Made by a program: the position numbers and the translations under genes. Shown here piece after piece: positions 1-64,000 of a DNA stretch of 64,000 nucleotides. The stretch is from positions 35,169,008 to 35,233,007 of the forward strand of contig JBOZIK010000001.1 in NCBI GenBank assembly GCA_051453625.1. Reading direction: 5' to 3'. The stretch's first letter is position 1. The number at the start of each line of letters is the position of its first letter. This DNA is from Welwitschia mirabilis (lineage: Eukaryota). The notes below the pieces were generated by a model. The model was not told the DNA's origin and ran no database searches. It worked only from the letters and a program-made list of their open reading frames with translations.

Positions 1-530
1 AGCACAAAGTTTAACTCATTTAAGCATCATATGGTCTAACATTTAACATACTAAAATATAAATACACATCGATTCTAGTAGATAATACCATAATCGAGGA
101 CTACCAAGACAATGCAATACATAGCATAAGATTTAAATACAGAATGCATAAGAAAGAGCCAATAAGGAAGCACACGAATTAGGAACCATACCGATTTTCA
201 AGAACTCAAGGTCTTTACAAGTCTTCAAGGCTTTTCTGAGCTCCAAGACTCTGTAGCAAAAGGTTTCCCAAAATGAAAGTAAGAAAAAAGGAGAGGTAGA
301 ACCCNNNNNNNNNNNNNNNNNNNNNNNNNNNNNNNNNNNNNNNNNNNNNNNNNNNNNNNNNNNNNNNNNNNNNNNNNNNNNNNNNNNNNNNNNNNNNNNN
401 NNNNTTTCTGAGCTCCAAGACTCTGTAGCAAAAGGTTTCCCAAAATGAAAGTAAGAAAAAAGGAGAGGTAGAACCCTATTTATAATCTAGATTTGGTGGA
501 ATGTGAAGAGTCACCAAAATATAAGGATAA

Positions 531-702
531 GGAAAGTTAGCAAAGATTCCTTGCATATCAGGACAAATGAAGGTTGGCAAAGATTCCTTACATATGATGA
601 TGAATGAAAGTTGGCAAAGATTCCTTGCATATGAGACAAACAAAGATTTGTAAAGATTCCTTATTTATAAGGATGAACAAAAGTTGGAAAAGATTTCTTG
701 CA
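531..702. repeat. ~37-bp tandem repeat, about 5 copies, running into a gap; probably LTR U3
   Basis: The core (C/T/A)AAAGATT(C/T)CTT recurs at 541, 578, 615, 651 and 688. A minus-strand TATAAATAGG lies at ~475-484. Confidence 0.88.
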
Positions 703-1667
703 NNNNNNNNNNNNNNNNNNNNNNNNNNNNNNNNNNNNNNNNNNNNNNNNNNNNNNNNNNNNNNNNNNNNNNNNNNNNNNNNNNNNNNNNNNNNNNNNNN
801 NNNNNNNNNNNNNNNNNNNNNNNNNNNNNNNNNNNNNNNNNNNNNNNNNNNNNNNNNNNNNNNNNNNNNNNNNNNNNNNNNNNNNNNNNNNNNNNNNNNN
901 NNNNNNNNNNNNNNNNNNNNNNNNNNNNNNNNNNNNNNNNNNNNNNNNNNNNNNNNNNNNNNNNNNNNNNNNNNNNNNNNNNNNNNNNNNNNNNNNNNNN
1001 NNNNNNNNNNNNNNNNNNNNNNNNNNNNNNNNNNNNNNNNNNNNNNNNNNNNNNNNNNNNNNNNNNNNNNNNNNNNNNNNNNNNNNNNNNNNNNNNNNNN
1101 NNNNNNNNNNNNNNNNNNNNNNNNNNNNNNNNNNNNNNNNNNNNNNNNNNNNNNNNNNNNNNNNNNNNNNNNNNNNNNNNNNNNNNNNNNNNNNNNNNNN
1201 NNNNNNNNNNNNNNNNNNNNNNNNNNNNNNNNNNNNNNNNNNNNNNNNNNNNNNNNNNNNNNNNNNNNNNNNNNNNNNNNNNNNNNNNNNNNNNNNNNNN
1301 NNNNNNNNNNNNNNNNNNNNNNNNNNNNNNNNNNNNNNNNNNNNNNNNNNNNNNNNNNNNNNNNNNNNNNNNNNNNNNNNNNNNNNNNNNNNNNNNNNNN
1401 NNNNNNNNNNNNNNNNNNNNNNNNNNNNNNNNNNNNNNNNNNNNNNNNNNNNNNNNNNNNNNNNNNNNNNNNNNNNNNNNNNNNNNNNNNNNNNNNNNNN
1501 NNNNNNNNNNNNNNNNNNNNNNNNNNNNNNCAAGTACTCTAATATTTTCCAAATATTTCATTAAGCATAAACTTGCAAATTTATTAGAAAAGCAAAAATG
1601 TGGATGTGACATGGTTATTCATGTAAATGATGAATGAGATTATTCCATTATTCTCGAGATGAATGTA

Positions 1668-1679
1668 ATATATATATAT

Positions 1680-1710
<31 letters not shown>
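1668..1710. repeat. (TA)n microsatellite, imperfect
   Basis: Read directly from the sequence. Confidence 0.95.
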
Positions 1711-2005
1711 GAGTACTTATGGTTTTTCATAAAGTTATTTTACTATTTTGAATGATATGTATTATTTTTTGATCTTTTTTTTAACTCTCTATTATCATTA
1801 TTATTATCCTTGTTTTATTAATAGCTCTCATTATCATTCTTTATGAAAGAACAGCATAAGAATTATACTAAAAATGAAAGTCTGAGTATTATTAGTATAT
1901 GGTGGATTTGGCTACATAAGATTTATATTCCTATAATGATGTTACTATTTATGATACATTGATAATAGATAGAAGCATAACTAGATTTCATCACACATAG
2001 TTTTT

Positions 2006-2023
2006 TGGCACTATTATTAGGAA
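2006..2023 (+). other. Decayed Athila-type primer-binding site (tRNA-Asp type) after an LTR end
   Basis: TGGCACTATTATTAGGAA differs from TGGCGCCGTTGCCGGGGA only by C>T/G>A transitions. It is preceded by ...cacatagttttt and followed by a T-rich leader. Confidence 0.6.
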
Positions 2024-2734
2024 GAGTATTGGAGCACTCACAAAATTTACTTTTTGTGTATTCCTTTTTATTTTTTATCTTTTATTTTTTTTCTTGTTCT
2101 CTCTTTTATACTAGTTCCTTTCTAGTTTCCTTTTCTTTTTCCATTTTTATTACTAGTGAATTGGTGTTGGTCATGCCTAGTATTTGATTGATGGAATCTA
2201 ATCTTATAAATTATTTTTCTATTTTTACTTGTTATTCTCTTTCTTTCTTTTCATTTTATTTTGTTTTTTCTCTTTCTTTCCTTTTATAAATTATATAGTA
2301 TATCAAATTTTCTTATAGTGGATCTTTTTCTAGTTTAAAAAAAGGAAATTAAGAAAAATAATAAAGAAATCATTTTTTATATCCATTTTTTCTCTTTATC
2401 ATTTCTATCTTATCTCTTATCTTTTTTGTTTTAGGTGACTTCTTTAGTATGTACTTGAAGATAAGTTTTAAAAATAAGGATATTATTGGTAAAAATCATA
2501 GGAAAGTATTTTATTACTTGAATTATTATTTTCTGCATTTTTATTTCTTTCATTACATTGAATTGTAGTTTTGTTTTGTATTATCCCTTTTTAAAATTGT
2601 TATTCAATCTTTTCTTATTAGTTAAGCATACTGACCTGTCATCTTATACTCTTAGTCATTCTAAAAGCTACACTATTATATTTCACCAAAATCTTTCTAT
2701 GCCATCTTACTACTGCCATCATCTTTATTTATCA

Positions 2735-2878
2735 ATGCCACTAGCTTCTTGTGTTAAAACTTCTTGATCTTTTATGAATAAAACATTTGTATTAATCAAT
2801 CATTTTTACTCACCGATGCCACTAGCTTCTTGTGTTAAAACTTATTAATCTTTAATGAATAAAACATTTTTATTAATC
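2735..2878. repeat. Tandem duplication, 81-bp period
   Basis: ATGCCACTAGCTTCTTGTGTTAAAACTT.TT.ATCTTT.ATGAATAAAACATTT.TATTAATC occurs at 2735 and 2816. Confidence 0.92.
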
Positions 2879-3527
2879 TTAAATTTCTTCACATAACTCT
2901 AATGAACTTCTCCTTGCAACATAAACCATAATTCTTAATCTTTCATTTAAAATTAAAAACTACCTTTTTCTTTTAGGACTTAATCTAAATGATCTATAAA
3001 AAATTACCTCTACTCTTAATACTTGGATTTTCCCTATTTACCACTTAGTCTTCTTATACATATACATTGAACTTTGAACCTCTTCATATAATGATTAGCC
3101 TCAATCTTATCCCCATAATTTTGAATTTAAAGATCTTTACTCTTACCAAGGAAGTTTGAGTCTTTTCCTTCAATGCTTTTTCATGCTTCTTAACCTTCAT
3201 AATTTTATAAACTCTCTTTACTATTTACCATTTATTATAACTCTTATTTCTCAATTCCTTATTAATTTCCTTTACTTCTAATCCTTATTCTTGGTTTTCT
3301 CATTAATACCCTTCATTCCACTCATCATCTTTTGACCAATATTATTTATCTTTTAAAACTCAAAAATCCTATTTAAATTCCTTAAAAAATACAATTAATA
3401 AGTTTATGAAAGGTTAATACCACATCAACATCACACAATAATATTTCAACTAGTAAACTTCTCCCACCTTATGAAGATCTAAGCAAAATGTGCAATAATT
3501 GAATCAAATTACTATCCAAATTACTGA

Positions 3528-4800
3528 GACTCTTGTATTTATCATTAATGTATAGTAAATAGAAAGATCATCCTAGGAATATAAATATTTCATGTTCAAA
3601 CCCAAGTTCTAGTAATAATACTAGGATTTATGTTTATAATGTGGTCTCAATATTATTCTTAGATAGATTATGAATTCTACTAGTAAAGTAAGTATAATAA
3701 TAACTAATAGAGAGTAAAATGATATGAGAGATCTAGGAATGGGACATAACAATCAAACTAATAAAATGACTTCATAGAAAATAATAACTACTAAATTAAA
3801 ATCATCTAGGTTTTACTTCAGAGTCAAGCATAATGATATAATCCATTATGAACATAAATTCTCATATAGTCCATGCTAAATCATAATGGCATAATCTTAC
3901 ACATCATAGACCTAAAGGTAAAATATTTAAGTCACCTAGACTTCACAACAAAAATAAATTAGCCATGGAAAGTAGGGACCTCTTAAGATTCATCAAATAA
4001 ATATTCAAGTTATAAAAGCTAAAATGAAAAGAACAATTACCAAATAGATGTTAAAGTAAAATCAATCCTTAATCAATCCTAAACATAATAGTATCAAACA
4101 AACATGACTTTCCATGAAAGTAATGCATTAATAATATGTAGCACTTTATTATCTAAAATGTAAAAGAATATAATCTAAAAATGTACTCATGCTAAACTAA
4201 AAAGCATCATGCTAGCTTAGTTGTTAGCACATCCTTACGTAAGGCTTAGAAAAAACTTAATAGTAAAAATCCAATCTCTTTTACAATGATATGATATGAA
4301 GTGCTTCTCAAGAAAAGAGAAGTAGAGCATTTATAGGCTATTATTAGGGTTTATAATTAGAATTTTAAAGGCCTAATTACATTATTATAAAAATTCCTAA
4401 ACTATATGAAATTATTCTTTAGTCATAAGGCCAAATCAAGGGTTCTTCTTAGAAAATATTTCTTATTCATCTTGCATTTATGAAAATGACTGAAATTAAT
4501 TGCTTGTAGTAAGAAAACTCATGAACATAAGTTTGCTACTATTCTATTCAAATTAACTAATGCTGTTACTTTTAGAATTAGTGCCACTACCACTAATACT
4601 TAGTACACCTTCATCATCTACCACAATGATCTTGATGATATCTTTACCTTGCAAAATGATAATGCTAAAAAATATTATTAGTATAACAAGATTTACATGG
4701 CTTTAAGAATAATAAATGCATAAAAGTATTATGCTTATTAATTAAACATGATAACAAAGCCTTAATTCATTAATGTAGATTTCAATTTTTGCATGTTATC
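3528..4800 (-). repeat. Athila-type LTR fragment, inverted relative to 11257-12537
   Basis: Its reverse complement is colinear with 11257-12537 over ~1.27 kb. Examples: gataacatgcaaaaatt/gataatgtgcaaaaatt, catgagtacatt..agattatattcttttacattt, atacattaatgataaatacaagagt/atacattgacgacagatacaagagt. Confidence 0.82.
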
Positions 4801-7737
4801 GTAAATCCCTAGAACCTAATCCAATGGATGTTAAAAGTAGTAATGATGGTTAAATCAATGAAACCTAAACCATACTATAATAACCACTTCTTTGAATTTA
4901 GCAGTGTAATGATATTATCTAAGTGAGAAGTTAATATCATAGATATAACATTTATATTAATGTATAAGACCTAATATTTATCTTAGTTACATGATAGTTA
5001 TAATTTAGCATTTCCAATCCATAATACTTCATCAAGTAATCATCATATTAAAACTAAAAATTATTTATCATATATGTAAGGGTATACCATACTTAATTCT
5101 TACTTATATTTAGCTAATATTTTAGTTAACCTCTTATACCCATTAATATAGGCTGCTATATTAAATAAGGATCTTATAATTGAATTGTATTAATGAATAA
5201 CTTGGTAGTGGGCTGTAAGATTATGATTTAAGAATATGTCAAAATAAATATAGCCTTAGGATAGGATTATATACTAAAAATATTACCTATTAGATTCAAA
5301 CTAGGGACCTCTACATTATCAACATTTATGATACCAATTATGTTGTTTTTATTAACCCATCTATTTACAATATCTAATCTTAATTAAAATAGAAATTTTT
5401 GAGTCTTTATTTGTAGTTTAGTAAACAATTTTCCATCCTTTTTGGACATCATACATGTATAAACTTAATAATGTAAAGAGGAAGAGTAACACAAATAGGT
5501 AGAAGAAAAGTAGACATCAAATGATAATGGAGTTAAAAATGGCTTGCAATTAAAATTCTTAGAAACTTAGGCTAGGCATTTTGCAAGTATAAACTAATAA
5601 AATATAGATTTAATAGTTATGGGAAAAGGATAAGAATCAACTTTTAAAAACAAACTCATGCTTTCAATGGCTTTAAATAGATTAATTTTAATGAATTTTC
5701 ATGTTCATCTTCAAATAATGGTTTTTCAGACATGTGGTAACCAATTAAAATATTAGTCTATGAAAGAGGAGTTATTTATGGGGAAATAATAAGAAGCTTT
5801 AGATATATTTTGATGATCATTCCTTAAAATGCCAATTTAATCTTCATTACACAAAGTGACATCAATAGAGAAATGTACTTTTCTTACTACTATAGGGATA
5901 CAAGTGTTATTAGTAGTGGATTAGCAAGTTTCTAATGGGTACTACAAGAATTTACAAGTTATCTTATAGGGCCTAAACTAGAGGGAAAATAGAAAAGGAG
6001 TTACCTTCATAGTTTTCTCTAATTATCATAGATTTAGATCATGCAGAAAGGAAGAGAGAGCACATGTGAGAAAGGAAGGCTGCGATATTTGGAGAATTGA
6101 GTTATGGTTGAAAACGTCCCTTTATAAAATACAAACTAATGGTAGTGGCATGGTAACAATTTACAAAATTTTATGCTAGTATCTTATGAAATTTTTCTTT
6201 TGTAGCAAAGGTAATACACTAGTATAAGAAACAAATTTACACAAGGTGAGTAGATTTTAATGCATAAAACAAAGATGGGAAGTTATGAAAGTGGGAATAA
6301 GTCATGAAGGACTTATTTAATGAGAATGTAGATGAGGATTAAGTGTTATCAAATAAAGAATCTACAACTCACATCAAAATAACTATCATAACAAAAGTAA
6401 AAATTAACATTATGGCATAGTATGGAATGTTTGAAGGGAATAATGGAATGTTTGAAGGGAATACATCATAAGAGAAATATTCAATAAGAAGTAGCATACA
6501 AAGGAAAGATGTATTAGTTGCAAATAGCCAAGAGTTAAGTTTAGTTTTTTAATTTCTATATTTAAAAGCATTATTGACAAAATTTTAATTAATCATAAGA
6601 TATGTATCTTGTGGGCTTAAACCTATAACATTCTTATTAATAAAGTAATAACTTAAGCATAGACATCAAGATATACTTGTAAAACCTTTCTCATCTAAAA
6701 GGAAAAAAAAAAAAAAAACGAGTATTGTGTTTCATATATCATTATAAGAAAAGGGATAGCTATGCCTTAAAGTATGTATAACTATTAAAAAATTTATATT
6801 TAAATTTTTAGAATTAATTTCTTTTTCAAAATAAGGAAGAAACTACAACTTGTATAATCTCATAAAAGGATAAGTAATCAAATAAGCATATCTAATTTTT
6901 AATAAAAATCATAAAAAATTTATTTGTGGATGAAATAAATGAATTATAACAAATTGATTAACATCATATCAATTAAAAATTATTACATATCTTTAGTACA
7001 TAGGATCTCTTTTTAATATAACTACTACAAAACATCAATATAATAACTAAAGTAGAGCATGCAAATAACACCTAGTCCTCATTGCAAACTTTAATGTGTT
7101 TTAGTATTCTCCTTTGCAACAGGTCTTACACATGTATGTATGATGTAATAATTACATCCATCATATTTTCTAGTATTTCTCAAGGTAATAAATAAGTAGT
7201 AATAGGATTCCTATGCTAGAAGGTAAAGGAACTAAGTCACCTAAAGCATGATTAAGATCTTAGGATTAATTTAACATTATCTTCATTTATTATTGTCTCA
7301 TTACAAATTTTAGTAATCTAGTTGCACCTTGCTAGAAAGATTATAAATCATATGAAGTATGCCCATTTCTTTCTTTTTGCTCCAGCAGTCTGCTTCCATG
7401 GCCTCCAGACTCCTAATAGAGAGTATCACTCTCTAAAAGTTTTATAACACATTATGTTTATTAGTTTTAATTTTCTTATTTATTACATCATAATAATAGG
7501 TTAATGGTCTACATAAGACATTAATAAGTATGATTCATAATAGAATAACAACAACTGTTATTTAAATTTAATACCAACAAGATAAGTAAAGGATCTAAAA
7601 TATGTAAAAGAACCTCAAAATTATAACACAGAGAGGCTTACATAAGCACAAATTTTGTAGAACACTAAAAAACTTATTCAAGATGCTAAAGAGCATACAA
7701 TTATTACTAGAAAAATAATTTTAAAACATGGAACATA

Positions 7738-7826
7738 GTACAAGAATAAATCTGTGATCATACAAGTAATACAAGAAGGGTCCTTAATCATATAAGTAAT
7801 ACAAGGAGGAGTTGAGATCATACATA
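7738..7826. repeat. 30-bp tandem repeat, about 3 copies
   Basis: ATCATA(C/T)AAGTAATACAAG occurs at 7757 and 7787, with a partial copy at 7817. Confidence 0.75.
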
Positions 7827-8529
7827 TTTTATATCTAAGTTCATCAGCATTACTAATCATTTTAAAGGCTTCAACATATTCAAAATCACAAAATATACAT
7901 CTATGTCTCTAATATATAAGGAACTTAGTTAGTTATAAAAAAACAAATAGGAATGGTTAAGCTCTTAGAGGTAGTTTAGGTTCCCATAATCCATCATTTC
8001 CTAGCTTCACCACTAGGTGTATATAATAATATAATAACATTGCTAAAAAATTTTAAATACATCATATAAATAACATGATTAAAAACTTTAAATTACTTAT
8101 AAATTGCTATAACATATAATTACAAGAAATCTAAACCAAACTATAGTTAATTTTCAAAATAAGTGAAGAAATTTAATTTTAAACAATAAGAACAAAAAAC
8201 ATGCATAAGTAATACGAAATTTTACAATTAACTTAACCTTTTTAGTTAATTAAATAAAAAGTGACAGCTGCATGTTAATTTTTCAATAAATTTTTATAAT
8301 AGTTAAGCATACAATTATTTATTTTTAGTATTTCTATTATTATTTTTATTATTTTTAATTAAGTAACAACTAGACTTATTATTATTAATTAAATTTTAAT
8401 AATTAATTATTTATCTAATTAACAAGAAAGGTTTTCTAAGATTAGGAAAATCGAGACATGGCATACACTCTTTACAGATGAGAAAGAAACTAATGAGAAT
8501 GTATTAAAGGATAAGTAATTAATTGAGGA

Positions 8530-8950
8530 AAGTCAACCCTTTAAGGAAAGTCATACACTTATGAAGAATCATATATTTCAGAATATGTACTCTAGAATTA
8601 CTTGTAAGAAGGAAAAACATTAAATAAGAACTCATACATGATTAATCATAGAAAAAACCCTTGTCTTTTCTTCAATATTCTTATGAGTAAAACATTTTCA
8701 TATTATCTTCAAACCCTAATGTAGAATATAAATCTTCCTTTAAGTTACAATAATTTATTTATAATCTTATGCATACTTCTCTTGATGAAAAAGCTTTTTA
8801 TTTAGCGACTAACTACTGATCTTTATATTCACCTTAAAAAGCTCTCTTGTAAGATTTATAAAGAAATCATGAGCTAGCTATAGAATGGATGCTTTTAGAT
8901 CTTGAATGCATAGACTTTACTATTTTCATTAATGCTTTTCGACCTCCATA
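8530..8950 (-). pseudogene. Possible very decayed Ty3/gypsy RT remnant
   Basis: The minus strand shows frameshifted traces resembling CxDYR, EKTxF and YEFL motifs. Low certainty. Confidence 0.3.
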
Positions 8951-9499
8951 AAAGCATGTGTAAAAATTTATATGAGTTCTCTTCCCTTCCATAACTCATC
9001 ACTAATCATAGCCTTCATACTCTTGAACTTGTTATCTCTTATATCCTTAAGCCTTTACCTATGCATTAAACTAGAAAAACTTACTATGAGGAAAGTTTAG
9101 TTTTATTGCATGATTTAGACTATAATTATCTTATATATTACACTTAGAATGGGTGACTTTATTCATGATAAGATCCATGCCTTTTGATGGTATTTTTCTT
9201 ATGAAATAACCTAAGTATTACCACTTGTATAATCATCTCCTTAATTACTTTAACATAAGTAATTCCAAATTTCATTCACATCCGAAAATAAGACATTACC
9301 ATTTTAAACCTTATCATCTATAACTTCCACCATGGCATTACTTCATAAGGTAATATGATCACCCCTCTTATTCATCTGACTATGAGTGTATGAGACTTAT
9401 TGATACTAGGTAGTCAGCTTTTTATATAAACAAGAATAAGAGATATTTATAATTTTATCATTTTCATTAATATTAGTTGGTTCCTTTCTTTTTAATATA

Positions 9500-12400
9500 A
9501 AGTTATTTTTATCTTTTAGTTATTTTGTTAAGGTATATATGCATTTGATGTCTTTAATTTAGGATCAAGAGAAAAAAGGATTGGTTTTATACTTTTTTGG
9601 TCTACCCTTCTTTCAAGCATTTATGGGGATCAAATCAATTCTCTACTAGGATAATAAGCCAATGATCCCTTTCATGTGCTATGAATATTTTTAAGAAAAA
9701 ATTTGAAAGCAAACAAAATCAAGAAAAGGTCTTGAATCTTTTCACTAGCACATTTATTCATAATCATTTGTATAGGGTTAACTATATTAAGATATAGAAG
9801 CCTACTAGTAATTTAGCTATAACAATTCATTTATAATACAATTGAGTACATTGAGGCTATAGATACATGTTATCAATGCAGCACTAACTTCTTTATGTAG
9901 AAAATGTTAAATATGTTGAAAGAAGCTATGAAAACATTAAATGCTTAATATGATTAAATACTTAAAGCATGTTACTCATAATTATAGAAGGAAAAAAATT
10001 GGAAAGGGCTTTAAGTGAAATTGAAGGCTTAGTATTATTTGTTTATTTTAATATTTTTATTTAAGATCCTTTTACTACTCTTAATGTGTATGAGTTTACT
10101 TCATCAATACCTTGCATTATTTTAACTTAGATTCATAAATAAATAAACATTTTTTAGGCTAATACTTTAGTTTCATAATTTCATCCATTTCTGACATCAT
10201 GATAGAGCCTTAGTTGCATTTTAATTCACTCCATTTTCATTCATTTTACCATTTCTTATTACATGCATTTATCCCTCCAATTTTGTAAGAAATCATACTT
10301 CAAATTACATCTACATCTATTGTGATGAGGTCTCTTCTTCCATGACCTATGCTAGGACTAAATTAGTTTAGATTGTTATTATTATAATAATCAAATAGGC
10401 CTTATGCTTCAATTTTAATTAATTTTTATTTATTATATACCTTTCTACCATTTTGTTAACTTACTCCTTACATTTTTATAACCTTTAAATCTATTTCTAT
10501 TCATTGTTCCAAACTCAAGAGCATTAACTATAGAAAAATGGTATTGTCATGAGCCCTTTCCAACACCACCATTAGTTTCAATTTATCTATTTTACACTTC
10601 TTTACATATATTTTTCTACATATTCACAATTATTTTAGATCATTAGTAGGTTATGAGATTTTACAAAATTTGACTATAACGTGGTCTTTATCCATATTCC
10701 ACCTTATTTTAACACTTTTTCCATTAGCTTTCCTTTCATATTTTTATTCATTTTTCACATTTTCTCTTTTCACTCTTCATCTTTTACCTTTTTCTAAAAC
10801 TTTCATTTATAATAATTATTTATTCAGCCTCATCATTTATTCATTTCTCATAGAATCCTTTTTTTAAGCAATTCTAAATATTGGTTAGAATTGTTTTTAA
10901 TTTTCATTCCTTGCATGTATTTCTTTTAATCATAATCCTTGGTTCAACTGCATAAGATGTAATCCTTATCTTTCATACCTTATTCTCATATGTTTATTCC
11001 CTTTTCTAGCAGATAAACTTTAAGAAAAAAGTTTTAATTGAGTTGGAGGAAGTAGTATTTTCACTTAAAAATCTCTCTTTCATGCTATAATATTTTGGCT
11101 GAATATGATTTGTATCTTAAATTATCCCTTCCTTTTTAAATTATTCTATCATTTCTTATTATACTTGATTTAGTTTTATAGCAATTTTTGCTATGTTACC
11201 TATTCTTTAATATACCATTTTTGCTAAGTAATTGAGTAAAAGGTTGGTTGGGGTAAGATAATGTGCAAAAATTAACATTTTTATTACAAAATTAATGTCT
11301 TATTAACATGTTTAGTTAATTATAATAAATAATTTTCTATACTTATATGCTTAAGTTCATGAAAATCTTGTTTTGTTAACAATCTATCTTAACACTATCA
11401 TTTTTCAGGGTATTTACATCATCTATAGTGTTGTGATAAAAGATGGAGATGTACTAAGTATAAATGGTAATGACACTAGTTCTAAAGTGGAAATGTTAAT
11501 TACTATGTTTAGAATGATATCATATTATATTAATGTTCTTGATCTCTCTTGATGCAAGTAATCCATTTTGATCATTTTCATAAGAAGAAGATAAATCAGG
11601 AATATTTTCTAAGAAGGACCCCTCAATTTGGCCACATGACTAAATAACAATCTCTTACACTTTAGAATTTCTAAAGAATGATTTCAATAGGCCTTTGAGT
11701 TCCTAATTTTAAATCCTAATTATGGCATTAAATACCCTACCTCACTTTACTTGAGTATCATCATATCATTTTCATATTATACAAGAGACTGAAGCTTTAG
11801 TCATGAGTTATTCCTAAGCCTGCCATAGGGATAGGCCACTACCAAGCTAGCATAATGCCTCTTGATTTATCATGAGTACATTCACAGATTATATTCTTTT
11901 ACATTTCTAATAATAAAGTGTTTCATGTTTTTGATGTCTTACTTTGAAATTAGTTTTTATTGATCTCATACTTGTAATGCTTAGGCTCTGGTAAGGCATG
12001 ATTTTAATTTAAAATATTTTTGATGATAATCCTTTTCATTCTAGTTTGCGTAACCAGAATGTTTATCCAATAGCTCTTTGGAGAACCCTAGCTTTCATGC
12101 TTATTTTATTCTTATTATAAATCCTAAGGATATTTAGATATATCACCTTCATATCTATGATGGATGAGATTATGCCATTATCCTTAAGCTAGAACTACAT
12201 GGATCCTCATGTGTATTATGTATGAGATTATGCCATTATTCTTGATGTGGAAGTAAAATCTACATGAATTTACTTTAGTACTTATATCTTTCTATGAAGT
12301 TATTATGCTAGCTTTAATGCTATCTTCCATTCCTAGATCTCATATGTTTTTACTATTTATGACTCATTATTATTGTGCTTATTTTACTAACAACTCTAGT

Positions 12401-12537
12401 TATCTATTTGTGTAGAAGAATGACACTAGTACTATATTATAAATGGAATTTTTATTATTATTAGGTTTATTTATGCAAGATTTTAATCCTTAGAAAGATC
12501 TTGCTATTTATCATACATTGACGACAGATACAAGAGT
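9500..12537 (+). mobile_element. Athila-type 3' non-coding region + PPT (11221-11255) + LTR (11257-12537)
   Basis: A PPT-like ttgctaagtaattgagtaaaaggttggttgggg precedes the LTR. The stretch 9590-10000 is homologous, inverted, to 39660-40110. Confidence 0.75.
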
Positions 12538-13799
12538 AGGTAGGTTTTACCATAAACAATGACTACAGTAGGATATGATTCATATAATTATTATGATATA
12601 AGTCTTAAAGTTTTAATTACTTTAAAGTATTTTGTATACTAATGGAAAAGTAGAAAAAGCTATAGATAAAGAGACATAAAATAAGTGGAGGAGGATAATA
12701 TTTATCAAATGAGATTCATGATGAACTAAATAAAGTTAAAATACAACACAAAGTAATTCCACTTTACATACTCTAGTCCAATGAAATAGTTGAGATAAGA
12801 AACAAAGACATCATTGAAATCACTAGTAACATGTTGTATAAGACATGTATTTTATCATTACTTAAATAGAGGCCATTATAATAGCTATATATCTTTAAAA
12901 TAAACTTTTTATTAAAACCCTAAGTGAGGATTTTCTAATATGAAAATGTTTTGATTAGGTGATATCATATAACCATCTTAAAACCTTTGGAATTAAGTGT
13001 TTCATGCATATTTAATAAAAATAAAACAAATTACAAAATAAAGCAAAAACATGTCTTATGGTTGGTTATTTTAAAGAAAATAAACCTATTAAGTATGAAA
13101 CTAAAATTATAGAATAATAATTATTATAAAAGATATTATATTTGACAAGATAATTAAATTTGTAATTCTATTTTATTCATAACATTTAATGATATAATGT
13201 AAATGAAGGGAGAGTAAGAAAATCACTTATTTTATGATAAACTAGTAAACGTAATTTCAAATTCTTGATATCAAATCCTTGAATCATTAGAATAATGAAC
13301 CACATTAATGATAAAGGAAAAACTATCCTTTTAATAGAAGAAGTTAACAAAGAAATTTCTATCTCGAACGATAAAACACAAATTTCATATTGGATAACAA
13401 ACGTTTGTGATTCATTATAAGAAGATGAAAGGAGTCTAATAGAAGAAAACCTTAATAAAATCACATGAAGTACTTAAGCATTTATTTTTAGTATCATTAA
13501 AGAGAAGTAAAAAAAATACCAACTAATGTAAAAAAATCTTTTAAAAATAGAAATTAAAAGAATGAAATGTAGAAGGAATATGATACACTCATGAAGAATC
13601 AAACATGAAAACTTAACAAAGTAATGAAAAATCGAATTAATACAAAAACAAGTGTTTTGTACCAATACAACAAAGATGATATAATCAATAAGTGCAAGAC
13701 TATATTTGTTATTAAAGGTTTTTCTTATACTAAATAATTAATTATAGTGAAATGATTGCACTGATAAGAAAATTTCCCATAAGATAAATCATTCTTTTT

Positions 13800-14838
13800 T
13801 CAAAAGCAATTTAATATAAATGAAGTCTATCCTAGCTTGACATTAAATTTGTATTCTCAGATGGTAATGTCAAAGGATAAATCTATATGCTGCAAAAGGT
13901 CAAAAAAAAAAAAATTTCACATTTAAAAACAATTCTATAAATCCTAAGCTAAGCAACTCAAATATGGTTTAACAAGATTAATGGATTTCATAAGATTCTA
14001 AATTTTAAGAAGTTCTTGATAAATTTGAACCTCTTTTTAAAATCACTTAGAAAATATAAGAGAGAAGTAATACAATTACTTTATGTAGATGACATAATAA
14101 TAAGAAAGAATCATGAAAAAGAGATAAGGGAAATAGGACTTTCCTTACTTAAAAATTTGAAGTATTACATCTTAGAGATCTTGAGTACTTTCTATGCTGT
14201 ATATATTTAAAAAAAGAAGTAAACTTTTTCAACATAAACACATTAATGAAATACTTAATTAATAATACTTAAAGAACTATTGATGAAGTAAGAATCCCAT
14301 GATGACAAGTATAAAGAAAAAACCTAATGAAATAGCAAGGAAAATTAGGTACATTAGTATCAAAATGGCATACAGAAATTCATATATCTAATGAACATAA
14401 GATAATATATTATATTTTCTATCAATAAAGTCACTATAATCATTGTTTTTCCAAATTAGCACACATGAATTCAATGATTAATATACTAAACTACTTATCT
14501 AGGATGACAAAACATGGCATAATCTTTAAAAAAGTTAAATAAAATATAATTGGATTCATACATTTAGGCTATGTTAAATCCAAAGATTATGGATCAGCCA
14601 CATGATATGTTATTTAAATCATTAAAATCACTGTTTTATGGTTAAGTTAGAAATAAAAGAATACTACACTTTTTTCTATCAAAATAAAATATACAATAAA
14701 TCTTTTTTATAAAGTAAAATACATTCATAAAATTTTAAGTGATCTTGGTAAAGAAATATAATCTCTTATTTTAATCCATTACAAGAATTAAAGTATTATC
14801 AACTTGGTGAATAACCCCATCTTTTGTGAAAGGATGAG
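13800..14838 (+). pseudogene. Very decayed Ty1/copia RT-RNase H remnant
   Basis: LLYVDDIII occurs in ORF 14016-14210, and IINLVNNPIFCERM at ~14794-14836 (compare AIxLAxNPVFHERTKH). It is cut by the LTR at 14839. Confidence 0.7.
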
Positions 14839-16089
14839 TGTTCACATGTAAAATTTAACATTCAGACTAAGTATATTTGATAAATTTAGCTTAGTAAAAG
14901 ATATTAAATAGTTATTTCTATTATCAAATTATGTCTTCTATTATTTTATACATTATTTATAAAATTATGAACTTTCCCATAACAATTTCAAGATAATTGA
15001 AAACTAAAGAAAATTCAATAGGAAACATTAATGCTACCATATAGGTAATCAACACTACTATCTAAATCACTAGTGTCATTATCTTTTTAGAGCAGAATTT
15101 ATTCAAAGTTACATTCTAACATAGTTATGTAAAATTTATCACATTTTACTAATGGCATTAGTCATACATTATATCAAAAACAACAATCAACTTTAATGAT
15201 ATATGGGAAAAGTGAAAAGTGATATATGGTAGTGACATGTGGTAGTAACAAGTATGATGACATGAAACACACATGATAATAGCCTCTAGTGGTAATAGAA
15301 TCATCATCCAAAGGCCATATCATCACCACTGTTATAAGAGAAAAAAAGAATCCTTCTTAAATATACATGAGAAAATTTCTAACTTTTCTAATTGTAACTA
15401 CCAAAGTGTAATATTCACTTTTTATAACCTTCACTAATCACTACAAGCTAGAGGCTTATAACCTCTTAAAATCATTTTCTCTCTTATAAAGGGCCTTGAG
15501 ATTCCATTATAAAGTATATTTGATTAGGAAAAAAAAACATAGTGAAATACTTGGACTATCAAGATAATATGGTTTTCTGTGCACCTCTCTTAGGAGTGAA
15601 CTTATTTCAAGAATAGTTTGAGGCATTAATATAAGCTTCATTTTACTCCCTCAATGTAATGTATTTTCTTGGTCTAATTTAAGGGTGGTTGTTCATTCTT
15701 TGATTTTTAGTTCTCTAACTAGTATTTTTAATCCTTGGTGAGACTATTCCTTTTTTAATATAAAACATAGCTATTTATTTTTTTGATTACTAGTTCACAT
15801 ATATAGTACTTTTAATTCTTATATAAGACTATATTATCAAGTTATTTTGATGCCAAGTGAATTCTCTAAAGTTAAATTATTGGTTATAGTTTTTGTTATA
15901 TTATGGATATTATGTATAACTTTCCTTACTTTCTATGTTTATGAAGGGCTGTAAGAAATCAAAATGAAAATTGAATTCATCAAGACTTATTTGATCAATG
16001 AGATTATGTCAGATGAAATAAAGATGTGCTTTTGAACAAGTTAAGCTAAACCTTTGAAGCTTGTTTATTTATCTACATTACCAATCTAA
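14839..16089 (+). repeat. Athila-type LTR copy, 5' part (interrupted by the CACTA insertion)
   Basis: Direct repeat of 30610-32710, sharing for example AAAATTATGAACTTTCCCATAACAATTT and ACATGTGGTAGTAACAAGTATGA...ATCATCATCCAAAGGCCAT.TCATCACCA. Confidence 0.8.
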
Positions 16090-16102
16090 AGCTATAATAA
16101 AT

Positions 16103-16380
16103 AGAGGCTTTTGAGGCATTTATTTAAATAAATGTTTTAATTATATAGCATTATAAGGCGTTCATTTTAATAAATTCCTTAAATTATAATATTTTCAAGC
16201 CATTTTTGAAATAAATGCCCTAAAAGCCCATATCAAAGGTTTTTAATGCATTTGTAAAAAAAAGCTTTGAATGTTTCTGATCTTTTAAGGTGCTTACCAA
16301 ACAAACGCCATAAAAGCTATGATCTTTAAAGGCATTTAATAAGGCAAACTCCATAAAAGCTTGGTTTTTAAATAAAACGG
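16103..16380. repeat. Left subterminal repeat array of the CACTA element
   Basis: Multiple direct and inverted variants of TTTAAGGCGTTT/AAACGCCTTAAA, such as gaggcatt, taaggcgtt, aaatgccctaaaag, tttaaggtgctt, aaacgccataaaag and tttaaaggcattt. Confidence 0.85.
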
Positions 16381-17081
16381 TAGTAGCACGTTGCCAAAAA
16401 TAAAACCATCGCACCAAAAATGAAGCTAGATTTAATTTTTTCTGAGGTTTAGACCATTAATTTTAAACTTGAAAGTAAAAACCTAATCAGGGCTTTTCGG
16501 TAAGAAATTGATTAAAGATCTAAGGATAAATCAACCATAGGTCAAAAATTGAGTAAGAGAGGAGGAGAGAAGAGAGAAGAGATAGGATGAATCACAGGAA
16601 GTTCATGCACCTTCATCATGGATTGCTAAGTTTTCTTCCTTGAAAGAGAGCTAGCTAACATGAAGGCAAAGTCAAGCCTTTTTCGAAAGATGATCCATCA
16701 AAACCTTAAAATCTTACTACATTCTTAGGATATAAGTCTAGCTTGATACACATCATTTGAAAAGCTGAGAAGCCCAGATCTAGTAAGTGATCTAATATCT
16801 TAACCTTTATCTATTTATTTTGATTTTTTTAGATTTGAATTCAAAAATTGGTGCATTTTCCTATTCTTTAAATTGTTGAAATCACTTGAAAACTTGAATT
16901 GTTTCACTTTTTGATGGTTTATGTCAATGGATTATTAGAGTGCTAGTAAGATTTGTAAAGTGCTCTTACATCCTAAATTGATTGGTTTGTTTTTGACATT
17001 TTTAACTATCCAATTTACTGCCAAATAGAGGGATGAAATCTATGTTTTTTCATTTTAAGGATAAAAATTATAGAAATCTTT

Positions 17082-18966
17082 ATTAAAAAACAACCTAGGA
17101 AGATGATGAAAAACAACTAGGAAGACAATGAAAAATGATTTAAAAATGATCTTTTCAGTGACCCAATTCTGTAACAACTTCACTTACTATAAAATAAAAT
17201 AGGGAGATGATGAAAAAAAGGGGAGAAAACATACTAAGCTTCAAATCATAAAGGAAATCCAGATTGTAGGGCCTTGTTTGTATTTTATGTGAGTGTACTT
17301 TAAACATAACTCTCGTTGCAAGTTTCTACATTTAAATGCATTGTATGTTTTTGCAGAGGCAGAGAATGAGAACCTCATCTTGGTCACATCCCTATAAAGG
17401 CTTGAAATGGAGATTTTAAAGCTTTTAAAAGCTAAAAGAAGCACTCCCATTTCTATTACCACTCTACCTCAACTCTATTATGAAACTATGGTAGATCCTT
17501 ACACACTGAGGGTTATCTAACTAAGTCTCAGTGACATGGCAAGGCTAGATATAGTCCCAGTAAGCTTCTTGTTGCTTGAAGAACAATGTTGGTCTCATTG
17601 ATAGATAAGGATTGCTTTATTTTTTATTCAAAATTTAGGTAGATTATGTCTAAAAGATAATCATTTCTTGATTCCTTTTTAAATTTTCATTTCTCTGTAA
17701 AGTTTTAAGTTGTATATTTCATTGGCTATGGATCTGTGAAAGCCCTTTCACTGGATTCCTATAAAACATTAACATTGAGAGTAGTGAATCAATAAACTTA
17801 GTGCACCTTAAACCAACTCCAGTTGAAAACTTAAAGCTAGAAGATGGAGAAAGTTAGATTCAAAAAGTGAGGACATCACCTATGTTTGATCATGTATCTT
17901 ATGGGTGCATAAACTAAAAAGTCACTTAGGATGATTCTATCCATGGAGTATTGCTATATTATAGTTGTCAAAGATGGTTTTAGTTAGGTCTTTTACTCCC
18001 TTAATTGCTTTATATTTTTGGTGGTTGTAAAAGGTTAAGATGGAATATGTTGTGACATGTCTATCTGACAAGTTAGCAATACCTTAAAGAAACACTGTAA
18101 TGTAGGGTTTCTTTATTACAATAGGTCTATGCTACATTCTTAGGATTTTAGGATTCTTGAAAGTCTTGCCACACTGATAGCCAAATGACCACTTGTTCTT
18201 TATGAAGTCTATTAAGACTATCGTCATTTTAGTCATTTCCTCCTCTCTTCTAGTTTTAGGATTCCTAATGGTCTCTTAGACACATCAGATTCAGTAAAGA
18301 AAATTAATGTCACACTCTCCAAAAAGGGCCACCAGATACGAGTGCACTCTGAATGTTCCTAGAAAGCTACTGCAGATCCCTTGAAGCTGTTTGATGAGAT
18401 AAGACAGACCAATTGATCACTTGCTTTAGTCCATAGGCTTGCAAAGCCAACATAGCTTTTGTTATGTGGTTTAACAATTCTTGAGTTTGGATTGTTCTTC
18501 CTTGATTTTGGATCGTCCATGTTCATTTGACATTATTTAACCTTACCCAATTGTGTGTACACTATTTAACTCTTTTCTGACATTAAGAGGTATTAACAAT
18601 TTCATTATTTTGTTATTTGTATCAAAGGAAGAATTCCAAATAAAAATGAAAATGACATTTATACATTATCTCTGAATCAAGAATCATGGATGGTTAAGTG
18701 TTTTAAGAAATAGTCTTTAAATATAGTTATAAGAGCTTATAAGAATAAGATAAGATCTATAAGCTTTGTAATAACTCTAGTTAAGTTACCACATAAAACA
18801 TTTTAATTTATTTTTTATCATCTGAGTATGGTACCTTTCCATTTTTTTCATCATCTTCCTATTTCAATTTTCAATTAATGAAGTTGTTAAAGAATTGGGT
18901 CACTAAAAAGATCATTTTTCATCATCTCCTTGGATCATTTTTCTCATTTCCCTGGGTGATTTTAAT
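17082..18966. repeat. ~150-bp inverted repeat pair (17082-17238 and 18822-18966) inside the CACTA element
   Basis: Left arm: AAAAATGATCTTTTCAGTGACCCAATTCTGTAACAACTTCACTTACTATAAAATAAAATAGGGAGATGATGAAAAAAA. Reverse complement of the right arm: AAAAATGATCTTTTTAGTGACCCAATTCTTTAACAACTTCATTAATTGAAAATTGAAATAGGAAGATGATGAAAAAAA. Confidence 0.9.
17357..17604 (+). pseudogene. Captured exon of a CCCH zinc-finger protein of the C3H18 type (LOTUS/OST-HTH-like region), with stops and frameshifts
   Basis: It translates across 2 frameshifts to SL*RLEMEILKLLKAKRSTPISITTLPQLYYE/YGRSLHTEGYLTKSQ*HGKARYSPSKLLV/LKNNVGLIDR. This matches the recalled family motif SLEKLExEIxELLKxRRGxPISIASLPxxYYEKYGRxLQAEGYLTESQRHGKAGYSLTKLLARLKNxIRLIDR. 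An acceptor ttttgcag precedes 17357 and a decayed donor (ataagg) follows 17604. Confidence 0.88.
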
Positions 18967-19167
18967 GTTTCCCATGTAAAACATAAGTATCTAATATTCA
19001 AACTTCTCTCCCATGCTCTGTTTTACTAAAATTAATGTAATTGTCTATGGTCTTGTGCTGCACAAGTCTTATTAAATACTATCTGCAATATTTCAAAGGT
19101 GCTTCTGCTTTTTAATATTTTTTGTATAAAGAAGGCACAAAACATTAATGGTGCCACATTATTTCAA

Positions 19168-19455
19168 GATTGGCTAATCATAGGAATGTACTACATTTAT
19201 ATATAGGAGATGATCATATGGATGAAGATACATTTAAGGTTTGTTATTTACCTAATCAAGGCTAATGCTATTATAGATGATCATGTGATATTTAAAACAA
19301 ATGTACATGTTATGAGGTATTAAATTTTGTAGCCTCTAAATCATTAAATTTATTAGTAACATGTATTAAGAAATAAAGGTTAAGGATGTGAAACAATGGT
19401 GAGAACTATTTCAAAGAAAATTAATGCTACATTTTCACTCAGAGAACCATTTGAA
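19168..19455 (+). pseudogene. TPP: Captured two-exon fragment of trehalose-6-phosphate phosphatase (TPP, HAD family)
   Basis: Exon 19168-19238 (71 nt) reads GLANHRNVLHLYIGDDHMDEDTFK, compared with plant TPP G(F/L)xNxxDVLPIYIGDDRTDEDAFK. A GT donor at 19239 opens an intron to 19362. Exon 19363-19455 (93 nt) reads VLRNKG*GCETMVRTISKKINATFSLREPFE, compared with VLRxRGQGxGILVSxxPKETNAxYSLxEPxE. Confidence 0.88.
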
Positions 19456-20516
19456 ATACATAATTTTGATGGATTGTAGTCATTGACTTATTTTTTGATA
19501 ATTGAATTCCATGCATATATTATCTTCTTCTGTTAAAATATTCCACTTTAAAGGTAACAGCAGGAGTTTATTTTCAATGAGACATTGAAAACTAAAATCT
19601 TGAACTATAATATCCAATATTATTTATTGTTTTTAATGTGCATGGAATTCAAGGGCACTTTGTATTATTATCCTTGAGCTTTATTAGGTTTTTAGTCTTA
19701 GTCGCATGATTTGTGTGGAAGAGGCTGAAACTTTTAGGCTTCATGATACTCCATAAATTGGATGTTGAATTTTCCTCATCCATAAACAATTTTGAAAGTA
19801 GAACTGTGAGGTTCTTTGCCATCTAAAATTTATCCTTTAAGATTATACAAAATAAAGAGTCTTGCATTACATGAGAAAATGTAACTTGGAAAGGTTGAAA
19901 AAATTCAGTGCTATTTTAAGTTAGTATGGAAAGCATAAGAAAACCATGCAATGCTACATATGGTGCCTCTTGTCTAAAGACACATCCACTTGAAAATAAT
20001 TCCATATAAAAATAGGAATATATAAAGAAGGACATAAATATGATATTCATTAGATTTTGCATCATCCACAAGGCACTAATAAGTAAGTAAGACTTTTAGT
20101 AGTCTAAAATAAAGATACTAGTCTTAACACAAGTTCTAAGAATCAATTTAATGACTTATCAATGATCAAAGCATATTATAGAAATTTTTAATTGAATAAG
20201 GCTTAGAGTATTTGATATCTAAGCTATTAAATTTTTCTTGAAAAATAGGAACATAGAGAGCAAGATGGACAAAGGTTATAAAAACTTAACATCTAAACCT
20301 CAAGAGATCAATAACATAGAGACAGGTTACAAAAGCAAACAGGCACAAAGGAAAAGATCACAAACAAACAAATATAAAAAATTCAAGTGAAGTATCTTTC
20401 ACTCAACACCAATAAAATAATACATAAAACACGATTGCAAGCTATAAATGAAATTATCAATCTAAATCAACTATAAATATTCTTGGTACTTATAGGAAAT
20501 ATAATGAAAAGTAATG

Positions 20517-21116
20517 CTACTTTACTAAAGCACCCACCTCAAACCTTACTTTAATCATGAATTGAAGATGCACTTGTAATAGTAAAATCATTTACAAGTA
20601 TTCAAAGCTCTTTTTTGATGCTCCTACAACTAAAATGTAAAAATAGTTTTGGAGTTTTAGGTGGCACCTTACTTGGGATCATACACAACATATTCATATA
20701 TCTTCATTGGGCTCTGGTCATGACTAGAAGAGATGAATGAATCATATGATACTTTTATCTCATCTTTCTAAGTGAAATATTCTTTTGGATCTGACATTTT
20801 CTTCCCCAATCCCATTGCTACTACTTTCTCATATTTCATCCTCACTATGTACTACTGAGTAACAAATTTATAGGATATTCAATAGTGTTCATTGTCTAAA
20901 CACTAAAAAAATGAGTATAGCTTATATCAGATTTTGGAAAAAATGTTAGAACAATCATTAACAGAATACCATGGGAGCTTTAAACATCTCAAGGATAGGC
21001 TTCTCTATAAGTTCCACAGCTAGAAGCATCAGAAAATATTCTTTTCTATTCACTATAGTAAATTCATAATTTGCTACCATCGAAGCTGCATTAGTGTAGT
21101 ATATCCCCTTTCCAAT
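20517..21116 (-). pseudogene. Captured three-exon C-terminal fragment of a poly(ADP-ribose) polymerase catalytic domain, PARP3-like
   Basis: Minus-strand exon 21116-20970 reads IGKGIYYTNAASMVANYEFTIVNRKEYFLMLLAVELIEKPILEMFKAPM and is followed by a GT donor. Exon ~20851-20669 reads YIVRMKYEKVVAMGLGKKMSDPKEYFT*KDEIKVSYDSFISSSHDQSPMKIYEYVVYDPK*. Exon 20573-20517 reads VHLQFMIKVRFEVGALVK-stop. These match recalled plant PARP3 motifs YGFTAVDR, GLGRKKT..W.DDIKVPCG..SEH.DSPLEYNEYAVYDPKQ. Confidence 0.87.
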
Positions 21117-21369
21117 TCATTCATTTTTCCTTGTCTCATGAGATCCACCAATATACTTTTTAGAATTTCATCTATGCTTTTTTCTTTCTTATATAAAACT
21201 TTTTTGACTTTTTAATTATAATTTTAGAAGTTACTTCCTACATAAAAATATATGGGTATCTTTGTTAGCATTGAAATAGACCACTAGATATCCCTATTTC
21301 TTGAAATAACTTTGTTTATTGGGTATTGCTCTTATTTTATCATTAATATTTTTTATTAATTGCAACATA

Positions 21370-21582
21370 AGAGTTTTAGGATACAAAGGATAACCAATTG
21401 ATGAATTGGCTGAGAGAAGCACACATGCTAAAGTGGCTTATCTTTTTGTGTATGGATACTTGCCTTCATGGTCATAGTTAGCATAATGGTAATTTGCTAT
21501 ATCTTAGTATTTAGCTCTCCTTGAAGGATTACTAAAATTTATACAAGTAATGCCACATGATTTTCATCCCATGAGTATGCTA
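21370..21582 (+). pseudogene. CSY: Captured fragment of peroxisomal/glyoxysomal citrate synthase, multiple stops
   Basis: 71 ungapped codons read RVLGYKG*PIDELAERSTHAKVAYLFVYGYLPSWS*LA*W*FAIS*YLALLEGLLKFIQVMPHDFHPMSML. They are colinear with recalled plant peroxisomal citrate synthase [71 protein letters not shown]. Confidence 0.92.
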
Positions 21583-21789
21583 TACCCTACTAGCTATGAT
21601 TGCTACACTTCCTCTAAAGCAGCGGTTCTTCTAACATATTTTACCATTAAGAAAGATTTATTTCCTTAGTTATTGATTCATCAGTTTAGTAAGATCCATG
21701 GCAAGAGCATTTTATGAGATGATACTTCAATTGAGAATAAACTAAAAGTAGGACAAAGTGATAACAGAGATGCTTAGCACATTTTCTAA

Positions 21790-22430
21790 TGAGATGATGA
21801 ATTTCATTATGAAAACTACAAGATTAAACTTTCATATGATAAAAAATTTGTTAAACTTGTGGAATATATAGAGGAAAAATTAAAGCAATTGAGCACCCAA
21901 ATTGCATATTTGAAAGATTTGTTGGTGCCTCAATACATTAGTTTTTGGGCATGGGAGAAAGAGGGAAGAGTTAGTGCTTCTTCATAGGAGACAATGGCCA
22001 ATCCTAAAGAAAACATTATACATAATAACAATGCTACTAAAGGTTTTAATCATTACAATGAGCTTATTGAGGATCCTAAAATCTTAACCACTGTAAGTGA
22101 TTATGGTTTTATTACAAGAGATAATAGTAGAATTCTCTTGGAGATAAAGGATTTATTTAGATATTTACTTTAATGTTGTTAAAATAAAGGCATCTAGATC
22201 ATCCACTAAAATAAGTCAAGAAAATTTCAACATAGAAATGTATCTGCTTATAAGAAACTACAATTAATTGGAGTTATACTAAAAACTTACATACCTTCTA
22301 GAATTTGGTCAACATTTTCATATCATGGAGAACCTATGTAACATAAAGCTAAATGTTTTGACACTCCTGAAATGTTAGGAAATTGTACTAGTAGTTTGGT
22401 GGCCTAAAAAGATCTTTATGTTGAAACACA
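21790..22430 (+). pseudogene. Possible remnant of the CACTA second ORF (TnpA/Tnp1-like) C-terminus
   Basis: A coiled-coil-like block (KFVKLVEYIEEKLKQLSTQIAYLKDLL, ~21845-21925) is followed after a putative intron by ...TPEMLGNCTSSLVA*KDLYV (~22360-22425). The latter resembles the xLGDAxGxxVAW ending of En/Spm TnpA-type proteins. Weak, motif-only evidence. Confidence 0.4.
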
Positions 22431-25400
22431 CTTTGCAGACTATACAATCAAAAATAGGAGGGCTTGCTTATGGAGATGATATCTAGACTTGTTTATTTTT
22501 CATATGTTTATTAAAACCATTAGTATTTGAGGTCCATCTCTTAGCATGCGTTTTATTTTAATCTTAAAAACTCTCAATGTAAAGAATAAGACATATTTTA
22601 TATCTTTTACAAATTTTATTGGAATTCAAATAAAGGGAATATAAGTTATTAATATTCATTTCTCACAGTTCAAGATGTCTTATAAAACTTTGCTAGAACA
22701 CTCATTTAAAAAACATGAAATGAATAAATTACCTAGCTAGGCAGAAGATGTCATGTCACTTGTAGGTTCTATGAAGCTATTACTGAAGTTTTTGAAAAAT
22801 CATCAAAAGTAAAATGCTTTGCTAATAAACATGCTACTCATAAATAGCCATGCAATGGCTCTTCAATAACTATTAATGAAAATGGCTCTCCAACTACTAC
22901 TTTATTGATTCAAATCATTCTGTGTTTCCANNNNNNNNNNNNNNNNNNNNNNNNNNNNNNNNNNNNNNNNNNNNNNNNNNNNNNNNNNNNNNNNNNNNNN
23001 NNNNNNNNNNNNNNNNNNNNNNNNNNNNNNNNNNNNNNNNNNNTCTTAGAATTTTAAGAACTCCCTTGTTTCTTTAAATAGCTTTATTTATTCTCACACT
23101 AACCTCCATACAATATCCTCCACATCTTTTTATGTTTTCCTTTACAATACTCCTACACATTTTTAGCATGATCTGACAGTAGCTAACTAGGACTAGAAAA
23201 TAAAATAGGCTATTTCAAGAAATTTTTTTAATATATAAGTATTGCATTAAGGGAAAATAAGAGATGCTATTATGTAATACAAATAAGAAGATGCTAATCT
23301 CATAAGCTAGAGGAGAAGACACGACTCTCTATAATGGAGGAGGACATAATCATAATATGATGTCCAATAAAACCAAAGGTATGGTTATCTACAAGGAACA
23401 TTGGTAAAAAAGGGAGCATTTAAAAATTTATCCATGCCAAAGATGGATTGTAGTACTATAGACTAAGTCTTATTATTAGAAAACTTTGAGGATGAAGGCA
23501 TTAAGTTTATAGTGTTTAAATCTGAGATTAAATTTTAAGTAGTTCTTAGGACAAGTGATTAAGACATTCTTAATCATTCAATAAGTATAGCACTAGGAGA
23601 GAGTTCTTGTAAGTTGAAATTTTTACAAATTTTCAAAATTCATCATTCCTGTTATGTTTTATAGCATGTGTCATGATAGAGGAGCCAAGCTGCAAGCAGT
23701 AAATAGATAACATCTACAAGTATCTAGCATAAGATGTTTAGCAACTACATTAAAACTTAATAATTGAAATCTAAAAGAACTACTTTAAGAAAATTACTTC
23801 TATGATTGATTTGTAAGTGATGGTAGATGTAAGTTATTTATAAGTAATTGTAACTTACATACATTACATATATCAATAGTGTAATAAATCCAATCACCTC
23901 TAAAAAAGGCTGTAAGAACTCTTGTCCCTAAATTAGTGAATACCTCTCCAGAAGGGTTTCAAGTTTCAATATCCTTTCACAATGATAAAGCTTGAGATAA
24001 ACTAAAGTATTATCTTCCTTTAAATACAAATGATTTTCTTTTGAGATAGTTTCCTAATTTGGCCATGAGACAATGAAAGCAAGGGTGGTTATTTCATTTT
24101 TTATTTTATACTCTAATTTCATGATAGCTTCATCATCATATATTTCTATAGAAAATTATGCTAAAATATTAAGGATANNNNNNNNNNNNNNNNNNNNNNN
24201 NNNNNNNNNNNNNNNNNNNNNNNNNNNNNNNNNATTTCTACTGCTGAACCAAATCTTAAATCTGCTCATTAATCGAATTTTGAATGATAAAATGCTTTGA
24301 GCTTGATTGTCCTTTGCTTTTGGTGGATCTTTTTCCATTTTATGTCCTTTCTTTTTACCATTCCAAATAAATAAGACACACATTCAGCATGTTATATGAC
24401 AATAAACATGTTTGATATATTTACTTAAAAATACTAAACATAATCCAATAATGATTGTAATTGTTAATTTAAGTTGTTTAATTATGAATATAGCAAAGTC
24501 CAATGTGACACTCTATGTGGTTCCCTAGTTCACATCCCATTTGCATGCCATTACTTTCATTTAGTATTTCTTTTTTTCTATCCCTAATAATTATTTCCTT
24601 TTTCTCTCTCTTATGAAGAATTTGTACATGATTTCTAATCCTCTTTTCACTAGTCTTATATCTATGCTAGCTCATCTGTCTTAAGGATTTAATTATTACC
24701 TCTTTGAAGTGGATTTGTAGATCTTATTATATTTTATAAAGTTTAATTGAGAATTTTGCCAATCCTACACCAAAAGCTAAAAGGAGTAAACCTATCTATT
24801 TAATGTCTATGCATTTTCGAGCATATAAACCTTCATTTTCATACACAGAATGCATGGAAATTTGATGAAACCATTAAAATGCTTTTTGTGGGTCATATTT
24901 CTTAAAGCAATATATTTTTTATTCTTAAAACTAAGCTTATAATGGAGATGGTAATGCTAAAGTATAGCCCTAGCTATGTAGATTGGTAATTGAATATCAT
25001 TGTGTTCTGACTCTTCTAGAGGTGCTAGAGGTTGGAATTGATATAAAAGATGAGTCAAACTCTCTAACACATCATAGCTCTAAAGCCAACCTTACTAAAG
25101 AACTAATTTACAACTCACCTTTGGATAGTAGTTCTAATTAAAATAATGCTTTTCTTCTACTGGGCTGATTTAATGTGAAACAAATTTTGGTCATCCTCCA
25201 TGAAATTTAGTGTAAAAAAAAATTTTGATATATGATAATATGATATGATCTTTTACTTATTTCATTTTTCTCTCATATGATATTTATGATCAGGTCTTAG
25301 TTTTAATTGATAATGTTTAATCATTCAAAGATTTTTTGAAATTTCTTTTTCAATGTCAATTCTAAAACTTTAACATGCATTTTTAAATTTCAATGCATTC

Positions 25401-25654
25401 CTCTTAACTTTTTGAAAGGAACCGAGTTTAGAAGATAAGCAGACCACTACATTAGGGCTTTTTGGAGTAAGGTGAAAAGAATTCTCTTCTATCTCTTTAT
25501 GAATTATATATGGTTATGTTTTGTTTCTCTATACAAATCAAAATTGATTATGGTCATAATGCTACTTCTATATTCATGATTTATGTATTTGGGTTTTTAT
25601 CACCTTCATATAGCAAAATCTTCTTTCTAGTGTTTTTTTTAAAAGAAGCTAAAT

Positions 25655-26051
25655 TGTTTGAGGCATGTATTTGGTAAAATGCCACAAAACGGATTTGAAG
25701 GCATTTACATAATAAATCACCTTAAAATCCTTCTAAAACTTATTTGGGGCATGTTATTAGAGAAATGCCTTAAAAGCTACTTTAAGGTGTTTTATATAGA
25801 AATGCCTCAAAATTCCTATTAAGGCATTTATCTAGTGAAGTTCCTCAAAAGGGCTTTTAAGAAATTCATTTAGAAAATGCCTTAAAACACAGTTTAAGGC
25901 ATTCTTATCTAGACGCCTTATAAATACCTTAAGAGCATATAGGCTTTTAAGGCATGGCTTGTTAAGGCCTTTTGTGAAGAAACACCTTAAAAGTATTTAA
26001 GGCATTTTTTAGTGCTTTTTAAATTGTTTTAGAAATGCATTAAAAGCCTAT
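25655..26051. repeat. Right subterminal repeat array of the CACTA element
   Basis: More than 15 alternating-orientation variants, including aaatgccttaaaag, tttaaggtgttt, aaatgcctcaaaa, ttaaggcattt, agacgcctta, aacaccttaaaag and tttaaggcattttt. Confidence 0.88.
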
Positions 26052-26064
26052 AATTCTTCTAGTA

Positions 26065-26255
26065 TAAGTTTAACAACAAATCCCAAACTTAATTTTCTTT
26101 TGTTTCAGTTTCATCATAGGATTGAAATACGTGTATTACTTCTATTTACTTATATTCAAATTATCCCTATGGAGGAACTATATAGTTGCTTACTTGGTCT
26201 TTATTAACATCTACCTTTATACTATAATAAATAAATTTTTAGTAAATAGATATTA
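26065..26255 (+). repeat. Athila-type LTR copy, 3' remainder after the CACTA insertion
   Basis: Colinear with 32708-32910: aaatcccaaactt/aaatctcaaactt, ataggatt, and ttattaacatctacctttatacta/ttattgatatttacctttatatta. Confidence 0.78.
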
Positions 26256-27163
26256 GCACTATTATATCTCTAATAATCTATTTATGACATGATCAATTAC
26301 ATCAAGGTTATAAAAAATCATCAGCAATACAATACTATTTTCTTTATAAAATAACATGATTAATTCTATTAGAAGAAAAGTTTGTAACATTGGATACTAA
26401 ATTTGATCTAAGGTCTTAAAATAAAGAGCATGTGTAATTATTGAAAAGGTAAATATTGAAAATAAAATGTTGGATTTGGAGATACTTTTGTAATTACTTT
26501 TTTTAACTTATGTATTTGAAAATTTGTTTACTAATTTTTGAATTTTTATATATTAACTTAAAGAATAATTTTTTCTCCTAGCATTCTAATCCATTTTTAA
26601 AAAATNNNNNNNNNNNNNNNNNNNNNNNNNNNNNNNNNNNNNNNNNNNNNNNNNNNNNNNNNNNNNNNNNNNNNNNNNNNNNNNNNNNNNNNNNNNNNNN
26701 NNNNNNNNNNNNNNNNNNNNNNNNNNNNNNNNNNNNNNNNNNNNNNNNNNNNNNNNNNNNNNNNNNNNNNNNNNNNNNNNNNNNNNNNNNNNNNNNNNNN
26801 NNNNNNNNNNNNNNNNNNNNNNNNNNNNNNNNNNNNNNNNNNNNNNNNNNNNNNNNNNNNNNNNNNNNNNNNNNNNNNNNNNNNNNNNNNNNNNNNNNNN
26901 NNNNNNNNNNNNNNNNNNNNNNNNNNNNNNNNNNNNNNNNNNNNNNNNNNNNNNNNNNNNNNNNNNNNNNNNNNNNNNNNNNNNNNNNNNNNNNNNNNNN
27001 NNNNNNNNNNNNNNNNNNNNNNNNNNNNNNNNNNNNNNNNNNNNNNNNNNNNNNNNNNNNNNNNNNNNNNNNNNNNNNNNNNNNNNNNNNNNNNNNNNNN
27101 NNNNNNNNNNNNNNNNNNNNNNNNNNNNNNNNNNNNNNNNNNNNNNNNNNNNNNNNNNNNCTT

Positions 27164-27167
<4 letters not shown>

Positions 27168-27194
<27 letters not shown>

Positions 27195-27229
27195 TTATAT
27201 ATATATATATATATAATATATATATATAT
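27168..27229. repeat. Compound (CT)n-(TA)n microsatellite
   Basis: Read directly from the sequence, adjacent to a gap. Confidence 0.95.
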
Positions 27230-28499
27230 TAATCATAATGTTCTATGAGAAAACACAACCACAAACATAATTTCATTTTCTCTGAAAAGACTAGTAACAC
27301 ATCCAAACCATTGATAAACCTAAACACTCTAATGATCCAACTTTGCCTTCTCAACTTTAAAATATTCTCAATTTTATTTTTCCTTCCATCACCCTTATAA
27401 GTATAGTGATCTACTAATTCTATAATCAAACTTGCATCCACCACATAGCCTCTTATTCCTCTTTTAGTTGATACTATTACCTGTCATAACTTTTAGCATC
27501 ATCATTTATGCAGTTTCTGCAAGCATCTTCTTCTTATAGTTTTATCATACATGTCTTAATCCTTTTCATAGTTAGGGCATGTTACTTATCTTACAAATTT
27601 TTATTTTTTTGCATATCTTTCATAAACTATTTATTGAAATCTCTCTCTTTTATTACATTTTTTTAAACTTAACTTGACCACTTCTTATTTCATCTTCCTC
27701 GCTCTCTACCATTACTCTATATTTTTTTGTTTTTTTCCTGATTTTTACAAAATGATGAGTAAGAGTTAAGTTGCTTTTATTGAGGGAGAAATCTTTAGCC
27801 TTTTTTTTTTTTTTTTGATATTTTTTACTTCATCTTACATTGTCAAAATCAAAACTAAAGGATGAAACTATTTGCTAAAAGAGGCTAATTCATTTTACTA
27901 CCCTAAGAAAGTACTTAAAAATTTTATAAGAATGTCCAATTTGATGATGAAGACTCTTATGTAATCCATTCATGTACTTAAGACACTTCCCTTTTTATTT
28001 CTTTAACTAATTCTAATGTAATCTTAGGGGTAGATTACTCAAATCATCTTTCATTTTATTTAGTAAAAAATTGAAATATTATTCTCACACCTTGGATTTA
28101 GAGTACGCTTCTAATTAAAAATGGTGTTCTACCATGTAAGTTTTTACATAAAATCCAACTTGATTTATTTTGATTTATCATTCATAATGTTTTACCTACA
28201 TTACATGTCACTGATGTTTATAGTAACCATTTACATCTCATTAAAATGATCTAGAAAAATAGACCATTTAACATAACTAAAGTGTTAATTGAAATCATTA
28301 TAAACCACCTAGGACATAAAGTCAACATTAATTTATCTTTTCTTATTTTAAGCATCATCAGTAATACCCTTTACCAAACATTAGATTATAAAGGTTAGGA
28401 GATAGGTTATATAAAAACCATCACATCCTATAAGATTTTTCAAGTACAAAAGTACCAAAATACTAATTGGATACCAGGGAAATAGCAAGAGTAGTATGA

Positions 28500-29825
28500 A
28501 GAGTAAAAAATAGCAGCAAGAAAAAAAAAATTCATTATGATCCTATTGAGTTAGTATTTGCCAAGTTGATGTCAAACTAACATTTTCTATTTAGTAAAAC
28601 ATGTTGTATCTTATGCAAAAAATATTAATCTTTAGAGGTTAGAAGCAAAAATAATTTATCATAAATATTTTCTAAACTTGATAGTTTTCATACCATTTAA
28701 AGGATCAACTGGATTCCTAAATGATCAACTGAACCTAAATCATAAACTATCACAAACTAATTATAGATGGATTAACTAGATTCCTAAGGAATTGACTAGA
28801 CCTGAGCATCAAATATTTTACATCTGATCATCAAGAAATTAACTAGATTCAGAGGGTTTTACTAGACTTAGAGTGAAATATTTCCATCCTTTATCAATAA
28901 GGGGTTAACTGGACTTTTAAGGGATTGATCGGACCTCGGTCATAAATACTATTTTTCATTTTCCTAGGCATTGGAAAAACCAAATAAACATGTAAGTGAT
29001 TAGACATGCAGTCAACCAGATCTTGAGAGATCAACCGAACATGAAACCATAAGAAACAAGGGTTGACTGAAAGAAGATCAAGGTGACCAACTTCAATAAT
29101 AGTATCAAATAATTTAACTAGACATTTCGAGGGGCCAACTAGCCATAATGGAAATGGAATTTTTCTAGTCATTTGAATACTTGTTTTTTATTCATTGGGA
29201 TAAGCTTTTAACTTGTAAAAACCCTAAAAAGCTTCTCCTATATATTTTTCAAGAGTCAAAATCATTGTATCATTTTTGGAAATCATTATAGTACTCATTA
29301 GCACATCCTCTATTTCACCAAAGATGAACAAATAGTTATTGTAATCATTTATACTTGGTCACTCAGGTGCACTATACATTTATAGATTATACTATCATCT
29401 CAAGCAGTGTAGCAATATCATTCTTGAGCTAGAGACCTTGTGGAACCTATGCATTATGTCATGTCATTGTCATTGCATTGCATTATTTTTAAGAATTGAG
29501 ACTAAGCCTCAGAAAAGTCCAATTATAAAGGTTACAGATAAACCTAGATATTACCTAGAAAGTGATTAACAAAGATCTGTATTAGAATTGGGTAGAAGCT
29601 AATCACCAGGAGTGGAGTAGGGGATTTCTTGAATCATTATAAATCCTGTGATCATCTTTATTGGTATTTTTGTGCTTTTATTTCTTTACTTTTATATTAT
29701 TTTTAGTTCTTCATTTGCACAAATATTTTAGTATTTATTTTTTTTATGGAGATAGCTAGGAATATATTTACTTAATTTTTTAAATTGTATTCATGCTCCC
29801 CCTTCTTTTTTCCCCCACAAGGTTC
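28500..29825 (+). repeat. SIRE-type (copia) LTR remnant, probably solo; 5' boundary uncertain
   Basis: An array of decayed (G/A)TCGACCGGA-type motifs spans 28700-29150 (gatcaactgga, attgactagac, attgatcggac, gtcaaccaga, gatcaaccgaa). There is a TATA-like cctatatat at ~29237, U5-like gagtggagtagg..gaatcattataaatcctgtg at ~29610, and an end motif attcatgctccccttct. Confidence 0.6.
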
Positions 29826-30576
29826 TAGATCCTTTAGATCCTTATTCTATTCATTCTATTTCTTCATGCATAACTCTATATGTACCTTTAACAACTTATT
29901 GTAAGACAAGGAGCCAATTGAACAATCTTCTCATTCTTTTCTTTCTTCTTCTTTTTCTCAAAATTCATACTCTTACTCTTATTCATCTAGTAAAACATTT
30001 TTGGATTAGATACCATAAGAGCATAAGAGATGGATTAATAAGTTATGGGGCTAAATTAAAAAAAATTATCAAGTGTCAAAAGGACATATCATGAAAGCAA
30101 CAGGAAATGAATGGAAAATTAAAATTATTAATCTCTCATAGAAATGTTTTAATTAAAATTGCATTTTATTGTATGCATTATAGTATGTTGAAGTATTTTA
30201 CAAGTATGTTTTATTAAAATGTTTTTTTATTTAGTTTGAAGTGTTTACATTATAATGTTTGTTAGTTTGAAGTATGTTGCATTAAGTGATTTTCTAGCTT
30301 GTAGTATAAAAATCCATGTAATGAAAATTTTTCCTTTCAAAAAATTAACTTATTCTCAAAAGAACTGTATAAAAGTTTTCTATCTTTTTTAACATTAATG
30401 ATAAAGTTCAATTTTGATTAGAAGGTATGATATCCATTTTTCAATGAATTTTGCTAATTTTGATGCCTTATTTATTCAAAAATAATTAAAATTCTTTGAA
30501 AAGTTAAATTATTTTCATACTTAAATATTTTTCTTAGACATTTTTTTAATGTTGATCATTGCTTTATTAATGTTTT

Positions 30577-32910
30577 TACTAAGAAATTGGTAAATGTTTA
30601 GTTAAGGGTGCATTTACATGCAAAAATTAAAATTCAAACTAAGTATATGTAATTAATTTATCTTAGGCAAAGATAATCAATAATCATTTTTATCACAAAA
30701 TTATGTCTTCTACCATTTTATATGTTATTTTTAAAATTATGAACTTTCCCATAACAATTTTAGATTAATTTTTGCCTTCTCAAAGACATGTTAAAAATTG
30801 AAGAAAATCCAAAAGAAAATGTTGATGTTACTATATAAACAATTAATGCTATCAGTGTTTTAGATCAGAATTGGTGTATTATGAAATTCATTACATTCCT
30901 CTTATAGACTTAGTAAGACATTAAATTAAACATCATGATTAAATTCTATTATACATGGCAGAGGTGCAAATTGACATGTGATAATAACATGTGGTAGTAA
31001 CAAGTATGAGGATATGGAAGACCGATGGCAATATCATCTAGTAGTAATAGCATCATCATCCAAAGGCCATGTCATCACCAATTTCACGAGAAAATAAATA
31101 ATTCTTTTGAAAATTGCATCGCAAAAGTTGTAACCTCCATAATTATAACCACCCAAAGTATAACCTTTTCTTTTTGTAACTAATACTAATCACTAAAAGT
31201 CAAAGGCTTGTAACCTTATTCAATTCTTCCCTTACTTATAATAGAGCCTTGTCTTCCATTATGAAGTATCTTTTATTGGAGTAAAACATAGTGAAATATT
31301 TTGAGCATTAGGTTAACATGACTTTTTAAGCACCTTTGTTGGTAGTAGACCTATCCTGAGACTAGTTCAAGGAGTTTGTATTAGCTTCATCTTTCTCATT
31401 TAATGTAATGTATTTTCCTCATTTACTTCTAGGGTGGTTGTTCATTATTTTATTTTAGTGTATGTAATTAGTACTTTTAATCCTTGAATAATATTATTCC
31501 TTNNNNNNNNNNNNNNNNNNNNNNNNNNNNNNNNNNNNNNNNNNNNNNNNNNNNNNNNNNNNNNNNNNNNNNNNNNNNNNNNNNNNNNNNNNNNNNNNNN
31601 NNNNNNNNNNNNNNNNNNNNNNNNNNNNNNNNNNNNNNNNNNNNNNNNNNNNNNNNNNNNNNNNNNNNNNNNNNNNNNNNNNNNNNNNNNNNNNNNNNNN
31701 NNNNNNNNNNNNNNNNNNNNNNNNNNNNNNNNNNNNNNNNNNNNNNNNNNNNNNNNNNNNNNNNNNNNNNNNNNNNNNNNNNNNNNNNNNNNNNNNNNNN
31801 NNNNNNNNNNNNNNNNNNNNNNNNNNNNNNNNNNNNNNNNNNNNNNNNNNNNNNNNNNNNNNNNNNNNNNNNNNNNNNNNNNNNNNNNNNNNNNNNNNNN
31901 NNNNNNNNNNNNNNNNNNNNNNNNNNNNNNNNNNNNNNNNNNNNNNNNNNNNNNNNNNNNNNNNNNNNNNNNNNNNNNNNNNNNNNNNNNNNNNNNNNNN
32001 NNNNNNNNNNNNNNNNNNNNNNNNNNNNNNNNNNNNNNNNNNNNNNNNNNNNNNNNNNNNNNNNNNNNNNNNNNNNNNNNNNNNNNNNNNNNNNNNNNNN
32101 NNNNNNNNNNNNNNNNNNNNNNNNNNNNNNNNNNNNNNNNNNNNNNNNNNNNNNNNNNNNNNNNNNNNNNNNNNNNNNNNNNNNNNNNNNNNNNNNNNNN
32201 NNNNNNNNNNNNNNNNNNNNNNNNNNNNNNNNNNNNNNNNNNNNNNNNNNNNNNNNNNNNNNNNNNNNNNNNNNNNNNNNNNNNNNNNNNNNNNNNNNNN
32301 NNNNNNNNNNNNNNNNNNNNNNNNNNNNNNNNNNNNNNNNNNNNNNNAGATATTGCATGTAATCAGTACTTATAATCCTTAAGTGAGTCTACATTGTTAA
32401 GTTCTTTTGATATGGAGTGAATTTTATAAAGTTAAGTTATGAGTTATAGTTACTTTTATATTATATGTTTTAAGTATAATTGTCCTTACTTTTTATGTTT
32501 ATGAAGGAATATGAAGAATCGAGATGACATTTAAATTCACCAACATTCATGTGATGAATGATATTACATCACCACACTTAAGCCATCATGACTTAGTAAT
32601 TTGAGCTTATGTTTTAGGAATTACAGGATATTATTAGAGTTCAGATATGGTATTGGATAAGTTAATCTAAATCTTTGAATCTTGTTTAATTTCTTACATC
32701 ACCCATCTAAGTTCCTCGAAAAAAAAATCTCAAACTTTAATTTATTTTATTCTAATTTTATTATAGGATTAAATAATTGTGTTACTCTTTTTTAAGTTTT
32801 ATCCTAAGTATTCCTATGAAATAACAATAGTAGGTTCTCATTTGGTTTTTATTGATATTTACCTTTATATTACAACTAATAGACTTTTAGCAAATAATAA
32901 AGCATATCAA
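30577..32910 (+). mobile_element. Athila-type PPT plus 3' LTR (uninterrupted paralog of 14839-26255), contains an 846-N gap
   Basis: A decayed Athila-like pre-LTR motif ttactaagaaattggtaaatgtttagttaagggtg lies at ~30577-30610. The sequence after it is homologous to the 14.8-16.1 kb and 26.07-26.25 kb pieces and ends ...gcatatca near 32908. Confidence 0.72.
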
Positions 32911-34953
32911 AGTCAAGTTCCACTACATCAAAGAGTTATACTTAGAAGGATTCATCTAACTGAGTTATGTAAATATCAATAGAAAATATCAAATGGACTT
33001 ACAAAATGGATTAAAGAAAATAAATTTTAGTAATCATAGAATCCCTACAAATAAAACATAAAAACCTAGAAGTTTAAGGGATAATATTAGATAAAATCAT
33101 GTTAATAATAAATCATTTACATAACATATTTCATTCCCACAAATAGGTCTATTTCATCTAATAAAAGAAGACTCTAAGTCATTATGTTTGTATAAGTAAT
33201 AACTTAAGATAATTACTTTTAATGAAGCATCACAACTATTTAAAAGTTGCTTTGTGAAGAGTTACATCTTTTTTTATAATTTATAAACTGTACTATGTTA
33301 CATTAAATGTATTTAATTTAGTTGTAGTTCATTCATTTTTTAATTCATTTAGTTGACTTTATAAAATGTGTTTCATAAAAATTAAATTATTATGCTCTCT
33401 TATATTTTATTTCATGTTTCATTAAGTTTCTTATATTTTTTTTGCTTCTTCATATAAAATCTTAACATAAGAATGAAAAAACAATAAAGTAGAAACCATT
33501 TATAAATAGCCAAATATACTTTTAAAATGCAAAAATGATAAAATGTTTTCATGAATTGATACGTTTTTTTCAAGATATTTATAAACGGATTTTCTAAAGC
33601 TATGTACCCATGATTCTGATAATTAAGAAATATATAGTTTTGACATTGATAAAGCTAAAAAATCATGATTTCAACAAATTAAAAGTAAGCATAGTAGAAG
33701 AAACCATTTTAACAAATAGGCAGTTTTCAAATAAAATGTGATACAAGTAGTTTTATCATTAGAGGAGTGTAAAACTAAGAATAAAATCTTCTATAATTAT
33801 GTAGTTAGAAATTAAATGAAGATAATATAACATATTTAATTTTTGAAAAATAACTTTACACAAATGTCCAAGCATTAAAATATTAAAACACTATTTACTT
33901 CATAAAGTGCTAATTTTATTTTTAGATCATAAATATTTACAATATCTCATTAGGAAAAATAAATTAAGTGAAAATAAAGAAAAATGGATAGAAAAATATT
34001 CAAGAATACAAGTTTATAATTAAGCATAGAAAAGATACATCTCATCAAGTGGTTGATTTTTTATGAAGACAACATTACCTGAAAACTTTTAATTAAGAAA
34101 ATATATATTATTTTAATCATTTGAATAATTCATATAAAGAGGAGTAAGATTTTTACAATGTATAAAAGGAATTATAGACTAAGTATCTTAGTTTATAGAT
34201 AGTAATACTTATTTGTGATAACAACAACAATAGAATTAATCACTCTTTATCTAATCAAACCATAAGAATCTCAAACATATGATTTCTAATTTCCTAAATA
34301 AGAAGATTTAAGAAAGTGATACTACTTAAGTCTTATAATTAGCATAAGGATAATAACAATTTAAAAAGAAAATATGGATAGCTATCTAAGAAAGTTTGTT
34401 AATAATTAATTATTAAAATTAATAAATAATAAAACTATTTTATTTTTAAGTAATTTTAATTTAATTCATAAATTTATTTCACCTAAAATAATCAGATGAT
34501 TTAAAAATAAAACTTTAATATAAAATTTGAACATAACATAGAATTAATTTCTATAACACAATTATATCTTGAGCATATTATTGATTCTTAAGAGTAGAGT
34601 TAAAAAAGAAATATTTAAAGCAAGTGTATCAACTTGAAGCATGTCTATGTTATTTTTAAAAATAAAGGGAAAACCCCTTAGACCATGCTTAAATTATAGA
34701 AAGATAAATAAGGTAATTATAAATAATAAGTACTCCTTATCAGTCATTGATGGTTTGTTGAACCAATTGTAAGGGTTAGCATTCTTACTTAAAATTAACC
34801 TAAACTATATTTATTACTAAGTTATGATTAATGAAGAAAAAATATCCTAAACTTTTAGATGTGCTATGAACATAACACGTTTACTATGATGTCTTTTTTA
34901 TTCACTAATTATAATGGTTCATGTGGAATCCATAGAAAAATAATAAAGAAAGC

Positions 34954-34955
<2 letters not shown>

Positions 34956-35030
<75 letters not shown>

Positions 35031-35152
35031 ACNNNNNNNNNNNNNNNNNNNNNNNNNNNNNNNNNNNNNNNNNNNNNNNNNNNNNNNNNNNNNNNNNNNN
35101 NNNNNNNNNNNNNNNNNNNNNNNNNNNNNNNNCACACACACATACACACACA
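34956..35152. repeat. (CA)n microsatellite spanning a 100-N gap
   Basis: Read directly from the sequence. Confidence 0.95.
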
Positions 35153-35433
35153 AACTTAGTAATGAAATAAATAATCAAATATAATATATCTTGCTTAAGG
35201 GTTTACTTGAACTCTTTAAGTTCTTATTTATAAATTAGTTAAATATGTATTCAAATAAATTAAATGATAAAGAAATAGAAAACTCACAAGGCACATAAGA
35301 AATACCTTAGGATTCATTATAATCATGTAAGAACACTTGTAAGATAATCAAAGTCAGCTTAATATAATATACTATCAAAAGGAAAAATTTATGACATAGA
35401 TGTATTAATGTAAGGTGCTAAGATAATGCATTA

Positions 35434-35447
35434 CGCGCGCGCGCGCG

Positions 35448-35504
<57 letters not shown>
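35434..35504. repeat. (CG)9-(CA)n compound microsatellite
   Basis: cgcgcgcgcgcgcgcgcgc (35434-35452) is followed by (AC)n. Confidence 0.95.
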
Positions 35505-35508
<4 letters not shown>

Positions 35509-35918
35509 ATTGATATACATTCNNNNNNNNNNNNNNNNNNNNNNNNNNNNNNNNNNNNNNNNNNNNNNNNNNNNNNNNNNNNNNNNNNNNNNNNNNNNNN
35601 NNNNNNNNNNNNNNNNNNNNNNNNNNNNNNNNNNNNNNNNNNNNNNNNNNNNNNNNNNNNNNNNNNNNNNNNNNNNNNNNNNNNNNNNNNNNNNNNNNNN
35701 NNNNNNNNNNNNNNNNNNNNNNNNNNNNNNNNNNNNNNNNNNNNNNNNNNNNNNNNNNNNNNNNNNNNNNNNNNNNNNNNNNNNNNNNNNNNNNNNNNNN
35801 NNNNNNNNNNNNNNNNNNNNNNNNNNNNNNNNNNNNNNNNNNNNNNNNNNNNNNNNNNNNNNNNNNNNNNNNNNNNNNNNNNNNNNNNNNNNNNNNNNNN
35901 NNNNNNNNNNNNNNNNNN

Positions 35919-35989
<71 letters not shown>
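35919..35989. repeat. (CA)n microsatellite
   Basis: Read directly from the sequence, adjacent to a gap. Confidence 0.95.
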
Positions 35990-35991
<2 letters not shown>

Positions 35992-36949
35992 GATGGAAAT
36001 ACATTATCTGATGTAGATGCATTAATATAAGATTTTAAGATAGTAAGCCACCACCTGTGGTAGGAATCCTTTAGAAATGCATTCTTTCATGTTGTATGAT
36101 CATTTAATTGTGTATTCTTTAGTCATGCCTCTTATAAAAGATATATTTTTAATTTAATACTAAATATCAGCTTTTTTTAAGTATTTACCTTTTCTTCTAA
36201 TTTTTTAACTAATTATATTTACTAATATCATTAAAAAAGTTTGAGAATTGAAAAAAACTTTAGGAGTAAGAATCTTAAGCAAAATTTTATCATAGAAAAA
36301 CGTTTGTAAGTGTGTGATAAATTCACTTATTTATACACAATCATAAATGTAAGTTTTTAGAGATTAAATTTAAGATTCTCAAGATGAAGATTAAGATGAG
36401 ATAAATGATGTCTTAATTTTAAAAAATTAAAAAACCAAAAAATTGGAGAGAAAGAAAAAGGAAAAGGAAAAGGAAAAGGAAAGCTGAAAAAATATCAAGT
36501 ATATCTCGTATATTTATACTACTGATAACAATTAATTCAAATTAAAAATAAATTAGGCTAAGTAGATAAAGTATTATGGATCATATTTTGTTAATTAAGA
36601 TTTACTTCCTAATGGTTATGTAGGTTTTTAAACCTCAAATGAATGCAAATCAAATAGTTTAAATCTCATAAATCAAATAGTTTAAATCTCATACTACTTC
36701 AAAAATATGTAGTTCTATAAACTCCAAAAACTAAATATTGAAATCTAATGGATTTTGAATGTCTAAACTTAGTGAAAGAGCTTCAAGTGGAATAGTGACT
36801 AATAAAAGAGGGCATATACATCTTTATTTTTACTTTTCTAATTTAACTTTTCAAGGATAATAGGTGATTAATAAGAATTTAAGATAACTCTGACATAAAT
36901 GTTAATTTTATCTTAAAGCAAAATTTGAATTAGAAAAATGATACAGTAA

Positions 36950-37960
36950 ATTATCTTAGTAACTAAGTCAAATTGATATCGAGGTAAAACCTATGGAATA
37001 GTAATCATCCAACACCTATATTAGTTTAAAGTTCATAAAATAAAGTCTATCAAATGTAGATAAATTTTAACATTTAATTTATGTTGATGAAATTCTAGCA
37101 TCTTCTAATATTCTAGTAATAGAGGAATGTCATTATAAGATGGTGAAAATGTTTCATAATAACAAGAAATTATAGAGATATTTAAATTATTATTTATTAA
37201 AAATTTAATTCTAGAGTTCATATATCTGCTAAATAAAAAGAAAAAAAATCTTGAAATGGAGTAGGATGAGGTCTGGGAAATCATGATTGAATTTTTTAAA
37301 ATTAAGAAAATTCTAAATAAATACTATAAAAAAATACTATATTATGTGGATTATTTATATGATAGATTAAAGGTTATGAATTTTAATAAGCTAAGCCAAA
37401 TCCTAATTAATATTGATAAGTAGTATCATGCTTATACATAAAGAAACATTAATGTTGGTACTATAGGAAATAATAAAACTAAAATAGTCGTAGAAGAAAA
37501 TAATATTAAATAAGCACCAATAAAAAGTAGTATAAAGGTCAACAAAGTATTAGCGATGAAAATATGATTATGCTTGTATCCTATTATTGATACATGATAA
37601 TGTATGATCATCTTGGGATATAAATCGTCTAACGTTACACCTTAATTTTTACCAGTAAAATATTAGAACTTTCATTTGCAATATAGTCAAAATGTCCTTC
37701 TTTTTCAAGGATAAATGTAGTACAGAATCAGTAAAGTAATACATCCCTATTGTAGCAAATATTCAAAGCCAATTTCAAGATAAGAGTACAAAGAAAATTT
37801 TTCTAAATTAATATATAATAGTTTAAAATGAATCATAGAACTTAAATACTAACATGAACATTTAACTAAGACAAGAGACTTTCATTTAATGATATCTTAT
37901 AGTTTTCCATATTAAATCCTAGTTAAGTTAAGTTTTAATGAAGATCAAATTATGATAACA
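36950..37960 (+). pseudogene. Possible very decayed copia RT/RNase H remnant
   Basis: LIYVDEILASSN at ~37074-37110 (YVDD motif) and EDQI-like near 37940. Little else is recognisable. Confidence 0.4.
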
Positions 37961-40900
37961 TTATTGCATTCACCACATAAGTGATGTTGTGATCCTCAAG
38001 TTAATGTTAAATCATTATATCTTCTTCACAAGAATGAAAAGTAAGAAACTTATCTTAAAGAGAATCAAATGCAATTACACGAAGAAACTAGAAAATGAAC
38101 AAGAAATATTGATTTAATAAATATAATAAACTTTATAATATGTGACTTCACTTCAAGCATTAAAAGTATGAAAAGGGTCACAACTTAAAATTAAGAAATG
38201 AAAATAATAATCTTTATTATAAAACTAGAATAAAGTAGTACATCAAAGAAGGAAAACTTAATCTGAAATGTAAAACATCATGTTAGCCTCAAGGTTAGAA
38301 TATTCCCAGAAGGAGAAGAAATTAGAAAGTACACATGACAAAAAGCTCCATCTTTAAACCATCTTTACTCCTCTAGTATAGAATTCCATGGAATGATATT
38401 CTTACAAAGTGAGGTGGTATGATATTTTTATATTGAAAATTGGGATCGTGGTAATTGAGGTTTTGTCTTTTAGTGTTTATCATTTCATGATGGAATATTA
38501 AAATCTTGTAACTAAATTGATCCAAATGTAAAATAACATAAATTATCATAATGAACTCAATACATGGGTTTCAGAGTAGGATTCATCCACCAACCAACAT
38601 CATTGCCACATGTTACCAATGTCACTAGTGTTTTACATAAAATTAGATACATCTTATAACATATGATCCAAAACATTGCTAAAGACCTAAAATAGTCATA
38701 GGGTAAAGCATAAAGTTAGATATAGAATTAAAAATAGCATAAGATATGTTATTATGATTAAAATAGTGAAATTAATGCAACCTAGCCTAAAATACTCAAA
38801 GTAAATAACATTTTATACATGCTAACACACTCCCAAAGTAAGCTTTTACTAGTTCCTTAGCCAAACGTTCTATAAAGATGATTATCATAGAAAATTTTTA
38901 TAAGTGAAAACATTAGAGCATAATGTGAAAATAAAGGAAAATTAAAATGTTTTAGTGAATTTTTTATTATTTTTATTTTTATTTTATTTTTTACTCTTTT
39001 AAACTTAAGTAAAAAAGTAAGGCATTAAAAACAATTTTCTAAGTGTAAATGTCATAACCCCAAGACAAAGTTATTATACTTAGGTTTGAAAAGATGGAGA
39101 AATAAGTGCAGAGTTTGTAATCATTAAGAGCTAGAAGAAATATTCTTCATTACATATCATGTTATTAAAAATTGCGGAATATGGAAAGAAAGATAAATGC
39201 AAAGAAATGTCAAACTAAGCTAAAATGCAAGGTGAAAAACATGTTTAAGACTGAAAATCAGGTGAAATATATATTATAAGACTTTTTAACTCTATCAATG
39301 GGTTAGATATTTCTTATTAAGTTCAATACATATATTGAAAGATCATTTTATAACAAATGCTTTTGTGCTTCCTAGTTTGTTTTTCTCATAAAGTAAAAAT
39401 GTGGTTGAAATGGCAATGTGAATGGGCATGTACAAAAATGAAAATGAAAAGAAAATCTCAACCATGCAACCTATGAATAAAAGAGACTAAGATCTAAGCT
39501 ATTAGCCTTATTTAATAAAAACATTATGACTTTTAAATTTATTTAATGGATCTAAATGTCATATAAGAAAAGTCTTGATAAAATAAACTCATGCAATCTC
39601 AAGAATAGTAAAGAAATCTTAAGTACAATTATTAAAGAAGGAAAAACACAGGAGATCTTCAATTTTTACTTTTTTTTTTTTTTCGAATCTTCCTTTTACA
39701 ATCATGAATGCTTCTATTTTAAGAACTTGATTTTATCAAGCATCTAATATTACAACAGTTTCTTCTAATAGTGTTAAGCATGTTGTACATGAAGCAGGTT
39801 TACATTACCAATAAGCATTTATAGCCCTGATGTAGATGATGAATGTTCTATAAATATATCATTAGAGTTGCATTGTCAGTAAGCATCCATAGCCTTGATG
39901 CAGTTAATTAAATCCAATAAAACTAATTGAAAAGAAAATATGCTTCTAGAGAAGAGATTTTATTTTTCTTTTGATTATTCTTTTCTTATTCATTTTTTGA
40001 TTGAGATAATCACATAAGAGGGTAACTTATTAGCCTAATAAAGAAATAATCTTTTCCCCATGAATGCTTGAAAATAAAGGGTACCATGTGAAATTAAAAA
40101 TTAGACCTTTTTATCTATTGAATTTTCCTAAATTAAATACATCAAGTAAATGCAAACCTTAACAAAATGACTTAAAACAAGAATAACTTTCCCTCAAAAA
40201 GCATAAATGCACTTAATCTTGATTAAAACCTAAAATGAAAAAAATATTAGTTATTATTAGTTACTTTTGAAGGCCATCAATAAGGATCAGTAAGTCTCAT
40301 AAACTCATAAGTATATAAGAGTAGTAGATGATTAGTAAGCTTTATGGGATTAATTGAAAAGTGAATAGGTAAATGAAAGGGCATAAGGAAATGGTTGAAA
40401 AGGTGATAACGTTTAGGGTCTTCTATGAGATAACTATCTTTAAATAACATCTTATTTCTTCTGGATTATTTTAACCATTACAAAACTAAGCTATTCTCAT
40501 AAAGGGTTGTTCAATGACATGTAAGGAGAAAAACTCACATTTATAATATTTATTAAAATCAAATGATGGCATATCAACAAAAATATTCTCATGACAAACT
40601 TCACACATGAGTTTAAAAGCTCAAAAAAGGCATGAGAAGTGTAAACATTAGGGTTTGAACATTTAAAATTAGAAAAATTCTAACCTACTAGTTTCTTTTG
40701 CATTTTTAACAAGCAGAAGATTAAGGATCATGAAGTTCATTATCAAACCCATCAATAAAATCAACTCCATTAAGGCCCTTTGGTAGTTTCATAACATTGA
40801 ATAAATTCACTCAATAGTCATACTCCCAACAAAAGGTTTCATGAGATGATTCTTATAGTTGATAAGAGAATTGAAAGTTGCCAAAAAGGCATTTTCTTAA

Positions 40901-42300
40901 AATAGCGGGAGCTAAATGATGTCTAGATTGTTCCATTTGTAAAACAATAAAATCTAAATGGAAGTAGCTATAACATTTGTGTTTCACATACATAGTCATA
41001 ATACAATAGTTTCATCAAATTCTAATATTTCTTATTTATAAGTTGATACCAACATGTGGTATTACTAGTTTCTCAAGGCCCATGTAGTTATTGAAAGGTA
41101 GTATTAACCAAGATCACATACATGCCATGGATTTTCAAGTTGTTTTCCAAAAATACAATGCACTAACTAAATGTAAAATAATAATGTGAAGAACCACATC
41201 ATACTTTTTAAGTTGACTATTGATAAGCATAGCCAAGGTTTAACAGTAGCAGAAGACTACACCCTTATGAATAATCATCCAAATAATTTATGTTTAGATC
41301 ATAAGCTAAGCAAATCTTAACTACTTTGAAGTGATACAACATTCATAGGTTTGATATTCACTTCTTAATTCATATTTCTTAAGCATCTTCTAAATGATTG
41401 TTACTTCAATTCTCCTTTCTTTCATTGTTTTAATAAGCTTTCCTAACATCTTTGAACTTTTCACATTAAAGAATCACCCTTAATTTTACATGTGCTCTTA
41501 AAGTGACTATCATGTCACATGTCATCCCCTTAACCTAATACATGACAATACTTTTAATGATCCTTTAAATCAAGCTAATGGCCTATGATCATCACCTTGA
41601 ACGCTTTAGAAAATCATAAAAGCACTAGAAATTTGATCACCTATATATCAAGAAATCATCTGAAACACCAAATTTTAGTAGACTTTCTCATTAGGCCTTC
41701 TCCAATCTCAATTTTAACCAATCTAGAAAATTTATCACTTCCACTAGATTCTTAACATATCATACTTCTTGAATTCATATTTTTCTATGGATAATGAATT
41801 TGATTTAATCAAAATTTTAAGGACTCGCTACTCTCAAGTAAGTACTTTGAAAATTCATTAACATAGTCATTGTTTTCATAACAATTATGTTAGACATCAT
41901 AATGTACATCACCAATATGATATACCTCTAAATCATAGTCTAATACACTCTTATAAAATCTCTCATTCCATTTCTTATCCCAACAACATTGGAGATAATA
42001 ACTGTGTATAAAACTCTTTGCCTTTTTATATGGTCATGCCTTTTGTCTTCCACATAACACTAGGCGTGAAATATATGTTGTGGTATATGTTTTTCCAATG
42101 ACATAAGGGATGACACCATGATAGAATTCTTTTATAAGTATATTTCTCCCTCATCTCTTATTAAAATCTAATGCAGTCTACGTTCTTTGATCCCTTTCAA
42201 GTGCCACAACCATCCTTTACCTAAAGAATTATTCTTTGTTATAAATTAATTACATTTAAGCATAATGAAGTAATTATGACACTTTTGCTATTGTTTTAAT
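37960..42300 (-). mobile_element. Minus-strand Athila-type element remnant: LTR (~37960-38827), PPT, 3' region and probably very decayed integrase
   Basis: The reverse complement at 38866-38821 reads gtttggctaaggaactagtaaaagcttactttgggagtg-tgttagc (Athila PPT followed by TG). The stretch 39660-40110 is homologous to 9590-10000. The right boundary and the pol remnants are uncertain. Confidence 0.62.
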
Positions 42301-42699
42301 TCCGAATTTTATTCATATATTTTATTTTAAGTTGCATCTAATAGTTTCTCTCCAAGCCCACTTATTTTTCTGATTAATGTATGCTTAAAAACTTATGAAA
42401 TTAAATTTAGTTCATTAGATTGATAATTATGAGTATTTTTTCTTAAAATTCCATCTATTTCATTCTTTTCGAATTTTGTACTCATTACACACTCAATTTT
42501 GATAGTTTTCAACATGTTAGGTAGTAAAACAATCCTGATTTCAATACCTACACTTTGGTTCTTATAAGAGAACATTTGATTACTTAAAGAATAAGTTATG
42601 AACATCTTCACATGTTCTTTCTATATGGCATATATGTATATTATGTTTCTATTAATGTAATGCTATAGGAGCATTACCCTCATGAAATTGAACATGCTC

Positions 42700-44217
42700 T
42701 ACTATTGATTGGGTAGCAAAATAATGAGAACATAAGACACTCTTACAGGAATGAAGGAACAGCCTTGCCTCCATTATTTATCAGAGGAAGATGCATTTTA
42801 GAGATTACATATAAAGACTTAAATCTAATTTGGATTATGCAGTAGAAGAACTTAGTATTCATGATTGGTTATTACATGCTTATGTCTCCTACTTTGAGAT
42901 TGAGATCATCCAGTTCTATCAGATCTTTGAGAGCATCATAGCTACTAGGGATGATGGATCACGTTATGAGAAGATCAGAACTACAGTGGGGGGCCATCAT
43001 ATTTATATTATGTCACAACATATTATAGTAGTAACAAGACTTCCCAAATATTAAGAGAGGGTGGATCTTGATAGAGGTAATTTAGATAAATAGTCCTATG
43101 TGGTCTTGCTAGAGTTACCATGCCATGCAAGGGATGATCAATAAGGGATATTTATGATCTATTTTGCCTTCTTACTACCACATCCTTCATTAAGCCATAA
43201 TTCATAACATATCTCTAGTATGACATGATTCACATGATATGATTTCCAACCTTCAGATTTTATCCCTCATTCATCAGAAAGAGAAGATGGACTTGCCCAC
43301 TTTTATTTAGCATCAACTTAAATGGATGAGCATCCAATGTTGTTTCTCCATTATTTCATATCCTTGTTTGTTAAATGCCTTATTCAAATGGTTTAAGATC
43401 CCTATTCTAGTAGATACTTCTCATTTAGTTCATATTTTAGTAGATGATACATACTTTAGGAGATTATGGATAAAGATTCTAGGTTTGACACCACTAGCTT
43501 CTAGTGAGATTCTTATAGCACAGCCACCCCTGCCTCCTTCTGCACACCCTCATATAGTTTGAGGTGTCATACTTAAGTAGCTTATTATAGTATTGGGAGG
43601 TATAAAGTAGAGGTTATCTTCTCACATTGCTAACTTACATGCTTATTATACCACATGATTTGATCAATAAGATGCATGTATTCAAGCTATGGACAAGCAA
43701 AGTAGAGCTATTTTAGAGAGGCTAATAGATGTACAATAGGATACTTCACTGGTTATTCATGAAGTGACCTATGTTCATCATGATGCCACTACATGTAGCC
43801 TAAATTAGCATATCTCTCATTACTTCCTAAATATAAAAAAGCCTATCATTCAGCCACATGTGGAGTTAAGTAGTAAGAGATATGATCATATGAAGATTAA
43901 GTTCTCCTCCTCTCCACATAGAGATCCATGATATCTCTTACAGTTTTATCCTATAAGCTATACATAGATTATGACTCTTTCAGCTTGTTGTATTACTGTG
44001 CATTATTCATAAACTAGTAGTAAATACTTATATTAAACTAATTGATCATTTTTGTAATGACTTTTTATCTTAGTTATCAGTATGCTTAGACATGTATTTT
44101 TCTCAATGGTTTTATTATGATAGATTTGAGACCACCTTTCCCTAGTTGAATTAGCATCACAAAGTCCTGTTTCTCTTTGTTTATTAAGGGACTAACAAAA
44201 TGCTAGATGAAAGGCTA
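42700..44217 (+). mobile_element. 3' end of a second related Athila element: extra-ORF remnant plus PPT abutting the 44218 LTR
   Basis: ORF pieces WLLHAYVSYFEIEIIQFYQ...IRTTVGGHHIYI (42830-43054) and ISYPCLLNALFKWFKIP (43326-43562). A PPT-like ttattaagggactaacaaaatgctagatgaaaggcta sits directly before the TG at 44218. Confidence 0.65.
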
Positions 44218-45303
44218 TGTTATGATACTAATTTATCACATATTGATAATGTAATTAGTGATAGTTTATAGGGGATAGGAACTTAATTCAATCATTTTTA
44301 AGAACTATATTATAAAGTAATAGAATGACTTAATTGTAAGACTAAACACTCTATTTTGGATTACAACAACATGAATCTCAACTATGACAAATTTGGACTA
44401 AAGTTAAAGGCAAATAACTTAAAAAATCAGCTATTATCCCACATGTCATCTCCATAATGTTGGTCATGATACTACTTTAAAAGGAAATGGAGTTTTTGGC
44501 ATGGCATTACTGACATGGTGATTTGACATGATAATCAAGATTATTATCATGTCACCTGCCATCTACATGATATAGACCATAATACTACAGTAAAAATTCA
44601 AATTTAAATTCTAATGGCATCATGACCTAGCAACTTGTGATTGGATATGAAGGCATGTCATGCCAATGGTGATCACCATGATAATAGTGAACATAACAGA
44701 TTAATCATTTCTTCTTAATTAAGTTAATTATAATCTAGTTTTCATCTAATGATCTATCTTTGTCTATACTAATCTTCTAAGACCTTAACAACCCTAGAAT
44801 AAACATAAAAACCTGCTATGAGCCTCATTTCATCATCTTTTAACATTGAATAAATGATGATAAGTGCATTCAAATGTATCCATTTTAGCATTAAGAGAGA
44901 TAATTCTTGATGTTAGATTATGCATCTATTGTTGATAAGTTACTACCCTACTGAGGTATTTTATAAGATATTTGAAAATTAAATAAATGTCTTAGTTTTA
45001 CACATTTATTCTTATATCTCTTATGGCTTGTGTTTTATTTGATTAATACTTTTGATAGATTAATTTTAATTGAATACAAGTCAAAAGAGCTGAATTTAGG
45101 TGATAACAACTTAGAAATTGGTTATCATAGGCTTACATTCATTGTTCCTTATGCATTTTACATTCCATCATTAGATAATCACATTGTTATTTCCTTTTTA
45201 CATAATAAAGTATAAAATGATTAAAAGAGATATTTATGAAGGATTCTGATGATTATTATTTCTAAATCATGTACTTGATTTAGTATGTTAACTTATGCTA
45301 TCA
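44218..45303 (+). repeat. Athila-type LTR (5' LTR of the 44-56 kb element)
   Basis: It starts TGTTATGATAC and ends ...GCTATCA, followed by a PBS-like tggcattcattgg. It has patchy similarity to 55216-56380 (start region, tatctcttatggcttgtgtt/tatcccttatggtttatgtt, and ttagtatgtt/ttagtgtgtt near the end). Confidence 0.65.
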
Positions 45304-45758
45304 AGTGTATGGCATTCATTGGTTAAATTATCTTATACTAAGCCTAAATATAACTAGATTATTTTTAAAAGTAATTCCTTTTGAAGTGCAACCTAGGTTA
45401 TCAATATGCATTCACTTAGAAAGAATTAGTAGATTATTTCTATAGTGGACTTAATAGCTAAATAAAATAACTTGTATATTTTTTATGTAGAGTAAATTTG
45501 ATAAATCTCATACTAGAAAATGCATGAAGATTATTGGAAAAACTAGTAGAAGTACATCAAACATGGCCTAAATCAACACCTAAATAAAATAATACTATAG
45601 ACCAAATTAAATAAGTAAAACAAGAAAAGGAGGAAGTGGTAGGGAAAAAAGGGGAAAAAACCAATAAATGTCATTAAGGTTTCATAATAATAATAGAAAA
45701 CTACACTCAAATGATCTTAAACACAAAAGTAGTAACTAAAAAGAGGATGGTTCTAACA

Positions 45759-45803
45759 TGTTATTTGTGTGAAGACAACTATCATGTAACTAAAGAGTAT
45801 CCT
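45759..45803 (+). pseudogene. gag: gag zinc-knuckle remnant
   Basis: CYLCEDNYHVTKEYP fits Cx2Cx4Hx4C with the last Cys mutated TGT>TAT, and lies upstream of the protease. Confidence 0.7.
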
Positions 45804-46740
45804 TTATTACCTACTTACAAAGAAAAGATTTATGAAGTGCTGTATACATTCAACCAAAAGTCTTCAAACGTTAGAGATTAAAACCAAAATCAAAACTAAT
45901 TTCAACTTAGAATGAATAGAAAATCAAATTTTTAATCTTTTGAGAATAAATTTAAGAACTTTTAAGTAAATCATGCAACTTTTTAACCATTTAGAAATAA
46001 ATTTAAAAGTTATAAACTTTAAACAAATAACTCAAACATCCAACTAAGTAACTCAAGTTATCAAGTAATCACATCAAATTCATAAAACCAAAATGATCCA
46101 CTTAGAAATTCCATTGATGAATTAAGGAAATCTTAAGAGAAGACAAATTCAAACATTGAAAATCTTGTGAGTGTTATTTAAAAACCTATTCTTGCAAATC
46201 AAATACCACAAGGATCACTTTCAATACAATATTTATCTTATCTTGATAAACTAACATAAGATTATAAGGTTCTGATAAGAATTGGAAATGATACAATACC
46301 ACTTACCCATGAGGCTTTAACATCCTAAAATGATAAGAATGATGAAGAAGAAGAGGATACCAAAATCTTAGAAAATCATAATTTTTCTTCTCCTTTAACT
46401 AATAAGCTTAATAAGAAAAATTCTTCTCAAGATAAATTTAAGAAACTTACTACCCCTTGGCTTAATATATTAAATACCAATCCTACCTTTGATGAGTAAC
46501 TTAAAGACTTAATGCAAAATGTGAGCATAGATTTATCATTTTGGAAACTTTAATAAGAAAATTCTAAATATTCTAAGTTTTGAAAAAAATCTAATTAAGA
46601 GGAAATTAAAATAAAATATTCCTAGTAAAGTCTTCTTAGTCTAATATATAACCAAGTTAGTTTTACAAAAATGTTTAAAATTAAGGATTCATGTGCAGCA
46701 ACAGTTAGTATCAATTTAGAAGGAAATAAAAAATAAAGAA

Positions 46741-49700
46741 AGCCTTACTTGATATAGGATCTAGTGTTAACATTATTCCTTTATACATTTGTCAACAACT
46801 TGGTTTAAAAAGCCAAATTAAGCCTACACAAGTTGTCTTAGACTTAATAAATACATTAGTGAAGAAATATTTAAGAGTAATAAAAGATTTGGTGATTCAA
46901 ATTTAGGAAGCATCCTNNNNNNNNNNNNNNNNNNNNNNNNNNNNNNNNNNNNNNNNNNNNNNNNNNNNNNNNNNNNNNNNNNNNNNNNNNNNNNNNNNNN
47001 NNNNNNNNNNNNNNNNNNNNNNNNNNNNNNNNNNNNNNNNNNNNNNNNNNNNNNNNNNNNNNNNNNNNNNNNNNNNNNNNNNNNNNNNNNNNNNNNNNNN
47101 NNNNNNNNNNNNNNNNNNNNNNNNNNNNNNNNNNNNNNNNNNNNNNNNNNNNNNNNNNNNNNNNNNNNNNNNNNNNNNNNNNNNNNNNNNNNNNNNNNNN
47201 NNNNNNNNNNNNNNNNNNNNNNNNNNNNNNNNNNNNNNNNNNNNNNNNNNNNNNNNNNNNNNNNNNNNNNNNNNNNNNNNNNNNNNNNNNNNNNNNNNNN
47301 NNNNNNNNNNNNNNNNNNNNNNNNNNNNNNNNNNNNNNNNNNNNNNNNNNNNNNNNNNNNNNNNNNNNNTAATAAAAGATTTCGTGATTCAAATTGAAGA
47401 AGCATTCTATCCAATAGATGTGGTTGTGATTGAAGTTGAGCATAATGAAGGTTATCCACTAGTTTTAAATAGAGCATTTTGTATAACATCCCATTGTATT
47501 ATTGATACTAGAACTATAATGATGAAATGTCACTTAGGAAATAAAAAGTTTACCTTTAGAGTTTTTGATGTTACTAAAAAAGACATAGGTGATGAGTTGA
47601 ATATTAAAGGAGAAATTAATCCAATTCTATTTTTACAACATTGTCCACTTGAAGAATAATGATTAATACTTCATGAGCCTACCTTGTTTGATGGTCCACT
47701 TAAAGTAAAAAACTTGAAATATTTCAATGATGATTATCTTAACTATGAATTTTTAGGAACTAACTATTTTGATTAAGAAACTAAAGAAACTTAAATTGCA
47801 ATTTGTAAAAACGTATAACATATAAAAACAACTAAGATTTCATATTTTAAGGAAGGTCATCTACCCCAATCATCTAGATGAGAGTCCAAGACAGTAGTCA
47901 ACTTTGATAAAAATTTCATAAAACTTGAAAATTTAAAATTAAATATAAAACCTTTACCTAGTGAATCAAAATATATCTTTCTGTGTGATGATTATAATAA
48001 ACTTTTAATAATAAATAAGAATATTTCCCTCAACAAGAATTGATTTTAATCTCATTTCTAAATTCTGAGGTTAATGCATTTTACTTGGTCCTAGAAAGAT
48101 TTAATAGTCATTCCTATTTCCATTATTCAACATAAAACCTATCTTGAGGATAATGCAAAACCTCTTAGCTAACCCCAACATACATAAAATATAGCCCTTA
48201 AACAAGTCATATAAGATGAAATTATTAAATTAGTGGATGTTAGAATTATTTATGTCATATCCAATAGTGAGTGGATTAGCCCTTTAATGATAGTCCCTAA
48301 GAAAGGTAAAAAATGAATAATATGTATTAATTTTAGAAAATTAAATGAAGTAATCAAAAAAGACCATTGTCCTTTACATTTTCTTAATCAGATAATTGAT
48401 AGAATCAAAGGACATGCCTTTTATTACTTTCTTGATTATATAGTGATTACAATTAGGTTTACATAACTAGTGAGGATCAAACTAAACATAACTTTTACTT
48501 TACCTTTTAGAACTTTTTTTTAAATGTGTGCCTTTTGAACTTTGTAATGCTCCTGGTACTTTTTAATATGCAATGATGAGTATCTTTTCTAATATTAAAG
48601 GATTCAATAAAATTTTATGAATGACATCTCAATCTATGGTGAAAATTTCAACAAATTTTAGAAAGGTTAGAGAAAGTCCTCAATAAATGCATTAATGATG
48701 GTCTACATTTAAATTGGGAGAAGAGTTTAATTTTAGTTGATAATGAAATTCTCTTAGGTAACTACATTATAGTAAAAGAATTAGGATGAATCCTTAAAAA
48801 GTAAGTATTATTAAAAACCTAACTCCTCCAACAAATGTAAAAGAACTTCAATCTTTTCTTGGTTATTATGGTTTTTGTCATTATTTTATTTAGGATTATG
48901 CTAAAATTTATAAAGATCTTCATCCATTACTTGAAAAAGAAGTTAAATTTGAATAGAATAAATCTTGTTAGCTTGGTTTAAAAAAGTTAAAAATAAAACT
49001 TTTTCTACACCTATTGTAATGAAATCCAATTAGAATAAAGATTTCAAATTAATGTGTAGTGCTAGTAATACTACTCTAGATGGGGTTCTTGAATGAAAAT
49101 ATAAAAATGATTTTAATGTTATATCCTATCATAGAAAGACTTTATCTAAAGCTTAATTGAATTATACAATTATAGAGAAAGAATATTAGTAATAATTGTT
49201 TTCCTTTATATGCTTAGGTATTCTCTTTTAAGCTCTTATATGCATGTTTATATTGATCAAGCAGTTATTAGATACCTCATGACTAAGAAATATTCTAGTA
49301 CTAGACTCATTAGATGGATCCTATTTATATAAGAATTTAATATTATAATCATTGATAAATAAGAGAAGTATAATAGTATAGCAGATCATTTGTCACGTCT
49401 TTTTTCTTTTTGATGATCTTATGATTAATGATTCTTTTCTGAATGAACAAAATTTTGTTATATGTTCTACTCATACTCCTTCTTGGTATGTTGACATAGT
49501 TAATTATTTTGTTATCATGAAAACACTACAACATTGAACTCATAATAAAAACAATATTTTCTCCATAGAATAGGTGATTATAAATGGGTAAAGCCACATC
49601 CTTACCATAGGTGCAAAGACTAAATCATGAGAAAATGTGTTCCTAAATGGGAAAAAATAGACATACTTAATATTTTTCATGATAGTATTTATGGAGACCA

Positions 49701-50545
49701 TTTTAGTATATGAAAAATAGTAATGAAAATTCTTCACTTTGGTTTTTATTAGCCTAATCTTTTTGAGGAATCTTTTAATTTTGCTAGAAAGTGTGATGTT
49801 TGTCAATGTTATGGTAGCCTTATTCTTTCTTATGAGATGCCCTTAAATCTATTCTTAAATATGAACCTTTTAGTTGTTGAGAAATCAATTTTATAGGCCC
49901 TATTAAACCACCTTTGAATGATAAGAACTACATTTTAATGGTTGTTAATTATGTTATTAAATGTGTTGAAGTTGTTCCTACTTTTATAAATGATGCTTAA
50001 ATTGTTTACCCCTTTGTTAGAACTTATATTTTTCTATGTTTTATTTTTTTAGGATTATCATTAGTAATTAAGGAACTCATTTCATTAATTAACTTTTTAA
50101 GAAACTTCTTTTATCCAATGGAATTGAACATAGAGTAGCTGGTACTTATCATTCATAAACTGATGGTCAAGTTAATAATGTAAATAAAGAAATAAATAAA
50201 ATGCTATAAAAAATTATCTTTACTAATAATAAATCTTATACTTTTAATCTTAACAATGTTTTTTAAGCTTACTATACTACTTGGCATAATTACCTTGGTT
50301 TTCTACCTTATAAACTTATATATGGAAAACTTTGTGTTTTACCTGTTAATGTGTGCTATAACTCCTATCATTATTTCCATTAACTTAATATTTTAGATCT
50401 TTATAAAAATTTTAAAAATAGATTATCCTATATTGATCACTTAGATGAAAAAGGTACTCATGCTATACATTACTAACTCATTCACAAAACCTAAGCTAAT
50501 TTCAAACATAATAAAAAGTTACTTCATAAAAAGTTTAAACCTAGT
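46741..50545 (+). pseudogene. pol: Ty3/gypsy (Athila clade) pol pseudogene: protease, RT, RNase H, integrase
   Basis: Protease: ALLDIGSSVNIIP (46742) and FYPIDVVV...YPLVLNRAFCIT (ORF 47384-47659). RT: SEWISPLMIVPKKG, CINFRKLN..KKDHCPL, PFELCNAPGTF, FMNDISIYG (48614). RNase H: CSASN, NYTIIEKE, RLIRWIL, ADHLSR (49381). Integrase: WYVDIVNY, CDVCQ, INFIGP, VNYVIKCVEV, GTHFIN, YHS*TDGQV, PYKLIYGKLCVLPV. Many stops and frameshifts. Confidence 0.95.
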
Positions 50546-51557
50546 TANNNNNNNNNNNNNNNNNNNNNNNNNNNNNNNNNNNNNNNNNNNNNNNNNNNNN
50601 NNNNNNNNNNNNNNNNNNNNNNNNNNNNNNNNNNNNNNNNNNNNNNNNNNNNNNNNNNNNNNNNNNNNNNNNNNNNNNNNNNNNNNNNNNNNNNNNNNNN
50701 NNNNNNNNNNNNNNNNNNNNNNNNNNNNNNNNNNNNNNNNNNNNNNNNNNNNNNNNNNNNNNNNNNNNNNNNNNNNNNNNNNNNNNNNNNNNNNNNNNNN
50801 NNNNNNNNNNNNNNNNNNNNNNNNNNNNNNNNNNNNNNNNNNNNNNNNNNNNNNNNNNNNNNNNNNNNNNNNNNNNNNNNNNNNNNNNNNNNNNNNNNNN
50901 NNNNNNNNNNNNNNNNNNNNNNNNNNNNNNNNNNNNNNNNNNNNNNNNNNNNNNNNNNNNNNNNNNNNNNNNNNNNNNNNNNNNNNNNNNNNNNNNNNNN
51001 NNNNNNNNNNNNNNNNNNNNNNNNNNNNNNNNNNNNNNNNNNNNNNNNNNNNNNNNNNNNNNNNNNNNNNNNNNNNNNNNNNNNNNNNNNNNNNNNNNNN
51101 NNNNNNNNNNNNNNNNNNNNNNNNNNNNNNNNNNNNNNNNNNNNNNNNNNNNNNNNNNNNNNNNNNNNNNNNNNNNNNNNNNNNNNNNNNNNNNNNNNNN
51201 NNNNNNNNNNNNNNNNNNNNNNNNNNNNNNNNNNNNNNNNNNNNNNNNNNNNNNNNNNNNNNNNNNNNNNNNNNNNNNNNNNNNNNNNNNNNNNNNNNNN
51301 NNNNNNNNNNNNNNNNNNNNNNNNNNNNNNNNNNNNNNNNNNNNNNNNNNNNNTCTTAATACATTCACATGTCTATGAACTTTACTTTAAAGAAATATGC
51401 TTTGGTTCTTGCATTTTTTTCAATGCTATGAGGTCTTTGATTATTTAGGATTTCTTTTTTTTTTGTCTTTTATCTCACTTCTTCACTTTTGTGTTTTTAA
51501 GTGTGTAATCATGTGGGAATTATTTATGTATCAAAAAAGAAAGAAAAATAAAAAATA

Positions 51558-51563
<6 letters not shown>

Positions 51564-51590
<27 letters not shown>

Positions 51591-51600
51591 TAGTGAGAGA
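51564..51600. repeat. (GA)n microsatellite
   Basis: Read directly from the sequence. Confidence 0.9.
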
Positions 51601-53449
51601 AAATAATAAACATAATCTATTATATTTATGCCAAAATACATGATTACCATGATGTCATATCATATCAAAGTAATTTTTTTCAAAAGGAATATTTGATAGT
51701 GGTGGTTCCTATCGGAACTCCACTAAGAGGTCAATTAGCCATCTTCATGGATTCTTACTTCTTTGACTATGGTTACAGTCCCCTCATCATGGAAAGTAGA
51801 AATAAAAATCTAAGGCTATGAGATAAGTGGTGTTCCTGATATCATTAGAGGCATTACTTATATCCTATACTCTTACTATTTCTACATGATCATTTCACTT
51901 TTAAGGATTAAGGTGTGTTGTGGATTGTGAGTAAGTAAGTTCATTTTTGAGTAGATTTTAATCTTTTTATTCATTATTTTGAGCACTTTGTATTGGGTGT
52001 CATCATAATCATTGTTCTTTTAAGTGAAACTTTATGAAGTCAATACATTTTATCATACATCTTTACTTAGGTTTATTTAAGATGTATTTCAGAGGGGTTT
52101 ACTAGGTTAGAATTTAAGATAGGTATGCTATCTTCTTCATGGTCCTCACATCCATTTTTATTTTGCTTTTTTTTTAATTCTTTAGTTTGTTATTTTAAAG
52201 TCATTAATGTACTTTTTCATCATCATCTAGGACCTTATCATTTAGTAGTTTTCTTGTTATTATTTATGTTATTTTTATGACTCATGAGTTAATTTCCTTT
52301 TAGCATTTTAATTAGATAATATTTTCTTATTATTCATAATTTTTATGAAATTCCTTTTATTCTTTTGGATTTATACATATGTTTGGGACCATTTTTTAGT
52401 TCAGATACATTTGTTTAGATTTCTTTAAAAGATTTCAACCTACCTAGTAAATTCTCATAGCCTTATTTTTTAATTCTTTTGCATTTTTCTCATCACCCTT
52501 TTTCATCATGAATCTTCACCATTTTCCTATTTTTTAAACTCTTTGATACATTCATGCTAATATTTAAGCTTAACTTGTTCAGTCGATACTTTTATTTTTG
52601 CTAAAATTTTCAAAGCTCTATCATCCACCTAGTCATTTAGACAATAACAAGGATGACACTAAGATTTTTTCTAATAGTTTTCCTAGAATTATTGTCTAAA
52701 CAATGTGATTAGATGATAGAGCAATAAAATTATGGATCAAATTATTTTTCTGTATTTTTTATTTTCTATTATTTTTAGCTATTATTCTGAGAGATGATAG
52801 TTACCTTAATTCATACTGATATTCTAGAACTTTTCCCAGTCTGATTCATACCCCAAATTGTAAATTTTTAGTAGATTTTATAAAATGAGGCATGTTTCTT
52901 TCTTCCTCATTATTTTTAATTTCTCTCCTATTTTTGAGGCTTTTAATATCTAGTTTTCACATATATTTTTTAGTTTTTTGTGCTCTTCAAGTTGGAACTT
53001 ATACTTATAGATATGATTTTCACTATGTATTTTATGAGATTTGACAAATTATATACTTTATGAGGTAGAATAAGATTTTTAACCTTAAAAATCATTTTCT
53101 TACAAATCATAAGTTAAAAGATACTGGTCCTTTAGGGAAAATTCATCATATAATGCAGTTTACAATTTTAGAACTTTAGATTTTTCATGTGAGTAGTTTC
53201 ATTTTTCAACTTATGTGGGGCCTACTTATTTTATACTTTCCAATCTTTCATAAGTTTCACATTTTTCTTTACACAATTAGGTAATATGGAATGTATTCAT
53301 ACTCTTAAGAGGAAGAAAAACATATTTTTATGATTTTTAAACATTTAAAATAAATTTATGAGGTAATTTTGAGTATCCACATAACACATTTTAGTTATCT
53401 TCACTCGATCTCACATGACGCATTTTGTATTTGTAATTGATTAGGCCAT

Positions 53450-54650
53450 GCACATGTAGAGATAGATAGGACAATGATATAGAGAAAGAGGTAAGGCCCA
53501 TTGACACCATTAGATATTATGTGGTAGAGCCATTCCATCATTCATATTACCACACTAGATCTTTCATGATTTAGACAGTGGCCATCTGTGTTGAGAGATA
53601 TTTTGGGGATTTTATGAGTTGATTAGAGCTAGAGGTAGATCAGAGGCTTATAGATCTAGAACTCTAATATATTTTATATGCATAGTAGAAATACTATATA
53701 TTAAAGACTAGAGAGTTAATGACACTATCCAAGACCATAAGATCATGGAAATACTATAGTAGAAATGCTTATGGCTAGGTCATGGACATGATCGTAACTA
53801 CTATTCAAGACCACAAGATCATGATTCTTCTAAACCACATTTTTACAGTAACTAATCTAGGTAATATCAAAAGCAGATACATTAATTCAGCTAGTGAGAT
53901 AGAGAAGCATTATACTTTTGGTATATCACTTAGTATTTCTTCTACTTTGACTACAAATTGGTACTGAGTTTTGGTTATACATTTGTCATTTTCCTATCGG
54001 ATTTTACATAGAGAACTGATTCATAACATCAGCTCATTATTTTATGATAGTCATGTAATGCTAGCATATCTCTAGATATTAGTAATGTTCAAGCAACAGG
54101 AGTATATGGACTTACCAAATTTCATCTAGAGGAGACTTAAGATCATAATTAAGACATAAAAGCTTTACATTCTAGGATATCTTTGGCTTATTTCAATTAT
54201 ATTTAGATGCTTTAGCATACCTAATCCTGTACATGAGTAGAGACTTAGACATATCTAGACTTTAAAATAATATCAGCATCAAGATTCTAAGAGAGGTAGG
54301 AAGACCTTAGGTGTAGAGACATGTGGTTAGCATTACTTTAAAGTAGATTTAGGATTTCTTAGTGAAGACTACATAAATGATCAAAGAGATAGTAAACTAA
54401 GGCATTACTATACTTAAGCAAAGGATCACAATGATTAGGAGGAGAGTATACCATACCAAGGAGTAGCTAGTTGATATACAATAATACATCTTATGAATTG
54501 AGTACATTGTAATGGTAGTAATCTTAAAGATAGTTAGAGTGTATGGAAATGAGATAGCACATACCATCATGAAATTATTAGATCACCATTTTCCTATAGA
54601 TCCTAAGCATCTTCCCTCTTATCCACCTATACCTAAGCCTACTACACATT
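53450..54650 (+). pseudogene. Decayed extra 3' (env-like / putative plant transposon protein type) ORF of the Athila element
   Basis: It lies between the integrase and the PPT. DMIVTTIQDHKIMILLNHIFTVTNL (53785) aligns with EKIRTTVGGHHIYIMSQHIIVVTRL at ~42967. Confidence 0.6.
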
Positions 54651-55215
54651 AGAAATTTATCATGACTAGACAAAGGGAATGATTTACTTATAATGAATTA
54701 TGTATCTTTCCCTTAATGAATTGTATAAAACTCATGATTTATATAGACATATCATTTTTTTGAGTATTATCATGGTGTATATTTTTATTGCTAAATATTA
54801 TGCATACTTTTACATATAATTTTTGATACTTCATGATGAGGGTCATTTATGTTATACATGTTTATTTTTTTATCTACTATGCATTTGAGTAGGGGCTATT
54901 AATTATCAATGCATTTTAATATTCTTCTTTCTAAAAAAATTTCTCACAAGCTTATATTTTTAAAGAATAATTTCTTATCCTATCATCCTTTTCATCATCT
55001 AGTAATCACCAGGATGATAGTATGACTACTTCCACTACATAGATAAATGTCTAGTTATCTATTTTTGACATTTATATTCTACATTTTAAGATTCTGAATA
55101 TTATTTTTGAGTTTATTAAAAAGTTCTATGGTGATTTATTGTTAGTTAATTTGGCTAGCAATTATCACTGTTCACTTAGTTTTGTCAAGGACTAGCAAGA
55201 CTAAGTGGGGAGCTA

Positions 55216-56377
55216 TGTTGCACTACCAAATTATATATATTTGAAATGGTATTTTGAATAGTTTACAAAACATTAGATAGGTTTATACTGAGTTTTAGTG
55301 ATAATGAAGAGCTAAGGCAAATGTCATGAAAACATGCAGTCTTCATTAAATTTGACAGCACTTAAATTAGATTATAATACTTCCTTTTGGAAGTAAGAAT
55401 CTTTTAATTAAAGAGGCTAATGCGATGTAAGAAATACTTTATAAAAGTCGATCATTGACCTGATCATCCAGATGACTACATGAACAAGAAAAGCACTTAA
55501 GCTAAGGAGGATGCTTACTGGATTAATATAGTAGCCGATGTGAAACTCATATGATGTGGCATCATCTCCTATGACATCTAAACAACCAATAGGACAACAC
55601 CTAAAAATAATGCTTCACCAAATTTCACTAAACTCTAACCATATGGCTTGCATCTTCGTACACAAATGTTAGGGTTATTAGCATGTTTATTAGTATTTGC
55701 TAATTTTNNNNNNNNNNTCTATTTTCTAATAAATACCTCCTCCATTCTTGACTTTATTTTCATATATTTTAGCACTAGAAATTCTTGTAACAAGATATTG
55801 AACGGCAAGAAATCCATTCATTGTTATTACAGAAAGACGTCTTCCTTGATTTTGGGTTGTCTATCCATCATTGATATTAATTTGCTTTAATTAAAACTTG
55901 AGTGTTCTTTTCATATCTTTTGTTATGTACATATCCCTTATGGTTTATGTTGCTTCTAATTCCATAATAGCTTCATTGATGATATAGATCATAAGGACAA
56001 CCTTTATTAAGGTTAACATTGTTAATTTAGGTACATTACATTTTATTTTCTAAATTAACTTTACATTTTTTTATATTTTGTTTGGTGTATCTTGTATCTT
56101 AGATTGATATTGATCTAGTGACAGCTTTCCTAGATTATACAGGGCCAATCTCCATAACAAGTTGATTTGCTAATCAAATAGAAGTTCCATTAAAAAAAAA
56201 ACTTACATATCATTTACATAGTATATTTATTTTCATTTTTATTTTTCATTATTATTATTATACTTTGAGGTTACATACGTATTTTGTTTTGAATCATATA
56301 TTTTTCTTCTCATCTATGCCTTTGATAGAATTATGACATTTAGGTTACTCCCATTTATGTTAGTGTGTTGGATAATG

Positions 56378-56380
<3 letters not shown>
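55216..56380 (+). repeat. Athila-type 3' LTR
   Basis: It begins TGTTGCACTACC right after the PPT, is homologous to 44218-45303, and ends at a (TA)n tract. Confidence 0.7.

Positions 56381-56405
<25 letters not shown>
56378..56405. repeat. (TA)n microsatellite
   Basis: Read directly from the sequence. Confidence 0.95.
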
Positions 56406-56408
<3 letters not shown>

Positions 56409-56479
56409 TTTCAAGATTTAATTGAGATGTAATGTTTGTATACACCACAACATCCATTATTACACCAAAAAAAAAAACT

Positions 56480-57550
56480 TAGATTTTAGAAGAATTATAG
56501 AGATTAGCTCATGGGTATTTTATTAAAATGGCATAGGAAATTATCTTTTAGCTAGACTAATCCATTTCTAGTCTAGAAATAAGAGAGTTTTATGTCAATA
56601 TTCATGAAATTGATGATAGCATAGGTTTCTTTCAAACATAGGTTAGATGTATCTCTCTAAACATTATTCCTAGTTTTATTAATTTCTTGCTCAGCATAGA
56701 TGACATAGATGTCCCTTAAATTTATAGTCATTTTTTAAAGGAAATATTCAAATTTAGAGTTGTTAGTATGTCTTGGCATAATATGAGAGGTGTTTTATTT
56801 GAACATAGTAGAATAAATTTTGTTGAAAACATTGAAGTAAAAGATATGATTCTAATTCTTAGTTTGATAACATTCTATAATAATTTGTGTAGAAGAGAGT
56901 GAGATACCAGAAGAGAGTTGGAAATTTGTGAGATTTTCACATGATCAAATTCAGAGGAGGAGTCAAAAGAAGAAGAGGAAGTAAGACCTTTAGCTCTACA
57001 TGGCATAGGATATAAATTTGATAGGGCTGTAGATAGTGAATTTATAAAGGAGTCTTTTGGAGATGAGATATAGGCTAAGAGGGAGTACTAAGCTCTTATG
57101 AAGGCACATGTATAAGGGAAGCAATAGACTTTAGGTCCTTTATAATAGAGGTAGCCACAATAGGAGATAGGCCTTTAAGGGCTATTGTGAGATATCTCAG
57201 TGCCCTTCTAAGAAACACCACACTTCACCTTTTACTTTCTTATCATCCTACATCTAACCAAATTTCACAATGCATGATAGTAATGATAATAATGAAAAAG
57301 ATCAAGAAAATCATTATATAAGTGACTCTGCTCTTAGTGATTAGAGCCTTTTGTATACTATCCAAAAATGGGGAGAATATTATTACAAAATTAGTGGTTA
57401 GCAAATCCAGTTATATAGAATTAATATTAGATAAATTAGACACTTTAGTTTTCATATTAAGAATACTGAGTTGGGCATGAAGTATTTTTTTATGAGATAT
57501 TGGATTGAACCTCTAAGTATTATCATTGTTATTAATGATTTCTCTTGATG
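56480..57550 (+). pseudogene. Decayed env-like / putative plant transposon protein ORF, probably from a SIRE element 3' region
   Basis: IREFYVNIHEIDDSIGFFQT*VRCISLNIIPSFINFLLSI (~56579-56700) matches the vREFYxN...VRG..I...IN pattern. SIRE-like PPT motifs and an LTR follow. Confidence 0.6.
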
Positions 57551-58117
57551 TTTTTGGCACATATTAATACTTTTTTATTTCTCTACCATTATTATTTGTT
57601 AGCACATGTTTATGCTGACATACTCTTTATTTTAATATCATGATTTCATTGGCACATATTCATAATGATTAATTCTCTAATTTTCATGATCTTCATGTTA
57701 TAAACTACTAGTACATTTTCCATTATATCATACTTTGATGTTTACTATTAGCACAATACCCTGAGCATATTATTAGATGATATTTTATTAGTACAACATT
57801 TGTATTATGATGCTTTGATTTTATTTTGTATTATCAAATATTATGACTATTTGAATGATTAATACCATGGTTAATCAATTATCTTTATGCCTTTATTTGA
57901 ATGCTTAGGTATTACATCAATAGTTTAATCTATTTTTTTTCAAGTGGTATATCTATGTGCTTTTATCTATTATTCAAGTGATTAATATCATGTTTTTTCA
58001 ATATCTTTGTAAAATTTGATTATGTGTATTTCACTAAAATATAACTTGTAATTGATTGAAGGAGATTGTACTAATGAAGATTTACCAAGTTTTATACATC
58101 ATAAGAAATGAAGATAT

Positions 58118-59665
58118 CGTTGGTAAATCAACTTTCAATGATTCCACTTGTAAAATATTTATGCCTTTGTGTGGATAGATTATTGCAAAGAAAAATTAGA
58201 TCATCATAAGCATAAGATAATTTTGGAAACTCAAGACAATATCTTACATAATTAATAAACTCTAAAATCAATTTTTTGAAAAAATTTCTAGTGAAAACAT
58301 CTAGGAAATGAAAGACATCTTGGATGTATCAAAATTTAAGTCATAGTCGTAAGTCAGCTATCTCATCAAGGATTAATATCCTAAAAATCAAACTTGACTT
58401 AGATAAAGATGTTTATATGTTTAAAGATATCTACACTAAAGAAAAATAAGTAACAAAGTTAAATTCAACTTTGACCAATATCATACATTTTAAGTGAGCT
58501 ATTAACTTGTACATTATGGATTCATGATTGTGAAGAACCAAGGATTATGTAGAGTAAGTTTTATCAAAATCTAGGTAAGTTGAATAAANNNNNNNNNNTA
58601 GTAGACATCTACAAAAGTGAAGATGTCTTAGATAAAAGTTTATAATGATGAAAAACAAATTTATGCACCTAATGCCTAGAAATTTCCTATCTAATATAAG
58701 ATAGTTACAAGATTAAGTGTCTACCTTTCAAGTTCAAATAGTTAGACACTCTTCAACTATATAAAGGGTTAATATCATAAAACAAATTACAACTTTTGGA
58801 ACTTCAAGAAACACATAGATCTTAAACGTTTTATCATTAAAGGATATGGAATGAACAAATATATCTCTAAGCATAAACACATGAGTAATTAGAACATCTC
58901 ACAAAGAATCAAATAAATCATTGCAAAAGAGCTTTTAGTATTGCATCATTTTATTCTTAAATATTACATTGCTTTATCATTCATTTGCACTTATGATGAT
59001 AATAATAACATCAAGGAACTTAAGTCTTCATCAAAGTTACATCTTTAGGATTTTTTTAATTGTATTTTTGGTTATATACTATTGAACTATCTTATTATTA
59101 AATATTATTGTAATCGCATTATTAGATCAATCTCTTTATAAGGTGACTCTTATATGGATGTGCATTTGAAATAGTACTTGTCAGAACTTGTTTTTATTAT
59201 AAGGTTATTAATGCACCAAAAAACTATTATTCCCTTATGGGAAGAGAGTATTTCCTTACAAGGAGACTCTCATTGTTATAAGATTTTTCATGCACTTGTG
59301 AAAAGAACTATTCCCTTATAGGGAAGAGAGTGTTGTCTTGTGAGGAGATTCTCACTATTATAAGGTTCATGTTTTTTCTATGAAAACCACTATTCCTTAT
59401 AAGGGAAAGAGTTCTGCCTTGCAAGGATAATCTCACTTGTTATAATATTGGTGATGCACCAAAAAATCACTATTTTTTCATAGTCAAGAACATTTAGAGA
59501 TGTGAGTAGAATCTATCCTCTATGTGTGGACATACCCAGGTTGGGAAACCACATTATCTTAGTAAGGTGTTTTATTATTATGTGTTTTTATTATCCTATT
59601 ATTAGTTTAAATTTTTATCTAATGGAACTCATTCACCACTGACCTCTAAGTTTAATAATCCTCAT
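58118..59665 (+). repeat. SIRE-type LTR (3' LTR or solo)
   Basis: It is preceded by decayed multi-PPT motifs (gaaggagattgt; gttttatacatcataagaaatgaagatat-cgttgg, compare ttgtcatcatcaaaaagggggagattgttg). It contains AGACGTCT-type palindromes, a TATA ctatataaagg at ~58757, U5-like gtggacatacc...gaaaccac, and an end motif attcaccactgacctct. Confidence 0.65.
59197..59475 (+). repeat. ~80-82-bp tandem repeat, ~3.5 copies, within the LTR
   Basis: Units start TTATAA at 59197, 59276, 59358 and 59440. They share the core CTATTCCCTTAT.GGGAAGAGAGT...CTT.CAAGGAGA.TCTCA. Confidence 0.9.
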
Positions 59666-60394
59666 AGACTATGCTATGATGCTATCATGTGAATACATCT
59701 TTAAATGAATGTATGTATAAGTAAGATATATTTAAATTATTAATACCAATTATACTATTTATAAAACTAGAAGTTAGAAATAATGGGGTACTTCTTATCA
59801 CATTTGAAAGGTACCGCCAGAGTTATCTGTCTTATGAATATTGGCATAGAACTCTCTTATCATGAAATCTAAAATAATTTCTTCAAGTTAAATAATGATT
59901 TCCTATCCAAGATGAGAGAATCATGTTAAAAGTTAATCCTTCTTATTTTTATAAAAGTTAAGAATTCTCTCTACAATATAGAAGTTTTTAAGCCAAGACT
60001 TCAATATTTTTGTAGCTAATTCATGATAAAATTAAGCTTTATATTAAGGTTTTTATGGTTCATGATAGGTTTATTTCTCCTAGTAGTTTTGGTGGGCTTT
60101 CTCTTCACTATATTTGTGAAATATAAATGGTAGAAACTAAATGTAGAAGATATACTAATAGAATTAAAAATGTATGCACATGCACTAAAATCCACTTGTG
60201 TTTGTTAGTTATGAAAACTTATTTTAAACCAAAGACATTTATCTAGTGAAAACTAAGAGAAAGAGGATTTCTATTCATACTAAAATGGATAAATGCAAAG
60301 TGATAAAGTGAAAATGAAGGTTACATAGCCCTTTCTTACTTAAAAAGGATTTAAAACACTAAGTTTTGTATTCTTTTAATTTTGAAAATACTAT

Positions 60395-60700
60395 TTCAAA
60401 GATGTCTACACCTTAAAATACATCAAAAATGATTAAAAAAAAGTCATCTATAAATTTCACAGACATCTTCTAATAAAACTTTTAAACTATTACCTAGGGG
60501 TACTAAAGACGTCTACTAACTAAAAGATGTCTATAACAAAAATATTAGACATCTACTTGTATGAAAGATATCTATTTTTTTTTTTTTGAATAGCTAACAA
60601 CTAAATATGTCTATACCATTAAGTAAATATTTCTAATAGATGTCTGCAACACTAAATATGTCTTCAACTTAGACATTTATAGATTGAAAGATGTTTATTC
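60395..60700. repeat. Cluster of decayed AGACGTCT palindromic motifs downstream of the SIRE pol
   Basis: agatgtct, agacatct, agacgtct, agatatct, aatatgtct, agacattt and agatgttt recur about every 20-50 bp. Confidence 0.8.
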
Positions 60701-60919
60701 TACAACCTTAAAAAATTTTAAAGTTTTTCCTATTCACATCATTTTGAGATAAAGCAACTTAAAAATAACTTACGTAAATCATAAAAACTTCTAATTAAAA
60801 TGATAATCACATGATAAAACTTTAAATATCTATAGCAAATATCTAAACTTATAAATAGAATCATAAGAAATATACTAAGTTAAGATTTGGAAGCGATTAA
60901 TTATGAACTTACTTAATCA

Positions 60920-63330
60920 GACAATGCCTAATACTCAAGTTCTAGCATAACCTAATGAATCTTTCTACACTCATCTACAAGTTGATCATCTATTTTGACA
61001 TATTTCAAAGTGATTTTTTTTATTTTGGACGATCTTGAAGGAAGTGGCTTATGATTTTAATATCCTTTATCCTAGAATGTTGAATAAGATTCTTAGATAT
61101 GTTGATAGAACTCTTATTGGCATAGTAGATTGGAATGTTTTTACTTTAACCTTTACTTCATCTAAATTACTTAGGCACAACAACTTATAGTAGTAATGTA
61201 CTCACATTTAATGGTTAAGAATGTGCTTGAATTTTTCTTCATGTTATTCCATGATATCAATAATTATCCTAATAATTAGTAACCTACATTGGTGCTTATC
61301 ATGTCATCCTTATAAATTTCCTAATTTGCATCATAATACCAACCTAAATGAAGGTATAAGTCCTTTAAATATCAAAGGTTCTAATTAGTAGTATCTTTCA
61401 AATAATAAAATATTCTTTTAATGGTAGTAAGATGCAATTCTATAGGATGACTTTGGTAACATACAAAATCTCTACACTTAAGATAATATCTAATCTACTA
61501 GTAATAAGATAAAGTAAATCATCAATCATACCTCTGTAAAGTATTTACTCAACCATCTTATCATTTTTATCTTTATCTGATTCTGTGCTTTAATGTATTA
61601 NNNNNNNNNNNNNNNNNNNNNNNNNNNNNNNNNNNNNNNNNNNNNNNNNNNNNNNNNNNNNNNNNNNNNNNNNNNNNNNNNNNNNNNNNNNNNNNNNNNN
61701 NNNNNNNNNNNNNNNNNNNNNNNNNNNNNNNNNNNNNTTCATTTCAAATTCAACTTGCATAGTGTTTACAAACTTTTTACACAATGATTCATTAGTGACA
61801 ACAAATATAATATCATCTATATATATTTGCTAATAGTAAAGTTATTACCATCTATTTTTATAAATAAAGTAATAGTAGATGTATGTCTTAAAAGTTTCTC
61901 ATACTAAGCTCTAGGGGCTTACTTAAGTTCATACAGAGCCTTTTCCAATTTATAAACATGATCTAACTCAAGTAAATTAAAAAAAACTTGAGGTTATTTA
62001 ACATATATCTATTCTTGTATAAATCCATTCAAGAATACACTCTTGACATCTATCTGATAGATCTTTAATCCTTTAACATATGAAAATGTTAAAAGCATTA
62101 TAATTGATTTCATACATGCTACTAATGCAAAAATTTCTTCGAAATAAATTCCTTCTTATTGGTTGTATCTTTTTACAACTAGTCTTACTTTATTTCTAAT
62201 AACATTATCATATTCATCTATCTTGTTTTTGAAAATACTTGGCTGCCTATTACTGATGTATTTGATGGCCTTAGATGAGTTTCTAGACTTTACATCTTTT
62301 AAACTAGTTTAACTCTTCTTATATTGCTAGCATATTATGTTGATCACTTTTTGATTTATTGAAATTCTTAGATTCTATTTTATATGTTTAAGCTACAAAT
62401 CCATAAAACTCTTTAGTATAAAGTTTTGTTTGTATGTTATCATAAGGACTATTAATTATGTTACTAGTCGATTGACTTTTTTAGTTTAATCATTCATGAT
62501 GAGGTTTTTCTTTTAGATTCTTCTTCCTTCTCCTCTTTATTATCTAATTATGCTAAAGGTTGTTAAAAGTTTGTTCAAGTTGTAAGGGTACATAGTCATC
62601 TTGTACATAAATAAAAGTAGATTTAGTAACATCAATTTTAATACTAATAGTTTTCTTTATCACTCATGTTCTTTTATTGAATAACTGATAGGCTTTATTA
62701 ACCATTGAATATCCTAGAAAAATACCATTATCAATTTTGATGTCAAAATTTCTAAGCTTATATTTCTCATTTAGGATGAATCATTTGGAATCAAATACAT
62801 GAAAATAACTTATTCAGGGTTTATTACCAAAGTAGAGCTGATATGAGGTTATAAAAGTAAAGCATCTTACCAAAACAGTTTTGGAAATATAGAAAGTAGT
62901 GTTAGGAACCTATTAATTATTGTTTTTGCTATTTCATTTAGCACCAAGTTATTTCTTTTAGCTACTCCATTCCATTATGTTATCCTTGAAGTAGAAGATT
63001 TATGAAATATACCAAACTTTTTGTAGAAGTCTCTAAACCTTACATTCTTGAATTTATTACCATTGTCACTCCTTATTACTTTAATCCTATATCCTTTGTA
63101 ATCCTATAACTTGATACACAACTTAGAGAAAATGTCAAAGGCCTAATCCTTAACTGTAAGAAAGGCTGCCCATGTAAAATGAGAATAATCATCAATATTA
63201 GTTAAATAATAGTTTTTCTTATGAAGACTTTTATAGGAAATGGATCAGCAATATTGAATTGTAGAAGGTATAATAGATGTTCAATACTAATAGGATTTTT
63301 CTTAACAAATTTTAGTTTTGTTTGCTTTCT
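60920..63330 (-). pseudogene. pol: Ty1/copia (SIRE/Maximus lineage) pol pseudogene: integrase, RT, RNase H
   Basis: Minus strand. Integrase: IDDYSHFTWAAFL (~63197), KVIRSDNGNKF (~63080), NGVAKRN. RT: YQIDVKSVFLNGFIQE (~62060), VYKLEKALYELK*APRA, QIYIDDIIF (~61830), MQVEFEM, YRGMIDDLLYL. RNase H: SINISKNLIQHSRIKDI, DQLVD. The INT-RT-RH order is copia, and QIYxDDIIF and MQxEFEM are SIRE-like. Confidence 0.93.
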
Positions 63331-64000
63331 CTTCTAATAAACTTCACAATCCTAGTCATTAAAAGTTTGTAATTTTCTAAAGAGAATTATTATTATCTCT
63401 CTAAACATAAATTAGAAAATAATTTAATGTTAAGATAGTAGGAATAGATAGAAAATTAAACATTATAAAGATCGCTGATATTATCTCATGAAGCATTACA
63501 AATTGACATACTTAAATGGAAGGGATTTGATAGATTAATAAGGCACTTTTATCCTAAGCAAGTTAAATGAGGTAGCATATCAATGTTTAGTTCATGAGAT
63601 GAAAAATATGTAGAAACTCTCAAAAGAAGCTCTTTAAATGCCCAACTTAGTTATATGCCATTACAAAAGATCTATAATTTCAAATGCACTATAGAGAATA
63701 TTTAGGTAAAAAAATTTTAAATGTGGAAAGCATATTTTAAATAAAGTTTTTGTGTAAACATTTAAAAATATTTATTAAAATTTAAAACAATTAGGAGTTA
63801 GTGCATTCTAAAATTTGTGAAACTATATCAATTAAGATGTTGAGAGATAGATGCTACTTCACCAATTTCATAGATAACTACACCAAAAAGATGTGGATTA
63901 ATTACTTTTTTCATATGTTATAAAATTGTAATTTTTCTAGACATGAAAAATGTTTTCTAAAAGTAAATCAAACTACAAGATCAAGACATTTACATAGATA

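Follow-up and report, generated by a model that had tools for sequence, protein, structure and literature searches.

The segment at positions 16090-26064 of the 64-kb window (the whole stretch of DNA that was analysed) is probably one old, non-autonomous transposon of the CACTA (En/Spm) type, i.e. a "Pack-CACTA" of about 10 kb. The element is dead and heavily decayed. Its cargo would consist of pieces of genomic DNA, introns included, from host genes unrelated to each other, in the order RPL3 5' end (+), OST-HTH/C3H18-like (+), trehalose-phosphate phosphatase (TPP, +), PARP catalytic domain (-) and peroxisomal-type citrate synthase (+), and about 3.5 kb of further DNA after the citrate synthase would complete it. 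An earlier, sequence-only reading of this DNA had already proposed a non-autonomous CACTA-type gene-fragment element with several unrelated host genes, and this core is upheld by the terminal inverted repeats (TIRs), the target-site duplication (TSD), the subterminal repeats and the lack of a transposase. Further support comes from a high-copy terminal family with probable CA+CTA left ends and from expressed donors located elsewhere.

Termini and superfamily assignment

The left boundary reads TAA (16087-16089) followed by AGCTATAAT..., and the right boundary reads ...TTCTAGTA (to 26064) followed by TAA (26065-26067). Both TAA copies were read directly and are identical, i.e. the 3-bp TSD that is a feature of the CACTA superfamily is present on both sides, just as the sequence-only reading stated. 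A random match of 3 nt has a probability of about 0.03, by arithmetic from the base composition. The insertion of the element would have duplicated this TAA. Immediately inside lie the two arms of an imperfect TIR of 34 nt: the 5' arm (16090-16123, +) starts with AGCTA, a decayed CACTA, and the 3' arm (26031-26064, -) finishes with TAGTA, a decayed TAGTG. The arms pair at 25 of 34 positions in inverted orientation, and the ends are exact at 16090 and 26064, so the decayed CACTA-like TIRs claimed earlier are indeed there. Measured against the CACTA...TAGTG rule, AGCTA agrees at 3/5 letters and TAGTA at 4/5; note that the two ends of this copy are AGCTA and TACTA, and CACTA stands at neither. 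Elsewhere in the 64 kb there is one further match at the level of the TIR (at least 20/28), namely a directly oriented, TIR-like string within the right end, at 25928. In the shuffled control such a match arose once in 20 one-strand shuffles.

The subterminal motif AAATGCCTTAAAAG was searched for in the whole window with up to two mismatches. It was found 18 times, with 5 matches at 16108-16337, 10 at 25693-26046 and 3 elsewhere. Thus 15 of the 18 fall into the two ends, on both strands (chance expectation 2.06), and a count of 18 was reached in none of 100 shuffles. The 5' subterminal region (16100-16372) holds its five motif matches together with repeat families D3/D7 and a 42-nt tandem array of 2.3 copies at 16278-16372, and the 3' region (25640-26030) has its ten matches on both strands, with D1/D2 spaced 37-38 nt apart. 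The repeat families D1-D5 and the tandem array correspond to CACTA-style subterminal arrays, which had likewise been reported at both ends. By analogy with the superfamily, a transposase that an autonomous relative provides in trans may bind to them. The possibility that 25636-26064 is a small element complete in itself was also considered, and was rejected on account of its unequal flanks, AGA on one side and TAA on the other.

No transposase family was found at E<=1 when the six read-through frames of the element were compared to Pfam, in agreement with the earlier statement that a recognisable TnpD is missing; this absence is expected for a non-autonomous member. The same six frames contain no MULE, hAT or Helitron protein domains, and Rfam gave no matches on 15000-27000. 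PIF/Harbinger was considered for the TAA duplication and rejected, as no DDE_Tnp_4 or Myb-like Pfam family is present in the six frames; moreover, CACTA is favoured by the subterminal arrays and by the probable CA+CTA terminus that other copies have.

A high-copy terminal family

Contigs of two genomes (X2 and X5) were matched to the locus, where a single-locus contig has a depth of about 7-8. The summed contig depth is 666/427 (X2/X5) in bin 16161-16547 and 579/510 in bin 25449-25835, i.e. the termini are a high-copy family seen in both genomes. The flanks themselves are also high-copy (782/619 at 15000-15386 and 1938/2257 at 26223-26600), therefore terminal bins that include flank are unreadable as copy number. 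The match begins exactly at 16092 in 216 contigs of X2 and 148 of X5, and the letters before this position have the consensus ...TTCA in both genomes. A match that starts with CTA and is preceded by CA suggests that other copies read CACTA at the left end, with the reservation that the mean agreement of the consensus over the 30-letter loose end is only 0.41-0.43. Contigs of both genomes also join the left end directly to the right end (16125>25800, 16142>25970 and 16174>25962), which points to short, cargo-less family members, and the terminal family is dominated by such short, MITE-like members.

No second full-length copy with this cargo was seen, nor an empty site.

The abundance of short members raises the question whether 16090 and 26064 belong together at all. 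They could be two independent members, or broken ends, of the MITE-like CACTA family that lie about 9.5 kb apart, so that the DNA between them never moved as a unit; at most this would be a "pre-Pack" configuration, the proposed first step of cargo acquisition. The left-right joints speak for this possibility, as do the TIR-like direct-orientation string at 25928 inside the right end, the fact that no second copy of the composite was seen and the description of Pack-TYPE elements flanked by neighbouring deletion derivatives (PMC6379663). However, the outer ends share TAA and stand in the correct inverted orientation, and no second terminus with which either end could pair is recognisable within its region: at 16194-16233 there is an inverted match, but it does not run on into terminal sequence, and the candidate left end near 25636 is preceded by AGA, not by TAA. 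Nor would one expect ordinary intergenic DNA to be patched together from pieces of unrelated genes on both strands. Overall we regard two separate insertions as unlikely and continue with a single Pack-CACTA.

Expressed donors and an apparently silent copy

RNA reads of two runs, X14 and X17, were matched to the window, and they cover the gene-fragment blocks only. Most of the reads are less than 90% alike to the element (1069/1216 in X14, 798/974 in X17), and none is at least 99% alike. Almost all of the cargo-matching reads are less than 95% alike to this copy, so they come from expressed donor genes elsewhere. With no read at or above 99% in the two runs examined, transcription of its own was not detected and this copy looks silent. 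The stops and frameshifts, the donor reads that are mostly less than 90% alike and the lack of own transcription together identify the element as a fossil. The donors are not in the vicinity: nothing in the other 54 kb of the window is paralogous to the cargo, at the DNA or the protein level.

Gene fragments inside the element

The first fragment belongs to the ribosomal protein gene RPL3. Positions 16587-16783 (+) are a fragment of its exon 1, from Met1 to about residue 66, with 4 in-frame stops. This fragment matches Pfam Ribosomal_L3 over profile positions 1-66 with an E-value of 6.5e-16 (2.5e-13 in the six-frame search), and its RNA depth of about 30-38 is among the strongest islands. The preceding DNA (16432-16586, +) is probably RPL3 upstream or 5'-UTR DNA that was captured with exon 1. 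On the other side, the protein match ends, a GTAAGT-like string follows and 16784-16932 (+) appears to be a remnant of intron 1. RNA reads leave the window at 16780 into other coding-looking sequence (77 in X14, 75 in X17), which shows that the RPL3 exon/intron boundary is kept and hence argues for capture at the DNA level. In both genomes, positions 16432-16932 are covered by a paralogous contig of 509 nt that is about 84% alike, which could be either the donor or a sibling copy. Note that this start-codon exon is absent from the cargo list of the sequence-only reading.

The next block is enclosed by an internal inverted repeat, with a left arm at 17079-17225 and a right arm at 18835-18963. 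The arms are about 140 nt long and 72-86% complementary, each contains 22-nt sub-repeats, and in their core, where 17142-17222 pairs with 18839-18919, the complementarity is 86% over 81 nt. No matching flanking duplication, including one of the 9-bp Pack-MULE type, was found at the plausible ends of these arms. Between them lies, at 17271-17621 (+), the frameshifted exon fragment (or fragments) that had been named a C3H18-like exon. RNA reads form an island on it, 51 of them with a loose end at 17271, and among the named Atlas clusters those of OST-HTH are nearest (0.84). No alignment bears out the name: there is no Pfam match, including for OST-HTH piece B, frame +3 of 17352-19280, which covers both the C3H18-like and the TPP pieces, has no match at E<=0.001 among 1.84 billion protein representatives, and frame +3 of 17001-20600 gave just a chance match (E 2) in a phmmer search of the PDB. 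We therefore treat the OST-HTH/LOTUS resemblance as a lead only. The block also contains a marginal IBR_2-like ORF at 17672-17761 (+; Pfam E 6.8e-4, one of 145 ORFs) and, at 17850-18095 (listed on the + strand), an exon block homologous to an expressed gene, which was recognised from RNA and has no family match. RNA depth in bin 17709-18095 is about 6-8, and 7 nt at 17889 are missing in 19/25 reads of X14 and 14/27 of X17.

Since this block is bounded by inverted repeats of its own, nesting may account for part of the cargo. A more far-reaching proposal is that the outer element is real and that much of its gene content was brought in by nested gene-carrying transposons (a Pack-MULE-like unit at 17079-18963, a Helitron, others). 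The arms of about 140 nt have the same sub-repeat layout, the C3H18-like exons with RNA support (17271-18095) are precisely what they enclose, RPL3 and TPP are found outside them, and interior segments without exon support have 82-89% alike paralogues in both genomes. The proposal has to contend, however, with the missing TSD at the arm ends, with the position of the best-conserved part of the arms, which is inner and not terminal, and with six frames that are free of MULE, hAT and Helitron protein domains. In addition, the RPL3, TPP, PARP and citrate synthase fragments have no such brackets. We consider nesting on this scale improbable, somewhat more so than two separate insertions.

With a Pack-CACTA as the preferred reading, one can go a step further and speculate that the element preserves the steps by which Pack-TYPE elements grow, even though we give this little credence. 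The inner inverted-repeat gene-carrying block would then have been nested in, or swallowed by, the CACTA element, and the internal terminus at 25928 would be a relic of two neighbouring family members that fused. The RPL3 promoter and exon 1 would be placed just inside the 5' end, facing three same-strand fragments, so that a young element would have made a constitutive chimeric RPL3-C3H18-TPP transcript driven by that promoter. If this is true, and if other loci of the genome hold sibling copies with intact frames, the element would represent a natural cassette for exon shuffling that brings along a strong promoter.

The TPP match is weak. The fragment at 19149-19262 (+) matches Pfam Trehalose_PPase at E 0.0042 (profile 175-202 of 235), to be compared with five clearly spurious matches at E 0.019-0.21 among the weak Pfam matches of the same 145-ORF set; against the PDB the piece gave only chance matches to NLRP5 LRR (0.015-0.026). 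A word-based protein search with the 47-aa TPP piece turned up no protein having three words in common with it. RNA depth in bins 18870-19643 is about 3-5. A candidate second exon at 19384-19476 (+), in an RNA-positive bin, presumably resembles the C-terminal exon of TPP and has no Pfam match. Of the two TPP exons claimed before, the first is thus weakly supported and the second is not.

The PARP catalytic domain is found on the minus strand in two pieces. The exon at 20961-21116 (-) matches Pfam PARP at E 3.5e-5 (profile 84-127), and 85 X17 reads leave at position 21115. The block at 20617-20893 (-), which comprises the C-terminal exon or exons and downstream sequence, matches at E 1.5e-5 (profile 124-186) and is covered by an island of RNA reads, whose loose ends are at 20617 and 20850. 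In a phmmer search of the PDB, PARP piece b gave no matches at 0.01. The pieces are collinear and their profile ranges adjoin. Of the claim of three PARP3-like exons (-), the PARP catalytic domain on the minus strand is confirmed, in two collinear pieces, and PARP3 would be a candidate subfamily.

The citrate synthase fragment at 21319-21714 (+) remains in one frame with several stops, and agrees with what had been claimed, i.e. a peroxisomal type on the plus strand. The Pfam E-value is 2e-9, and the best PDB matches are 8qzp_A (1.9e-19) and 9x0i_A, "Citrate synthase 3, peroxisomal" (3.5e-19); the type is assigned by best match. The match extends over chain residues 65-153 of 9x0i_A, and with 2p2w_A it reaches a length of up to 131 residues. 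The RNA depth here lies between 10 and 40, and a loose end at 21374 looks like local divergence, not like a splice site. This intron-less block of 89-131 residues may be a retro-copy or may derive from genomic DNA.

The remaining interior (21966-25448) includes 169 N bases, with runs at 22931-23043 and 24178-24233. It has no Pfam match below 0.03 and no RNA depth in bins 21966-25061, so the further exon-like blocks described beyond 21.97 kb find neither a family match nor RNA support; paralogous contigs of this region are 86-89% alike. A near-open frame at 21793-22170 was compared with proteins: none of 218 word-sharing candidate proteins reached E<=1, and it is treated as a chance frame without relatives, since about 6 ORFs of such length are expected per 10 kb by an estimate for this composition. 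In the rest of the window, five ORFs with a length of 90 aa or more gave no Pfam family.

With RPL3, PARP, citrate synthase and, weakly, TPP, the claim that at least four unrelated host genes contributed to the cargo is largely confirmed. It is very unlikely that no transposon is involved and that we see a decayed segmental duplication or pseudogene cluster whose edges resemble each other in inverted orientation by chance: decay has left the termini at 25/34 and without CACTA, and short matches come easily in a genome of 75% A+T, but against this stand the motif count (0/100 shuffles), the rarity of a TIR-level match (1 in 20 shuffles), the hundreds of contigs that start at the left end, the deep subterminal bins, and five unrelated gene families present as isolated partial exons on both strands with no donors nearby.

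Comparison with known Pack elements

According to PMC8903248, a packFinder-type search looks for sequences that are bounded by TIRs and a TSD, lack a transposase match and match coding genes. The present element has these properties, the coding genes being Ribosomal_L3, Citrate_synt, PARP and, weakly, Trehalose_PPase. Moreover, it is no singleton, as seen from the depth of subterminal contigs and the left-right joining contigs in two genomes, and its cargo is from elsewhere, with RNA reads that are 80-95% alike on the fragment blocks only and none at least 99% alike.

Multi-gene Pack-CACTAs are already described from soybean (Tgm-Express1), maize and Arabidopsis. Tgm-Express1 (Zabala & Vodkin, PMC1947982) is likewise a non-autonomous CACTA with inverted-repeat ends, and its cargo of gene pieces, exonic as well as intronic, stems from about five unrelated host genes. 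It has a length of 5.7 kb, was recently active and sits in an F3H intron, and its fragments are spliced into chimeric transcripts; the present element, on the other hand, is about 10 kb long, decayed, located in repeat-rich DNA and without RNA reads at or above 99% in two runs. The sequence-only reading called the element unusually cargo-rich. This does not hold: Tgm-Express1 packs five fragments of host genes into 5.7 kb (PMC1947982), and in maize it is common for a Pack-CACTA to contain several loci (PMC8903248). Serial capture and the status of an undescribed family, which that reading also put forward, are conjectures.

The Pack-CACTAs of Arabidopsis and maize share CACTA-derived termini, a 3-bp TSD and the lack of a transposase with our element (PMC6379663, PMC8903248), and also a cargo from several chromosomal loci with some interior of untraceable origin. 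A difference is that the Arabidopsis elements have conserved 26-bp termini starting CACTACAA and were seen moving (PMC6379663), whereas in the present case mutations have altered the termini (AGCTA / TACTA), the element is only presumed to have been mobile and short MITE-like members dominate. Acquisition is proposed to proceed through neighbouring insertions and re-mobilisation (PMC6379663, PMC8903248). The cargo described here may have been gathered in this published way, i.e. by re-mobilisation of the DNA between neighbouring insertions of the same family.

Both the splicing into chimeric RNAs and the capture mechanism are thus in print, and the element opens no new question. It adds one more data point on the cargo capacity of CACTA elements, and it shows, in clean and dissectable form, how a transposon shuffles exons in a plant genome rich in A+T: five unrelated gene pieces, one with its start codon and probably its promoter, between high-copy CACTA-type ends. 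It is also of value for annotation, in which elements of this sort are taken for pseudogenes or escape notice altogether.

Finally, the capture of gene fragments is also shared with the Pack-MULEs of rice, maize and Arabidopsis (PMC6379663, PMC1947982), and the inner block at 17079-18963, with MULE-like long inverted arms around a gene fragment, resembles them. Pack-MULEs, as described in these papers, have long TIRs and 9-bp TSDs, in contrast to the short TIRs and 3-bp TSD of the outer element and to the inner block, for which no TSD was found.

Termini and subterminal repeats

The anatomy of the element at 16090-26064 fits a non-autonomous CACTA-type transposon carrying captured host gene fragments (Pack-CACTA), since it combines short terminal inverted repeats (TIRs), a 3-bp target-site duplication (TSD), bidirectional subterminal repeats and the lack of a transposase with a multi-copy terminal family that probably bears CACTA elsewhere. 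Read directly, the left end is TAA (16087-16089) followed by AGCTATAATAAATAGAGGC..., and the right end is ...GCCTATAATTCTTCTAGTA up to 26064 followed by TAA; with TAA at both outer edges, the coordinates proposed in the sequence-only reading are exact. Its decayed TIRs, TAA TSD and subterminal arrays at both ends are likewise borne out. The 34-nt ends, in inverted orientation, are identical at 25 of 34 positions; apart from one at 25928, in direct orientation within the right end, no other TIR match in the 64 kb reaches 20/28. Twenty one-strand shuffles gave a total of one such match. A 14-nt subterminal motif (at most 2 mismatches) has 18 matches in the window, on both strands, against 2.06 expected by chance (0 of 100 shuffles reached 18), with 5 at 16108-16337, 10 at 25693-26046 and 3 elsewhere, i.e. 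15 of 18 fall in the ends. The left array contains a 42-nt tandem unit, and repeats in the right array are spaced 37-38 nt apart. No transposase family was found by Pfam at E<=1 in the six read-through frames of the element; the reading had seen no recognisable TnpD.

The TIR-like string at 25928-25955 (20/28) has the orientation of the left end inside the right subterminal region and possibly remains from another family member with which the element was fused.

Gene-fragment cargo

Cargo was searched with Pfam on the six frames, a few read-through pieces and the 145 stop-to-stop ORFs that reach 28 aa. The best Pfam support is for ribosomal protein L3 (Ribosomal_L3, RPL3; 16587-16790, plus strand, 6.5e-16, profile 1-66, from the Met), which the sequence-only reading did not list. 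This exon carries the start codon and, together with upstream DNA and the first part of intron 1, occupies 16587-16932; it lies close behind the 5' end of the element and points inward. The peroxisomal citrate synthase (CSY) block claimed earlier was recovered at about 21322-21585 (plus strand, Citrate_synt, 2e-9) as one frame of 89-131 residues without an intron; among solved structures it is matched best by 8qzp_A (1.9e-19), followed by 9x0i_A over chain residues 65-153 (3.5e-19), a protein named 'Citrate synthase 3, peroxisomal'. The minus-strand PARP cargo was found as well, as two pieces of the catalytic domain that adjoin in the profile and are collinear on the DNA (20961-21116, 3.5e-5, profile 84-127; 20672-20893, 1.5e-5, profile 124-186).

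Of the two trehalose-phosphate phosphatase (TPP) exons proposed, the one at 19149-19262 is weakly supported (plus strand, Trehalose_PPase, Pfam 0.0042, profile 175-202 of 235), but the second, at 19384-19476, has no Pfam match. As an open search the value of 0.0042 is not significant, because the 145 ORFs also gave matches to five clearly spurious families at E 0.019-0.21; taken as a test of a single family named in advance, the match is much stronger (by our arithmetic, 0.0042/24736 per ORF x 145 ORFs = ~2.5e-5). Against PDB the piece gave chance LRR matches only, and a word-based protein search returned no protein with three words in common.

The frameshifted C3H18-like exon (17398-17621) finds no alignment support for its proposed identity, either in Pfam or among 1.84 billion protein representatives (0 matches to its frame). 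The named Atlas clusters closest to it consist of OST-HTH/LOTUS proteins, at a likeness of 0.84, under the lead threshold of 0.9, and reads of an expressed gene map there. Plant proteins annotated as C3H18-like presumably carry an OST-HTH/LOTUS-type domain. An exon block at 17850-18095 has no family match. RNA reads from a donor gene cover it, the majority without 7 nt at 17889, and it may be an RRM exon belonging to that C3H18-like gene. A 30-aa ORF resembling IBR_2 (RBR E3 ligase) at 17672-17761 (plus strand, Pfam 6.8e-4 among the 145 ORFs, marginal) could be one more captured exon or a chance match.

Exactly the C3H18-like exons are enclosed by an internal inverted repeat (17079-17225 and 18835-18963; each arm about 140 nt long, with a core 86% complementary over 81 nt), whose arms have the same sub-repeat layout with 22-nt sub-repeats in common. 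This hints that 17079-18963 is a nested, gene-carrying, Pack-MULE-like element, although no TSD was found for the block.

At 21793-22170 (plus strand) two adjoining ORFs form one frame of 126 codons with one stop; it has no Pfam family and no relatives in the protein search, and is probably chance in A+T-rich DNA. No gene family was recognised in the element past 21.97 kb.

RNA reads and donor genes

About a quarter of each of two RNA runs (X14 and X17) was examined, and reads were confined to the gene-fragment blocks. Depth was about 30-38 at RPL3 (bin 16548-16934), 2-15 at the C3H18-like exon and the next block (16935-18095), 3-5 at TPP (18870-19643), 7-19 at PARP (20418-21191) and 1-40 at CSY (21192-21965), with RPL3 and CSY, from diverged donor genes, the strongest islands. 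Reads were essentially absent at 18096-18869 (<=0.2) and 21966-25061 (<=0.22), and there were none at 19644-20417. Among 1216 X14 reads none was at least 99% alike, 20 were 95-99% and 1069 below 90%; among 974 X17 reads the numbers were 0, 0 and 798. The reads are therefore attributed to diverged expressed donor genes, and no transcription of the element copy itself was seen in the portion examined. Within the window no donor paralogue was detected outside the element (blastn 0 at 1e-3; tblastn best E 0.23).

At 16780, where the Pfam RPL3 match stops and the window continues with a GTAAGT-like string, 77 and 75 reads in the two runs leave the window for coding-looking sequence, by eye presumably the next RPL3 residues. 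The exon-1/intron-1 boundary of the RPL3 piece is thus kept, which indicates that this piece was captured as genomic DNA, not cDNA.

Family copies in two genomes

Contigs and RNA reads were placed on the window at a likeness of at least 80%. In X2 and X5, the contig sets of two labelled organisms, the locus is present nearly unchanged (a 798-nt contig with 2 differences, a 596-nt contig with none). Summed contig depth (X2/X5) in bins lying wholly in the subterminal regions was 666/427 (16161-16547) and 579/510 (25449-25835), compared with about 7-8 for single contigs of the locus and 14-180 in the interior; the terminal bins (4962/2957 and 2214/3069) take in repetitive flank DNA and so cannot serve as copy number. 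Exactly at 16092, 216 (X2) and 148 (X5) contigs start to match, and the preceding consensus ends ...TTCA in both runs. Since the element has AG where this consensus ends in CA, the other copies would read CA + CTATAA..., i.e. CACTA, which is suggestive, not proven; mean agreement over 30 letters is only 0.41-0.43, as expected where the flanks of copies differ.

Contig joints from 16125 to 25800, from 16142 to 25970 and, across 29 intervening letters of other sequence, from 16174 to 25962 show a family with many short, cargo-less members. Such members, with the TIR-like string at 25928, also allow the two ends of the element to have once been separate insertions. Interior segments lacking exon evidence have paralogous contigs 82-89% alike (e.g. 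17963-18816, 21669-22192, 23829-24419, 24628-25257), which may represent sibling elements, introns of donor genes or repeats of another kind.

Age, origin and relation to known elements

The insertion is old, given that TIRs and cargo are decayed, stops occur throughout and both organism labels have it, as does another sample of organism A (share 0.29). By analogy with the superfamily, an autonomous relative would supply the transposase that binds the subterminal repeats and cuts at the TIRs, and cargo may have been gained by re-mobilising the DNA between two neighbouring family members from their outer ends, as modelled for neighbouring insertions in passages of PMC6379663 and PMC8903248. Pack-CACTAs of Arabidopsis are described in PMC6379663 with termini derived from CACTA, TSDs of 3 bp and cargo drawn from several loci, some of it of untraceable origin. 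Because published Pack-CACTAs share such features, the element belongs to an already known kind. The sequence-only reading was thus largely right in observation and right in its main interpretation, but overstated the novelty.

Sequence context

Repeat-rich DNA of families other than its own surrounds the element. Its flanks (15000-15386, 15774-16011 and 26065-26600) are high-copy repeats in the two genomes (summed contig depth 600-2300), with 113/111 contigs stopping at 16011 and 66/67 doing so at 26312-26314. N runs, which are either gaps or stretches that were withheld, number 13 across the window and total 4409 bases (703-1530, 26606-27160, 31503-32347 and 50548-51353 among them); those at 22931-23043 and 24178-24233 mask 169 interior bases of the element. 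Long ORFs called across N runs are artefacts. The plant DNA of the window is rich in A+T, with 16-32% GC per 2 kb; at 27-31% GC, the element is slightly above its flanks.
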